Position numbers and translations under genes: made by a program
The notes under the pieces: model-generated
Told to the model about the DNA's origin: nothing
What the model saw: the letters and a program-made list of their open reading frames with translations, nothing else
Databases searched by the model: none
DNA from: Dimorphilus gyrociliatus
Lineage: Eukaryota; Animalia; Annelida
DNA length: 64,000 nucleotides
Direction: 5' to 3'
NCBI GenBank assembly: GCA_904063045.1
Contig: CAJFCJ010000003.1
Span: forward strand, 1,488,001 to 1,552,000
Shown here: piece by piece, positions 1 to 64,000 of the stretch
How the letters are laid out: each line of letters opens with the position of its first letter
How positions within the stretch are numbered: position 1 is the stretch's first letter

Positions 1-1271
1 GTTTTTAATTTTAGACTGCCCTGCTAAAACCAACTGCCTTTCAGGCTTTAAATTTTGTTTGTAGTATCTCAGAAGAGATCTATGACCAATGACTGCTCCA
101 GACGGTAAAGTAATTTCGAAGGCATTTTCCGTATCTAATAGATTCATATCAATTTCTTCTGGGTCTTCATTGTCACCATTTTCAGGATATGATGAAGAAT
201 AATCATAATAGTCTTCGTATTCTAGAAGTGTATCGCCTTCATGAAGCATTTTACAATGTTGTTTGTCGGTCATGTGGTTCTGGACAGCTCTCAATGAACG
301 AAAAGATTTGCCGTGTTCACTGCACCATAAACACATACGACCTTCCCCGACTTTTGCTCCTGATATTCAAAATATTTAAAAAAATGAAATACAGTTTAGA
401 GATATCTGAGCAAATACTTTTAGAAAGTAATTTCTTTTAAGATATGAAATAGAGGGATAAAAAATAACGAACCTAGGTAACTTAGAAGGCCCTCCAAATC
501 TGATACATAGTCGATATCAGGTATAAAAAAGTTATGTACTACAGTCATATGCTCCATATTTTTCTCCATGTCATCACAGACCTTTGAGCAAAATAGACAT
601 TCGTTTGCACTGAGAGCATCGTCACAATCACTCCATTCTTCTAAAGAAAGGAACATTTAATTATTGTATTATATAGGCAGGATAGAAGCAATGACATACC
701 GTCATCATCGCTCATGTTTTCATCAGCAATATCTTTCGATTTACTCTCCGATGTAGATGTAGATCTTTGACGGTTAAATATTGGATCATTCGGATTCTCA
801 GACCTTCGAACCTCTAAATCTTTGTGTTTCTTAGATTGGATATGATTTTTAAAAGCATTTTCCGAGCTGTCAAATATAAAACATTAAAGAAACGCTAAAT
901 GATATCTTATTAATTTATTCTACCTGAAACGTTTGTTACAAGTTTCACAGACGAAGTTGTCGGGTTGTTTTTCCGCTTCACTAGCCTAAAATTACGAATA
1001 TTCTAATAAGTAAAAAACTTTACATTTTATAGATTTTATTACCTGATTACGTTGACTAACAACTTTTTCCTCAAATGCAGTAGCTGTTACAGGGGGCATC
1101 TCAGCCACCTTTCTCTTTAAATTGTATCTGAAAAGGGGAGTGCAAGTTTTACATTATACTGTATATTTCACAATCTTATTTGTTTTACCTATGCCAATCA
1201 GTTTTATAATGTGCCCTCTGTAGATCTGGCTCGGGGAAAGCCACACGACAGGTAATACAGGTAAAGGACAT
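1..1271 (-). CDS. ZNF622: Zinc finger protein 622 (Rei1/Reh1-like cytoplasmic pre-60S maturation factor), multi-exon, 3' end outside the window
   Basis: ATG at 1271 gives MSFTCITCRVAFPEPDLQRAHYKTDWHR|YNLKRKVAEMPPV, the characteristic first C2H2 finger. Later exons give a CETCNKRF finger and CLFCSKV...EHMTVVHNFFIPDIDYVSDLEGLLSYLG. Introns are short GT-AG. Confidence 0.93.
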
Positions 1272-1977
1272 TATGTCTTCAGTTGTCTAAATCGAGCAAT
1301 AATGCTAATCTGAAAATTATGAATAGTAATATAGCACGTTTTGCGAATTATACATTATCGTTTTAAATTTTGGAGGATATAAATTAGAATAAGAGTTTAA
1401 AAATACTTTTTAAGGATTGATAAGAAAATTAATAAAAATAAGCATTGTTCAGTTATGATAATAATTATTAACAAATTACCTGGAGATAGTTTAATAGGTT
1501 AATTTATCGAATTGCACCACAAATAGAAAACTGTCTGCCGAAAAATATTCCAAGATGAAAAAAGCAGTGTCCGGGGATTGCTAAATCTGTGTATATAAAG
1601 AAAAGTTGAAGTAAAGTAGACCAAATAAATGAAAAAAGTAGAGTATTTTATCTTAATAAAACGATGAGTATGAATTAAAAGTGAATTTACATATATTTGA
1701 AAAAATGAATTACTAAAATAAGTCCATAACACCTCCCTCACCTAAACTATATTCGGCTTTTAATCCGACCAGTTTATATTTTCAACACTCGTTTAAATTA
1801 GAAATCAAACATTTTAAGTGGTAAGTCGATGACTCATTGTTTACTTAAAAAGTCTTAAATCTTCAATTTTAGATAATTCAGCACTGATTACGTTTAATAT
1901 GAATTCATTACTCTTTTAGACCTAGCCTGACATTGAAAGTACAGTTGCTTGATTTAGTTACGTATCGCTTCTGTAAA

Positions 1978-3120
1978 ATGGCGGAAAAGTTCTTAGAAGC
2001 TAAAGTCGTATTATTAGGAACACAAGGTATGTTAAGGATTCATTTAGATAATCCCAATGACAAATTGTAACATATTGTAATCGCAAAAGTGTAACGTATA
2101 TAAAATTATGAAATCATTTTATTCAAAAGTGGGCGGAATAAGAAAGATAATAATATATACAGTATATCAAAGTAATTTATTTTTGGCTGAATAAATTTGT
2201 TTACAGGTGTTGGAAAAACAAGCATTATTGTACGCTATGTCAGCAATACGTTTTACGCCCATGCTAGTCCTACAATCGGGGCTTCATTCTTCACTTGCAA
2301 ATTGTTTGTAGTTTATTGCGCAATTGCTTACTTTTATCCATATTAACAATATGAATATGAATTATTTGAAACAGAAAATTGAAAAATTGTAATATACGTC
2401 TACAAGTCTGGGATACCGCTGGACAAGAAAGATTCAGATCAATGGTAGATAAAATGATATAGAATATAATATAAACTTATACAGTTTATATATTTAATAA
2501 ATTTTTCTTTAATAATTTAGGCACCGTTATATTATAGAAATGCTAATGCTGCTATCTTGGTTTTTGATATAACAAACCGTTATACTTTTGACGATGTTCA
2601 TGTATGGGTTGAAGGTTTTTCTTTATTTAGCATTATTTATAAATCAAACTTAATTTTCAATTAATTACAATCTACAGAGGTGAGAAAAAATGCTACTGGT
2701 CATTTAGGTATAATTGTTCTTTTTATTTTTAACTTTCTCAAGAAAAGTGTCAATGATAATCAAAATTTATTTATAGACTTAATTCTCATTGGTAATAAAT
2801 CGGATCTCGAAGAGGATCGACAAGTAAATGAAAAAGAAGCAGAAACATACGCAAATACAATTGGTGCCAAATATTTATCAACATCCGCCTTAACAAATGA
2901 GGGTAAATAAAGTAAGAAAATATACAAGTACCACTTTTCAATTATAATTCTTATAGGAATTTCTCAAATTTTTACCGATATTGGTTTTTGCTTACTTGAA
3001 ACAAAGCAATCAAAAGATTCAAAAAACACCGAAAATGGTAATACTAAGGAACCTCTAAATCTTAATAATGGAACATATGGTTCAGAGGAAAAAACTGAAA
3101 AATCTTCTTGCTGCAAGTGA
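1978..3120 (+). CDS. Rab GTPase of the Rab5/21/22/31 subfamily, closest to Rab22/31-like; multi-exon
   Basis: Spliced product: MAEKFLEAKVVLLGTQGVGKTS (G1), SPTIGASFF (G2), [23 protein letters not shown] (G3), LIGNKSDL (G4), STSALT (G5). C-terminal SSCCK prenylation motif. Confidence 0.88.
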
Positions 3121-3138
3121 TGATGATGATGATGATGA
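3118..3138 (+). repeat. (TGA)7 microsatellite that begins with the Rab stop codon
   Basis: aagTGA tga tga tga tga tga tga: seven in-frame TGA triplets. Confidence 0.95.
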
Positions 3139-3407
3139 TATATGGATACTATGTGTATAATTTTATGGATAAAGTCAGAATTTTATGGCAGTATTCACAG
3201 ATTTTTACCTTGAATTAAATATTTAGTCTATTTAACTGAGAAATGCCATTATTTTTATTTCTATTTTTTAAATTACTTTTAATTGTAAAAAGTTACTACT
3301 TTTTAATTTCTTACAAAAAAACTTGAATTTTACTTGACATAAATACAATTATAGTTTTATTCAAATCAGTCTTTACATTACTTTTACAATGAAATATATT
3401 CTTTGTT

Positions 3408-5007
3408 CTACTCCAAAAGATATAGTTTATTTGATATTGAAGTACAACCTGCTTTAGAGTATTCAATTCCATCAATCTCTTGAAATGTTACAGAACTAAT
3501 TATTTGGTCAAGCTTCTCTCTTGAAAGTTTCAGTCCCCTCTTTTTTGCTTCCAAAATCACACATTGAATAGCGTGTTTCTTTTCAAGTAATTGAAAGGGA
3601 ACAAAGCTGTCTATCATGCCAGAAGACATAAATTCCTTAAACCAGTGAGTTTTAAGCATAATATTTTTCTCAATTTCTGGATATTTAGTATTTCTATCAA
3701 ATTGTTGAGAATTTTCTGGTTTACTGGTGTCAATAAGGAGAAAAACAGTGTAGTTTATTTTGGTGCTTTGCTTCTTCATTAAGTGTAAAGTAGAAAACAG
3801 AGCCTCTATCACTCGATTATCAGCTATTTCCAAGCCGTCAAAAATGAACAAATTTGTTGATCTGTCTTTAACTAAGTCAGGAATTTCTCTAAATGTTGAA
3901 AGATCCAAAAGCTTTGCTTTAGATCCAAAGTGGTAAGACGTGACATATAAGTGGACATTAGTTTGCTGAAAGGACTTGGAAATAACTTGAGAAGTGTAAG
4001 ATTTACCAGTTCCAGTTGGCCCATGCAATAAAAACACTAAAGGTTCTATTCTTTGTTGTTTTTTATACATTTCCATATAGTTCAAAATATCGCGTAAGGC
4101 GTCGTCCTGACCTATTATACTTTCTCTAAGATCTCTTGAGATATTTGCTAAATCTATATTCAGATTAGGTTTTAAATCAGGAGTGGTTTGTAATTTTAAG
4201 AAAACAAATCCCAATATGGTGGGAAGAAATAAAATTACTAAGAGCAGTAGAACATTTGACTTTTTCTCAATTTTTTTCTCAGGTTCTTTTGAAACATTTG
4301 TGGAGCATAGACTGCGAATACTTGATGGGGGTGATATGTCAGATTGCATTGTGCCTGAAATAGCTGATCCAGTCTCTTCAACTTCTGACCTTCGGACTGT
4401 ACCTACACCAGATATAAGCGACTGTGCAGAATAAATGCTCCTGGAGTCATCTTCAATATTAGAATCCCGTAGCAGCAAGTCATTGGTCGAGCTTCCCATT
4501 TTTGAATCTGCAACAGCAATATATCCAAACATATAAATATTTTTATATATAAAATATATAGAGATACTGTATATATCATACTGTAATTAACAGAAAATAA
4601 TTAGATATTCACATTCAGAAGGGCAAGACGCTTTCGAAATTCCAGTTAGAGTTGACACTCCACTGATCACACTTCTCTGATCGACTTCTAAGTTGTCTGA
4701 TCGCATAGGAAGCTTTTCTTCATCTAAAAGTATATCATATAAATAAATCATCCACAAAAACAAAAAACTCACTATTTGATGAAGTTGACCACAGAGATAA
4801 CCCGGTTGCAGGATCTTTCTCCTGTTCTTTATAGGATGAATTATTAGGTGAATTAAAATCGATTTCCATCGGATGTACGGAGGGATGTTTATTCGGAGGG
4901 GAATGAAAACTAAAAGTGCTTAACGAGCTGTTGATCAATCGTAAATTTAATCCATCATTGTTTTCTCTATTTTCTTTATTTTCTTTATTACAAGGACTCC
5001 ACTCCAT
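3408..5007 (-). CDS. Torsin family AAA+ protein, TOR4A-like, with Ser-rich N-terminus and one TM helix (exons 5007-4773, 4723-4613, 4507-3408)
   Basis: LRESIIGQDDA, PLVFLLHGPTGTGKS (Walker A), LFIFDGLE (Walker B position), MIDSFVPFQLLEKKHAIQCV and YSKAGCTSI match the torsin pattern. TM segment VLLLLVILFLPTILGFVFL. Splice phases are consistent (1,1). The start at MEWSP is inferred. Confidence 0.8.
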
Positions 5008-5237
5008 GAGACTTTCATCGCTCAGGAAAGATTTATCAGGAAAATTTCGAAGGCTCTCTGAATGCTGACTGAAAAAAATAATAAACAAACAGATAGCACA
5101 AATGCGAAGGGAGTTTATCAACTTGTTTATTTAACAACCTCATGACCAAAGTTTAAAACTTAGTTTCAGTATCACAACCCCTGCGTTTAGCGAAACATTA
5201 CGACAACACCCGTTTCTTAGGATATGGACACCACACA

Positions 5238-6150
5238 ATGACTATCATGGGAGATGATATGAATGAAAACATAGAATTATCGGATTTCGTTGAGTCTGAA
5301 GAAGAGGAGCAGGATAACCCCTACAAGAGAAAATATTTAACTTTGAAAAAGCATATTGAAGATATTTGCCGCGTAAGCGCAATATCAAAAAAATTTTATT
5401 TGAGCGATATTCAATAAAAAACAAATTATTAATGATTTGCCCTTTCAGGACAATAAACGGCTGGTAAACCGTATTCATCACATCAAAAGACTCAAACATC
5501 GAGCCAAAAAACTTCGAAAGTATGATTTTATTTCCTTAGAATTAAGTTAATTTTAAGTTTGAGCAGGTATTTGATAAGAACATTGCGGGAACATGATGTT
5601 GACATCGAAAGTATTCCCTTACCCTCAGGCTTAGAGGTACAGAGAAGAATGCATTGTATTAAACATTTTTATAAAGATAATTTCAAACTATAGATGTCAT
5701 TATCAACAATACCAATTCCCCCAATATCAAGTTCTCAGGATGCTTTATCTACTGCAAATTTTCATGCTAAATCTAAAACGACTATAACTGCCGGTATATC
5801 TCCAGTGAGACAAGCAAGAAACGGGAAACAGAACAAGTCGAAGGCATTTTTAAATTTTAGCGCAAAGAAGAGGCCACAAATTTTAGCTCAAGTCAATCAG
5901 CTGGTACGTTTAATAATCATGTCAAAATAGAATTTGAAATATAGAAAATGTTTAATTTGATTTAGTAATGAATAATCTTTTTAGAGTAGATAAAATATAA
6001 AATATTAATTTACCTCTTTTGATCCCCAAGATGAGAAATAAATCTGAAAAGGAAAAGGAAGATGCAGTTGAGGAGCATTTAGCATCTTTATACAAAGCCT
6101 TAACCCCACAAGAAAGAAGAAGATTTCAAAATTCTAAAAAAGCCTCCTAA
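5238..6150 (+). CDS. TFPT: TFPT/INO80F-like protein with a C-terminal HMG-box-like region (5 exons: 5238-5372, 5449-5519, 5567-5636, 5694-5904, 6031-6150)
   Basis: YKRKYLTLKKHIEDICRDNKRLVNRIHHIKRLKHRAKKLRKYLIRTLREHDVD aligns by eye with the human TFPT coiled coil ([51 protein letters not shown]). All exon phases join in frame. Confidence 0.7.
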
Positions 6151-6913
6151 GTCTTCAGATCTGTGTTTTGAACTATTAAAACTTTCTGAAAAGTTTTTTT
6201 CACTATTTTCGTACTTTTTTTTGTCTTTGATAAAGTCAATATGGAATTTTTTTTTAAAATAAATAATGTTATTCTATACAAATTAACTGTTAGTCTATCT
6301 TTTTTTATTTATTTAAATACTTTATAGGGATATAACAGCTATCATAAAAAGTTTACAAAATTAATAATACGTCGTTTGAAAGCAGTCTGCTATTAATCTA
6401 ATTACTTCTTTTCATTTCTAATTATGAATTTAAAACATATGTTGTAAATGACAGCTTTTAAAATTTTATTAGATCAATTATTTGTAATACAAAGGAGGAA
6501 AACAAATAAAAATTAGCAATAAAGCTCATATTTTTAGAAAATTGACTTTCACTATATGACAATTAGGGATACGTATTTGATATAATAAGGCATCCGCTAT
6601 ATAGATGCGATTGACCAATAAACGAAAAGACAGATCTAGAATACACCTTTTTTGAATAGTTTTTAACAATAACGTGCTTAAATGTTGGGCGGGAAATTTA
6701 AAAAAGTGGTTTTCGTTAGCTTCTTTTCATAACTTTTTCGTGTTGACGTAAAAGTTTCCAAATATTCAAAAGAATAACGTTTTAAGAAGGTGTTACCAGC
6801 TTTGTCAATTTTATTTGAAATTTTAATTAAGTCTTTATAATTTTATTCTATTCATAATTTGCCGCCAATAGTGATCACGTGATTTTAGTATCGTTCCCAA
6901 GCAGCTAAAAACC

Positions 6914-7807
6914 ATGTTCTCCAGCAGAATACTGAAATTTGCCGGTAAGGTAACTCTCATTTCGACCGGAACTGCCATCTTTCTCTATCCGAATATTACT
7001 AATGCTGCGGAAGTTGATAAAAGGCAAGAATCAGTCTCTTGGGATTCTAACTGGGACAAAAGAAATCCTGATGTTATGCTGGAGCATTACAAGTTTAGAT
7101 TGAAGAAGAAAGCTTTGGAAAATGAAAAGTCGAGAGAAGAGTTTAGTACCAAAGCTAGTCGACATATTTTGCTTATAAGACATGGACAGTATAACATTAA
7201 AGGTTCAGAAGACGAAGAGAGGAAATTGACGGAAATTGGCAGATTGCAAGCTCATGAGACTGGCAAACGATTAAAGGATTTGGCTCTCCCTTATACGATG
7301 TTCGTCTCATCTACTATGCAAAGGGCCAAGGAAACGGCGGAAATTATAGAAAACTATCTCCCAATAAAAATTGGAATATATGATGATAATTTAAGGGAAG
7401 GCATGCCATACCCTCCAGAACCTCCAATTATGATGTATCGTTCTGAATATCGGGTAAATCTTCAATATATTTCCAGTTAATTCTAGTCTTTGACATTTTT
7501 TAATATTATTAATTAGTATCATGAGGATGGTGCAAGAATAGAAGCCGCTTATCGAAGATACTTCAAAAGAACAGACCCTGGTCAGACGGAAGATTCCTAC
7601 GATATTGTGGTCTGTCATGCCAATGTCATTAGATATTTTATTTGCCGAGTGCTCCAAGTGTCACCCTCAGCCTGGGCAAGAATGGATCTCAAACATGCAA
7701 GTATAACTTGGGTTGTCATAAGGCCCAACGGTGAAATTAGAATAAGGCAAGTTGGAGACTGCGGTCACATGCCAGTTAAACTAATGACTTCTAAAAATAG
7801 CTCATAA
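6914..7807 (+). CDS. PGAM5: Mitochondrial Ser/Thr phosphatase PGAM5 (exons 6914-7453, 7517-7807)
   Basis: N-terminal hydrophobic anchor, WDSNWD motif, ILLIRHGQY phospho-His motif, LREGMPYPPEP, YHEDGARIEAAYRRYF, VCHANVIRYFICRVLQ. Confidence 0.95.
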
Positions 7808-7977
7808 TTTAAAGAAATCAACTGTATTAATTAATATTTAACAAAAAATGCTCTTTTATACACTTATTAAAACAGCAAAATGAATGTTAACTTCTTTATC
7901 ACAGTAGGAATACTAAGGCTTGTTATCACAATATTCTTTTAATGGTGGTAAACTAAATGCTAAATTTAATATACATA

Positions 7978-9547
7978 TTAGAACGCATTAAGCGACGAAT
8001 TAACTTGTATATATTTGATATTAGGCTGTACTTCTCCGTTTGCTAACTTTAGCAAACTTTTCCACACTCTTTGAATGGAGCTTAAGTCATGAACATGAGA
8101 AAAAACGTATGTGTACCACTGAGGACCATTAAACTTTTCCTGTAGCTTACGCCCATCTAGAACATATGTACTCATAAATTGTTTGTGTTTTAACTTCAAC
8201 TTGAGTGGAAGTAAACCAGTGATGTAGAAGTCGTCAACCCAGAAAAAAGGAACTGTATAACTTGCATAGTAAAGCTTAACAGCTACGTCGGTACTGAGTG
8301 TAAACGCACTACCAGAGCAATATGTTGGATAGTACTTTCCAGGAAACTCTTTTTCGCTTACTGCCCATTTCCCTGTTCTCATTACTATCATCCTACCCCA
8401 GACTAGACAAAGTATTAAATCATTTCGGTATGTTCCAAATCGATAGTAACTCGATAAATGCCTTAGCAACGTAAACATATTGACGAACATGTCGTCGTCA
8501 GCCTTCAGAACATACTTTGAGTTCCTGCAATGAGTTGTTACCCATTTTAAAGCTGCTACTCCCTTATAGGTTAAATTTTTATAGGCATCCACAAAATCTT
8601 CTTGAACTATATCATTATACATTTGAGCTTCGTAAAGCAAGGCCTCTTGAATATTCTGAAAGAAGTAATGTCGGTTAGTAGTAGTATTATTATCAACAAT
8701 ATATTTACATAACAATTTATATCCACACTGCCTTTGTAAAATCTAATATTTGCATTTTGCTTTTTTTTCGAAAATTCAAAGGTTCAGTGAATCAGTTTTA
8801 ACTTTAGGTCTAAAATACATAAGAATAAAAAGTTTCAAAATGCACACCTTATTATCATCTGCACTCTTTCCAAGAACAAATACGACTCTTATTTTTAATT
8901 CATACTGCTTTGGATTTCCCCAAGTTTGTCGAATTACCATCCGTTGTTTAACGTGTTTTATGGCTGTATGAACATATACCAGGAGGAATAAGTCATCAAT
9001 TTGACATATGCTTTTTGAATTAATGATGTATTTAAATGGGTGAGGATTACGAATTTCAGATTCGTTTAATGTCTCATTAATTCCTTTGATGAAGGAGTGT
9101 AAATGAGAATGATTGGCTTTTAAAACAGTCATATTGCTAGCAAATTTTGATAAAGAAGAATCATTGCTTTTCTCAATTGGTTTGAGAACAATTTTCGGTG
9201 TAAATTTTCTTGTGGGACTGATGGCATGTTGATCATCGACATGAAATTTTATAGTTGATGGTTGTATCTCTCTTAATTTAAAATCTTCTCTCTCATTTTT
9301 TTCTTCAGTGGTATGGAAGCTATCAACACAAGATATAATTAATATTAATTCACTTTGAAAAAAACCCCAGTTTTTTTTAATAAAAAAACCCATAGTAGAA
9401 CGATGTTTTATTGAAAATTGTATAACGGTCATAAATAATTTACAAAAACATGCATGTATATAAGTGTTCTTACTTTATCAAATATATCAATAGGATAAGC
9501 AGCACTATTGCAGTTCCTAAGAGGCGACTTATCCCACGAAATCTCAT
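7978..9547 (-). CDS. Beta-1,3-galactosyltransferase family (GT31) type II membrane protein (exons 9547-9474, 9319-8848, 8655-7978)
   Basis: Exon 1 gives MRFRGISRLLGTAIVLLILLIYLIN (signal anchor) and joins in phase 2. Catalytic motifs: RMVIRQTWG, VVFVLG, DIVQEDFVDAYKNLTYK, YVLKADDDMFVN, YPTYCSGSAF, FWVDDFYITG. Confidence 0.9.
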
Positions 9548-9895
9548 TCTCTTTCAAGCATCTGTTGGGATAATTACAATATCTCAAATCTAAGATCAAT
9601 ACTGACGCCATAATATTGATGAATCAGTTAATATTTGATCCACGCCTTCAAGATAGGCTACAATTTCAGTTCCTATATTTGACAACAAATTTGTCTATTT
9701 ACGATAATTATTATTATATACATACATATAGTATAATTATGTATTTGAAGGTTTCTTATCCATCTGTGATTCCTTAATTGAAAGTTATAATACCTCTTTT
9801 CTCCGAAATTCTCATTGAAATGATACTCTATTTTTAGACAGATAGGCGTCGCCATATGTATTCTCTCGTTTTTTAACGATAAACGTACGTAGAAT

Positions 9896-9904
9896 TGACC
9901 TTGA
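9896..9904. promoter_or_regulatory. ERR/SF-1-type extended nuclear-receptor half-site (TGACCTTGA) just upstream of the MRPS26 ATG
   Basis: Exact reverse complement of TCAAGGTCA, ending 18 bp before the ATG. Function is inferred only. Confidence 0.35.
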
Positions 9905-9921
9905 CCCGAGGAGAAAACGTG

Positions 9922-10631
9922 ATGAGTTTACAATCGGTTTTTAGTCGGTTTTTACCCAATTTAAGGGTTATCCGTCAGAATGGAATCAATGCACAACAGT
10001 TACGATTTAGGAAACGTAGATGGGCACCTATTGCTGCCTCAAAGCTGTATGTTGTGCCTCCTGATCCACACTTTCCAGAATGGGATCAACTTAGAAAGCT
10101 AGAAAAGGTTTATGCAACAGAAATGCGATCTATAAGGTAAAATTCTATGGAGCTCAGAGCACCATTCTAATCTAATACTGAAATATAATTTATAGACAAG
10201 CTTTCGTGAAGGAACGTCAACAGATAAAATACGCTCAGACAGAAGCAGCAGAAGTTGTCCAAAAGAGAAAAGATGAATTTCAAGCTCTGAAGAAGCTTAA
10301 CAACGAATGGAACGATAGAGTTGGAAAGATAAGACAAGAAAGACAAATATTGGAAGACGAGGCTGCTGAAGAGCGTAGGATACGGGAATTGATAGCCTTG
10401 GAAGAAGAAGAAAAGCGTATTCGTATGGAAAATGAACGTTTAGTTAGAGAGGAGATAGAAAATTCAAAACAGTTTATTGATATGGACGACATTGATAACG
10501 AAATTGAAAAGGCATTAAATTCAAGGGCCGATTATAATTTTGCCATAGATGTATTTGGTAATAGATATTACAATTCCTCTCAAACATCATCAGAAACTTC
10601 CAGTATTCAGGACACTCAAAAAGGGAGCTAA
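9922..10631 (+). CDS. MRPS26: Mitochondrial ribosomal protein S26 (mS26) (exons 9922-10136, 10196-10631)
   Basis: Basic presequence, RKRRWAPIAASKLY motif, long E/R/K coiled coil, C-terminal IDNEIEKALNSRADYNFAID. Confidence 0.85.
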
Positions 10632-10748
10632 GCAAATGCCTGATTTAAATATTTAGTCTGTTTTCAATATGAAATTCATGTATCAACTGACAGAAGAATA
10701 GAATATCCTTAACTGTTTTGTTAATTTTTTCACGTTATTGCTTAGCTT

Positions 10749-12204
10749 TTAATTTGCTCTTGTTTTATCCCCAACCAAAGCGTAACAACGTGGGGACTTT
10801 AACGGTTTGAATAGTTGAATTATATGAACATTTTTGGTTCCATTCTCTATGAGATAGTACATTCTGTCTAATAGAATTATTGCTTCTATGCAAGGAGATA
10901 GAAGGGTTCTTAATTTAAAAAATGCATCTAATTTCCATTTTATGGCCGCTGTGTCATTGATATATGCTTCTATTTCTTCATCAGTAAGAGTATTTTCGAT
11001 TTTTAACAATCTAAAAGATTTCTTACAGTATTCAACAAAATTAGAGCACCTTTTTGCGATTTTCCCTACTTTCCAATCATCTTTTTGTGCTTTGTTGTTT
11101 GTCAAATCAATCAGAATTTTTTGGAGAGTGCACCTCCATAGCATACTTATAGGAGCTAGTTTACAGCCATCTTCCATTCGCTCTGCAGCCTGAGTAGCTA
11201 ACATTCGACAATTTCTATAAAAGAACAAAATTATATTTTTCAAAAATAAGGATTATTATAATAATCATAAACCTATTCAATTTGAAATTTCTTTTCTTTA
11301 ATGGTGATGATAGTGGAAACTCTTCGGGTAAAATATGCTGATAACAACAGCCAACGTTTACCAACAGACGTGCTTTATTCTGATTAAGAAATAATTCTAT
11401 TAGACTATTAGCTAGGCTTCCGCAAGTGTGTAGACCAACAACTCCTATCTTATCTATCTCAGTTGAAAAGTTTTCCTCCAATATTGGATCTAAGTTTAAA
11501 TCAGGCGTTACATAGCAAGTTAATCGTTTGAATTTCGCTTCAGTTTTTCCAATTTCATCAGGATTGGGTTTTTCTTGATTATCAGTTTTTTTCAATGCAT
11601 TGTCCTTAAGTGTATTCCAATATTTTTTTAATTTGACTTCTCTAAAGCTTGCACTTTCGTTGATAGATTTGCTACCTTCAATGCCCAAAACATTCAAATT
11701 ACAATTTAAAGTGAGAAAATTTGAAAGATACCCTCGTCCGCTGCCTATATCGACAATGCAATTAACTTTATGATATCTACATATGGAATATATAATTTCT
11801 GACATTTCATAAGTCTCATGAAACTTTTTGTCAGTCATAAATGAAGCGACTTGGACAGTATTTGGTTTGCCAGTAAAGTTTTCATATAAAGTTTCTAAAT
11901 CGGTGAGAACGTTTAAATATGGAAGAGTATGTTTTTTCACAAAAGAGACAAATAGTTGAAGACAGTTCGCAGAGTCTTCTACTGAATATGATTCTCTCGG
12001 GTCAACTGGTTGACAATCAGTCAGAAGATTCGATAATTTTTCAGAATTTAAGCTTGATAAGTCATTTTTCAACTTTTCAGGAACGATTTTTTCCCAACAA
12101 TCTTCAGTAAAGAAGTCGGTATTATGTGCTTCAGCGAGTGGTAGATAATACTGAAGAAATTTACTTAGGCTATCTAATTTTGATTCTAAGATATATTCTT
12201 GCAT
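10749..12204 (-). CDS. METTL25: Methyltransferase-like protein 25 (2 exons)
   Basis: AHNTDFFTEDCW; MTDKKFHETYEMSEII; IVDIGSGRGYLS (SAM motif I); VVGLHTCGSLA; LVNVGCCYQH; LRTLLSPCIEAIILLDR; LFKPLKSPRCYA. Confidence 0.88.
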
Positions 12205-12250
12205 TTCTCATGCTATTCCCTATTTTCGCTCACCAACAGCATTACTGAAT

Positions 12251-12259
12251 TCAAGGTCA
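12251..12259. promoter_or_regulatory. ERR-type element TCAAGGTCA upstream of METTL25
   Basis: Exact 9-mer about 47 bp upstream of the METTL25 ATG. Confidence 0.3.
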
Positions 12260-12512
12260 TACTGGTCGATAGCAGCGACATCCAACAGTTGATTTGTTTG
12301 TCTTACAGTCACTTTCTATAGTCATATTCGTTTATAAAATTTAATTAAGTTCGTGATGGAATCACGAAGGAAATCAAATGATTGGTGAAGTTTAACTCGA
12401 TATCAAAAATTTTTAAAGACGAGATAAGTTGTTTTTGATTTTTAAATATAATTTACTATTTTCATCAAAGAAAACACAGTTAAATTTCTATATTTTAACA
12501 GTTCATATACTT

Positions 12513-15046
12513 TTAGTAGACCCTAGGTTTAGGCGGAATTGTAGTAACTTTAGAGTCCATTGTGTCATCGACAACTGGTTTATAAGTGAGCTGAACCTGT
12601 AAAACGACGACTTGATTGCCTTTAATGATAAGAAATATTCTAAACCTACCTTTCCAGTTTTGGGGTCAATGGTAGAGACGGTATGTTTTCTCCAGTGCTG
12701 GTCTTCGGGCAATTTTTTTTGACCTTCCAATGGCTTGGTGTAATCATACTCATCAATTCTCGTCTGTTGAAAAGTAAAAATTTGTGGATTCTATTTACAT
12801 CTATGTTTAGAGTACCTGAAAATCTTCTCTGGCATGAGCTCCTCTACTTTCCTTTCTTGCTTCGGCACTGTATACAGTTTGAAGAGAGTTCAATAATAAA
12901 TTCTGAAGTTCGAGTGTTTCAACCAAATCTGAATTCCAAGTCATGCCCTTGTCGACTACCTTGATATTTTTCATCCGAGCAAAAACGTCGTCTAATTTTT
13001 GACAGCCTTCTTTTAATACATTTCCGTCTCTGAAAACGGCTGCGTTCGTTTGCATTGTCTTCTGCATATCCAAACGAACGGCGGCTGTTGGCTCGGGTCC
13101 GTCAGCATTTCGAACGGCATCAAGATTTGCTATGGATTCTTCTCCTGCTGTTTCAGATAATTCTCGTACTTTTTCTCCAGGCTTGTTAGTGTCTGCGATA
13201 GTGTTTGCACAAGCTCTACCAAAGATAACCAAATCTAGAAGAGAATTAGCTCCTAATCGGTTAGCTCCGTGAACAGAAACGCACGCAGATTCACCTGCAG
13301 CATATAGTCCAGGAACAATCTGAGTACCATTGGTTTTGTCATAGTTAATGACTTGACCGAGATAGTTTGTAGGAATACCTCCCATGTTATAATGTACAGT
13401 GGGAAGAACAGGCACAGGGTCACGAGTAACATCAACACCTGCAAAAATCATGGCTGTTTCAGAGATACCAGGAAGTCTTTTCGCTAATTGGTCTTGGGGG
13501 AGGTGACTAAGCTGTAGATAAATATGATCTTTATCAGGTCCAACTCCTCTTCCTTCTCTGATTTCTATTGTCATTGATCTGCTAACAACATCTCTTGAAG
13601 CCAGATCAAGGACAGATGGAGCGTAACGTTCCATAAATCTTTCACCGGCGCTGTTGATCAGATAACCTCCTTCACCTCGGCAACCTTCAGTCATAAGACA
13701 TCCAGCTCCGTAAATTCCAGTTGGGTGAAACTGAACAAATTCCATATCCATATTAGGTAAACCTGCTCTTGAAATCATGGCAGTACCATCCCCTGTGCAA
13801 GTATGGGCTGCAGTACATGAGAAATAAGCTCTTCCATAGCCACCAGTTGCCAAAACAGTATTTTTTGCCTTGAATCTATGAAGGTTTCCATCTTCAAGAC
13901 TCATTGCAATAACACCAACACATTCGCCTTTCTCCATTAGGAGATCCATTGCGAAGTATTCTATAAAGTAATCTGTATCGTACATCAGTGATCGACCATA
14001 CAAAGTATGCAACATTGAATGCCCGGTTCTGTCGGCAACACAGCAAGCTCTATGGGCTTGTCCTCCTGTTCCCAATTTTAAAGCTTGTCCGCCAAAAGCT
14101 CTTTGATAGATATCACCATTTTCTAAACGCGAAAATGGCATACCATAATTTTCGAGTTCGATAACAGCTTTTGGAGCTTCTTCACACATATATTGGATTG
14201 CATCTTGGTCACCAAGCCAATCAGATCCCTTTACAGTATCATAAAAATGATTATGCCAATTGTCTTTCGGGTTGTCGTCAACATTGCTCAATGCGGCATT
14301 AATACCTCCTTGAGCAGCAACAGTATGGGATCTTGTAGGAAAGAGTTTCGTGATACAGGCAGTTTTAAATCCTTTTTCGGATAGACCGAAAGCGGCTCTC
14401 AATCCAGCTCCACCTGCTCCCACAACAACAGCATCGTATTCATGATCGACAACTTGGTAGTCTTTTGATATACTTGTCTTTTTAACACTATAGTTCCTGG
14501 AAGCGACAGAGCTCCACTGAAAAGGACGATATATTATAAAAACAGTTTATCAAGCTTTTTACAAAGTATTAATTTTGCACTCGTTTGATATAATTTAAGA
14601 CTATTTGGTAAAAGTTAGTTGCCTTTCTGCTTTAGTTAGAATACTTAGAGCATAAAAAAAGACGAGTTTGATGAAGGTTACCCTATGACCTTGCGAAGGT
14701 CGTAGCAGACGGTAAGTTTTAAGTCATTAAATTTTGAAATCCTCTACATCCTATATTGTGTAACTAGTCAATTTATTTGAAGAGAAACTTGAAAGATCGT
14801 TTCTGAGATTTTTTCAATGTGCTAATCTTTGTAACACTATGATTGATGTCTTTTTGAGCTTAAAAGTCTTGTGAGCGAGAATTGTTTGAAATTTCTAGTT
14901 TTTTCTTTAACAAGTCAATCATTTATTTCAATAAAGTGATTGAGTAGATTATATATAGAAATTTTAGTTTAAGTAGCACTTACTAGATATCTTGATAGAA
15001 GTTGAAATTTCGAATTTCTTGCTGCGATAAGACGAACCGAAGCCAT
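12513..15046 (-). CDS. SDHA: Succinate dehydrogenase flavoprotein subunit (exons 15046-14984, 14516-12816, ~12763-12650, ~12596-12513)
   Basis: Exon 1 gives the presequence [21 protein letters not shown], then a gtaagt donor in phase 0. Next exon WSSVASRNY...[26 protein letters not shown] (covalent FAD His), [33 protein letters not shown]-terminus IPPKPRVY*. Confidence 0.97.
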
Positions 15047-15203
15047 TCTCAGGCATGCGTGTTCAAAACTTTACTGTTTCCGCCGGAACAGCTCCGTCTG
15101 GTGATGAATAGATTTTGGTAAAATAGTCAATACGACAACACAATTAAAAACTGGTTATATTCAAATGAATTCTCGTCCATTTCTCTAACCAAATTCCTTC
15201 ATT

Positions 15204-15218
15204 GTTGACTGTAGCAAC
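15204..15218 (+). promoter_or_regulatory. X-box (RFX site) immediately upstream of DAW1
   Basis: GTTGAC-TGT-AGCAAC fits GTNRCN-N0-3-RGYAAC and ends 8 bp before the ATG of a motile-cilia gene. Confidence 0.55.
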
Positions 15219-15226
15219 GAAAAAAA

Positions 15227-17061
15227 ATGAAACTAACCCGATTTTTATTACGTTATTATCCACCTGGTTAGTTCAAAAGTTGCCTTTATTTTATGATTAT
15301 TATATTAATTTTTGTCTTATTTCAATAATAAGTAAAAATCCTTTTTACTTATTTCGTTCTTGGGCCATTTTTCCAATTTTCGAACAATTCTTTCTTTTTG
15401 TTTACTATTCTTCAATAAGTTTCTTTTACTAAAATTAGGTATTATTTTGGAATACCAAACTAAAACTGGGGATTTAAAAACTAAAGCAATTGATTTGCTA
15501 GATTTGACACAGAGGTAACTATTTTATAAATGTCATGATGGTTATAAATTTAGTAAGGCCTACCTTTTGTTCTCAGTTCAAATAGTGGTGAAATAGTGGA
15601 CGAAATGATGAAAAAAGAACCACTTTTGGCAAATTCAAATAAGGAACAGCTAATTACACTAGTCCAGCGTAAGAATTATTTTATTGATGATAATATATAT
15701 AAATTATATTACTTATCCCTATTTTCTTCCATAAAGGTTTGAAGCAAAAACAAGCTGAAAGTACGAAAAGTCAATTTTATTTATTTAAAGTACTCAAGGC
15801 ACATATTCTTCCTCTCACTAATGTTGCGTTTAACAAAAATGGATCTCAGTAAGGCGACTTAAATTGAAAAATAGTTTATTAATTGTCAATCTCTTAGTTT
15901 CATTACTGGAAGCTACGATAGAACTTGTAAAGTATGGTCAACTTTAGCGGGCGAGGAAATTTTTACCCTTGAAGGGCATAAGAATGTTGTTTATTCAATT
16001 GCTTTTAACAATCCATATGGGTAAACTATTTAATATTTATAAATTTGTCTACATTTCCTCATTTTCTTATTTCAGTGATAAAATAGCTACTGGATCTTTC
16101 GATAAAACATGCAAATTATGGAGTGCGGAAACTGGAAAACTTTTTCATACCTACAGAGGTCATTCTGCTGAAGTTGTAAGTAATACTTTATAACCATATA
16201 GCTTAGAGAGTAATTTAGGACAATTTTTTTCGATTAGGTATGCTTGTCATTCAATTTGAGAAGCACACAAGTAGCAACTGGTTCGATGGACACTACGGCA
16301 AGACTATGGGATATTCAGAGCGGACAAGAAGTTAACGTTCTTTGTGTAAGTAGAGTGAATATATTAATGAAATAATATCTGATGTTTTCTCAAAAAAAAG
16401 GGGCATTCAGCCGAAATCATTAGTTTACAATTTAATACGACTGGAGCTCATATCCTAACTGGGTCCTTTGATAATACTGTTACTCTATGGGACGTTAATT
16501 CTGGACAGTAAGTTTTGACATACAGTATGTTCCAGATTTATTGAAAGTTGACGCATTATTTTCTGCAGTAAAATTCATACCTTAGTTGGTCATAGGGCAG
16601 AGATCAGTAATGCAGTTTTTAACTGGGAAAGTAGCACTATAGCTACGGCTTCGATGGACAAAACTTGCAAATTATGGGGCGTTGCCGATGGAAGATGTAT
16701 TCAAACTCTGAGAGGACATGAAGATGAAGTTTTGGACGTAGCGTACGACAATACAGGCAGATATTTAGCATCAGCTAGTGCTGATTCAACTGCAAGATTA
16801 TATAATGCGCAAACTTTTGAGTTAATGCACAAACTAGAAGGTCATGAAGGCGAGGTTTCGAAAGTGGTGTTTAATCCGCAAGGAACGCTAGTAATGACAG
16901 CCAGTGCGGATAAGACATGCCACATTTGGGATGTTCAAACTGGCCAGTGTGTTCAGGTGCTGGAAGGACATACAGACGAGATATTTTCTTGTGCTTTTAA
17001 TTATGAAGGAGACACGATTATCACTGGCAGTAAGGATAATACTTGCCGTATTTGGAAATAG
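15227..17061 (+). CDS. DAW1: Dynein assembly factor with WD repeats 1 (WDR69/ODA16), about 9 exons
   Basis: [14 protein letters not shown] start; [21 protein letters not shown]; [16 protein letters not shown]|[15 protein letters not shown]; C-terminal [31 protein letters not shown]. Confidence 0.96.
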
Positions 17062-17229
17062 AAATTTATTTGTTCAGTATTTTTAGTTATTAAGTTAACC
17101 GTCCATAATTAAACGTCCATAAAATGTGATTCTTTTTTTTTTTACGTATTCGAAAAATTACATACGAATACATATATCTTGTTTGGAGAATCTAAGAAGA
17201 TATTATCTTGTTAATTAAAATCGTATTTT

Positions 17230-19328
17230 TTATACAATTCTCCCAGTAACCATGGAAAAGCGATCAATGCCAGACAAGGATTCCACATTCTTATCATTGT
17301 CTGCCAAAATCGTTTCATCTCTAATACCTCCACTTAAATTTAGTGGATTATCGTCAATAAACATAGCTTTACCCTTACCAATTGTACTTATTCCGTCTTT
17401 ATGCTTTCTTGATAAACCTTCTCCGATAGATTTACTTCTTTTGAGTTTGAAAGACAAATTTGTGGGTGATCTTGGAGGCAGTAATTGCTCACTGATTGTT
17501 CGAACTCTATGTCCTTTAATTACATTACATGCAAATCCAAGGAGGCAAATACTATTTAATACTTTTAGACTGAAGAGGCATAGGAGGAACATTCCCAGTA
17601 ACAAAAAGTGTTTATAACTTGAAAATGTCATGGAGGAGAAGGTTATCTTTATTGAAATGACAGCCAAAGGTAAAGGAATAAATCCCATTCTCCGACTAAC
17701 AACGTCTAAATAATCGCTGAAAGCCTGCTTTTGACGTGAGTTTTTCATATCGTAAGCTAAACTAGTCGTATATTCTGTGTAGACCTAAAATGATAATCCA
17801 GGATTTAAAAACAGTTCATTAACATACGGTTAAAAACCTACATCTGCAGGGATCTCATTGAATTTTGTAATAAAAGCGTGCTTAACTCCATCAACAATAA
17901 TTTCTGAGACAAGAACCATGAGAATATCAGGGATCAGGTCTAATAAGTGTTCTGCACCGAAAGAAAGTATTTTTAATTTTTTATCTCCTAGTTAAGATTA
18001 ATCAAACCAAAGTTCCATGAAAATTCAGTTAAATTTCTCACGCTAACAATTGAAAGGAGGACCAAAAAATGAAATCTTTCTCTTACATCGGAGCAAGCCA
18101 TTTGGAAGAGGTTGTTCTTTTCAAACTTTTTGAAAACCGATCCTTTCAGTTCTACAAACTAATGAGTGAACCATGATTATTAAGACAATAGAGAAAAATA
18201 TTGAAAAGCTCTTACGTTGTTTGACATCATTATTGTTAATAACGCTTTATTGTGAGAATTAAAAGCCACATTCAAAGTTGTAGCTTGAAAGAGAACAAGA
18301 GTTGCATGACCAACAACGTAAACAACAGCTAGTATAGCGTGCGGAATGAGACCTAGATGTTCCCGTTTTCTGCCTCTTTGCTCAGATCCAGTCCACATTA
18401 AAGAATCTAATATATCTTGTCCAAAAGACGAGAATAGTTTATCGGCAACCTTAAACATGATAATTTATGTAAGATATTTCGCAATCAGTAAATAGCTTAC
18501 ATACTTCTAACATATTGAAGAAAATGTACAATTTAATAATGGCCTGGCCTCGTATCAAGTGATACATCATTGAAATATCTATATAGTATATGGCAATACA
18601 AGCCAATATTAGAACCAATCCTTTTAATAAGTCACGAATTTCCGCGGATTCCATCCATCTTGTCCTATTTCCACTAAAAAACAATGAAAAAAATGATTAT
18701 AACTAGTTATTGATGATCTTGATCATATTTCTCACGATCTAACAAAGCACTTTCGAAATATCTCAAAGAACGCTAAAATAAATCTTAAGGGTAGGAATGT
18801 GAAAGTATACAGGAAAGCGTCAACACATTGTAGAAAACCAAAACAAATGAATTTTTCCAATTCCAAAGGTATCTTTATAAACGTGTAGACCTTTTTACTT
18901 TTTTCAGATAATTTTTTACCGTCCTCATTATCTAACTTATAACCTCTTGTCAATTCCATATAAATATAATTTAATAAGGATGGTGCTTCCAATGGCTCCT
19001 CACTAGTGTTCTCTAATTCTTCATCTTCGTATTCAGTATCTAAAATTTCTGATAAAATTTCTTCCTTGTTTTTTTCATCGCACTCAGATGGTGATCTACG
19101 TCTTAGTTTACAGCCTTCGCCTGGAGGAATAAAGTCACCGGAATTAAAGGGAGTATTTGGAGTTGCTGACGTTTCTAAATGGCCTTCAGCCTCAGCGGCA
19201 ATTTTTGGTTCCTCAAATAGTGGTTCATAGGTGGAATTCGATAGATTGTGAGTCAGATCTGACTCCTCAGATTGGTCACCGTTTTCCAATGAACCCTTAT
19301 CTACCTTTTCCGTACATTCATAGGACAT
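17230..19328 (-). CDS. TAPT1: Transmembrane anterior-posterior transformation protein 1 (DUF747/EMP65 family), multi-exon
   Basis: ELTRGY, VYTFIKIPLELEKFICFGFLQCVDAFLYTFTFLPLR, MYHLIRGQAIIKLYIFFNMLE|VADKLFSSFGQD, LNVAFNSHNKALLTIMMSNN, DGVKHAFITKFN, DVVSRRMGFIPLPL. Confidence 0.94.
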
Positions 19329-20525
19329 ATTTTCAGGATGCTGATTATCCTACTTGAGTACAAGTTTACTTTCACAAACCATATTAGAATAAACTTATAA
19401 GAGAAAAAAGTAAGCAGCTTTCATCACATTTCAAATAACCTTGACATTCAAGAACGAGTAAAACCTGGCTCATGTTCCGTTTTTAATTGACTTGAATCTT
19501 ATCAAGTAAGTCTTTCTGCAAGTGTTAAAATATGATTCTTACGAAAATTTTACAAATTTGTTTGATGAACAATAGCGTGGTTCATATGTATACTTCATAG
19601 ATGCAAAATTTGTTTTTTTACCGGCTAATTTGTCATTATTTTTGTATTTTCACTTTTGAGTGGAATAGTGAGTGTTTGAGTGGCCTTTTATAAACATAGA
19701 TATACTTTATACAGTATGTACAGTAAAAATATGCTAACTATATTAGAGTACAAATTTCTTCCATTGTCGAATATCTATTTTTTTAAAATTTTACGGTTTA
19801 CTTAATAGCAATTCATTCGTTTTGGACAGGATTTATTCTACGAGGTTTAGTTTAAGAACAATTGCACATTCCTATTATAATCATACCTATTTTTTTTCTG
19901 TTATATATTTATCATAGAATTTTGCTATCACTTAATTAGCTGATAAGTTTATGCTGTCATATGCTTAATTTTAGTCCTTAATATGCTGTTTGATTACTAT
20001 ATACACCTACTGATTGTAGTTAATTTCAAGAAATAACGTATTGCATAAGCAGGAGGGTTTACACGTGACGTGATGAAATAGTACTACGTATCTTTCAACG
20101 TAATAATTTAATTGTTATTGACATTTGCTCAGTGCTTGTTTCCACCAAGAAATTTCTAGTTTAATTAAGCCTAAGATACTATCACAATGAAAACTTTAAT
20201 GATATTTTGAATAGAGAAAGTAAAATTTGACACTAAATACATAAAATACCTTTGAAAACATAACTGTTACAATATACTTGAATGATTTCTAAGAGTTAAA
20301 ATATTCAGCATCTAAAATTTAGACATAAGTTGATCTAATAATGAAATTAATCGATTTAAATTATTGATCCTTCCTCTCACGTGCGTTTCAACATATTGAT
20401 TTTTTTTCCAACCGTAAAAACATCAGTTACTTTAACGCCACCGTTCAAACTAAACGAAAAAATATACTTGGCTATTTTTATTTTGTTCATTTACGATCAT
20501 TAAATGACCACTTTATGACCAACTT

Positions 20526-23006
20526 ATGGAGGTCGAACTACAAACTGCCGTTGATGATTTATTAAATAGCTCGGAAAAAAGAAAGTTTATACAGTCTTTA
20601 TCTAATTATCATAAGAGTAGAAATGTGTACGAGTTTGGGGAAGATTTGAAGGAATTATTAGATACTCCTGCTAAAAGAACGCTTGTCGAAAAAGTCAGGA
20701 AAGTTGTTCCGTTGGCCGATTTACGATTCTTTGATCAATGCATGAGAACGAGAGAATGGATTAATGAGCGTAATTCCTCAATTATTCATGAAACTATTGA
20801 TTTAAATGAATTGGCGATTGAGGACGAGAGAACAGTCGTCATTTCGGATATTAGATCAACGCTAGATTTGGGATTTAGTATAAGAGGAGGTATTGAATTT
20901 GGAACGGGAGTCTATATATCGCACGTCGATAGTGATTCCATAGCGGAAACTCATGGATTAACTCCTGGAGATTTGATTGTTTCAGTTAATGGGATTGATT
21001 TTAGCAATGTTTCCCATGTTCAAGCAGCAAAGCTGATAAAATCTAGTAGACGACTAGAAATAGTATTAAAGAATACGGGAAGGGTGCCTGGAACTAGCGA
21101 AACACTAAAGGAATATACCTGGGTTGATCCTTTCGGGAGAAGTGTTTCGCCACCCTTATCCGATTATGGAGGAGATTGCCCGGAGAGAAAGGTCAATTTG
21201 GACCTTTCGGATCATAAACCCTTAGGATTGATGATTAGGGGAGGACGCGAGTTTGGGTTGGGAATTTACATAACAGGCGTAGACTTAGGCTCTATATCGG
21301 AACAATCAGGTTTGAAGGTGGGGGATCAAATACTGGATGTCAACGGAAAGAGTTGCATTGATATTTCTCACATGGAAATGGTTAACATCTTAAAGAATAA
21401 CAACCATTTAATAATGACTGTCAAAAGTGTAGGGAAATTACCGTACGCTAAAACTACTTATGATCAACTTATGTGGTACTCTAGCAATAAAACTAACAGT
21501 TCAACAGATTCTCCAAGACAACGTCGAGCTAAAGCTGTCCCAGCACCAGAAGTACCAATTGGAAAGTTGAGAAACAAAACCTTTACTCAGGCGGAAATTC
21601 ATAGCCTAAATGAGGATAGTGGTGTTGAACTGAATGGGAACAGTTCAACAAGCTCGAACAAACTCGTTACTCTCTCACCAGAGGCCACTATCATTAATGA
21701 TAGTATAGATGATTATAATTATAGAGATCCAAAGCAAAATTATTATAGATTTAGAACTGCTTCTATTAGCCATAAAATAGCCAATACGTTAGAGTCTCTG
21801 GAAGAGATTCCGCAAAAACCGTCAAATGGTAGGAAATTTATCAAGAGGAGTGAAGATAAAAGAGATTTCGAAAGAATGAAAAGGGAAAGAGATCTAATAT
21901 ACAGAGATACTGACGATATTGCAATTAGCGAACAATTAAATGACGATGATGAAAGTGAAGAAAATTTTGTAAGAGTCATAGAGCCAAATCAAGAACGCCA
22001 TTCGGAATATATAGTATATATTTTAATAAATCAACAGCATATAGGCCTTTTTGTATTGAACTTCAAAATATCCCTAAATCTAAATATATTACATATTTTT
22101 CGTAAGAACCTAATATTCCGAATCGTGTTCTAGTCATACTCGCCAATAAAACCTCCAAGAAAATCAGTTAATTATAGAAAAACAGCGAATGATTCATCGA
22201 GCTCATCAGATTTTAATGAAGATGACTGGTGTTTTGACAAAGAAATAGAAGCGGAAGTTCATAGACCTGATACCGATTCTAAACCTCTTATTTGGGTCGA
22301 ATCATCGTTTGTAAGATCATCGCCAAGACCAAAAATTCAACCTATATCTCCGTACGTACGGAAAGCACTGGATAAAAAATCGGATGAGACAAGATCAACA
22401 TCTCGTGTTGAGGTTAGACCAAAAACACCAACTCCTTCTCATAAGAAAGAGGAAATTCCTGAAATTAAGGCAATTCCTCCAGATGTATTGAAGGCTCTTG
22501 TTAAGAAAGTAGAAGAAAATCAGTCACGTGCAAATTCTAGAAATTCACCCTCTCCCGTTCCTTTTCTCCAGGAATCAAATAATTTTACGACTTATACAAC
22601 GGCCAGTACCTCTACTCAGGGAGACGATCGGCAAGATTTTAGAGCAAAAACACCAATTTCTTTATACGAAGAAAATTGGGACCGTCTATCGTCACGTAAA
22701 CATAAGCCAGATGAAGAAATTAAGATAATATCGATGAGAAAATTAAAACCTACGCTGGGAATAGCTATTGAAGGAGGAGCAAATACTAAACTTCGAATGC
22801 CTCGCTTAATAAGCGTCCAGCCTGGAGGCTCCGCATATGCTTCAGGCGAATTAAAAGTTGGTCATGTAATCCTTAGTGTAAACGGTATCGAAACCGACGG
22901 CCTCAATCACGAAGATATAGCTAAATTAATTGCAAAAGCTTTCAAGGATAAAAATGATAGCATTGCTTTCAAAGTCAAAGATTCAAACCGAAAAGTTCAA
23001 TTATGA
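20526..23006 (+). CDS. WHRN: Whirlin/PDZD7-family scaffold: harmonin-N-like domain plus 3 PDZ domains; one predicted intron ending at 22133
   Basis: N-terminal HHD (YHKSRNVYEF...LLDTPAKRTL); PDZ1 LGFSIRGGIEFGTGVYISHV; PDZ2 LGLMIRGGREFGLGIYITGVD; EDSGVE motif; PDZ3 TLGIAIEGGANTK. The two ORFs are in the same frame, separated only by the TAG at 22131-22133. Confidence 0.82.
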
Positions 23007-23475
23007 TCGGCTTATATTTGAATCTAGTACTTTCCAACAATTAGAATAATAATACAAAGCATAATAATGATGAGATTCTTATCATTATAAAACATAAGCA
23101 TACAAATGAACAGTTACTAATATATATTAGATATTAGATATATACAGTATATATATATACAGAGAGTTCATATTTCTATTTACTTTTGTTACTACTTTTT
23201 TTAACTGTTCAATGAAAGATTCATGAAAAATTTTTACTAAACTTTTAAAACATTCACGATGTTGTTGAAAAACAAAAAGAAGAGCTAAGACAAACTATAA
23301 AAATAAGGGAAAAGAAACCACGTGTTTTATATGTTTATCATTTTTTTTATCATTAAATTATTCTATATTCGTTAGATATAATCGTCAAAAATGTATAATT
23401 TGTTTGTTTAATCAAAATATTTTCTTTCAGAAGCCAAAAAAAAAACAACAAAAAATACAAAGCACATTTTAGAAA

Positions 23476-25669
23476 ATGAGTTTTAGAGTTACCATCCATT
23501 TTTTTATACTCATCACTTTTTATTGGACAGCGAATTGTCAGAATTGCCCAAATATTACAAATTTGACTAGCCACGAAGCAGTATTAACGTTAAAAAATTA
23601 TGATAGGAAATCGTGCTCATGGACCGTTACAACAAGGAATATTTCACACAGTGTAATTAATTGAAATTTTAATAATTTAATGGAATAGTTTTAATCAATC
23701 TAACAATATTTTTCTGTATTTAACACTTTATTTAATAAGACTTGTACAGCTATTTTTAGATTGTAGATTATACATATACTAAAAGTATTCTAATTCTAAT
23801 TTTTGTGCTGATAATAGGTTATTGAGATGAGGTTTAAACAACTAAAATTAAAGTCTTGTCAGAGCTGTTCGTCTTGCCCTAATTTGGCAGTTTACGAAGG
23901 TCCTGATAAATATCCAGATGCAACTTTAGTAAAGAATAGACTAATTACAAAAATTTGTGGCAACCAAATACCACCAATGATAGTTTCTGCAGGAGATAAA
24001 CTAGTTTTGAAGTTTGATCCAAAAAATAATAAGGGAGAAGCTGCCTTTAATATTACCTTTACTACTGTAGAGCTAAGTACATAAAACATGAATTGTCAGG
24101 ATTTTTTTTTAATTGGTTTAATTTCAACAGAGATGTTTAACTGCCCTAAAAAGCAAGCTATTGGTGCTCATGAACAGGGTATAAGATCACCTCTTTACGG
24201 AGTCGAGGCATTTGCTCCAAAATTAAATTGCAGTCATATAATAAGACCAAAAAAAGGCTACAAGGTATATTAAATGATTAATTATTATAATTTACTAATT
24301 ACTTATTCTAACTAGTACGTTCGAATCGATGTCCTATCTTTGCAAATGGGGATAGATAAAGATAAAAACTTCCCTTTACATACAATATCTATCTTTGACA
24401 ATACCTCAAAATTAATAGGTAGATTATAAATAGAATTAGCGAAATAATAACTTTGTTTTTTTAAGACCAATGCAGCTTTGGACAATGCAAATCCTTTAAC
24501 CGATCGATTTTCGTTTTGGGGGAAGCAGCCGTCTATTTTCTTACAAACTATCCAACTTCTATTCAACCTTCTCTAAAAAATAAAGATTACGGATTTCTCT
24601 TAAGATTTTCGTATGCCAAAAATATATTAACAAGTATCTATCAGAGTATTTTAAGAGTTGATACTTAATAATCCGTTTAAGAGCCCAATTATAGCCAGCT
24701 ATTGATTTATCAATTTATTTCCCACTAATTTAGGTAAAGCATGTTATCCGAGAGATGGAATAAGACCTATACAAGTGGGCGATTCTTTTCAAATAGCCTC
24801 TCCGTACACCTCTAATAACTTTCAAAGAAATATTCATTGCATTTGGAATTTAAAAAGTTTGCTTTACTTTTTTTTATTATATATTTCTATTTAAAGGGGT
24901 TAAATAGCTATCTTGATAACATTTATACTGGAATATATACATATACTGTATTTATTGATTTTTCAAGTCTCATTTTCTGCTAAACTTAGAAATCGCTTTA
25001 AATAATTTTTTAAACTGAAAAAAAATCAATACGCCATTTTTTTGACTAACATTTTACAAAACTGACGATAGTTTTTTACCTGAATTACAATTAAAAAGTC
25101 TGTCTGATAATTTGGCTTAAGTTTCCTATTGAATATTCATTATTTTGTGATAAATTTGAACAGGCGCCACCTATCAAGGCAAAGGGAATGCTAATTCGAT
25201 TTTAATAACCATTAAGAAGCTCCTTGTTAAGGATGCTCTGTTGATAATAATTGATTCAAAATCGAAACATATACTGAATCATACACAAAACACATTAAAA
25301 TTTGAAGGATCAAGCTTAATCATTGAATTCGCTAGCAAAAATTTTAAAAAAGATGAAGAATTCTTGCTTGAAGTTAAATTTACAGGTTAGCAAATTACAT
25401 TCAAGTGTTTTCAATAAAAAGTATTTATTTAACTTTTAAATCTAGAATTTCAAATGAGTGGATGGAAGATAGCGTTGATAACAGTTGCTGTCGTCGCCTT
25501 TGTCTTTGTTGTCGTTGGTGTTGGTCTCTTTGCGATTAAGCGTATTAAGAATAGACGTAATATAAAAATTACTTAATAAAAAGTGTTCTAACAAAAATCT
25601 GATTCTACAACAGATAATTACGAAATAATTAGGTCAGAAGAGACTGGCGAAACGCAGAAGATCGACTAA
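23476..25669 (+). CDS. Type I membrane protein with signal peptide, three CUB-like domains, TM helix and short tail (9 exons)
   Basis: Signal peptide MSFRVTIHFFILITFYWTANC. CUB features: SCSWTV, LAVYEG...KICGNQIPPMIVSAGDKLVLKF, IRSPLYG...NCSHII, IASPYTSNNFQRNIHCIWNL. TM IALITVAVVAFVFVVVGVGLFAI; tail RHNYEIIRSEETGETQKID*. Exon phases are consistent. Confidence 0.75.
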
Positions 25670-25915
25670 CACTTCTATCTTTCATACATCTTTAACTTCA
25701 TATTTGATTTACAATATAATTGTTACGAGCTGTGATAAATAAAGAAATTAATAAGCTCATAAGGCATGTATTCTCTAAATCAATTATTAGGGATAGATAT
25801 AGAAAAGTAGGAATTCAAATTTTCGTTCAGGGTTAAGAGAAGTCAAAGTCATAGGACGTTCAAATATCAGGAGTTAGCAGATTGAATCGAAGAGGCAGCA
25901 GGACTGTCTTTCTCT

Positions 25916-27722
25916 TTATGCTCGAACCAATTTAGTGTTAGAGTGCCGCTCACAAAAAGGTTTATTGTTTTTCACGAAAAAAGCATTGTCGGCCAAATTC
26001 ACTTGGCAAACCTAAATGAAAAAAGTAATTATTTTAAAAAAAACCATTTTGTCAAAAAGTATCAAATTCCCTAAACTAACCGCGCAGTTAAAGCAATCAG
26101 AATGCCAATTTTGTCCCAAAGCTTCTATCCATCTGTCACCTGGATCGATAGTAAAGTCGCAACTGTAGCAGAGGGTTTGATGGTCTCTAGCCCAGCAAGC
26201 ACCGCAATAAACATCTTTATCCACAACATGAAACATCTTTGAGCCCAAAGGCTGTCTGCATTGTACGCAAAGAAAACAATGCGGATGAAAAGTATGCTGA
26301 AGAGCATGAACGCATTCTCCGACTATTGGACTGGAGCACTTTGCACATCTCGGAGCAAAATATTGCTCATAATCAGATATACAATAGATATTTCCCTCCT
26401 CCTCAACAAATCCTTCCTCCAAATTATTGCAGCATCCAGGACGAGAGCAAGAAAAATGCTGCTTGCAGAATTCCTTATTCATGGCCGCTATAAACGGGCC
26501 TCTAATCATTTGATGGCACGTGTTACATTGAGGAGCTCTTTGATTAGCACCAGCTGAATCTAAGAATCTTATGTCAGATTTCTTAACAACTTGAGGTTTA
26601 GCCTGTGGGTTACGGCGTTTAGGAGGCTCCCAGGAAGCCGCCGATTGTTGTGGAGAGCTATAGCTACTTGACTGGGGAGCCTGATAAGGAGTTGACTGTT
26701 GCTGAGGGGGATTATAAGGGGTAGCCGTTGCAGGTTTCTGCCATGACGGGGGAGCTTGATATTGCATTTGTTGTAATCCTGCTCCTGGAGTAGGTGGGTT
26801 GTAAGGGTAGGATACTGGTTGATGGCCAGCAGGTCGGTGGGGAGCGCTTACACTACCATATCCAGAATCTTGTCTACAAACGAAAATTTTGATTCTATCT
26901 CAATACTTCCATTTTACTTTATCGCAATAAAACTGGAAACTATTGCAGTAGTTCGAGTTCGCCGGTATGTAATATATATATATATTGTACATATTTACAC
27001 TCAAGTACTACTTTTTTTTTTTTTGACCGACCTCAACTCCGACTAGAAATAATTTAGTGTAAATAAAAAGCAAGCGCCACATAATATCAACCATTTTAGT
27101 TGTAGATATAGTTTTCTTAATCAATACTTTCATATAAAACCTAAAAATTTGTTTTACAACAATAAAAAATTATTTAGTTCGTTTTATATAACTTCAAGTA
27201 TTTCTACTTTGTTTATAGGACTAGTACAGCTTAAAAAACATACATAGTTCATAGGCCTACCTTTTTACTGTAATCTTTAGCGCGTTTCCAGCATCGATAA
27301 CTAGTTTTTGTCCGTCCTTGTGTAGCATATTTTCAACGGCAACATCTTGAATGGCTACAATTTCATCCCCGTTTCGGAGATCTCCTCGCTCTGCTAAACT
27401 TCCAGGATTAATCTATAATGCATAACATTTCTTGTACAAACTTTTTTAGAGGTTATAGGCCTTCTATCAAACTAAACATTCTACGTCGATTTGGAAAGGT
27501 TTTTAAAAGAATTTCTATATAACTAAAGCTCTTGATATTTTATGATGGGCAAATGTTAGGAGTGATCTAGATACTGTTTAAAGTGAATTGTTTTAGAAAG
27601 AAAAACTATACCTTTTGCACGACAAACGATGATGAAAAGTCTTTTCCACCATACATCCTAAATCCCCAAGGGGTACACGACTCTGATCTTGTCAAATGAA
27701 TTGTCACAAAGCTAGTCATCAT
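25916..27722 (-). CDS. PDZ-LIM protein of the Enigma/Zasp (PDLIM5/PDLIM7/LDB3) family: PDZ, P/Q/S/Y-rich linker, 3 LIM domains (4 exons)
   Basis: Exon 1 TPWGFRMYGGKDF; exon 2 INPGSLAERGDLRNGDEIVAI; LIM domains CNTCHQMIRGPF, CAKCSSPIVGECVHAL, CYSCDFTIDPGDRWIEALGQNWHSDCFNCA|VCQVNL...FCERH. Confidence 0.88.
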
Positions 27723-28116
27723 ATAATTTTACGGAGCTAAACTATTCCAAGGAGTAGAAAATCTGTAGCATCTATCAAAACCGAGCTGTAATACAGTCTG
27801 CAACGCGCCTTTTGAGGAGGCTACGGCCTCATTTTCTCTCAATACCGCCACCTGTCGAAATATACGAGTTAAAGCCTGTTGTAGGTGTTTGATCAATGAC
27901 AAAATAAAAAAACAAGTTGTGTCTCAGTAAATTAAAAAGGACGACGTGGCTATATGTTTTTATTTGTTTTAGTCTCAAGATATTCTAAAAGCATTGCTAG
28001 AGGAGGAATATTCTTTCAATTATATTTACACAGGTTTTAAATGTCAAATTTTGTATCAATTTATCATTGTAAATAATGTTCGATAGCAATATGTAATAAA
28101 AAAGTATGTTTAAATT

Positions 28117-28128
28117 TTTGGCGCGAAA
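28117..28128. promoter_or_regulatory. E2F consensus site TTTGGCGCGAAA in the PDZ-LIM/RPL35A divergent region
   Basis: Exact match to the classical TTTSGCGC(GAAA) E2F element. Confidence 0.35.
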
Positions 28129-28167
28129 GTATCATTAAAAAATACGAAAATGCGAATTCGACACCGG

Positions 28168-28184
28168 CTTCCGGTCTCTTTTTC
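28168..28184 (+). promoter_or_regulatory. TCT/5'-TOP pyrimidine initiator of RPL35A, preceded by an ETS-like CTTCCGG; non-coding first exon ending near 28204
   Basis: cttccgg-tctctttttc, then a donor (aag|gtttc) and an intron ending at gcag|ATG (28393/28394). Confidence 0.65.
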
Positions 28185-28393
28185 ACGCCATTTCGGATAA
28201 CAAGGTTTCATTTTTATATTTTTCATTTTTTTCCTTAAATTTAATCGTTTTTGAAGTGAATTTTGTCAAGATGTGTAATTGAAATAATCATCTAGCGACA
28301 TACATGTTTTTGTATAATATAAACTTACTGATTCTTAAGATATTGAAGGATTTTAAGTTGGTGAGCGATAATAACTAAAAGTAACGCTTGCAG

Positions 28394-28836
28394 ATGACCG
28401 AAGAAACACCGGCAACAGAAATCTCGGTTTTCCGATCAACCAGAAAGGCTGGCAGACTATACAGTAAAGCTGTCTTTACTGGATACAAACGTGGTCTACG
28501 TAACCAACATGAAAGCACGGCTCTCTTGCGTATCGACGGCGTCAACACACGCAGAGAAACTGAATTCTATTTGGGCAAAAGATGCTGCTATGTCTACAAG
28601 GCAAGAAACAAGACTGCCTGCCCAGGCCACTCTGAAGCGTCGAGAATCCGTGTTATTTGGGGAAAGGTGACCAGACCACATGGAAACAGCGGCGGTGTTC
28701 GTGCTAAGTTCAGGAGGAACTTGCCGCCAAGGGCGATGGGTAAAAGAATCAGAATCGTAAGTTTCACTCTAGAAATGTAAGTCAATAAATTTATTGAAAT
28801 ATTTTTCTTCAGATGCTCTACCCATCTAGAATTTAA
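28394..28836 (+). CDS. RPL35A: 60S ribosomal protein L35a (eL33) with an N-terminal extension of about 19 aa (exons 28394-28757, 28813-28836)
   Basis: [21 protein letters not shown]...[13 protein letters not shown]...[21 protein letters not shown]...IRI|MLYPSRI*. Confidence 0.97.
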
Positions 28837-29601
28837 TAGTTGTGTTTTGGTCAAACGAATACATTTCTAAATGATCAGGAATATATTTGTTGTAAATAAG
28901 AACATAACATGATTTAACCGTATGCAGATTACTTTTGAAATAAATAAGAATAAATAGCAATCTGCATGCGATTATTTCTATTACGGTTTGCATGCATAAC
29001 GAACGGTCAGGCGCAATGAAAACGAATAAGATAAAAAAACAAATGAGGAATAAGTACTCAGCTTTTCTTAATAAGTCGTCACGTCACGTCAAATTGTCGT
29101 AATTACCTAAAGCGCAGTCAGGGGAAATAAAAGTAGGCACCATTTCGAAAGAGATTGGCGAAAATGGTCGAATGATCATTTTCAAGTCGTTGTCAAGCTT
29201 CCACTTGTTTTATTTTGCATTAGGTTATATTGTGGAAACAAGACGGTTTTTGTGCATAACGTTACGTTACATCACAATAGTTTTTCGTTATAATCTGTCG
29301 TCGTTTGTACTGAGCACACTCTTTGTCTGCTAAGAGAGGCTCCGTTACGTTACGTTAATATTCGACTGCAAAAAAATCCATTTTAGGGGAATAAAAAATA
29401 TCTTGCAGTTGATCGCGTCTTTAAAATGAAAGAAAAAAAGAAACAAGCGGTTTTAATAACGTTCAATATTTTTTCTGACGATTTACAACAAACAATCAAT
29501 AGCCGGTAAAAATTATTTAATGATAACAGGAGTTTGCGACGTTATTAAAGCCTAGGATGAAATCCGTGCTAGGACGGTTTATGACAACCCAAAAAATAAC
29601 A

Positions 29602-32232
29602 TTAGAATCTGAAACCTTCCGAAGGTATTCTAGCTTCTGGATCAAATTGAAAACCTTGCTGATTTTCATCCTGTCCTAACGCTATGTCTTCAGTGTCCTG
29701 TAATAACATTTTAATTGCAATATTTGACATGATACTTGTTATAAATACTTACATCACCGAAGTAATTATCAATAATTTCATAAGCCAACTTATAAATATC
29801 TTCGTTTTCGTGGTTCTGCAAAATCTCAATGCTATCAAGACCGCCGCATTCTTCTATCTGCTCACACAAATGCTCCAATCCTCCCTGGCTCTGAGCCATT
29901 TTCAAAATGTTATTAATTCCGTCCAAAACCACTTGAATAACTTGAGGATCTTTAACAGTAAGCAACTTGCAGAATGGTGGTAAAACACCAGCTTCAACCA
30001 CTACACCCACTTGCTCTGGTCTACCAGAGATAGTTAAATTAGATATTGCCCATGCAGCTTCCTTTTGAGTTTGATACTCTCCCTTGTTCAAATGATGGAC
30101 AATAAGACTGATTAATTTAGCGTCGATTACGGCTTGTACTTGCTGCTGATTTCCGGCTGTTATATTGGACAAAAACCATACGGCTTCCTAAAATGAGAAG
30201 TTGTTAAATTTACTTCAATCGTCAAGAAAAGAACTTTCCACAAAATTTTAATTGTTACATTGCTTAATTCAGTTTTATCTCTGAACTATACTTGCCTTAT
30301 TAATTTTCTCTTTGCTATGAGATAATAAAGAAGGGAAATGTTCCAAAGCTTTACAGTTGAGTACAACTTGGGTTTGTTCGTCAGTTCCAGTTACAATATT
30401 TCCTACTGCTCTCAAAGCAGCCGTCTGTATGAGAAAGAGTATTTATTGTGAAAGATTTTCAGTTATTTGAAATTATTCTCTGCCATTAGTTACATTTATA
30501 GGATCCTATTAATTGTAACACAGCTGAAGTATCAGGTATAATTTTCCTATAAAAAGTATCAGACTAAAATATCAGTCCAAAATCAAGAACTACTTTAGGG
30601 CAGCTCATAACTTTTTGATTTTAGAAACAGGTGGTTTACAGAATTTCTATTCTAATTAAGCCTAGTAATTAAAAAATAAAAACTCCTACAAGAAATATAA
30701 TTCAAATTAACTGACCTGCACACGAACTTCGATGTGCGATAACAGGGGAACCAAATAAGGAACTACGCCTGAATCAATTACCATCTGGATCTGATCATTA
30801 CCTCCATCGGTCAAGTAAGATAATGCCCATACTGTATCGACCAGTATATTGGTATCAGAATGGTGAATAAGTAAGCAAAGAGCTGGAAGAATTTCTTGTA
30901 TTGTATCTATAGGAGGTGGCGGATCCTTATTACGACACAAATTAACCATGACCCATGTAACATTTCGAAGAAAAGTAATGTGAATATTTGGATCAATTAG
31001 AGCTAAAAGTGGTTTGACAACGCCCAGACGAATTGCGAAATCTCGACATTGAGGTCCGTCCCCTATTAAAAAGTCATGGTTTAGCTAAAGATAATCATAA
31101 ATAACAAGGGAATAGAAACCAATTATATTTCCGAGAGCCCAAACTGCTTGTTCGCAAACGTTTTCATGTTTCGACTGTAAAAGGTTCAGAAAATGAGGTA
31201 CAGCTCCTGAATTTGAACAAAAAATATTTTATAAATTACACTTGTTAAGAGAAATATTCACATGTAAATGTACATAGATAGACAAAGGCAATTAGTGATG
31301 ATTCATAAACAGTTTTTAGGTGTATATCTAGGATAAAAAATGTTTAATATATTGTTTACCTGCTTCTACAACCGCTTGAGTTTGTTTTGAGGTTCCAGAA
31401 GCAATATTTGTCAGAGCCCAAGCTGCCTCAAATTGAATAGACGAACTGAAATATTAATAAATATATTATTAATCATATAAATGAGCATTAATTTCTTACT
31501 TTTGGATTTCCAAGCATGAGACGAGTACTGGTAGGATTCCAGATCGAATCAGATCATCTATTGGAGGATTTCTGTCGCTTGACAACAATTTTCTTGCTGC
31601 TTGAACAGCTTGCAATTTAGTTTCGACGTTTGTTGATTTAGCGTTTTCGACAATTTGTTCCAAACTTTGATGAACACCTCTTTCTGAATCTTCTGAATCG
31701 GTACTTTCTTTTTCATTAATCGGAACGTTTCGTTTTTTAAGGATGTGCTCATCTCTTTTAGACTATAAAATGGTTATTGCGTGTTATTTTTTTTTATGAA
31801 TTTTTTTATAGATAGACTTGTATAAGTCGTTATATAAACAAGTTTTTGATATTTTAGTGGGAAAAAGTGGCAAAGCACATCCTCCAACATATTACTGTTA
31901 GTAAAAAACGTTAACTTTGCCAACAAATAAGACTAGTTCAGAGGGCGCTTCTGATGTAGAAATATCTTGTGCACGTGATCTATGACTTTTTCCTATTTTT
32001 TAAACTCTAGCTTTTACCAACCTTTCTCAATTCTACCGTTACTTCGGTTCGCCGCCTCCTCATCTCCTGTAATAATAACAATAATCAATTAAGAAGAGAA
32101 CAATAACCGGCTTAGGCAAGTCATGACTGAAGCCAGTCGTGAGTCGTGGAATGTAAAATTTCCTTAAATCTAACTTACATCTGGGTCTTTTCCTTGATTT
32201 TTGAACATACGTGATCTGCTCATTTCCGACAT
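29602..32232 (-). CDS. KPNA3: Importin subunit alpha, alpha3 clade (KPNA3/KPNA4-like), about 10 exons
   Basis: IBB domain [10 protein letters not shown]|[15 protein letters not shown]|[17 protein letters not shown] repeats [79 protein letters not shown]-terminus SEGFRF*. Confidence 0.93.
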
Positions 32233-32976
32233 GTTGGAGTCTATTAATTAAATCAGTAATTAACGTAACTATAAACAAAAAACCAAAATCTATAAGAGCT
32301 TCCAAGACCTTACATGGGAGGATGTCAATTGTTCGCTGATTGGTTCTTTAACACAGCATTATTTTCGTAAAAGGAAATTAAAGTTTTCACCTGAAAATTT
32401 TTTAGGTTATTTAATAGGCTCGAAATAATTATTCAACTAATAATTTATTAAATAATACGAAAATATTGACCAAATTTCCCGATAATGGAAACTCCCGCCA
32501 TCAAAATTAAATATTCGGCCAATACAATTTTTATTAGTTTTATAGCTAAATTTCCTAATTGTCTGTACTCAATTAGTAAATGACCCGTTTTAAAATATTT
32601 CACTTCAAAAGTCCTTGTTTTAGAAATTGCGAAGATTTTCTATAATCAATAATCATTTATTTACTAAATAAGTGTAAAATAATTGCCATTTAAAAATTTA
32701 AAAATATTGAATAATAAACAAATTATTTGTGTATGATGTATAAATAGATATAGAGAATTTCTTTTTAATCTTATATTAATTAGACAATCAGTTCATAATT
32801 AGATAAAAATCATTTATTATTTAAATAGAAAAATCTCGCTAATTTCCCGAAAATATATAATTTGTTCAAAAAAAAAAACAAATTTATTTTTAACCAAATA
32901 ACTTATAAAACAAAGGACGTTTAGGAAGTTTTTTGTAACTAATAAAACAGAAATGTCAATAGGCATTATTCTGTTT

Positions 32977-33555
32977 TTACATAATACAACATGACCCTGA
33001 CTCTGATGTTTTGCCAGATTCTTCTTCATTAACTTTCTTTGGTATCTGATTCTTTTCTGGCGGACATTCTGTTGCTTTCTTTGGTTCATTTTGCTCTTCT
33101 TTATTTCCATCTGTATTATCTTCTTGCTTCTTTAATTGATCGGATTTGTTTACTTTATTAGTTTGAACTCTACTAGGTGTCGGTATCCTAGAAACTTTTG
33201 ATGCTGATTTCTTATCAGAAAGAGTAAACGTGATGGGTTTTGAATTGTTAGGTGTAATATGTTTATCACGCGGTGTGGTATTAGGAGTGAAGAACTCATC
33301 AGAATCTTCAATTTTTGGTTTTTTTGCTTTCCCAGTAGACATACCCTTACGTCGCTTCATAGAAGTTACTGGGGTCTTAAAGATTTCATCGGGAGTACCC
33401 ATAGTTTTGACACAATCTTCTACCATCACCTTACATGGTGTAATCTTAATGTCACTATTTTTTTCTTTTCTTGGTATTTTCGATCGAGGACGTTTTTTCC
33501 GCTTGGGATAGTTTTTTGGGTCCACAGAGCTCTCCTCTGTTTGCGGATGAAACAT
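32977..33555 (-). CDS. Orphan ~192-aa basic, disordered protein ending in the CaaX motif CCIM
   Basis: Single long open exon with AAAATG at 33555. Basic clusters PKRKKRPR and KRRK; many TP sites; C-terminus GSCCIM*. The upstream splice-site-like sequences I tried did not give an open coding extension, so the start is uncertain. Confidence 0.6.
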   Translation of the reverse strand: MFHPQTEESSVDPKNYPKRKKRPRSKIPRKEKNSDIKITPCKVMVEDCVKTMGTPDEIFKTPVTSMKRRKGMSTGKAKKPKIEDSDEFFTPNTTPRDKHITPNNSKPITFTLSDKKSASKVSRIPTPSRVQTNKVNKSDQLKKQEDNTDGNKEEQNEPKKATECPPEKNQIPKKVNEEESGKTSESGSCCIM

Positions 33556-34185
33556 TTTTGGTTGAGCAATATAAATACTACGTCTAGTCCGTCGCAATTC
33601 AATTCCTTCCGCTAAATTGTTGCTTGGAACAAAGATTGACTTTTGTCTACGAGAAAAAAAACAATTTAAACTTATTTTCTGTGAGATCTCACAAACTCCG
33701 GATCACCTTTGCTTTAATTTATTTCCTTCAGGCATGTAAATAAAAAAATATCCAGTATTTAAGTAATAGTAAAAGCTGCAATTTGCGGTTAAAGTGTTTC
33801 TTTTAAAAATGGCATTATACCTATTCATGAATATAATGATATTTTCGATATAAGATCGCTGATTTATGTTATAAATTTACATAGATCGATTTAAAACGAT
33901 ATATATCGATATGGAAATTTATTCATTAACATTCAAATCTGAATGATGATTTGTCAACTTGAAATTGCTCGACCAATAGCCTTCCTAAGTGAACGTTATA
34001 CGACTCTATACACAACGGACTACTTTTTGTATGGCAGTTTCCATAAAATAAGGGGTTGGAGTGTGATCGAGTATTGGGGACAGATGAATAATTTCCAGGT
34101 AATTAATGACACTATTGTTTTGAAAGAACTTTTTTGAAATCAATTTTTTTCAATTTATATGACGAACTATTTACAGCAGCGTATT

Positions 34186-34219
34186 TTCAAATTTGAAAGT
34201 AAAGGACTAGCGCGGCAAA
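34186..34219. promoter_or_regulatory. Candidate cell-cycle promoter module: back-to-back CHR elements (TTCAAA/TTTGAA) and an E2F site (reverse complement TTTGCCGCGC)
   Basis: ttcaaa-tttgaa at 34186-34197 and gcgcggcaaa at 34210-34219, about 200 bp upstream of the Ki-67-like ATG. CHR hexamers are common in AT-rich DNA. Confidence 0.4.
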
Positions 34220-34416
34220 GAAAAATAGCGGCAATATTTTTTGAGCGCTTTTTAATGATAAGAACCTTCTTTTTAGGTTTAAAGCTCCTTAAATTTTTTA
34301 ACTACCTTGGAAGATTCTCCAGGATAAACCTAATTGTCATTGAAGAATATTCAATCAAGTAGCAGCAGTTGATCAGATTTATTACTCCTCGTTTCGTGTG
34401 ATTCCGATTTGTCGTG

Positions 34417-37400
34417 ATGGCTAGCACTGCTCGTTGTATAGGTAAAGTAGCCGTACTAAACAGTAAAGGGGTTAGAAGAAATAGCTTTGCCACATCGGCC
34501 TCTATAATGACGTTTGGCAGGTATTGCTGATTTTGAAACCAAAGATGTTATTGCAGACTCATAATTTCCTGTTTTAGTAATGAATCGTGTGATGTACGCT
34601 TGCTAAAACCGCACATACCAGACTTGTTTTTCTCATTGATAATTAACTACAATAACAAAACGGTGAGTTCCTTTGAATTTCTGGACTAGAAGTCTCGGAT
34701 AACATTTGTAGATAGTGCTCAAACTCAATTTGAGGTGTTTACTAAACATGTCTATTTTTTATAATTAGGCCTATATCAGAAAGGAAGCCGAATCCGAAAA
34801 AAGAAATCTTTTGGTCAATGACAAACCAATAAGGGAAGAAACGGAATACTATATTAAATCGGGGGATAAATTTGGGGTGGACGGCGGCTTTTTCATTTTC
34901 GACTTTGATAATAAACAGCGAAGATCGTCTTGTTGCGTTACGCCACTAGAGGTAGTTTTTTTCAATATTGCAAACTAAGATTAATACTAATTTAAGTCAT
35001 TTAATTGGAATTTTTATAGGAGGATATGGCACAATTCAGAGATGATATTAAAGATACTCCAAAAGGTAAAAAAGCTGATCAAGTTGTAACCAAGCTATCG
35101 AAAAATCGAGCAATGATAGAGAGTAATCAAATTGAAAGGGTTGATGATAACTTCGATGCAAAAACACCTGGCTTTAAATCTGTTTCATTTGCTCCAGAAG
35201 TCTCACCTGAGGTTTTTATAGTTTCTATTGATTTTTACTTTCTAATTTTTTCAAAAATTCAATAGATATTTGATAAACGACTTCCTCCCAATACTCCTAT
35301 TAGGAGAGGATCGGCACCTCCTCAAATTGTAGGGAGTGCATCAAAGAGATCGTCACTTAAAGCGCCAGTTGCCACGAGTTCGATTAATGATTCTGAGAAT
35401 GCTGTCCCTCTCCATGCGATAGAAACAAAGCGTCGCTCGGAAAGATTTTCCAAGTCAAACACGTCGCTGATAAACCCATCATTAGGTTCCATTATGGAAT
35501 CACCTGTTTCTGATGATGGGAACAATGATGTAGCTATAACAGAGAGCGAATTAGATAATCCACAAGAGAATGACAGCAAGCAAGCAGTTGAGAGGGAAGG
35601 AAAAGACGAAGTTGACGATCTACAACTAGAAATGACACCAAAAAAGCTAAAAAGTGGACCAACAACACCAAGTAAAAAGTGCCCAATACCTTTAAGAGAT
35701 TTTACAGAAACATTACAAGAGAAGAGCGAAGGCAAGGTCTCGCCTGAGATAACCGCAACTAAACCCGAACCCCGAAAAACCCCAGAAAAGCGAAGATCAC
35801 TTAGAGTAACAGAGAAGAAACTAAATGAAGAAAAAGAACTGAAAAATGAAGAGAAGGAAGTGAAGAATGAAGAAAAGGAACTGAAAAATGAAGAGAGGAA
35901 AGTAAAGAATAAAGAAATAGAACTGATGACTGAGGGAAAGAAATTAAATGATAAAGAGAAGGAAGAGTCTGAGAGTATCAATGTGGAAGAAAAATCAGAT
36001 GATCACATTGAAGCATCGTCAGAAATAAAGCACAAAAGTGTAAAGTTGGTAGTTCCAAGTCCCGAGAGAAAACAGATGACTCCTGACGTAAATGTTACAC
36101 CGAAAGCATCCACAGCAGATGATGAAACTATGTCAAAACGGAGAAGTTCCTCTCGTAGGAAAAAAAGCCTTCCAAGAACTCCAACGCCTGCAGTTCGAAG
36201 AACAAGATCTACCCTTTCCGAGACGTATGGATCGGATATGGATAAAATTGAGGAATCAATAGAAGAAGAAGCTGAGAGTGAATCTAATCAAATTTTAAAT
36301 CCAGAAGAGGAAGGAACACCAAAGAAAAAAGGTTCTCTGAATGAAGAGCCTTTAAGCCCTTCAAGTTTGCCATGTAAGTTAGACTTATCTGATTCACAAG
36401 ATGAAGATGAGAAAGACGAAAACAATGCGAAGCCTGATTATGATAAAATTGAAATCGAAGTAATGGATACTGAAACAGCCGAGGAAAAAGAGGATAGTGA
36501 CAAGGAATCGTTAGAACCTTCCTATGATAATGAAGTGTACGAAGAAAAATCAGAGGACACTATGGAAACTGGAACTTCCAATAGTGAAGAAAATGGGAAA
36601 GAATCAGAATCGGAGGTAATTGATACTAACAAATTAACAAAGAAGGAAAGAGATGAGGTCAGAGCAAGACGTCGATCAAGCTTTAGTGTTCGAGAGGAGA
36701 CTACTAAAACTCCAAATGCTTCTCGCATGGTTGCAATGAGAGCCATTAAAGGAGTAAATATACACAAACCAAAAGCGCCAAAAACGGATAAAAGACAGTC
36801 TAAAACACCTAAAACACTATGGTCACACGTAATTACTAAAGGATTGGATGAAGCGGCTTTCAAAACAGAAGAATTAAATAAAACAGAAAAATTAACATCG
36901 AAAGTAAAATCTAAGAAAAGTCGAATGGAGAAAGAAATATCTGTAAGATTTCATTCCAATACTGAACTATATTTAATACTTGATTTTCCACATAGAAAAC
37001 CCCCGCTAATATTCGTATGAAATTGGGTGCAGCTGCTTCTACTGGTCATGCGGAATCACCATCAACTATTTACATTAATAAGAAAATTTCAAGCCATATA
37101 AAGTTAAATGATACTGATAGTAACACTAGTAGTAGTGAGGTAAAATATCACTTGTTCAATTTTATATTGTGTTATATTTCTTATATTGATTTATTCAGAT
37201 TTCCTACTCTGACCTACCACCAACCCCAGATCCTCCAAGTAGTCCGAATGTATCACCGCTGTCTGTATGTAGAAAAAGTACATCTCCTTCTACTTCAGCG
37301 ATGCTAAGAACTGTAGAGGAAGGAACTGTTACAATTTCGGCATCTCCAAAATTAATTTCTCAAAAGAATGAAGAAGAAACTAAAACAGAAGATGTTTACT

Positions 37401-39572
37401 ATTATGGTGTCAGGGAAGTGTTCAATCCCAAAAATGAAAAGACTCCCAGAGTAATAAGAATTAAAGAGCTCTTCTCGTCAAACGAAGACGAAGTTCGCCA
37501 ATCGCCTAAACTGAATGGTTTAAGAAATTTGCTTTTAACTCCAAAAATTAAAGGTTCAATTATTTCAAATTTATAGAAATATTAATTATTATGATATTTT
37601 CCCAAATTGTTTATTAGCTTCTATTAATGATATCGAGAAAAATTACGTGGGCATTAAAGAATTACTTCACGAAGAATCGATTCAGAATTCTCCAGTTTTA
37701 ATAGGAGTAAAAGAGTTGCTGAAAGTCGACAAAGAAAAGGTTGATAAAGAATTGGATATTCGCCCACTATTTCAAGAGGATGAAACAGTGCAAAATTCAC
37801 CAGATTTAAGAGGTATTAGGGAGATGTATTTGGAGCAGACTAAGGATTCGGATATAGATGACAGTGTCCTAGAAAGTATCCCAACGATGTTCGAAAGGAA
37901 CGGGCCGCCGATAGAAATGCAGGATCTTGAAGATGATAATTCTTCTAGCACGATGAACGAGGACGCTTCGTCGCCAACAAAAAGTGATCAGAAAAGAAAT
38001 GTACGTTTCGCTGAGTTTAATGAAGTTTTCCCAGTAACTCCACATAAATTAAAAAGATCTGAGAGAGTAAAAAATATGCAGGTATCCCCCGAAGAGGAGG
38101 AGGAAGATCCTATGGAGGAGTTTGACGAGCAGCCGAAGCCAAAGAAGAAAAGGGTAGCTAAGGGTAGGGGTAGAAAGGCTAAAGTCAAGAGCGCTTCAGA
38201 TGAAGATACAGAGACTAAATCAGTAAAGAAAGCGAACACGCGACGAAAAAAGATACAGGAAAAAGACGATAAGTATAACAAAACTGAAGAAAATGAATTA
38301 ATTGTAGATAAAAATAAAAATGCTGAGTTGGAGGAAGAAAAGAAAGAAAATTCGCCTTCAAAAGTTGAGGAAACACCTATAGTAGAACAAATTTTAACGA
38401 AAGAGGACAAAAATGAAGAAAAAGATAACGAGGAATCGAGTAAAAATATCGAGAAAATTCCTGAAAAAATTGAGAAAAAGAAGCAAACGCGTCGCAAAGT
38501 TAAAGCTAAAGCTATGGAGGAAGACGTAATTGACAAACAGAGTACCGAAAAAGAGGAAAACTCTGAAAAAGATCTACCTTTGTCAACGCCTCAAAAAGAT
38601 CCCAAGGTTACTAAATTAACAGATAAACTAGCTGATTCTCCAGCTCGCAATACTCGACGACGAGCAAAAATGCTAAAAGACGAGGAAAGCCTTGATTCAG
38701 GATCTGTGAAGAAAGCTAATAAAGTTTTAGAACTACCTGATGATTCTGAGCCTGTCAATAAACGAGTAAGCAAAAGAAACCTCAAAGAAGCCGATACCAA
38801 AGTGAAGAAAGCTGGAAGGTCTAAAACACATATGGAATCAAAAGATGAAGCAGACTGCGTTGAAGAACCTAAGAAGAAGAGTCGAATTGTAAGAAAAAAT
38901 AAAAAGGTATCTATCCCTGATGAAGTGATAGTGATCTCTGATACGGAAGATACACTAGCAGAAGTAAAAAAGAAAGCTCCTCGTAGAACAGCAAGAAAGC
39001 CTGCTTCTGAGAAAATGACCGAAGAAGACTCAACAGAGATGGAAAAACCAACATCGAAAGCAGATAAATATGTCGATAATAGTACATCAAAATCGCCAAA
39101 TGAAAAATTTAAAGGTAGAAAGAGAAAGAATATAGAGCCGATTATATCGTCAGAGAAGGACTTGACCGATTCCGTATCTCCATCACAGTCGAAAAAAACA
39201 ACAAGAGGTGGCAAGCAAACCAAAAATATTTTGCCTGAAGAGGTTGCTGAGCACGAAGACGAAAGTAAGCAAAAGAAAGCCCCAGCCAGAGGTAAAAGAA
39301 AAGCCAAGATGGAGAGTCAGGAAGTGGTTCCAGATAAAATTGAAGAAGATAAGAAGAGGCCTGTAAGAAGCTCTAAAAGATCAAAGCCTACTGTTGCTGT
39401 AATATCGGAGGAGGAGGAGCATGGAAAGACCTCAGTGAAAAAATCGTCGACGAAAGGAAGAAAGAGAAAACCTTCCGGGGATGAATTGGAAACTCGGTCC
39501 ATCAAGCAAAAAACAACTGAAGAAGTGCAGGAAAAGCCTAGAGGAAGAGGGCGACCGAGAAAGCAGAAATAG
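34417..39572 (+). CDS. MKI67: Ki-67 (MKI67)/Repo-Man family protein, about 1,564 aa (exons 34417-34520, 34578-34662, 34769-34951, 35020-35211, 35266-36942, 36996-37139, 37199-37553, 37618-39572)
   Basis: FHA-like N-terminus (IGKVAVLNSKG...TFGSNESCDVRL...LLVNDKPI...IKSGDKFGVDGGFFIF). PP1-binding domain KSVSFAPEVSPE|IFDKRLPPNTPIRRGSAP (human RRRVSFGGHLRPELFDENLPPNTPLKRGEAP). Conserved-domain motifs LWSHVITKG and STGHAESPSTIYI. GxKELF-type repeats; basic tail with AT-hook. All eight exons join in frame via GT-AG. Confidence 0.85.
35824..35928 (+). repeat. In-frame 21-nt (7-aa, NEEKE[LV]K) tandem repeat, 5 units, inside the Ki-67-like gene
   Basis: aatgaagaaaaagaactgaaa / aatgaagagaaggaagtgaag / aatgaagaaaaggaactgaaa / aatgaagagaggaaagtaaag / aataaagaaatagaactgatg. 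Confidence 0.9.
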
Positions 39573-41034
39573 CGAGTGACTAAAATTATTCCTAATTAGC
39601 ATTGTGCTTAATGTAGGTGTTATTTTAGTTTTTTTTAAATGTTCCTGTTTTAACTCTCAAGCTGTTTTTCATCAAATTTTTCTATCGATGAAAGTTATTA
39701 GAATATGATAATTTTATTATAACCTTTTTCAAGTCTATTTTGGTTGATGAAAACACGTTCATGCGATTCTTTATTCAATAAAAGTTGTAATGTTGCTAAA
39801 AACGTTAAAGTTGAAGATAATGATTCCTATTTATTTTAAATTTTGCGGAAAGGTTTACTAATGTAATCTTTTAAATCATAACTAATCGATTTGCTAGAAC
39901 AAAACATGGTGTGATGGGCCGTTTGATAAATATTGATTATTTGAATAAAAATACTCGTAAATAAGACATCAAATTCAAGGCAAAGCCAACTTTTGATTTT
40001 AATAGAATAACAAGTCATAAGCAATCAATAAGATTTACTACAGCATAAATAGGATTAAAAATTTGCTAAATATTTTCTAAATTATCGGTTATGTGTCAGG
40101 TGCGGAAAATGCTCCAGGTGTTAAAAACAATAACAATATTAGATAGCGATTACATTTGATATTTTTATAGCAACCCTTCGTCAAAAGTTCATTGAAAAAT
40201 CTGTGAAGCTTTTATATTAGTGTGTTTAAAGTTCATTTCCCCTCTATTTTGATCTTTTAATATACTTGTTTATAATATTTGGTATTAGAAAGCTTTATTC
40301 TCCGCGTAACAATCGACAAAAAAATCTTAAAGAATGACATATTTTAAGCTTGGCCTAAATTACATAATCTTTTTATTACTATAAAAAAACGATCGTTAGT
40401 GCTTGTACTTTTGCACAAACCGTGAGAGTATGTAGTGTATCACTTTTATGTTAAACTTATGTATGTATATATATATTATATGTATATATAATATAAATAT
40501 ATAATTATAAATATTGATCTAATTTGCATGAACAGGTTTTAGTAAAAACGCGTACAACGATCGAAAAACATACTGTATATGTATGTCGCTTTAGTAAAAG
40601 CAACTGATAAAAAAGATGACTTACGACAATCAAGCCAAACTTCACCGTAATACAAGTACGCGTCTTGTCATATGATAATCAGTTAATTAACATTTGTCGT
40701 CATTGTTGTATATACAGTATAAGCTCTAAGTACAATTTGGACAAATACACCTGCAAGAAATATACACACAATATATATCACATATATATACGTATATATA
40801 CATATATGTATTTATATATATATGCGTTAATATGTAATATTAGTTCTACGCATAAAAGGAATTTACTAAGCAATGACTAATACTTTCGAAAGCCTGTCCT
40901 TTTACTCCCGCCATTTCAATCAAGTGATTTTTCGGATACTATTTTTTATGTACAGTTGACAGCCGATCCGCAAAATACGTTCAAGTATGACTTGGCAGAA
41001 GAAAGAAATGTTCAAGTTCACCATATAGATGGCG

Positions 41035-44000
41035 CTAAGAAGCATGAGGAGAAGGTGATTGCCCAGTGCCCTGTTGGGAATTCGGTAGTGAAGCTATAAC
41101 GTCAGGTGTAACATTTTTTCGTAATATATCATTCTCCATTTCTAGTCTCTGATTTTTTTCTAAGAGTTCTTTAATTTGCACTTTTAATACATCAACTTCT
41201 TCTTTAACTGCATACATAAGGTGCGATTTTACTAAATCCATTGCTTGCTCTATTTTATTATCTATTGCTACCGTGCTTGCACCACTGTAGGAAAAAAGAG
41301 AACTTTTAGAAAGAAATGCAGAAATAGTTTTAAAAAATTATTCTTTTCTGTAACAAGTATGGTTTATCGTCAATGGATATTTTTATGTAAATCCTCTTGT
41401 CGGCATGAATTACATTAATGGGCTATAAATAAAAAATAGGCCAGGAATTGTAAACAAATATTCGTATTTAAAAAAATATTGTTAAATATAGTTTGGAATA
41501 TTCGTTTCATGAATTTCAAATAGTATAAACAAAAAAGTTGAGATAAAAATAGGTAATGTCAAAAAGGTTAAAAAACACTTATAGGGTGATTTTTTGAAGT
41601 AATAATAATTATTAACTTTATGTAATAATGTGCTCTACTACTATGGCCAAAAAACATTGAGTATTAGATAAGACAAAAAAAATATTTTTGATTATAAAAA
41701 AACGAATGAATACAAAAATCAATAGTTGCTCAATACATTCACTACCTAACTCAGAAACACCAACCAATTTTTCTTACATTGTGTCACTAAAAATTAAGAA
41801 ATTTAACAACCTAACAAGAAAGGCGAGAATCAAATCAATATCCGAATATATCGAACTCTTAACCGGAAGCTTTACAGTTTCATTACGCTCAACCCAATTA
41901 AGTACGCGATCTATTAGAGAATGATGTGCCAAAATGTCCATCATAATTCGATGACCTTCCTAGAACGCTTCGCATACCAAACTGAATCGACCAGCGACCT
42001 GCATTTATTATCTCAAACATTAGCCTGGTTCCCGTAATTTATTTAAGCAGGCAGATTGCAGTTGACTGCAGCGGACGTTGAACCCAACGACGTCAAGGCC
42101 TAAACTAATCATTACACACTGCTAGGTTATGTCGCTTATTTATAATCTGTAAGCAGGGCTTCAAGATTATTGAATAGTTGACCAAGAAATTTTTGTTTTG
42201 TCATGAATAACTTTACTTCTGGATGCAATATCCAAGTTTAAAACTAAAAATAGCTAATCTAGTTTATCTACAACATGAGTGTCTCGAGTATATTTACACA
42301 TATGTGAAACGATCCTGATCGAATTTGGATGTTTTTCAGCGTCTTCAGACTTATATTTCCTTTCTATATCACTGCTATGACATCAAATATCCTCTACTCT
42401 ACTTTTTTTCTCATTAACTAACGCATTACAGCAAGACTTTTTACGTTCTCTTTAATAACGAATATAGGTATAAATTTATCCAATGAAAAACAGCTAGCCT
42501 TGTTTGGGTATGACGTCAGCAATAATTTTTTTGAAAGAGGACGCAAGATGCATAATCTCACGCAGTAAATCTTGTTTACGTCTGGAAAGAGAAATCTCCA
42601 TCGTCGGATAAACTAGTTCTAGGACAGACAAAAAATTTTGGTAAACATTGAATACCAATATATCACCTGAACAAGATGTGCTCACACCGAGGCCAATCTG
42701 TAGCGTCCATTGACGCTGCTTCTCCTGGTCTACCCTGTTTCCGTAGTAACCAAAAAGATATGCGCTGACGTCATTTAGATGCGAGTTTAGATTGAGACAT
42801 CTAGGTTCCGCCTAGAGTAAATTCGTTTACGCATTGACGTTTACAACCACAGACTAACATATTTTTGATGATCTTTCAAATTTTCGTTTCAAGACGTGTA
42901 GCAAGGTCATCAATGGAAACATTATGCACATGAAAAACTGCACTCAATAACATAACATTAGCAATTAGGGAAAATTCCATTGATACATGCGATAATTAAT
43001 TTAATTAAAATTAAAATTAAAAAACCTACTGATCCAATAAATCTAAATCGATATTTAAAAATCCCAGTTTCATCAGCATATCTCCTAATTTTCGATTTGA
43101 GTTATCGCAATCACCTAGTGGTTTTTCGTTCCTGACAGAAATATCGCAAGAGAGCATCATTTTGTGTGTTTAAGCATGAAACGACTCGCTCGACAATAGC
43201 AGCTTGAATAATTTTTAACAATATGGTAAACGTTTTATAAACATAGGGAATTTCCATTGATTTGCATAATTTATGCGAAGTCTTCACAACTTGTGTAACC
43301 TGAAGCGGCCTAGTATTTCTCTATATAGAGTATATGTATATTGAAAATATAGTGTTTTTTTAGATTTAAAAAAAAATAAAATTGATGGCTATTAAAGCTA
43401 AGAAAATATTGAGGTTAACTAAATTACTTATAGCTCAGAAGTCTGAGATAAAACATAACAACAAATCAATATTAGATCTTTATCGGCAGGCAGTCGATGA
43501 TTGAATTACATGGTAGGACAAATATTCTAAAGGTTATAGAAACAGCTAGAATATTTTAAAGAATATTGCAGTAAACAACCCCAATAAATAAATATTATAA
43601 GAAATGATTAAAGATCTTTTGTTCACTCTATATACTATCTATCCAGTAGAGCATATTTGAACAGTTTTAAATTAAAATCGCAATATATTATTTCTTTGTG
43701 TGTTTGAGGTCAAGCAACGACCGATAGACCATATCCCTCCATTTTCAGCGACAATAAAATAATCAAATGTGTACGTTTGTACATTAACACACGAGTTATT
43801 TGTTGAAATTTGTGAGCCAAGTGTAACAGTAAATACAGTAATAAATAAAAATGGGTAAAAAAAGGAGGTTATGGATTGATTGTTAAAATAGACTCAGAAT
43901 AATTCGAAGGCGGTTAGCATTTACGCCCTTTTTCTAATTGTGTTAAAGTAAATATTTTTATGCAAAAGCCCTAATGTCACCTTATAGATTTCTTCGCTAT

Positions 44001-47000
44001 TCCTAGGCCGCAGAGAATTCAGCGGCAAAATTTTAAACAGGCGATCTTGTTCTACTTAAGTAAATTGTTTAACGTGTATATGTACCAGAATATTGTACAA
44101 AGGCTCTTTTCTACGTTTTAAAACAGTTTAAAAAGCCAAAAAAGTATTAGGTGAAAGATCAGCTTTCTTTTTTCAAGTGTCTTTTTTGTTTCATGGACTG
44201 CTCGCATGAGAAATCCATCGTTCTGGGAATGTTTTAAACATTTCCAAAACATCTTTTAAGTCTTTTATTGATTAAATTTGCTACCACAAAAAAAATCTAT
44301 AAATATTTGTTAAAATATTGATGTGTTGTATTTATTGAACTGTTTCATTTCAATTGATCTCTGTTGAAACTGTTCTATATATCTAAAAATAGCGGTAAAC
44401 AACCTAATAACTATTATATTACTTTTAGATAAGGTTTATTTCGAGTTTCTGATGACCAATGTCTAAGTTATTAACTTTTGTAGCCATGAAAATTCAACCT
44501 TTAATTTACCCTTCAAGAAAATTATAACTCTTAAGGCCATGTTCTGTTTTTAACATACTAATCTTAGGTTAAACTCTTTACATCCTGTTTAACTTAACAA
44601 CACGATTTAAGACTTATTCATCTTATTTGTCTAATGTAAGTTTAAAAAAAATTAAAACCAAGAGAATTAAAACGTTAGTTTAATTTAAAAAGTCTATGAA
44701 ATTGATAAGAAAATATACCTCGTCTCCATGGTAGCTTTGGAAAAAATATTAATTTTTTGCTCTGAACTCTTTAGTAAAATTCCAAGGATGTTTCTTCTCG
44801 AAAAAAGCACCAGTTAAAAAAACAACTTCGGAATAAGATTGTTTCCCAAAATAACTTTTGAAGTTCTATCTTTCTATATTGATTATTACACAACTTTTCT
44901 AAGCTTGCATCAAAGTTGAATCGAAAGTTAAGTTTAAAAAGTTTGAATATTTTTTTCAGGCCTATGAAACTCAGATAAGTTGTAAAAATTACAATAACCA
45001 GAAACGCCATCTACAATGCATAAAAACTACACGCTAGATGTAGCTAACAGCTGAAAAAACTTCTACATTACATATAGTGAAGGGATTCTTTTAACTTGTA
45101 AGATGCTGCGATAATGTTCACAACATGTTTTTAAATGCTATTTCTAGAGGACGGTAATCGTAAAAATATATTTTACTGGATTCTTAAATTTATATAATCT
45201 ATTCTGAGATAGAACAAATTACTCGAAATGGGTTAATAAATTTGCTTTCCTGTATCAGTCTCTAATAAATTTTACTTAAGAACATTTAATGGAACGTCTC
45301 AGCAAGAAATTAAAAAAAAAAAGCATTTGGCAAACGAAACCAAAGTAGTGTTAGTGCACTTACGAACACTAAAACGATGCCTGTCAGTGCGCTTCATCGA
45401 CCTGAACGCGTGCTAATCAATCCAATCAAATGTCAGTGTCAATTAAGGATTTAAGATTTGGTTCTTAATATAAAGTAAAAGTTTTATAATCATACTTGCG
45501 ATTACTTTTCATTTCAATTATTATTATTGACGATAGTAAGTATCCTCTTTGCTGTCTAATTGAAAAATTCATCTCGGAGTATTATCTCATATAGAGCTAT
45601 TAATAGTAAGATATTAATCGTAATATATAACTAAAATGACTAATTAGGTAGCAAATGTCGGTCAAAAAAAGACATGGATCTCGCTTTATGCTATTTAAAT
45701 AGCTAAACCGACGTAGGAAATACGTAATTAGATATAGCCAATACAGTTGAAACCTGAGTTCAGTTTGTATAAAGTCTGCGGTTTATAATAAAGCAGCAGG
45801 ATACGTAAAACAAACATATATGAGTTTCTAGCATTATTTCAACCCAGTTTTAACTAGAGTGTAGATAGTAACTAATGAGGATAAAAATATTTCTCCAACA
45901 GATCATTTCACATAAAAGATAAATACAATTTAATTGTGAATTCATTCAAATTTCATTTTAAGTTTTAGTAAAATCTTTCAAATTTAAGAAGTTAACCAAA
46001 ATACTTTTAGTAAAATAAACAATGGCTTTCTTTTGCATTTCAATTTATGGCCTTGCCTTCGTTAAAGAATTTCGAGATAATAGAGGAACCTAAAAGCATT
46101 TCTTTATTTGCAACATGCTATAAATTGAATCAAGAGACACATTTAGTACTTTTGTGAGATTCTAGGTATAAGTTATTGTCTCAGCCTTAATTAATTATGG
46201 GTTAACTAGTAGCAAAACTTTGTAGAAACTAATGGAAAATTTTTCTTTGTTTTAGCACTATACAAAGAGAAATGAAAATCGCTCAAAAATATAAAACACA
46301 TTTTCAGTCGAAAATCGATGCAAATTGACAAAAAGGACAAATGGAAACAAACTAGGTTATGCGCTTGTAATACTATCAAACAATTTTTAAATTCCTGTAA
46401 GATTTCAAAAAAAGATCAGATCCGATATGAGAGAACATCACTCTCTCAATTAATACATAATTTTCGTTATGGTCGTTTTGTATTCAAATATGGTGACTGA
46501 TTAATTAATCGATCGTTATCGGCAAGAAAAAAGCAAGACACCCTTAATGGTAACTTTTTCTTCATTAGCAATTAACTAAACTTATTCATTTTATCTTCTG
46601 TTATGTAAAAACAATTATTGAAGGAAATAATTGACTATTAAGAATCTGTACGTCTTGAATTATCTCGATAAAATTCCCATAAACTGTAGTAGACTATCGT
46701 CACAATCTAAAACAATGAAAAACGCCCATTTTCTAGAAAGTTGCTCGTAAGAGTTGAGAATAAGATGAGCTGAATTCCTCAAGGACAAATATATTTCTCA
46801 ACTAGAGTGTGTTTTACTTGAGTTTGTATTCCATTATCGTTGAGTTACCAGTTTAGCTGTCTTTTTATTAATCTCCTATAGATTTCATTATGGATTTATC
46901 AATAAATATTTTCCGACAGTAATTTATATTATCAAAAAGAAGGCTTAACGATTTTAACTGTTTCTGGTCATTATTATTCAGCTTCGATTTGAATATTTAA

Positions 47001-50000
47001 AGAGTATAATACGATCGGTCAGTCGTCATGGTTTTAAAGGCATCAACTAGTTTTTAACAATTTAACTGATAATTGGATTTCTCCTTATTTAAATAGGACA
47101 AAATGAGGTCAAACCGCCACACTTAACCAATAATCAATAAAGAAAACAATCAAAGGAAGATCAATCAGTTGAAAGATTTTGATGGCATGGGCAAAAACAT
47201 ATAGGCGGGTCCACCCAGCAAGACCAAGAACCTTGCATCATCAATAAAAATAAAAAAGACGGCAGAGCTATATCTTATATTTAACGAAACCTAGATACAT
47301 ACATAATTTCACTTGCTCTTCTTAAGGTTCGAAAATTTGTTTGCCATTGCAAGTTTATTTCTTCCTGTTGTCGCATTCGGTAGTATACAACTTGGTTGCT
47401 TCTAGAGACGTGCTGTTGATGCATATTTCACTTCTTTTTCATTCATGGTATAATTCCATTATGATTTCACTTTCACAAAATATAAAATTCAAGGACTTAT
47501 ATTAAATGCGTAGAAATATACGGGGCCCCTGATTTCTTTTAGCTATTCAAGCATTAATTAGACTTAATTTGATTTAGACACAAAATTATATCTTATCCAC
47601 AAAATGAATCAATCTTTAACCGGCGATATTCCTAGTTCAAAAACTCTCCACAATGCAATCGTCAGTGGAGAGATGGAAGAGTCAGCGTTTTGAAACGCCC
47701 CCTATTGGCAAAGTGAAACAAACCGATAAAAACAAGTAATATATACTTGACTTTTAGATAAGTTAAACTATCATACAAGTAGGCCAATATGAATCAACAG
47801 CTGATCGGCAACAGTTAGACAAACAAAAGTTATTAGATTATGAATGAAATAAGTTCGCTCCCATGCATAATTGGTGTATACGCGAGTCAGAAATCGAATC
47901 TCAATAAACTTTTAATTTCCTTACGTTAAGAGATATTATTTCGAGAGGGAAAGTAACAAACCTCTTTACTTTTTGACATTCAGAAGGATCATCCCCAGTT
48001 CCGATTTTGTTAACATTTCCTACTGATTGACTGCGTAATCTAGATTCATTTTTCAAAATATTAAAATTTGCATCTTTGAGTTGTATTTTTCCCAATGCCT
48101 CATCATCCGATAAACAGTTTGAGGTTATATTCGTTTCGTTGAAATTTTCTCCATTGTGAGACCGTGATCTAGTCCGAGCAGTAATCAAAGCTCGTGGTAA
48201 GGTCAGATATTCGTAATTCAAGGTTGGCGAATAAGTTGGCGAATAGCTAATGTATTGGGTAGTATAATTCTTCTGGCATTCTGAACATGAGCAGGTTTGA
48301 ATATCCGTTTTTTTCATATACAAAAAATTTTCAGACATTTCGTCTATCGGGAAGCAAAATTATAATATACATACTTTCCTTAAATTATCCCTTTTTGATT
48401 AACAATTATAAAAATCTTACAAAGTAAATATAGCAGCTCCGGTTAGCACAATGACCGCTCTGTGAACCAACTTTAATGTTTACGATTGTCCGATCCAAAT
48501 TACGTAACAGTATGGGACAGGGTTTCAGATAAATGGAAAACGTATGTATTCTTCGACAGATACTTCGAAGTCCAGTGTAATCGATACAATGCATATTAAA
48601 TAACGAATCGCGCAAAGTTTCTTAATCAAATCTTAAAAATCGACTTACATCAAATACTCAAAGTCCATTTTTTAAACGAAATTTGGCACGGCACGTCGAC
48701 AAAGCTAAGCGGACTGTCATTACTTTATTTCTTTTTATCTTTTCGGCCCTGACCTTTTAATATACGTACGAAACGTTACAGGTAAAATCTAAGAAAAGTT
48801 ATATAAGAGGCATTTAAAGTAGATTGAACAGCATAAAACATACTATTTATATTCTTAATACAGATTTAAAATTTTTGTGGTTCAAACAATTTTTTAGACT
48901 AAGGCAGAATTTTCAAAGATAGCGCTGCACTGATATCTTGAATTTAGACTTCGGTACAACAAACCTGCCGTTTCAGTTAATAACCATGACAGCATGCGCA
49001 GTTTTTTATTATGAAATAATTAAATGGTCTTAATCAATACGCTTTTTGAAACGTTGGTTTAACAAAAAAGTTAATAGATCATTTTTTTTTGTTTTACATA
49101 GTGTAAAATATGATAGCTAAAAACCATGTTAATGAGTTAATCAGCCTAATGGGCGTAGTGTAACAGAATTTGGTATTGTTTTAGAGATTACCTAGGAAAG
49201 CCGATAAAATAGCTACCTTCAAATATTTTGTCGAGTAGTTCATTTCAATAAAACAATTCGAAAACGCCAATTAACTAGATTGGTATCAAACGTACTCATC
49301 GTCCGATAAGAGGACAATGAGCACGATAACCCTCTGGTACCAAAAGATTTCAATGACCTAAATTTAATACTTATAAAAATTCTTGACTCAGACCAGTTCC
49401 GGTCAGACGTCTAGGATATCTGGGAAAGTATTTGATGACTAATACAAGCAAAAGACAATAACCAACAAATAAATAAAAAGACTATCCAGTTACGTCAACC
49501 GTATGTTAAGATATTTGACAAACAAAAGAAAAATATCGAGCGATAGTTGACGATGCTTATCGAACAAATAGAAAAAAGTCGTTATTGTCTTATCTAGGTT
49601 TACACAAATTTACACAATCAAAGAATGGCCTTACGTACAAGTGACCGAGATTTTGGTAAAACAAAATATAAACAAATACATACCCCTCTTTTTCAATGCC
49701 ACTGTGGACAATCTGCGCCAAAGGTAACCTGAATGACTGATCAACACCACTATTTTGTTTGTCAATAGTTTTCAAGTGATCTCGTTCTTCTAACGGAACT
49801 TCGACGCTTGAATTTTCATTAGAATTACTGCTTTTTTTACTAGCAAGATTATCTGATTCAACTGGAATCACAACTTCAACTGGATAGGCAGGTGGTTCAT
49901 CCACATTTGAATCAGAGCCCGATTCAACAGCTTCAAGAACCTCTGTCTGTTGTTCTTTGGCTTGTTCTGGTGGATAGGTATAGTCTGCTGGGGGCAACTG

Positions 50001-50597
50001 AGGTATTGGTTCCAGAACACTGTCTGTTGGCTGCAATTGATGTGATATATTGATAGGATTCTTTGAGCTGTCGCTTGCTGATGAAGTTTCGGAAACATCA
50101 TCACCTCGAGGGTCCGACAATTTCTCGATGTTCATGGAAGCTGGCGGTGGATCCGGGAAATCTTGACAGGTCCATCTACCTTTTTTATATGGATTTCGGC
50201 TTTGTAATTTAATAATTTTAAATCGTGATTGTGTATCGCCTTTAATAGCTGATGTTTTTTGAGCAACATCGTAAAGAATCGTTTCAGATTCAGTATCAAC
50301 AGATTCAGTTGTTTTCATTTCTTTGGACGTTTCCTCTGTTTTTGTACTGTCTGTAAGATCTTCGTCTAGACTTTCGTCGGCGTCTAAATCATTCGGATTC
50401 GAAAGACTAGAGTGTTTACCGGCTGAGTTAGCGGAGTCGGATACTAGCTGCGAAACCTTTGTAATTTGAAAGCCAGTTGCTTTCTTTTTTTTTGCACCAA
50501 TATCGGCGTCGTATTGAAGAGAATTTCTCCTCGACAGATTCTCTTCAACTTCACCAGCCATCTTTTTCTCGTCCCCACCTCCACCACCACTGGACAT
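41035..50597 (-). CDS. TSC22D1: TSC22 domain family protein (bunched/TSC22D1-like), long isoform: exon 50597-49684 spliced over an 8.4-kb intron to exon 41285-41035
   Basis: Long-isoform motif 1 [12 protein letters not shown] and motif 2 [20 protein letters not shown]. The phase-2 donor GG|gtatgt joins ctacag|T GGT GCA to give [40 protein letters not shown] (TSC box and leucine zipper). Paralogue assignment is uncertain. Confidence 0.92.
41778..41944 (-). CDS. Candidate alternative first exon of TSC22D ([17 protein letters not shown]...[18 protein letters not shown])
   Basis: 55 open codons plus 2 nt from ATG to an AT|gtaaga donor. Phase 2 matches the shared TSC-box exon. Inr-like TCAGTT about 35-40 nt upstream. 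Confidence 0.55.
42511..42773. promoter_or_regulatory. Pair of perfect CRE palindromes (TGACGTCA at 42511-42518 and 42766-42773) in the TSC22D intron
   Basis: Direct sequence match; additional TGACG half-sites lie nearby. Confidence 0.55.
42667..42710 (-). CDS. Candidate alternative first exon of TSC22D ([15 protein letters not shown])
   Basis: ATG, 14 codons, then AG|gtgata donor in phase 2; lies between two perfect CREs. Confidence 0.4.
47303..47424 (-). CDS. Candidate alternative first exon of TSC22D ([40 protein letters not shown])
   Basis: 40 open codons plus AT|gtatgt donor in phase 2. Three nearby upstream ATGs (short uORFs) lower confidence. Confidence 0.38.
47925..48338 (-). CDS. 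138-codon coding exon nested in the TSC22D intron (alternative exon or separate small gene)
   Basis: Preceded by a 78-nt GT-AG intron (48421-48344) and followed by a strong AAC|gtaagg donor. Protein-like composition (RSRSH, RSQSV, KRFVTF). The phase-0 donor cannot join the TSC-box exon directly. Confidence 0.5.
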
Positions 50598-50787
50598 TTA
50601 ACGGCTCTTTATCACAATTGCTACCGAATAATCACATACAATAGGCACCAAGTATCCATAGTCAATTCTCCGCTTCTAATCAACAGACTCGCCCTGGAGT
50701 TCACTTAAATAAATCACCAGTTTAACGACGAAAAACAAATTAAATCCACGCTTTTTTCATCCAGACAGACAACGAGCAATGGCGGAG

Positions 50788-50799
50788 CGTGACGTCACG
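50788..50799. promoter_or_regulatory. 12-bp perfect palindrome CGTGACGTCACG (CRE/ATF site) upstream of the TSC22D long isoform
   Basis: Direct sequence; about 190 bp upstream of the ATG at 50597. Confidence 0.6.
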
Positions 50800-51530
50800 A
50801 ATCGTCTGCAAGAATTATCCACCCCGCCTTCTATTTTGAAAATAATCGAACAGTATCTTAAAAGTAAAACTTACAATCGTGATTAAAAAGTAGGTTTATT
50901 ATTGTAGCTTTTATAATAACTTTTGCCAAAGTTTTCAGCAGAGAGAAATCGATTTTGTAGCAAATATTCACCAATGGCGAGAGAACGTTAGCAGAAGGTT
51001 CTCAGGTAGGCCTAAATAGACAGATGGCGCTCTTCAATCACGTGCTAGCGTGTTGCCATCCTAAAGGAAAATCGATTTGAATTACAAATCGATTTTTTAA
51101 CATTGATCAGACTTATTTATTTAAATTTTTCTTATGTAAAGTATATATGACGCCAAAAATGCACAAGTTTTTTTTCGATTTTTTTTTTGAGGCGCAACAA
51201 CTATTTGTTTAAAATTGTTCAATTTTATAGAAAACTTTAGCCTATAATCAATACGCTAATTCATGTATATTTAAACGTGTAAAATACATGTGCATTAATA
51301 ACTTTCGATATGAGTGTAGTTATATAGTGAAAAGCTAATACTTAACTAAGCATCATTCAAGACACATATATAATATTGCGAATATCTGAAAAAGAAATCG
51401 TAGTTCTATACTTAATATGGGCATAGCTAAAAATTTTTTTATGCAGTACAGTGTAGAATCTATGTATAAAGTATGCAAATATTCATATCGCATACTACAC
51501 AGATAATATATATTACAGAATACAGTACTT

Positions 51531-51599
51531 ATATATATATATATATATATACTTATGTATGTACAGTATATCTATATATACATATATATATATATATAT
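51531..51599. repeat. Interrupted (AT)n microsatellite
   Basis: About 10 perfect AT units at 51531-51550 and a second run ending at 51599. Similar runs occur near 40461-40500, 40780-40825 and 62892-62912. Confidence 0.85.
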
Positions 51600-52150
51600 C
51601 AATTTTACATATATTATGAAATATAAAGATGGTGTATATAAATCTGCATGACTACAGAATATTTTTTATACTGAGAAAACACTGTCATCCATTCTGTATA
51701 CTCTATGCATAAGATAATAAGTGTTAAAATTCATAAAGTTATAAAAAAAATTTCGTTCATATTAATGATAGTTAACAGTCTTTGTAGATTGTATGTCATT
51801 TACAATGGCTGAATTGTCAGTCGTTAAAAAATGAGAAAACCATTTGGCGTTTTGCCATTGTTGAATACGTTACAGGGTCATATTGATCTAACAATGTTTA
51901 ATAAAATTACGAATATATAATATAAACGAAGAAAAAACTAACATTTTTTTAAAAAAGAAAAATGTCTGTTATTTTAAAATGGAACATTGTTAAAATATCT
52001 GAAATAGGTATTAAACGCATGGAGATTGTAATAAAAGGGGTTTTAAGCGTTAAAATGTTACGATAGATGTCGCAGCTGGTTCGTAGTTACGTGATCGATG
52101 AAAAAGTGGTAACAATACCAACAAGACGAACTTAAAAAAACTTTGCTAAA

Positions 52151-53305
52151 ATGTCTCTTCTATATACCCGACCAACTATCCAGACGGAAATCCCGGCGGA
52201 AATCAGAGAGCATTATACCACCACGAATTCTACTTATGGATTAGCCTGGGAGCATGATAAAATACAGGACACAAGGGACGTAATTCAAAAGAGCTAACTA
52301 ATAAAAATTAATTCAATTAAAATATCATTATCAATATTTTTCGGTGTCATTTTGTAGTAGATTTGTAAACGAAGATAAAATCACCCTAACCAACTAAATT
52401 AATAAAACTGACTCAATAAGTTTATAAGTTGCTTGAAAGGTCATAGTTTGAATATCGTCCCTTTAGGCCAATTGCTCATCATAGCTACTGCACGACAGCA
52501 AAGAAGGAGAATCTTCCAAAGGATTTAGGAGCATTATGCCTAAGTCATAATCCAGAGGAACCGTGTGGTATTATGACCATGTCAAATGTGCCGACAAACA
52601 CAAGAGGAGAATTTACCAATATCCGTAATGACTTATACGGAAATGACCAAGGACCTTGGTCAAATGCAATGTTTAATACGGATGGTGCGATTATTGAGCG
52701 ACCTCTTGGAACTTATTCCAATTTACAGGTATGGTAAAAAAAATCTCAAGGTTGAATTTTGCAAGATATTCAGAACATCACGTACTTGAAATAGTCAATC
52801 TTTTTGTCTTTCTATTTGCAATTGTCTCGGGTTCAGCTTATAGCTCATATAAAGCAAAAAAACAAAAATTAGTCATAAATCAAACTGAACCTTTTCTTTT
52901 TTTTTATCTCTTTCTACATGCGAAACGAACATTAGAAATAACAAATAAATTGTTAAACATTCAGTCTAGTATTATTTAAAGAAGAATAATTAAGTCGCGT
53001 GCATGATGGATTAGTCTATAAATCTTTAAATGTAGTATCTACAAAGTTGAATTGAGCTTGCATCCTTTTTTCAATGTATTTTTTTTAATAAATAAAAAAA
53101 TTACTATATTTTACAGGGCGGCTGGTCAAGATTAGGCAGCAGTACTTATGATGTAATGCATGCTCCCGGTAGTTGGTGTCATCGTTGGGGAACGTTGTGT
53201 GAAGAACCTCCGGCTGTAAGAGAACTAAGAGATCATAAAAACGTTGACCCGAGGGATAATTGGGTACCGAAAGATCCAAGACCACAAAATCAAAGATATC
53301 ATTGA
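52151..53305 (+). CDS. Uncharacterised ~199-aa protein, 3 exons (52151-52279, 52447-52728, 53117-53305)
   Basis: Three GC-elevated blocks join in phase 0 through GT-AG introns into one open frame: MSLLYTRPTIQTEIPAEIREHYTTTNSTYGLAWEHDKIQDTRD|FEYRPFRPIAHHSYCTT...YSNLQ|GGWSRLGSSTYD...PRPQNQRYH*. The ORF track does not show this frame. Confidence 0.7.
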
Positions 53306-56300
53306 CAGACCTATTATGCTATTATGTTTCTAAAGAATATTTTCGCACGCTAAGAAATCAAGTACAATTTTTTTAAATAAAAGCACAAAGAGGAAGTTTA
53401 AATAACTTTCGTTTGAAACCACATTGGCTTAAAGTTTGAAACCATTGTATCCTACAAACAGAGTTTGTAAAAAGGTACTCGTTTTTGGATATTTGATCTT
53501 TTTAAGAGGTGGCTTGACAAAATTTCGTAATAAACTTAAACCTTTCTACATCAGTAAGAGAATAATGTTTGAAAAGTGAATGAAAATATCGAAGCTCTCA
53601 TTAATATTAATTAGAATAAATGTATACAGTACTCGCCTGTCCTAGTCGCAGTATTTCTTTTTAATTGATACAATCAATTAATTTAACAGTACCTGTTAAT
53701 CGTGAAGAATAGCTTCTTGAATTTATAGGCTTCAAGACACGCTTAGCATTTAAATTCTTTTATTTGAAACACTTGCTATTGTTGATTTTTCTGCTAAATT
53801 ACAAAGACAACTATCATAAAAAAGATTTGAACTGATAAAAAGACAAATAATTCACTCGTATTTTTGATCTAAGGTCAAGAGACGTTGTTAAATAAAAAAA
53901 CGTTTGTTTGGTATTGTCGATTGATAAATATTCAAATTAGCCTTGTTTTTATTTTTTATCTTCCATTTATTATTCTTTTTAAAAGAGAACTACAGAATAA
54001 AAACAATAGGTTTAAGATTAAGTGATAGACAGGGAAAAATCCAAAAACTTGTTTGCTTTTCAAAGTATTCGAGATTAATATTCCAAATTAATTTGTTTAT
54101 GACAATTTAATGTTCTTATTCCTTATTTAATTAGCATTAATTCTAAGTAAATCTGACATTGATAGAGTGTTAGATGATTCATATCGTATAGTAACTGGCC
54201 CATTTATCAAATCATAAATAATTTCGTATTAAATTTAAGTTAGGAAATACTTTAAAATAAAACTGTATAGACTTATTTAGATAGAAAATTTTGCTTATTT
54301 AATAAATAGCAGAACGATTACTAACGCATTTATTACTTTAGATAACAAAACATTAACTCCACTCTGGAATAAATAAAGCTGATTAAGCATAAACAGCAAT
54401 GGTGAGAGAGCTTTCATGATAATGAATTTTAGCATGTTTATCGTGTGTTCAAATCAATATTTAATTAGCCGAAGTAGGTTTCTATATCCTATTATTTTTT
54501 AAATATCGGAATATTTAAGGTCAAACTGCGACGTAAATTTTTCAATTCCACTTTCAAGTGTAAGGGTATATCGATATTTCAAATACTTAACTTTTTCAAC
54601 TATATGGCTAAGAAGAACACTACTAATTTATCAAAACTTTCAACACGTTAGTATATCTATTTTATTGTCTAATTCAATAGAAATGAGAAATGAAATTTCC
54701 TTTGTAGAATAAACAGTATAGATTACATTTTATGATTCTCCTATACTTATACGATATTCAGTTGTCTATGTAATAGAATAATGGAAGATGCTGTGAGTGT
54801 TTTCAACAACTATACCTTCTCCTCAAAACGGAATTTTTTACATTTCATAATAATTATCAGTTGGTATATTTACTATTTGGCGTGTAAACCATTAATAATT
54901 TTAAAGTATAAATATTCTATAGTTCACCAGATGGCGTATTTTATTATTTTATGATAAACCATTTGGTACAATAGTAAGGTACAAAAGTCATATTAGATAA
55001 GTTCAAAATAAAAACAATTGAAAACGAGATTACAAGAATGTTCTTAAAGGATACCAACGTCAATGACTAAAATTTTTACGTAGACGATCAAACTAAATGT
55101 TTATTATCATAAATAAACTCTTTTATCTAATATAAACTTATTAATAAAGAATGATTGCATCTTTCGAGAGATGGGACACGCTTGTTATTTATTTCATAAA
55201 AGAGGAATAGATGGTATCGACATAGTTTGGAACATTACTAATTACATTAATAAAGGAGCACTTAATTATATATTTTACATACAAATATACGTACATTTAT
55301 ACATATCTACATTTGTTGTACTTCTATACTTGCATATACACGTTAAGTAAACATTATCAACAGCTTTTGAATATAGGCGCAATTTTTTGTTCCATACTCT
55401 TCCACAGTACATTTTTTTTCAAACGAAACATTCTTAAGATAGAGAACTAATCTTTTCATGTTTGCTGTAAAGCATATAGAGGAGCGTATAGTTAAAATAT
55501 TAATTATGCTGAAAGAAGATATACTGTCTAATTTTATCATACATTTTACTCAGGAAAATGAGTAATTAGTTGTCTCTTTATCTATCACATGTTTATTTAT
55601 CACTTTTATAAAAAAATGTCTGATTTTAACAAATTTTTCTATATATTTTTGTTGCGTTCAGAGATATATAAGTGCTTTTTTATTCCTTATTAATATTCTG
55701 TTATCGTCAATAGTCCAAACCGAACATGTCAATAGGAACAAAAAAACGTATAAAAGTTATCATATGTTCCAGTTATGTAAAAAACAGAATTGACACTAAA
55801 ATAGAACATTTTGTGACGTTAGCAGAATTTTCATAATAAAATGTTAATTTCACTAAAAACCAAATTTATTATGTTGATATAATTAATTTATAGGTCGTAC
55901 CAATTGTATTATTGCTGAGTTAATGTTAGTAAGTGACGATAGATGTCGTATTTGGCTTATATATATACTTGATTAATGAAAAAGCAAATATTAAGTGACC
56001 TTGCATTATACATCGTTCAAGTACTCGACTAGTAATCAAGTATGAACTCTTAGCATAATTTTTTAAATATAAATTCTACATATCGACTGTCACCGTATGT
56101 GTGCAGAAAATATATCTAGGGACATTATTCAAAACTTTTATAAATAGCTGCATTAATCCGATTGAAATACTATTATAGAAAAAAAGTTGAATGTTATTTT
56201 AGCATAAATTTATAAGCTCGAACGAAAATACAGCAACTAATTTAAATCGATTGAATCTTTAAGTTTCGTTGGTAGAGGTCAACATTAAATAAAATAACTT

Positions 56301-58074
56301 TTCGTTTAACTATAAGACACTTTCGTTAATTTATAATCATTAAAAAATTCTTAGGCTGAAGGTTTAAAGATAAGAAACTCATTTAATATTTAATTGTCTC
56401 CTGTGCACAAAATCAAAAAACAAATTATCATAAGCTAGACTGGTTCATTTATCATCTTCCACATGTGAAGTGAACGTTAAAAGAAACAAATAGTTAAACG
56501 CTTGTCCTACTGGTGTTCGGAGAAGTAAAACTACCAATCAGATCCAAAATTTTTTTGTTAATTTTCTCATCTGCAATAATAAATAACCTGTTGTCAATTT
56601 ATAATTGAATAATTCCTTGTCAACATTTAAAAGGTGACTATATGACAGTTCACTTAACGATATGAAATCCAGGTGAACATCTATGTGACACAAAGATAGA
56701 AATATATAAGGAACATAAATGAAAGATCTAGAAACAAAGTCAAATATTCTTTTGTTTATTGACGAGTATATTTACTCATAACTATATAAATTTTAGACAA
56801 AAAGACAAAAAAGAATCAAGTTAATATAACTGTCTTATATTGGAAATGGGGAAAGGTCCAAATTAATAGCTTAATACTACGAGTAATTTGGTAAAATATA
56901 GATGCTCCTGGATAGTTAATGTTTCTGTGGCTTTATATAACAAAAGGGAATAAATCAAGACTGAATATCATTGGAAAAATGAAAAAAATGTTTATTTTTC
57001 ACTTTAGGTACAAAAAATTTGCATTTTACTTATACTGTATTAGTTAATTTTAAGCTTATATTTGTTTCTCTATTTGACTGTCTAAAGAGTCAATTATAGC
57101 ACTATAATTTTCATATTTCAACAAGTGCAAAATGCAGTGTTTAGTAGTGATCAGGTATACAAATGACCACAGCTTTCGCTAAAAAGATATATGAGATGAT
57201 AATGGAAGACGAATATTTAAAATATCGTTTGCCTGGCAATTTCTCCAGATCTTTTGAAGTTTATAATGGTAATTATTGATAATAAACATGTATAAGTATT
57301 GTTTTTAATGTCTTCTTGTGCCGTCTTTTTCAGGATTTAAAAACCAAGTTTCTATTGTAGAAGAGTTTGTAATTTAAAAAGAATTTTTTTGCTCTACTCC
57401 AAATGTCATATCAAAAGAACGAAGAATTCAATTAGGTCAAATTATTAGTTTTACTCTACTTTTATCTGGAAATTAGAAAAATACAGTTATGATAAGACTA
57501 ATAAATTCAAGTTGAATATATGCTTCTATATGATAGTAATATGATAATAAAGTATGATGTTTAACTATATGTGACTGTATTTGCATAAATAGGTTAGTTA
57601 AATTATCTATGAAAAGTTATATTAAGTATATTACTCAAAATAAATGAATGAAATGATAGTATTAATGAAGAGTAGAGAAAAATAAGAAAAGTGAATTTTA
57701 TGTAAGAATATTACAAAATATAATCTAATTAAGATATTATGCTAAATTCTTTTTAAAATTGCGAATCGTCTTAAAAGTTATGTTAATATTCTTATTAAAA
57801 GATTTCTTTTTTAATATGAATATGTCTAGTATATGTAAATATATGTACATTATTCTAATAAATGTTTATCCAATGATCGATGGCGGAGAAACTATTAAAA
57901 TATTCCCTACAGCTTTATCCGGAAGTTATTTGAGAGAAAAATTATTTTGACAAGCTCAACACTACATTCACTTCTAACTTTCATCGTTCTTTAATAATTT
58001 TATGGAGTGAGGTCTTTAAACTTTACTTTACATGGTAAAGAGACTTCTTTCTTTACTTTTTCAAACTGTTGAGA

Positions 58075-59406
58075 ATGAGACAGTCGTTTGAAGTCATGTA
58101 CTCGCAAATATTACTTTTTTTAATTTGGATGCAGAGTTTCTCATCATGTGAAAGTAAAGCTTCTCTTTCGAAAACTACCGCTTTAAAGAATACCAGCCAG
58201 GTGTTTGGTAGGACAAATGTAACAGAATATGACAGATTTTCTTCTAACGAAGTTACTACAAGAATGAATGAAAACAACAGTTCATGTTTAATATGTGCTA
58301 TAAGCAAAGAAGCAGTTTCAAATTGTAAACATTTTTTCAAACATATAGAGACTTCCAGTAAAAGAGATGAGAAAATTACTGAGGATAGTAACAATACCCA
58401 TAATAATTTAGCAATTCAGAATTCAGGAATAACTTTTGGTATTTTTGGTATATTTGGAAATACTTTGGTCATTATTGGTTTATATCAAAAAGAGATAAAA
58501 ATTCATGAACTACTAATTATTAATCAGAGCGTGATAGACGCACTTTGTTGCCTTTCTGTGATTCTACATTCGATATGGGTGTTGGGTAAAGAAATGGTAT
58601 ATACTAATATCTCTTGGTGGCTAAGAGAAATTCAATGTAGAATAGTCAAAGGAGAAACTCTCCTCTGGGGATTGATGAATGTTTCAACAACAAACCTATG
58701 TGTTTTAACTTTAGAAAGATATATAGCAATAGTATTTCCTATGTTTCATCATGTGTATGTAACAAAATTTAGAGCTAAAATATGCGTATTTATTACTTGG
58801 ATTCTTGGCTTAAGTTTTCAAGTAGTTAGTTCTGTAAATATAAATAGAATGGTTAATGACAAATGCGAGTTTTGGCATCATTTCATTATACCAAATGGTA
58901 AAAAATTTCTCGGAGTGTTCTTGTTTGTAGTAGAATGGTTACTACCTATAATTTTACTAATAGTTTGTAATTGCCATATGGCTTGGATCATACACAAAAG
59001 TAGAAATTTTGGAAAGCAGACAGAAGATTCCCTCGATAACAAAAAAATTGCAGCCAGAAACAATTTATTTAAAACGTTACTTTTCGTTGGTATGGGTTTT
59101 TTTGTATGCAATAGTTGGAATGCAATCTTTTTCTTATTATATAACGTTGGTGTTTCAAGTAGCGTTATCGATTTAAATTCAACTTTCTTTCTTGTAACTA
59201 TTATTGTTTACATGGCTAATCCTATAATAAACCCATTCGTCTACACGCTCCAATATGAGCATTTTCGGCGTCGTCTATATTTCATTCTATTCAAGTGCAG
59301 AAATAGGACTAACGCATCTGTTGATGAGGAGGTTTCTAACAAAACGAGAAAATTCGAATACTTTACGACGAATAGTAGCAGAAATACTGAACGAGACAGC
59401 AAATAA
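58075..59406 (+). CDS. Intronless rhodopsin-like (class A) GPCR, orphan/peptide-receptor-like
   Basis: Seven hydrophobic segments: GIFGNTLV (TM1), NQSVID (TM2), CRIV...LTLERYIAIVFP (TM3), ITWILG (TM4), WLLPIILL (TM5), TM6, NPIINPFVY (TM7), then YEHFRR (helix 8). First ATG at 58075; alternative ATG at 58096 gives a signal-peptide-like start. Confidence 0.93.
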   Translation: MRQSFEVMYSQILLFLIWMQSFSSCESKASLSKTTALKNTSQVFGRTNVTEYDRFSSNEVTTRMNENNSSCLICAISKEAVSNCKHFFKHIETSSKRDEKITEDSNNTHNNLAIQNSGITFGIFGIFGNTLVIIGLYQKEIKIHELLIINQSVIDALCCLSVILHSIWVLGKEMVYTNISWWLREIQCRIVKGETLLWGLMNVSTTNLCVLTLERYIAIVFPMFHHVYVTKFRAKICVFITWILGLSFQVVSSVNINRMVNDKCEFWHHFIIPNGKKFLGVFLFVVEWLLPIILLIVCNCHMAWIIHKSRNFGKQTEDSLDNKKIAARNNLFKTLLFVGMGFFVCNSWNAIFFLLYNVGVSSSVIDLNSTFFLVTIIVYMANPIINPFVYTLQYEHFRRRLYFILFKCRNRTNASVDEEVSNKTRKFEYFTTNSSRNTERDSK

Positions 59407-61548
59407 TAAATGTAGCTGTTGTCAGCGTATGCACAGTCCATTCTAAATCAATTAATATATTTATCATAAATGTTGTGTTTGGTAGAAAATAAATTTTTCG
59501 CAGCGATCTTTTCTCTAACGATTTTTTCCATAGAAAAATTGCAGAAAGATCATTTCTATAAAATGAAATAAAATTTAATAAAAAGGGAAGAGGAGGATAA
59601 ACCTCAGGGAGAATTATATATTTCCTCCAATTTTTTATCCACTTTATATTTTTTATATTACTTTTATGAAGTAAATTTACGAGACTAGCTACTTTTGTAA
59701 TTCAAATATTATAAGAATATTTATAGAAAAAGCACCAAATAATAATGCTATAAAAGAGATATTTCTAGTATTTTTATGGTTATTTATTTACTTAGTATTT
59801 TTTAAATTTATATCTTTATCTTGTTAACTATAAAGTTAAAGTTTCCATTTCCTAGTCGAGGTAGATAATCAGTCATATTTTTCTACTTACAATTAACTAA
59901 TAATGCAAAAATTAAGGACAGAGAAAGAGAAATACTAATATGAGAGAAATAAAATCATAGAAAGAAATACGCATATACAATTCACTGTACAATGTAGTTA
60001 ATATATACCCAGGATATACACCTTAGGCGTCTTTTCCTACAATAAAAAGAAATTCTATCTATTGAATAGTTGAGGAAAAGTTTATTTTTTAAATTGATCT
60101 AACTCTACAACAGATATCTGTTACTTGAACTTTAATAAATGACTATAACTGATAATCACTTAATACTTAAAATGATGGAAACATCTACATTCTTTTATTA
60201 AAAAGTAAACGAGATGCAAAGTTTCTTAGAAGAGTTTAACAGTAATGTAATTAAAATTAGTCTATTCTTAGAGCTAAAAAGTATGAGATCTCATATAAAT
60301 CACTTATTACCCAAGTTTCGCATCTTACACACACATGTATATATATATATACAGACGTATCTTACGTTTTGATGAAAGCTATTGTGTCCTAATAAGAAAC
60401 AGGTATTTATTTAATTAGAATTTGTTTATAATTTTTTATAATAAATACAATGAAATAGATAACTTAATTGAAGAGAACATAGTTTAATATATAATTTTAG
60501 CTATGTGGTTCTATATCTCTGGTTTTCTCTTTGGTATTGTTAGACAATAATTATTTCTCTGGTAATGAGATTATCATCACTTAATTAGAAAGTACTTCTA
60601 TTAAATAACATAGAGATATTATATTTAGCTATTCTGCAATGTAATTTCCTTATAGTTCACATTATTTAAGATTTCTGAGAAAAAAATGAATCAATAACTT
60701 TCTAAAGCATGAATGTAAGAGACACGAAGATATTGAAAAATTAAACTAAATTTCTCATCAATTAATTGCTAGAAAAAAACTTGACTATTGTGCTTAGGAA
60801 CACAATAAAGGAAGAATATTCTAACGTAAGCTATTGAAAACTAAAGAGGAAAGTGCTTTTTTATTATTTATTCTTATCAGCTTCACGTAGTAGGTTCTTT
60901 TTAAGAAAATAAAACTAATTAGGCGAAAGAATGTTGAAAGAAGGTTGAAAGAAGGGCTCTTATAAAAAGAAAATTAGGCGAGAAGGCCTTTACTTCGACT
61001 GCGACGTTTTAAAATATTAATCTAATCAATAATAAATGATCCTGCTAAAAGCAGATAAGTCAGGCAAACTGAACAAGATTGCAATTTATAACCGTCGTAA
61101 GATGAATATACGACTTTGTACAATACAAACATTTACTGTATGCCGTATATAAACAGAACGGTGCCAAGGTTTTATTTAATATTGGTGACGCCTTGCAACC
61201 GGTTCTAGTGATAAAAAATAACAGCGTTTGTTTTATTTATAGCAAATTTCAAGAAAAAGTGCCTTTAGAGGATCGAAATTTTAAGACTTTTACTTGATTT
61301 TGTTCAAGTATAAAAAAGAAAGATTTTCTTTTTGATTCTTGTCAGGTATTGCTTTTTCCGATGATTTCATTGTTCTCAACACATAAAATAAAATCTTTTA
61401 ATGTAAAATAGTTTCTTTTTATGATTTAACAGTATACTATATTTTTGATTGTTGATAAAAATTCTTTATATATCACTTTCTTTCTGACCTTATAAGTAGA
61501 AAAGTTTAAAATTTTACTTTTTAGGTCATCAAAACAAATAAAGTGAAA

Positions 61549-62199
61549 ATGGGTAAAAATTCAGAAGAGATTGCGGATATGCACGGTATGAAAAATCGTA
61601 AATTCAAGATGGTTGGTTCATATATGAAACGCACTGACAATCACTTGGACAGTGAACTCAAAGATTTGTCGAGGGAGCTAAAACAGAAATTAGGTAAATT
61701 AGATGGAGAGGCTGATCAAGTCAGAATGAAAGCTGAGCAATTAATAGATGAGCAAGAAAATGTTGTATTAAGTCGAAGATCTAGTACAGATGACGTAAGA
61801 CTGTCTGCACAGAGGAGAGTGAGTATCACTGGTAATGATGTATTTTTAACGCCACTACCTAAAAGTAAAGGCAGAAGGGCTAGTGTTGCTGTTGTTTCGA
61901 CTACAATTCCTAAGCCACCTGTCCGAAGAGGTTCAATAGCAGAACCAATCAAAGATTATAAAAGTAGAGGAAGAAGACAATCAGCTCCTGCTATACATCT
62001 TCCAAAAAAGGGTCAAGATCTTTCTTCAAGTTCCGCAAATTTAATCTCAAGACGGACATCAGTCGCTAGCTCTTTAGTTGAAGAAGAAGAAGAACCCGAA
62101 CCCGAACCTCTTGATAGTCTAAAGCAATGCCGATATCTAAGGATTCCAGGTCATGTTGAAAGAGAATTAAGTATTGATGAAGTTTTTGCCGATGATTGA
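61549..62199 (+). CDS. CCDC190-like protein: N-terminal coiled coil, RRxS-rich linker, C-terminal CRYLR...ELSIDEVF motif
   Basis: Single coding exon after a ttttag acceptor at 61524. The C-terminus SLKQCRYLRIPGHVERELSIDEVF resembles my recollection of the CCDC190 end ([22 protein letters not shown]). Orthology is unverified. Confidence 0.55.
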   Translation: MGKNSEEIADMHGMKNRKFKMVGSYMKRTDNHLDSELKDLSRELKQKLGKLDGEADQVRMKAEQLIDEQENVVLSRRSSTDDVRLSAQRRVSITGNDVFLTPLPKSKGRRASVAVVSTTIPKPPVRRGSIAEPIKDYKSRGRRQSAPAIHLPKKGQDLSSSSANLISRRTSVASSLVEEEEEPEPEPLDSLKQCRYLRIPGHVERELSIDEVFADD

Positions 62200-62894
62200 T
62201 GATAAACAAGCACTTCAGATCACTTTTTGCTTTTGATTATAAGCTGAAGAGTTACATTTTCTTTTTTTTTCTTTTAAAAAAATAAACGATAGGGAAAAAA
62301 AATTACAGCATTCTTGGATAAATACAGTAGCTTATTCCGATAAATAGCCATTTTTGTGCTTAGTTCAACTGTTACTTTATATAAAGCATTCAATTTATAG
62401 ACTTATTTTTGTACCCAAAGGATTTGCCTTGTAATCGAAGGCGACTATAACTTACTTTCATCTTACGAGAATTATATCTTTTTTTATGGAATAAGTCTTT
62501 CTTTGTAGATTTCTAAACCTCAACAGATGGCGTATGAAGCAGGAGGAACAGTTAGCTAAATAATACACTGCATATTTCATGTAAAACTTTTTGTAATCCA
62601 AATTAAAGAATAATGTTACAAATTATTAGTTACATATAATATTGAGGAAAGTTAGCGAATATGAAAAGAATTTTTCTATTAATGAAATATTTCACCTAGT
62701 ACGACCCTACTGTCTAAAAGGTCAAATTGCAGCTGACTTTATTTAAAAGATGGTGATTTCTTGAAAATTTAAACAGACCTGTAGATAAGTCTGTCGAAAT
62801 TATAATTAATGTTTGGTTTTCGAAATTTCTTAGAAGAAATCAGATAAAAAATATATTATTTAGCTGCTGTATATTGCATTAGTATACAGTGTAT

Positions 62895-62926
<32 letters not shown>

Positions 62927-63222
62927 CTATATTACATCTGTGGATATAAAAGAAGAAGGATCAAATGTATTTTAAAGCGCAAACAGAAGAAAGGAAAAAC
63001 CTCAACTCTGACCTACGTACGGTATATTTTCAAGAGCAAACCTGTAAATTCGAATATAAACAATTGGTAAAAGTTAAGAGAGGGAGCCAAAAAATTAGTA
63101 GAAAAGGGTGTGAATAGGAAGAGAGGAGAGGGGGCTGCTGATCGCAAAACTGTATACATCTCACTCTCAGACAGAAGTTGATCATATACGAATAATACTA
63201 AAAGCTGAAAACTTATGAACCT

Positions 63223-64000
63223 ATGAAGAGAGCTACTAGAAGATGGTGTAAAAGATTCTTTTTGTATGGGGGAGTCTTTTGCGTTGTATTTCTATTATTA
63301 CTAGCTATAAAATTGAATTTCGATATTCTAAAGCATGATAATGTTTTATTACAAACAAGTTTTGTTAAGAAGACGACATCTCATTCGAAAGTGGATTTTA
63401 TATCAGAAAATTATTTGCGGATCATCAACGAAACAATTATTTATCCTCCGTTCAAGATAAGAAGACCTAATTTCATAGATGAGAGAGATAAAGTAGCCTT
63501 TCTTACTAACAAGATAAATGATGAAGCAATGAAGAAGGTGTCTAGAGAGAGGTTGATTGGTCGTATTGTAATGCAGCAAAATGCAACGATTCACGAATCT
63601 TTTGATTGTGGCTGGAAAACGAAATTCAAAGATTTCGAAAATAAATCAAACAAACAAGGTAATATTTTACAGGTTGCTGCTGGTTTGCTAGTACCTCAAT
63701 CAGACAGTTTTCAGCATTTTATGGACGGAGTCTTACCAAAAATTGTTCAGGGGAGTTATTCAGAATTTCCGTTGAGAGGTGTTAAATTAATTATCAACTC
63801 AATACAGAGCTAAAATTTAACTCAATCGCATGATAAAAGCAACTTCTTGAAAAAGTATTAAATGAAAAGTTTAAGAATTCTCGAATCTGGAAAAGAGATT
63901 ACCAGATAACTTAAATTTGACCTTTTTATAATTCTGAATAACACCTCCAGGCCAGTAACGTTTTAAAAGAAACGCGGGCATCAATAGTATTGTTTAGGCC
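63223..64000 (+). CDS. Type II membrane glycosyltransferase, GT61/DUF563-like; continues beyond the window (exon 63223-63750, intron, exon from 63951)
   Basis: Signal anchor RRWCKRFFLYGGVFCVVFLLLLAI; motif VPQSDSFQHFMDGVLPKIVQ typical of DUF563/GT61-like proteins. The frame resumes at 63951 as ASNVLKETRASIVLFR, open to the window end. Confidence 0.7.
63751..63950 (+). mobile_element. 200-nt intron with terminal inverted repeats and flanking CAG duplication (MITE/introner-like)
   Basis: GTTATTCAGAATT (63755-63767) and its exact reverse complement AATTCTGAATAAC (63930-63942) lie 4 and 8 nt inside the ends. CAG occurs at 63748-63750 and 63948-63950. Confidence 0.5.

Follow-up and report, generated by a model that had tools for sequence, protein, structure and literature searches.

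The locus at positions 34,417 to 39,572 of the 64-kb window (the whole stretch of Dimorphilus gyrociliatus DNA analysed) encodes a protein that is likely a member of the Ki-67-like family. This identification draws on an FHA fold, an RVxF + KiR-SLiM module for docking protein phosphatase 1 (PP1), a charged chain, tandem repeats and a basic, AT-hook-like tail. These elements follow one another as in Ki-67, as the preliminary description of this DNA had claimed: FHA, PP1 docking, a long and probably disordered region with short repeats, and the basic AT-hook-like tail.

A transcribed eight-exon gene and its upstream region

The locus is a real, expressed eight-exon gene, already public but without a functional name. 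The gene and the elements upstream of it are as follows.

34417..39572, + strand: whole coding region, 8 exons and 7 introns (53-106 nt), 1,564 aa
34417-34520, 34578-34662, 34769-34951, 35020-35211, 35266-36942, 36996-37139, 37199-37553 and 37618-39572, + strand: exons, GT..AG, in frame
34160..34243, no strand assigned: conserved promoter block with CHR-like and E2F-like elements, ~200 nt upstream of the ATG
34186-34197, no strand assigned: palindromic CHR-like TTCAAATTTGAA, a 12-mer unique in the 64-kb window (0.06 expected)
34212-34219, minus strand: E2F-like TTTGCCGC, a sequence match
near 33973, no strand assigned: CCAAT box, a sequence match

The spliced coding sequence is 4,695 nt long, that is 1,564 codons and a stop, and a TGA lies in frame 18 nt 5' of the ATG. 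All seven junctions, placed just as in the gene model, are present on a single 7,298-nt contig from one RNA run (100% identical); exons 1-4 and exons 5-8 therefore lie on one RNA and not on different transcripts, which rules out two separate genes. A second RNA run, from a different study and 95-99% identical, showed five of these junctions. The encoded protein is identical to CAD5113037.1 / A0A7I8VBH4 ("DgyrCDS2237", Dimorphilus gyrociliatus), and an exon-by-exon check placed each translation in order and gap-free within this public 1,564-aa protein, on which all full-length protein tests were then run. The GT..AG model, the transcript contig and the public protein thus agree with the preliminary description, in which eight exons were joined in frame to about 1,564 aa. 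The strings quoted there were all found in the order given: KSVSF...PEIFDKRLPPNTPIRRG (exons 4/5), LWSHVITKG, STGHAESPSTI, the repeat region and the C-terminal RGRGRPRK. The splitting of the gene in the ORF track comes only from a prokaryote-style ORF list, which is unable to join exons.

An orthologue in a related dinophilid genome retains all exons, the motif blocks and identical splice positions, with identities of 77, 93, 72, 56, 51, 69, 69 and 45% for exons 1 to 8. Per-exon identity, splice positions and invariant motif blocks together indicate that the named modules are under purifying selection. With about 50% divergence in the disordered parts, this comparison singles out a few short motifs that do not vary, namely the PP1 module, the RRKKSLPRTPTPAVRRTRS and W..V.TKG/STGHAESP blocks, the FKELF-like repeats, the second block with an RVxF match and the AT-hook end. 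More distant relatives were not recovered. A word search with exon 5 found one close relative, an exhaustive representative search with the same exon found only the public protein itself and one other protein, and word searches with residues 1-240 and 692-790 each returned only the public protein. Only one close species was thus found with these three queries, so that orthology to any named Ki-67 stays putative. The neighbouring gene has no Pfam match.

The promoter block is also kept in the non-coding DNA of the related dinophilid genome. CHR/CDE sites are reported to control the vertebrate gene MKI67 (PMC8629999), and the CHR/E2F/CCAAT-like block suggests cell-cycle-linked transcription.

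The PP1-docking module and the N-terminal FHA fold

Two modules occupy the N-terminal part of the protein.

34417..34951, + strand: FHA-fold domain, exons 1-3, residues 1-124, with degenerate phosphothreonine-binding residues
35176..35373, + strand: PP1-docking module, residues 177-224, RVxF (KSVSF) followed by FDKRLPPNTPIRRGSAP matching the KiR-SLiM; interrupted by intron 4 (35212-35265)

The PP1-docking region proposed earlier was confirmed at the profile level: residues 177-224 match Pfam PP1_bind (PF15276) at 43.9 bits (E 2.7e-11), above the curated cut-off of 27 bits. The best PDB sequence matches are PP1-bound peptides, with human Ki-67 (5J28, 28.0 bits) and CDCA2, or Repo-Man (5INB, 27.8 bits), nearly level. 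Measured against the RVxF + KiR-SLiM definition, FDxxLP(P/A)N(T/S)PL(R/K)(R/K)Gx(T/S)P (PMC5005033), 13 of the 15 specified positions are kept, the departures being I in place of L and A in place of T/S. The module is 100% conserved in the related dinophilid genome. Exon by exon, the Pfam scan touched PP1_bind with exon 5 alone (25.1 bits, slightly below the cut-off), and the PDB search gave a weak match of exon 5 to Ki-67 5J28 and none for exons 3 and 4. Within the module, S186 and T198 are S-P/T-P sites. Because the residue two before the RVxF serine is non-basic, this protein may lack the Aurora-B switch that has been described in human Ki-67.

We further considered whether the locus is a single undivided gene of Ki-67/Repo-Man type, co-orthologous to both vertebrate genes and doing both jobs. 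A six-frame, exon-by-exon search of the 77.9-Mb genome found only one PP1_bind locus (exon 5 alone, 30.3 bits), although a diverged second copy may escape such a search; this single locus is the one basis of the "pre-duplication" reading put forward earlier, which is compatible with the data and unproven. The near-equal scores of the docking peptide against human Ki-67 and CDCA2 point the same way. A CDCA2-like gene may, however, just have dropped out of so compact a genome, and the SHOOT tree of a June 2026 preprint (bioRxiv 10.64898/2026.06.18.733134) has a separate CDCA2 branch, its taxonomic depth not given. We place this refinement of the Ki-67-like identification somewhat below an even chance.

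For the N-terminus, several modest lines of evidence from sequence, structural model and language model support an FHA fold. A phmmer search matched the Dun1 FHA domain over residues 6-109 (E 0.048). The predicted structure has low confidence (mean pLDDT 56); with it, the best 50 Foldseek matches were all FHA domains, and in a comparison with 48,161 PDB representative chains 49 of the 50 best matches were FHA domains (Z 5.1-7.2). VIA-align reached Z 7.8, with an rmsd of 2.6 A over 90 residues. Protein language-model neighbours were FHA clusters (score 0.91). Exons 1-3 are also the most conserved exons between the two dinophilids (72-93%). The FHA-like domain of the preliminary description thus stands as a fold, while its profile and its pocket do not: Pfam FHA (PF00498) gave no match to the full-length protein even at E 10, and the canonical phosphothreonine-binding residues are absent. 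Aligned with Dun1, the protein has S35, P, a gap and R where the canonical Arg, Ser, His and Asn would stand (G-R becoming G-S35), and the same replacements occur in the related dinophilid genome and in the second RNA run. Classical phosphothreonine binding has probably been lost. The domain is spread over three exons and is not visible in the per-exon Pfam scan.

These features bear on whether the protein could be a lineage-specific PP1 scaffold non-orthologous to Ki-67, that is, a Repo-Man-like or other PP1_bind protein with an unrelated or degenerate FHA-like beta-sandwich. The FHA domain has no specific sequence likeness to that of Ki-67: its best match is yeast Dun1, neither human Ki-67 FHA structure (1R21 or 2AFF) was matched by sequence at E 10, and the human Ki-67 FHA is structurally tied with many others (Z 6.6, the best being 7.8). 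The missing canonical FHA residues, the missing Pfam KI67R match and the atypical net charge fit such a scaffold as well. Against it, the top sequence identity among the Foldseek FHA matches listed belongs to human Ki-67 (20-21%), the order and spacing of the modules fit the non-vertebrate Ki-67 homologues listed in the preprint, and the KiR-SLiM has been reported only in Ki-67 and Repo-Man (PMC5005033), the latter without an FHA domain. We regard such a scaffold as unlikely. In NIPP1 (PPP1R8)-type proteins, too, an N-terminal FHA stands ahead of an RVxF site, and the NIPP1 FHA is among the structural matches (Z 5.5). It ranks low there, and the PP1 module here goes beyond a bare RVxF in fitting PF15276 with a KiR-SLiM. 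NIPP1 is also only ~350 aa long, against 1,564 aa here; on the KiR-SLiM and the size, we reject a NIPP1 identity as highly improbable.

Short motifs and charge along the chain

Beyond the docking module, the Ki-67-like protein carries further conserved elements.

36772..37082, + strand: basic conserved block, residues ~691-776, net +12, TLWSHVITKG and STGHAESPSTI; crosses intron 5 (36943-36995)
37397..37835, + strand: seven tandem ~19-aa repeats, residues 862-986, core [ILV][KR][ENP][LMV][FLY]; cross intron 7 (37554-37617)
37992..38102, + strand: second strongly conserved block, residues ~1039-1075, opening with a second RVxF-type match, RNVRF
39228..39569, + strand: basic C-terminal tail, residues 1451-1564, net +12, pI 10.0, ending PRGRGRPRKQK
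39537-39569, + strand: AT-hook-like end PRGRGRPRKQK with a GRP core, a sequence motif

The TLWSHVITKG/STGHAESPSTI block, which holds the conserved-domain motifs named in the preliminary description, is near-identical in the related dinophilid genome, and an Atlas feature search with residues 690-990 gave no usable match. The repeat core occurs at seven sites, all within residues 866-980 and spaced 17-23 aa apart, where shuffles expect 0.19 for this pattern, chosen post hoc. Its Φ-K/R-E-L-F core resembles the human FKELF motif, and the human Ki-67 motif core itself gave 9 sites scoring at least 14 against 2.5 expected (P 0.0006). The Ki-67-like repeat region claimed earlier is thus borne out by the seven FKELF-like repeats and not by Pfam KI67R (PF08065), which had no match at E 10 in the protein. 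KI67R was also silent across the genome, a weak negative because controls gave no match either. The profile derives from the repeats of vertebrates, and non-vertebrate homologues are not expected to require a match to it. An hNIFK_binding profile likewise found no match in the genome, again a weak negative. The RVxF regular expression matched only at residues 177 and 1040; the block around the latter is almost invariant between the dinophilids and belongs to no Pfam family.

From these likenesses we tentatively propose that the protein may hold sequence-level counterparts of the vertebrate Ki-67 FKELF motif, condensed to seven ~19-aa repeats, and of the vertebrate "conserved domain" (W..V.K.G ... 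STGHA.SP.TI); on balance we hold this to be rather doubtful. Were they truly homologous, both short motifs would be older than the protostome-deuterostome split and would mark functional cores in a protein whose disordered part is said to lack conserved sequence. In that case the protein would also show that Ki-67 can work near-neutral in net charge and with an FHA domain lacking its phosphothreonine pocket.

The whole protein is near neutral (pI 7.88, net charge about 0 to +3 or 0.002 per residue, D+E 19.8%). Charged residues make up 0.40 of the chain, which contains 11 full CDK sites and 40 S/T-P sites, or 1 per 39 aa, close to the 1 per 35 aa of human Ki-67 (Table 1, bioRxiv 10.64898/2026.06.18.733134). 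On composition rather than a disorder tool, the long chain outside the modules is probably disordered. Its charge is polarised, with an acidic N-terminal half (residues 241-690, net -27) and a basic C-terminal third (residues 1076-1564, net +29). The earlier claim of a strongly basic tail with an AT-hook therefore holds for the C-terminal third and for the tail ending in RGRGRPRK; the protein overall is not basic. The last 13 residues are identical in the related dinophilid genome, and the tail has no Pfam or PDB match.

Predicted function and comparison with known systems

By this architecture, the RVxF + KiR-SLiM, ~50 residues past the FHA domain, would dock PP1; the chain that follows, ~1,300 residues rich in charge and probably disordered, carries the 40 S/T-P sites and the seven repeats. 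If the protein works as vertebrate Ki-67 does, its basic tail would attach to chromatin or DNA, with the acidic N-terminal half extending outwards, and PP1 would be brought to chromosomes as cells leave mitosis; phosphorylation by CDK at S186, T198 and the S-P/T-P sites of the chain may gate PP1 binding and charge.

With this identification, a public protein that carries no functional name, from a tiny annelid whose genome is among the most compact of any animal, would gain one. The view that invertebrate relatives are little characterised has been overtaken by the June 2026 preprint, which lists non-vertebrate Ki-67 homologues including one from the annelid Capitella (bioRxiv 10.64898/2026.06.18.733134); the Dimorphilus protein would be the second annelid in that set, with an unusual charge profile. 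Its invariant short motifs are concrete mutagenesis targets, and the protein could serve as a proliferation marker in Dimorphilus, an emerging model. None of these findings overturns current views.

Vertebrate Ki-67 (MKI67, human P46013, 3,256 aa) is alike in its FHA fold, the downstream RVxF + KiR-SLiM, a long, charged chain with many S/T-P sites, tandem repeats built on an FKELF-like core, a basic C-terminus and CHR/E2F-type promoter elements. The Dimorphilus protein is half as long as the human one and less basic (pI 7.9 against 10.2). Its repeats are seven of ~19 aa, lacking a KI67R match, where vertebrate Ki-67 has 16 of ~120 aa, and it ends in an AT-hook-like motif where vertebrate Ki-67 has a demonstrated LR domain. 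The replaced FHA phosphothreonine-binding residues and the weak hNIFK_binding negative also set it apart.

Repo-Man (CDCA2) has an equally similar docking module, and two of the three CDK1 sites described in it have S-P/T-P counterparts here (S186 and T198), but it lacks FKELF-type repeats as well as the FHA domain, whereas the Dimorphilus protein has an FHA fold.

The non-vertebrate Ki-67 homologues are of the same length class and share the N-terminal FHA, the PP1 motif or Pfam PP1_bind and many S/T-P sites; their FHA + PP1 architecture spans 1,100-2,600 aa, with Ciona at 1,571 aa and Capitella teleta R7U3J4 at 1,547 aa (bioRxiv 10.64898/2026.06.18.733134). Short repeats are common to Dimorphilus and Ciona (15 aa x 8 in Ciona). 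Compared by listed properties rather than direct alignment, the Dimorphilus protein is a near-neutral polyampholyte, whereas those of Capitella (pI 11.7), molluscs and echinoderms are extremely basic, with pI 11.7-12.2 and D+E 4-6.5%. Non-basic homologues from Daphnia, mosquito and Malassezia are listed in the same preprint.

Gene structure and transcripts

The Ki-67-like gene lies in AT-rich animal DNA and comprises eight plus-strand exons with GT..AG borders, separated by introns of 53-106 nt. Their in-frame join is 4,695 nt long (1,564 codons plus stop), and an in-frame TGA stands 18 nt 5' of the ATG.

Exons of the Ki-67-like gene (all from the GT..AG model and transcript)
34417-34520, plus strand, exon 1
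34578-34662, plus strand, exon 2
34769-34951, plus strand, exon 3
35020-35211, plus strand, exon 4
35266-36942, plus strand, exon 5
36996-37139, plus strand, exon 6
37199-37553, plus strand, exon 7
37618-39572, plus strand, exon 8

The stretch with the gene is present in two sequencing runs. In run X2, a single 7,298-nt contig (100% identical) covers 8/8 exons, with the seven introns spliced exactly as modelled. Since one contig crosses all seven junctions, exons 1-4 do not come from a different transcript than exons 5-8. Contigs of run X1, a coral metatranscriptome from a separate study, are 95-99% identical and show five junctions. We then searched proteins exhaustively with the exon 5 translation alone and retrieved CAD5113037.1 (UniProt A0A7I8VBH4, "DgyrCDS2237 [Dimorphilus gyrociliatus]"), a 1,564-aa protein. 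It has exon 5 as residues 189-747 and contains the translations of all eight exons in their proper sequence; the two split codons are those of Ser35 and Ala914. Splice borders, the X2 transcript and this public protein bear out the eight in-frame exons and 1,564 aa of the preliminary description. The gene is thus already correctly modelled in public data, without a functional name; the fragments into which the ORF track was said to split it are real, but only an effect of an intron-blind ORF list.

One low-depth X1 contig splices intron 5 yet retains intron 6 (window 37140-37198). With 2 nt absent at 37167, the retained piece would measure 57 nt and add 19 residues in frame in the X1 strain, while the 59 nt of the window allele would shift the frame; the reference-frame reading has no stop, as read on the window allele rather than on that of X1. 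Run X1 dates from 2024, and since its spliced transcripts keep this identity over window 34200-39800, the coral sample harbours a close strain or sibling of Dimorphilus gyrociliatus.

PP1-docking module and N-terminal fold

Pfam PP1_bind, the profile proposed as a check, matches residues 177-224 of the full protein at 43.9 bits (E 2.7e-11; cut-off 27) and exon 5 alone at 25-30 bits. A search against all PDB sequences gave three significant matches, all PP1-bound peptides of human Ki-67 (5J28, 28.0 bits) or Repo-Man (5INB, 27.8 bits; 5IOH, 27.6 bits). PMC5005033 reports the KiR-SLiM, FDxxLP(P/A)N(T/S)PL(R/K)(R/K)Gx(T/S)P, from Ki-67 and Repo-Man alone. Its Dimorphilus counterpart, FDKRLPPNTPIRRGSAP, keeps 13/15 specified positions and is preceded by the RVxF match KSVSF. 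The S-P and T-P sites at 186 and 198 align with two of three CDK1 sites that are reported (PMC5005033) to prevent Repo-Man from binding PP1. The residue two positions N-terminal of the RVxF serine is not basic, which makes a human-type Aurora-B switch doubtful, judging from the sequence. Altogether, the interpretation given in the preliminary description finds partial support, and we consider it likely that the locus encodes a Ki-67-family PP1-docking chromatin protein.

The N-terminal "FHA-like domain" of the preliminary description holds as a predicted fold. Pfam FHA has no match on the full protein and the PDB sequence search found no match to human Ki-67 FHA; yeast Dun1 was the only FHA sequence match (E 0.048, residues 6-109). 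AlphaFold2 modelled residues 1-128 as all-beta, with low confidence (mean pLDDT 56). With this model, the top 50/50 Foldseek matches were FHA domains, among which human Ki-67 FHA had the highest identity (20-21%); the highest Z in VIA-align was 7.8 (2.6 A rmsd over 90 residues). In an independent scan of 48,161 PDB representatives, 49 of the 50 best-ranked structures were FHA domains, Ki-67 2AFF (Z 6.6) being tied with many others, and language-model neighbours of the region were FHA clusters (score 0.91). We conclude that the predicted N-terminal fold is FHA; it may or may not be of the specific Ki-67 type. Aligned with Dun1, the protein has Gly-Ser35 for the canonical Gly-Arg, and Pro, a gap and Arg at the canonical Ser, His and Asn positions, so that classical phosphothreonine binding has probably been lost. 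The Ser35 codon is split by intron 1 and reads Ser in the transcript, run X1 and the related species. The genome profile search gave no hNIFK_binding match, a weak negative.

Repeats, charge and conserved blocks

Pfam KI67R, also put forward as a check, matches neither the full protein nor the genome, the latter a weak negative. Residues 866-980 instead hold seven units of ~19 aa in tandem, which share the core [ILV][KR][ENP][LMV][FLY]. All 7/7 occurrences of this core in the protein fall inside the array, 17-23 aa apart, against 0.19 expected from shuffles for a pattern set after the data were seen. Scanning with the human Ki-67 motif core EDLAGFKELFQTP (PMC8354752) gave nine sites scoring at least 14 versus 2.5 in shuffles (P 0.0006), five of them in the array; the best single score was not significant (P 0.12). 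A similar array (15 aa x 8, residues 940-1107) occurs in the 1,571-aa Ciona Ki-67-like protein (10.64898/2026.06.18.733134).

The whole protein has a pI of 7.88, a net charge per residue of 0.002, 40% charged residues and 40 S/T-P sites. Net charge is -27 over residues 241-690 and +29 over residues 1076-1564. The "strongly basic tail" is borne out by the last 50 residues (net +12, terminus PRGRGRPRKQK); with near-zero net charge overall, the protein is nevertheless a polar polyampholyte, not a basic protein. The strings LWSHVITKG and STGHAESPSTI are indeed present; they lie within residues 691-780, a basic block of net charge +12 that may resemble the vertebrate Ki-67 conserved domain.

With exon 5 as query, a word search retrieved a single relative, P0001 (51% identity), encoded at locus L001 on a 131-kb Logan contig of a related dinophilid. 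All eight exons are kept there, with the same order, splice positions and phases, at 77, 93, 72, 56, 51, 69, 69 and 45% identity for exons 1-8. (Near-)invariant are the FHA exons, the whole 32-residue PP1 module, RRKKSLPRTPTPAVRRTRSTLS, QSKTPKTLWSHVITKGLD, KLGAAASTGHAESPSTIYINK, most repeat cores, the last 13 residues and a block headed by KRNVRFAEF, the only other RVxF match (residue 1040). This second site, RNVRF, opens a ~35-residue block (…FAEF.EVFPVTPHKLKRSERVKN…; window 37992-38102, residues ~1039-1075) with an acidic run after it; the block loosely resembles the first PP1 module and has no PP1_bind score. Between the blocks, substitutions, insertions and deletions are free, as one would expect where a disordered protein carries short functional motifs. 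Both species share upstream neighbours (Arm-repeat gene fragments and ribosomal L35Ae; L001 1-3000 and the further loci L002 and L003) and a downstream TSC22-domain gene, placing the locus within a conserved syntenic block.

About 200 nt 5' of the ATG, a block conserved in L001 non-coding DNA carries a palindromic CHR-like TTCAAATTTGAA, occurring once in the window versus 0.06 expected, and E2F-like TTTSSCGC sites; a CCAAT box lies farther upstream. Human MKI67 is described in PMC8629999 as controlled by CHR and CDE sites, and taken with the conserved block this makes cell-cycle-linked transcription a reasonable inference. A head-to-head minus-strand gene occupies window 32977-33646 and about 34306-34362. 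The X2 contig 5' of 34306 runs on into sequence equal to window 33617-33646, skipping 33647-34305, whose CT..AC ends are those of a minus-strand GT..AG intron. The lysine-rich ORF of this neighbour (206 aa; minus strand, 32977-33597) corresponds in position to one of 217 aa in L001, and neither belongs to a Pfam family. Because the neighbour's 5' exon and the 5' end of the Ki-67-like gene overlap, the promoter block may serve both.

Probable place in the Ki-67 family

Ki-67 has been described as identifiable in vertebrates, with Repo-Man a probable duplicate of its gene (PMC8354752). This is the only PP1_bind locus that we found in the 77.9-Mb genome, and it scores equally to Ki-67 and CDCA2, which is compatible with the suggested pre-duplication Ki-67/Repo-Man gene; loss of a second gene in a reduced genome is equally possible. 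A June 2026 preprint (10.64898/2026.06.18.733134) used the FHA domain and InterPro to list Ki-67-like proteins across non-vertebrates, including the annelid Capitella (R7U3J4, 1,547 aa, pI 11.7), Ciona, molluscs, cnidarians and Drosophila. Dimorphilus is absent from its table, and the locus is thus a further member of a known family. Within it, the Dimorphilus member stands out in three respects, one being its degenerate FHA pocket. While Capitella, mollusc and echinoderm Ki-67-like proteins are extremely basic, that of Dimorphilus is near-neutral, and although the preprint describes conservation outside the FHA domain as generally absent, Dimorphilus shows motif-level conservation there.
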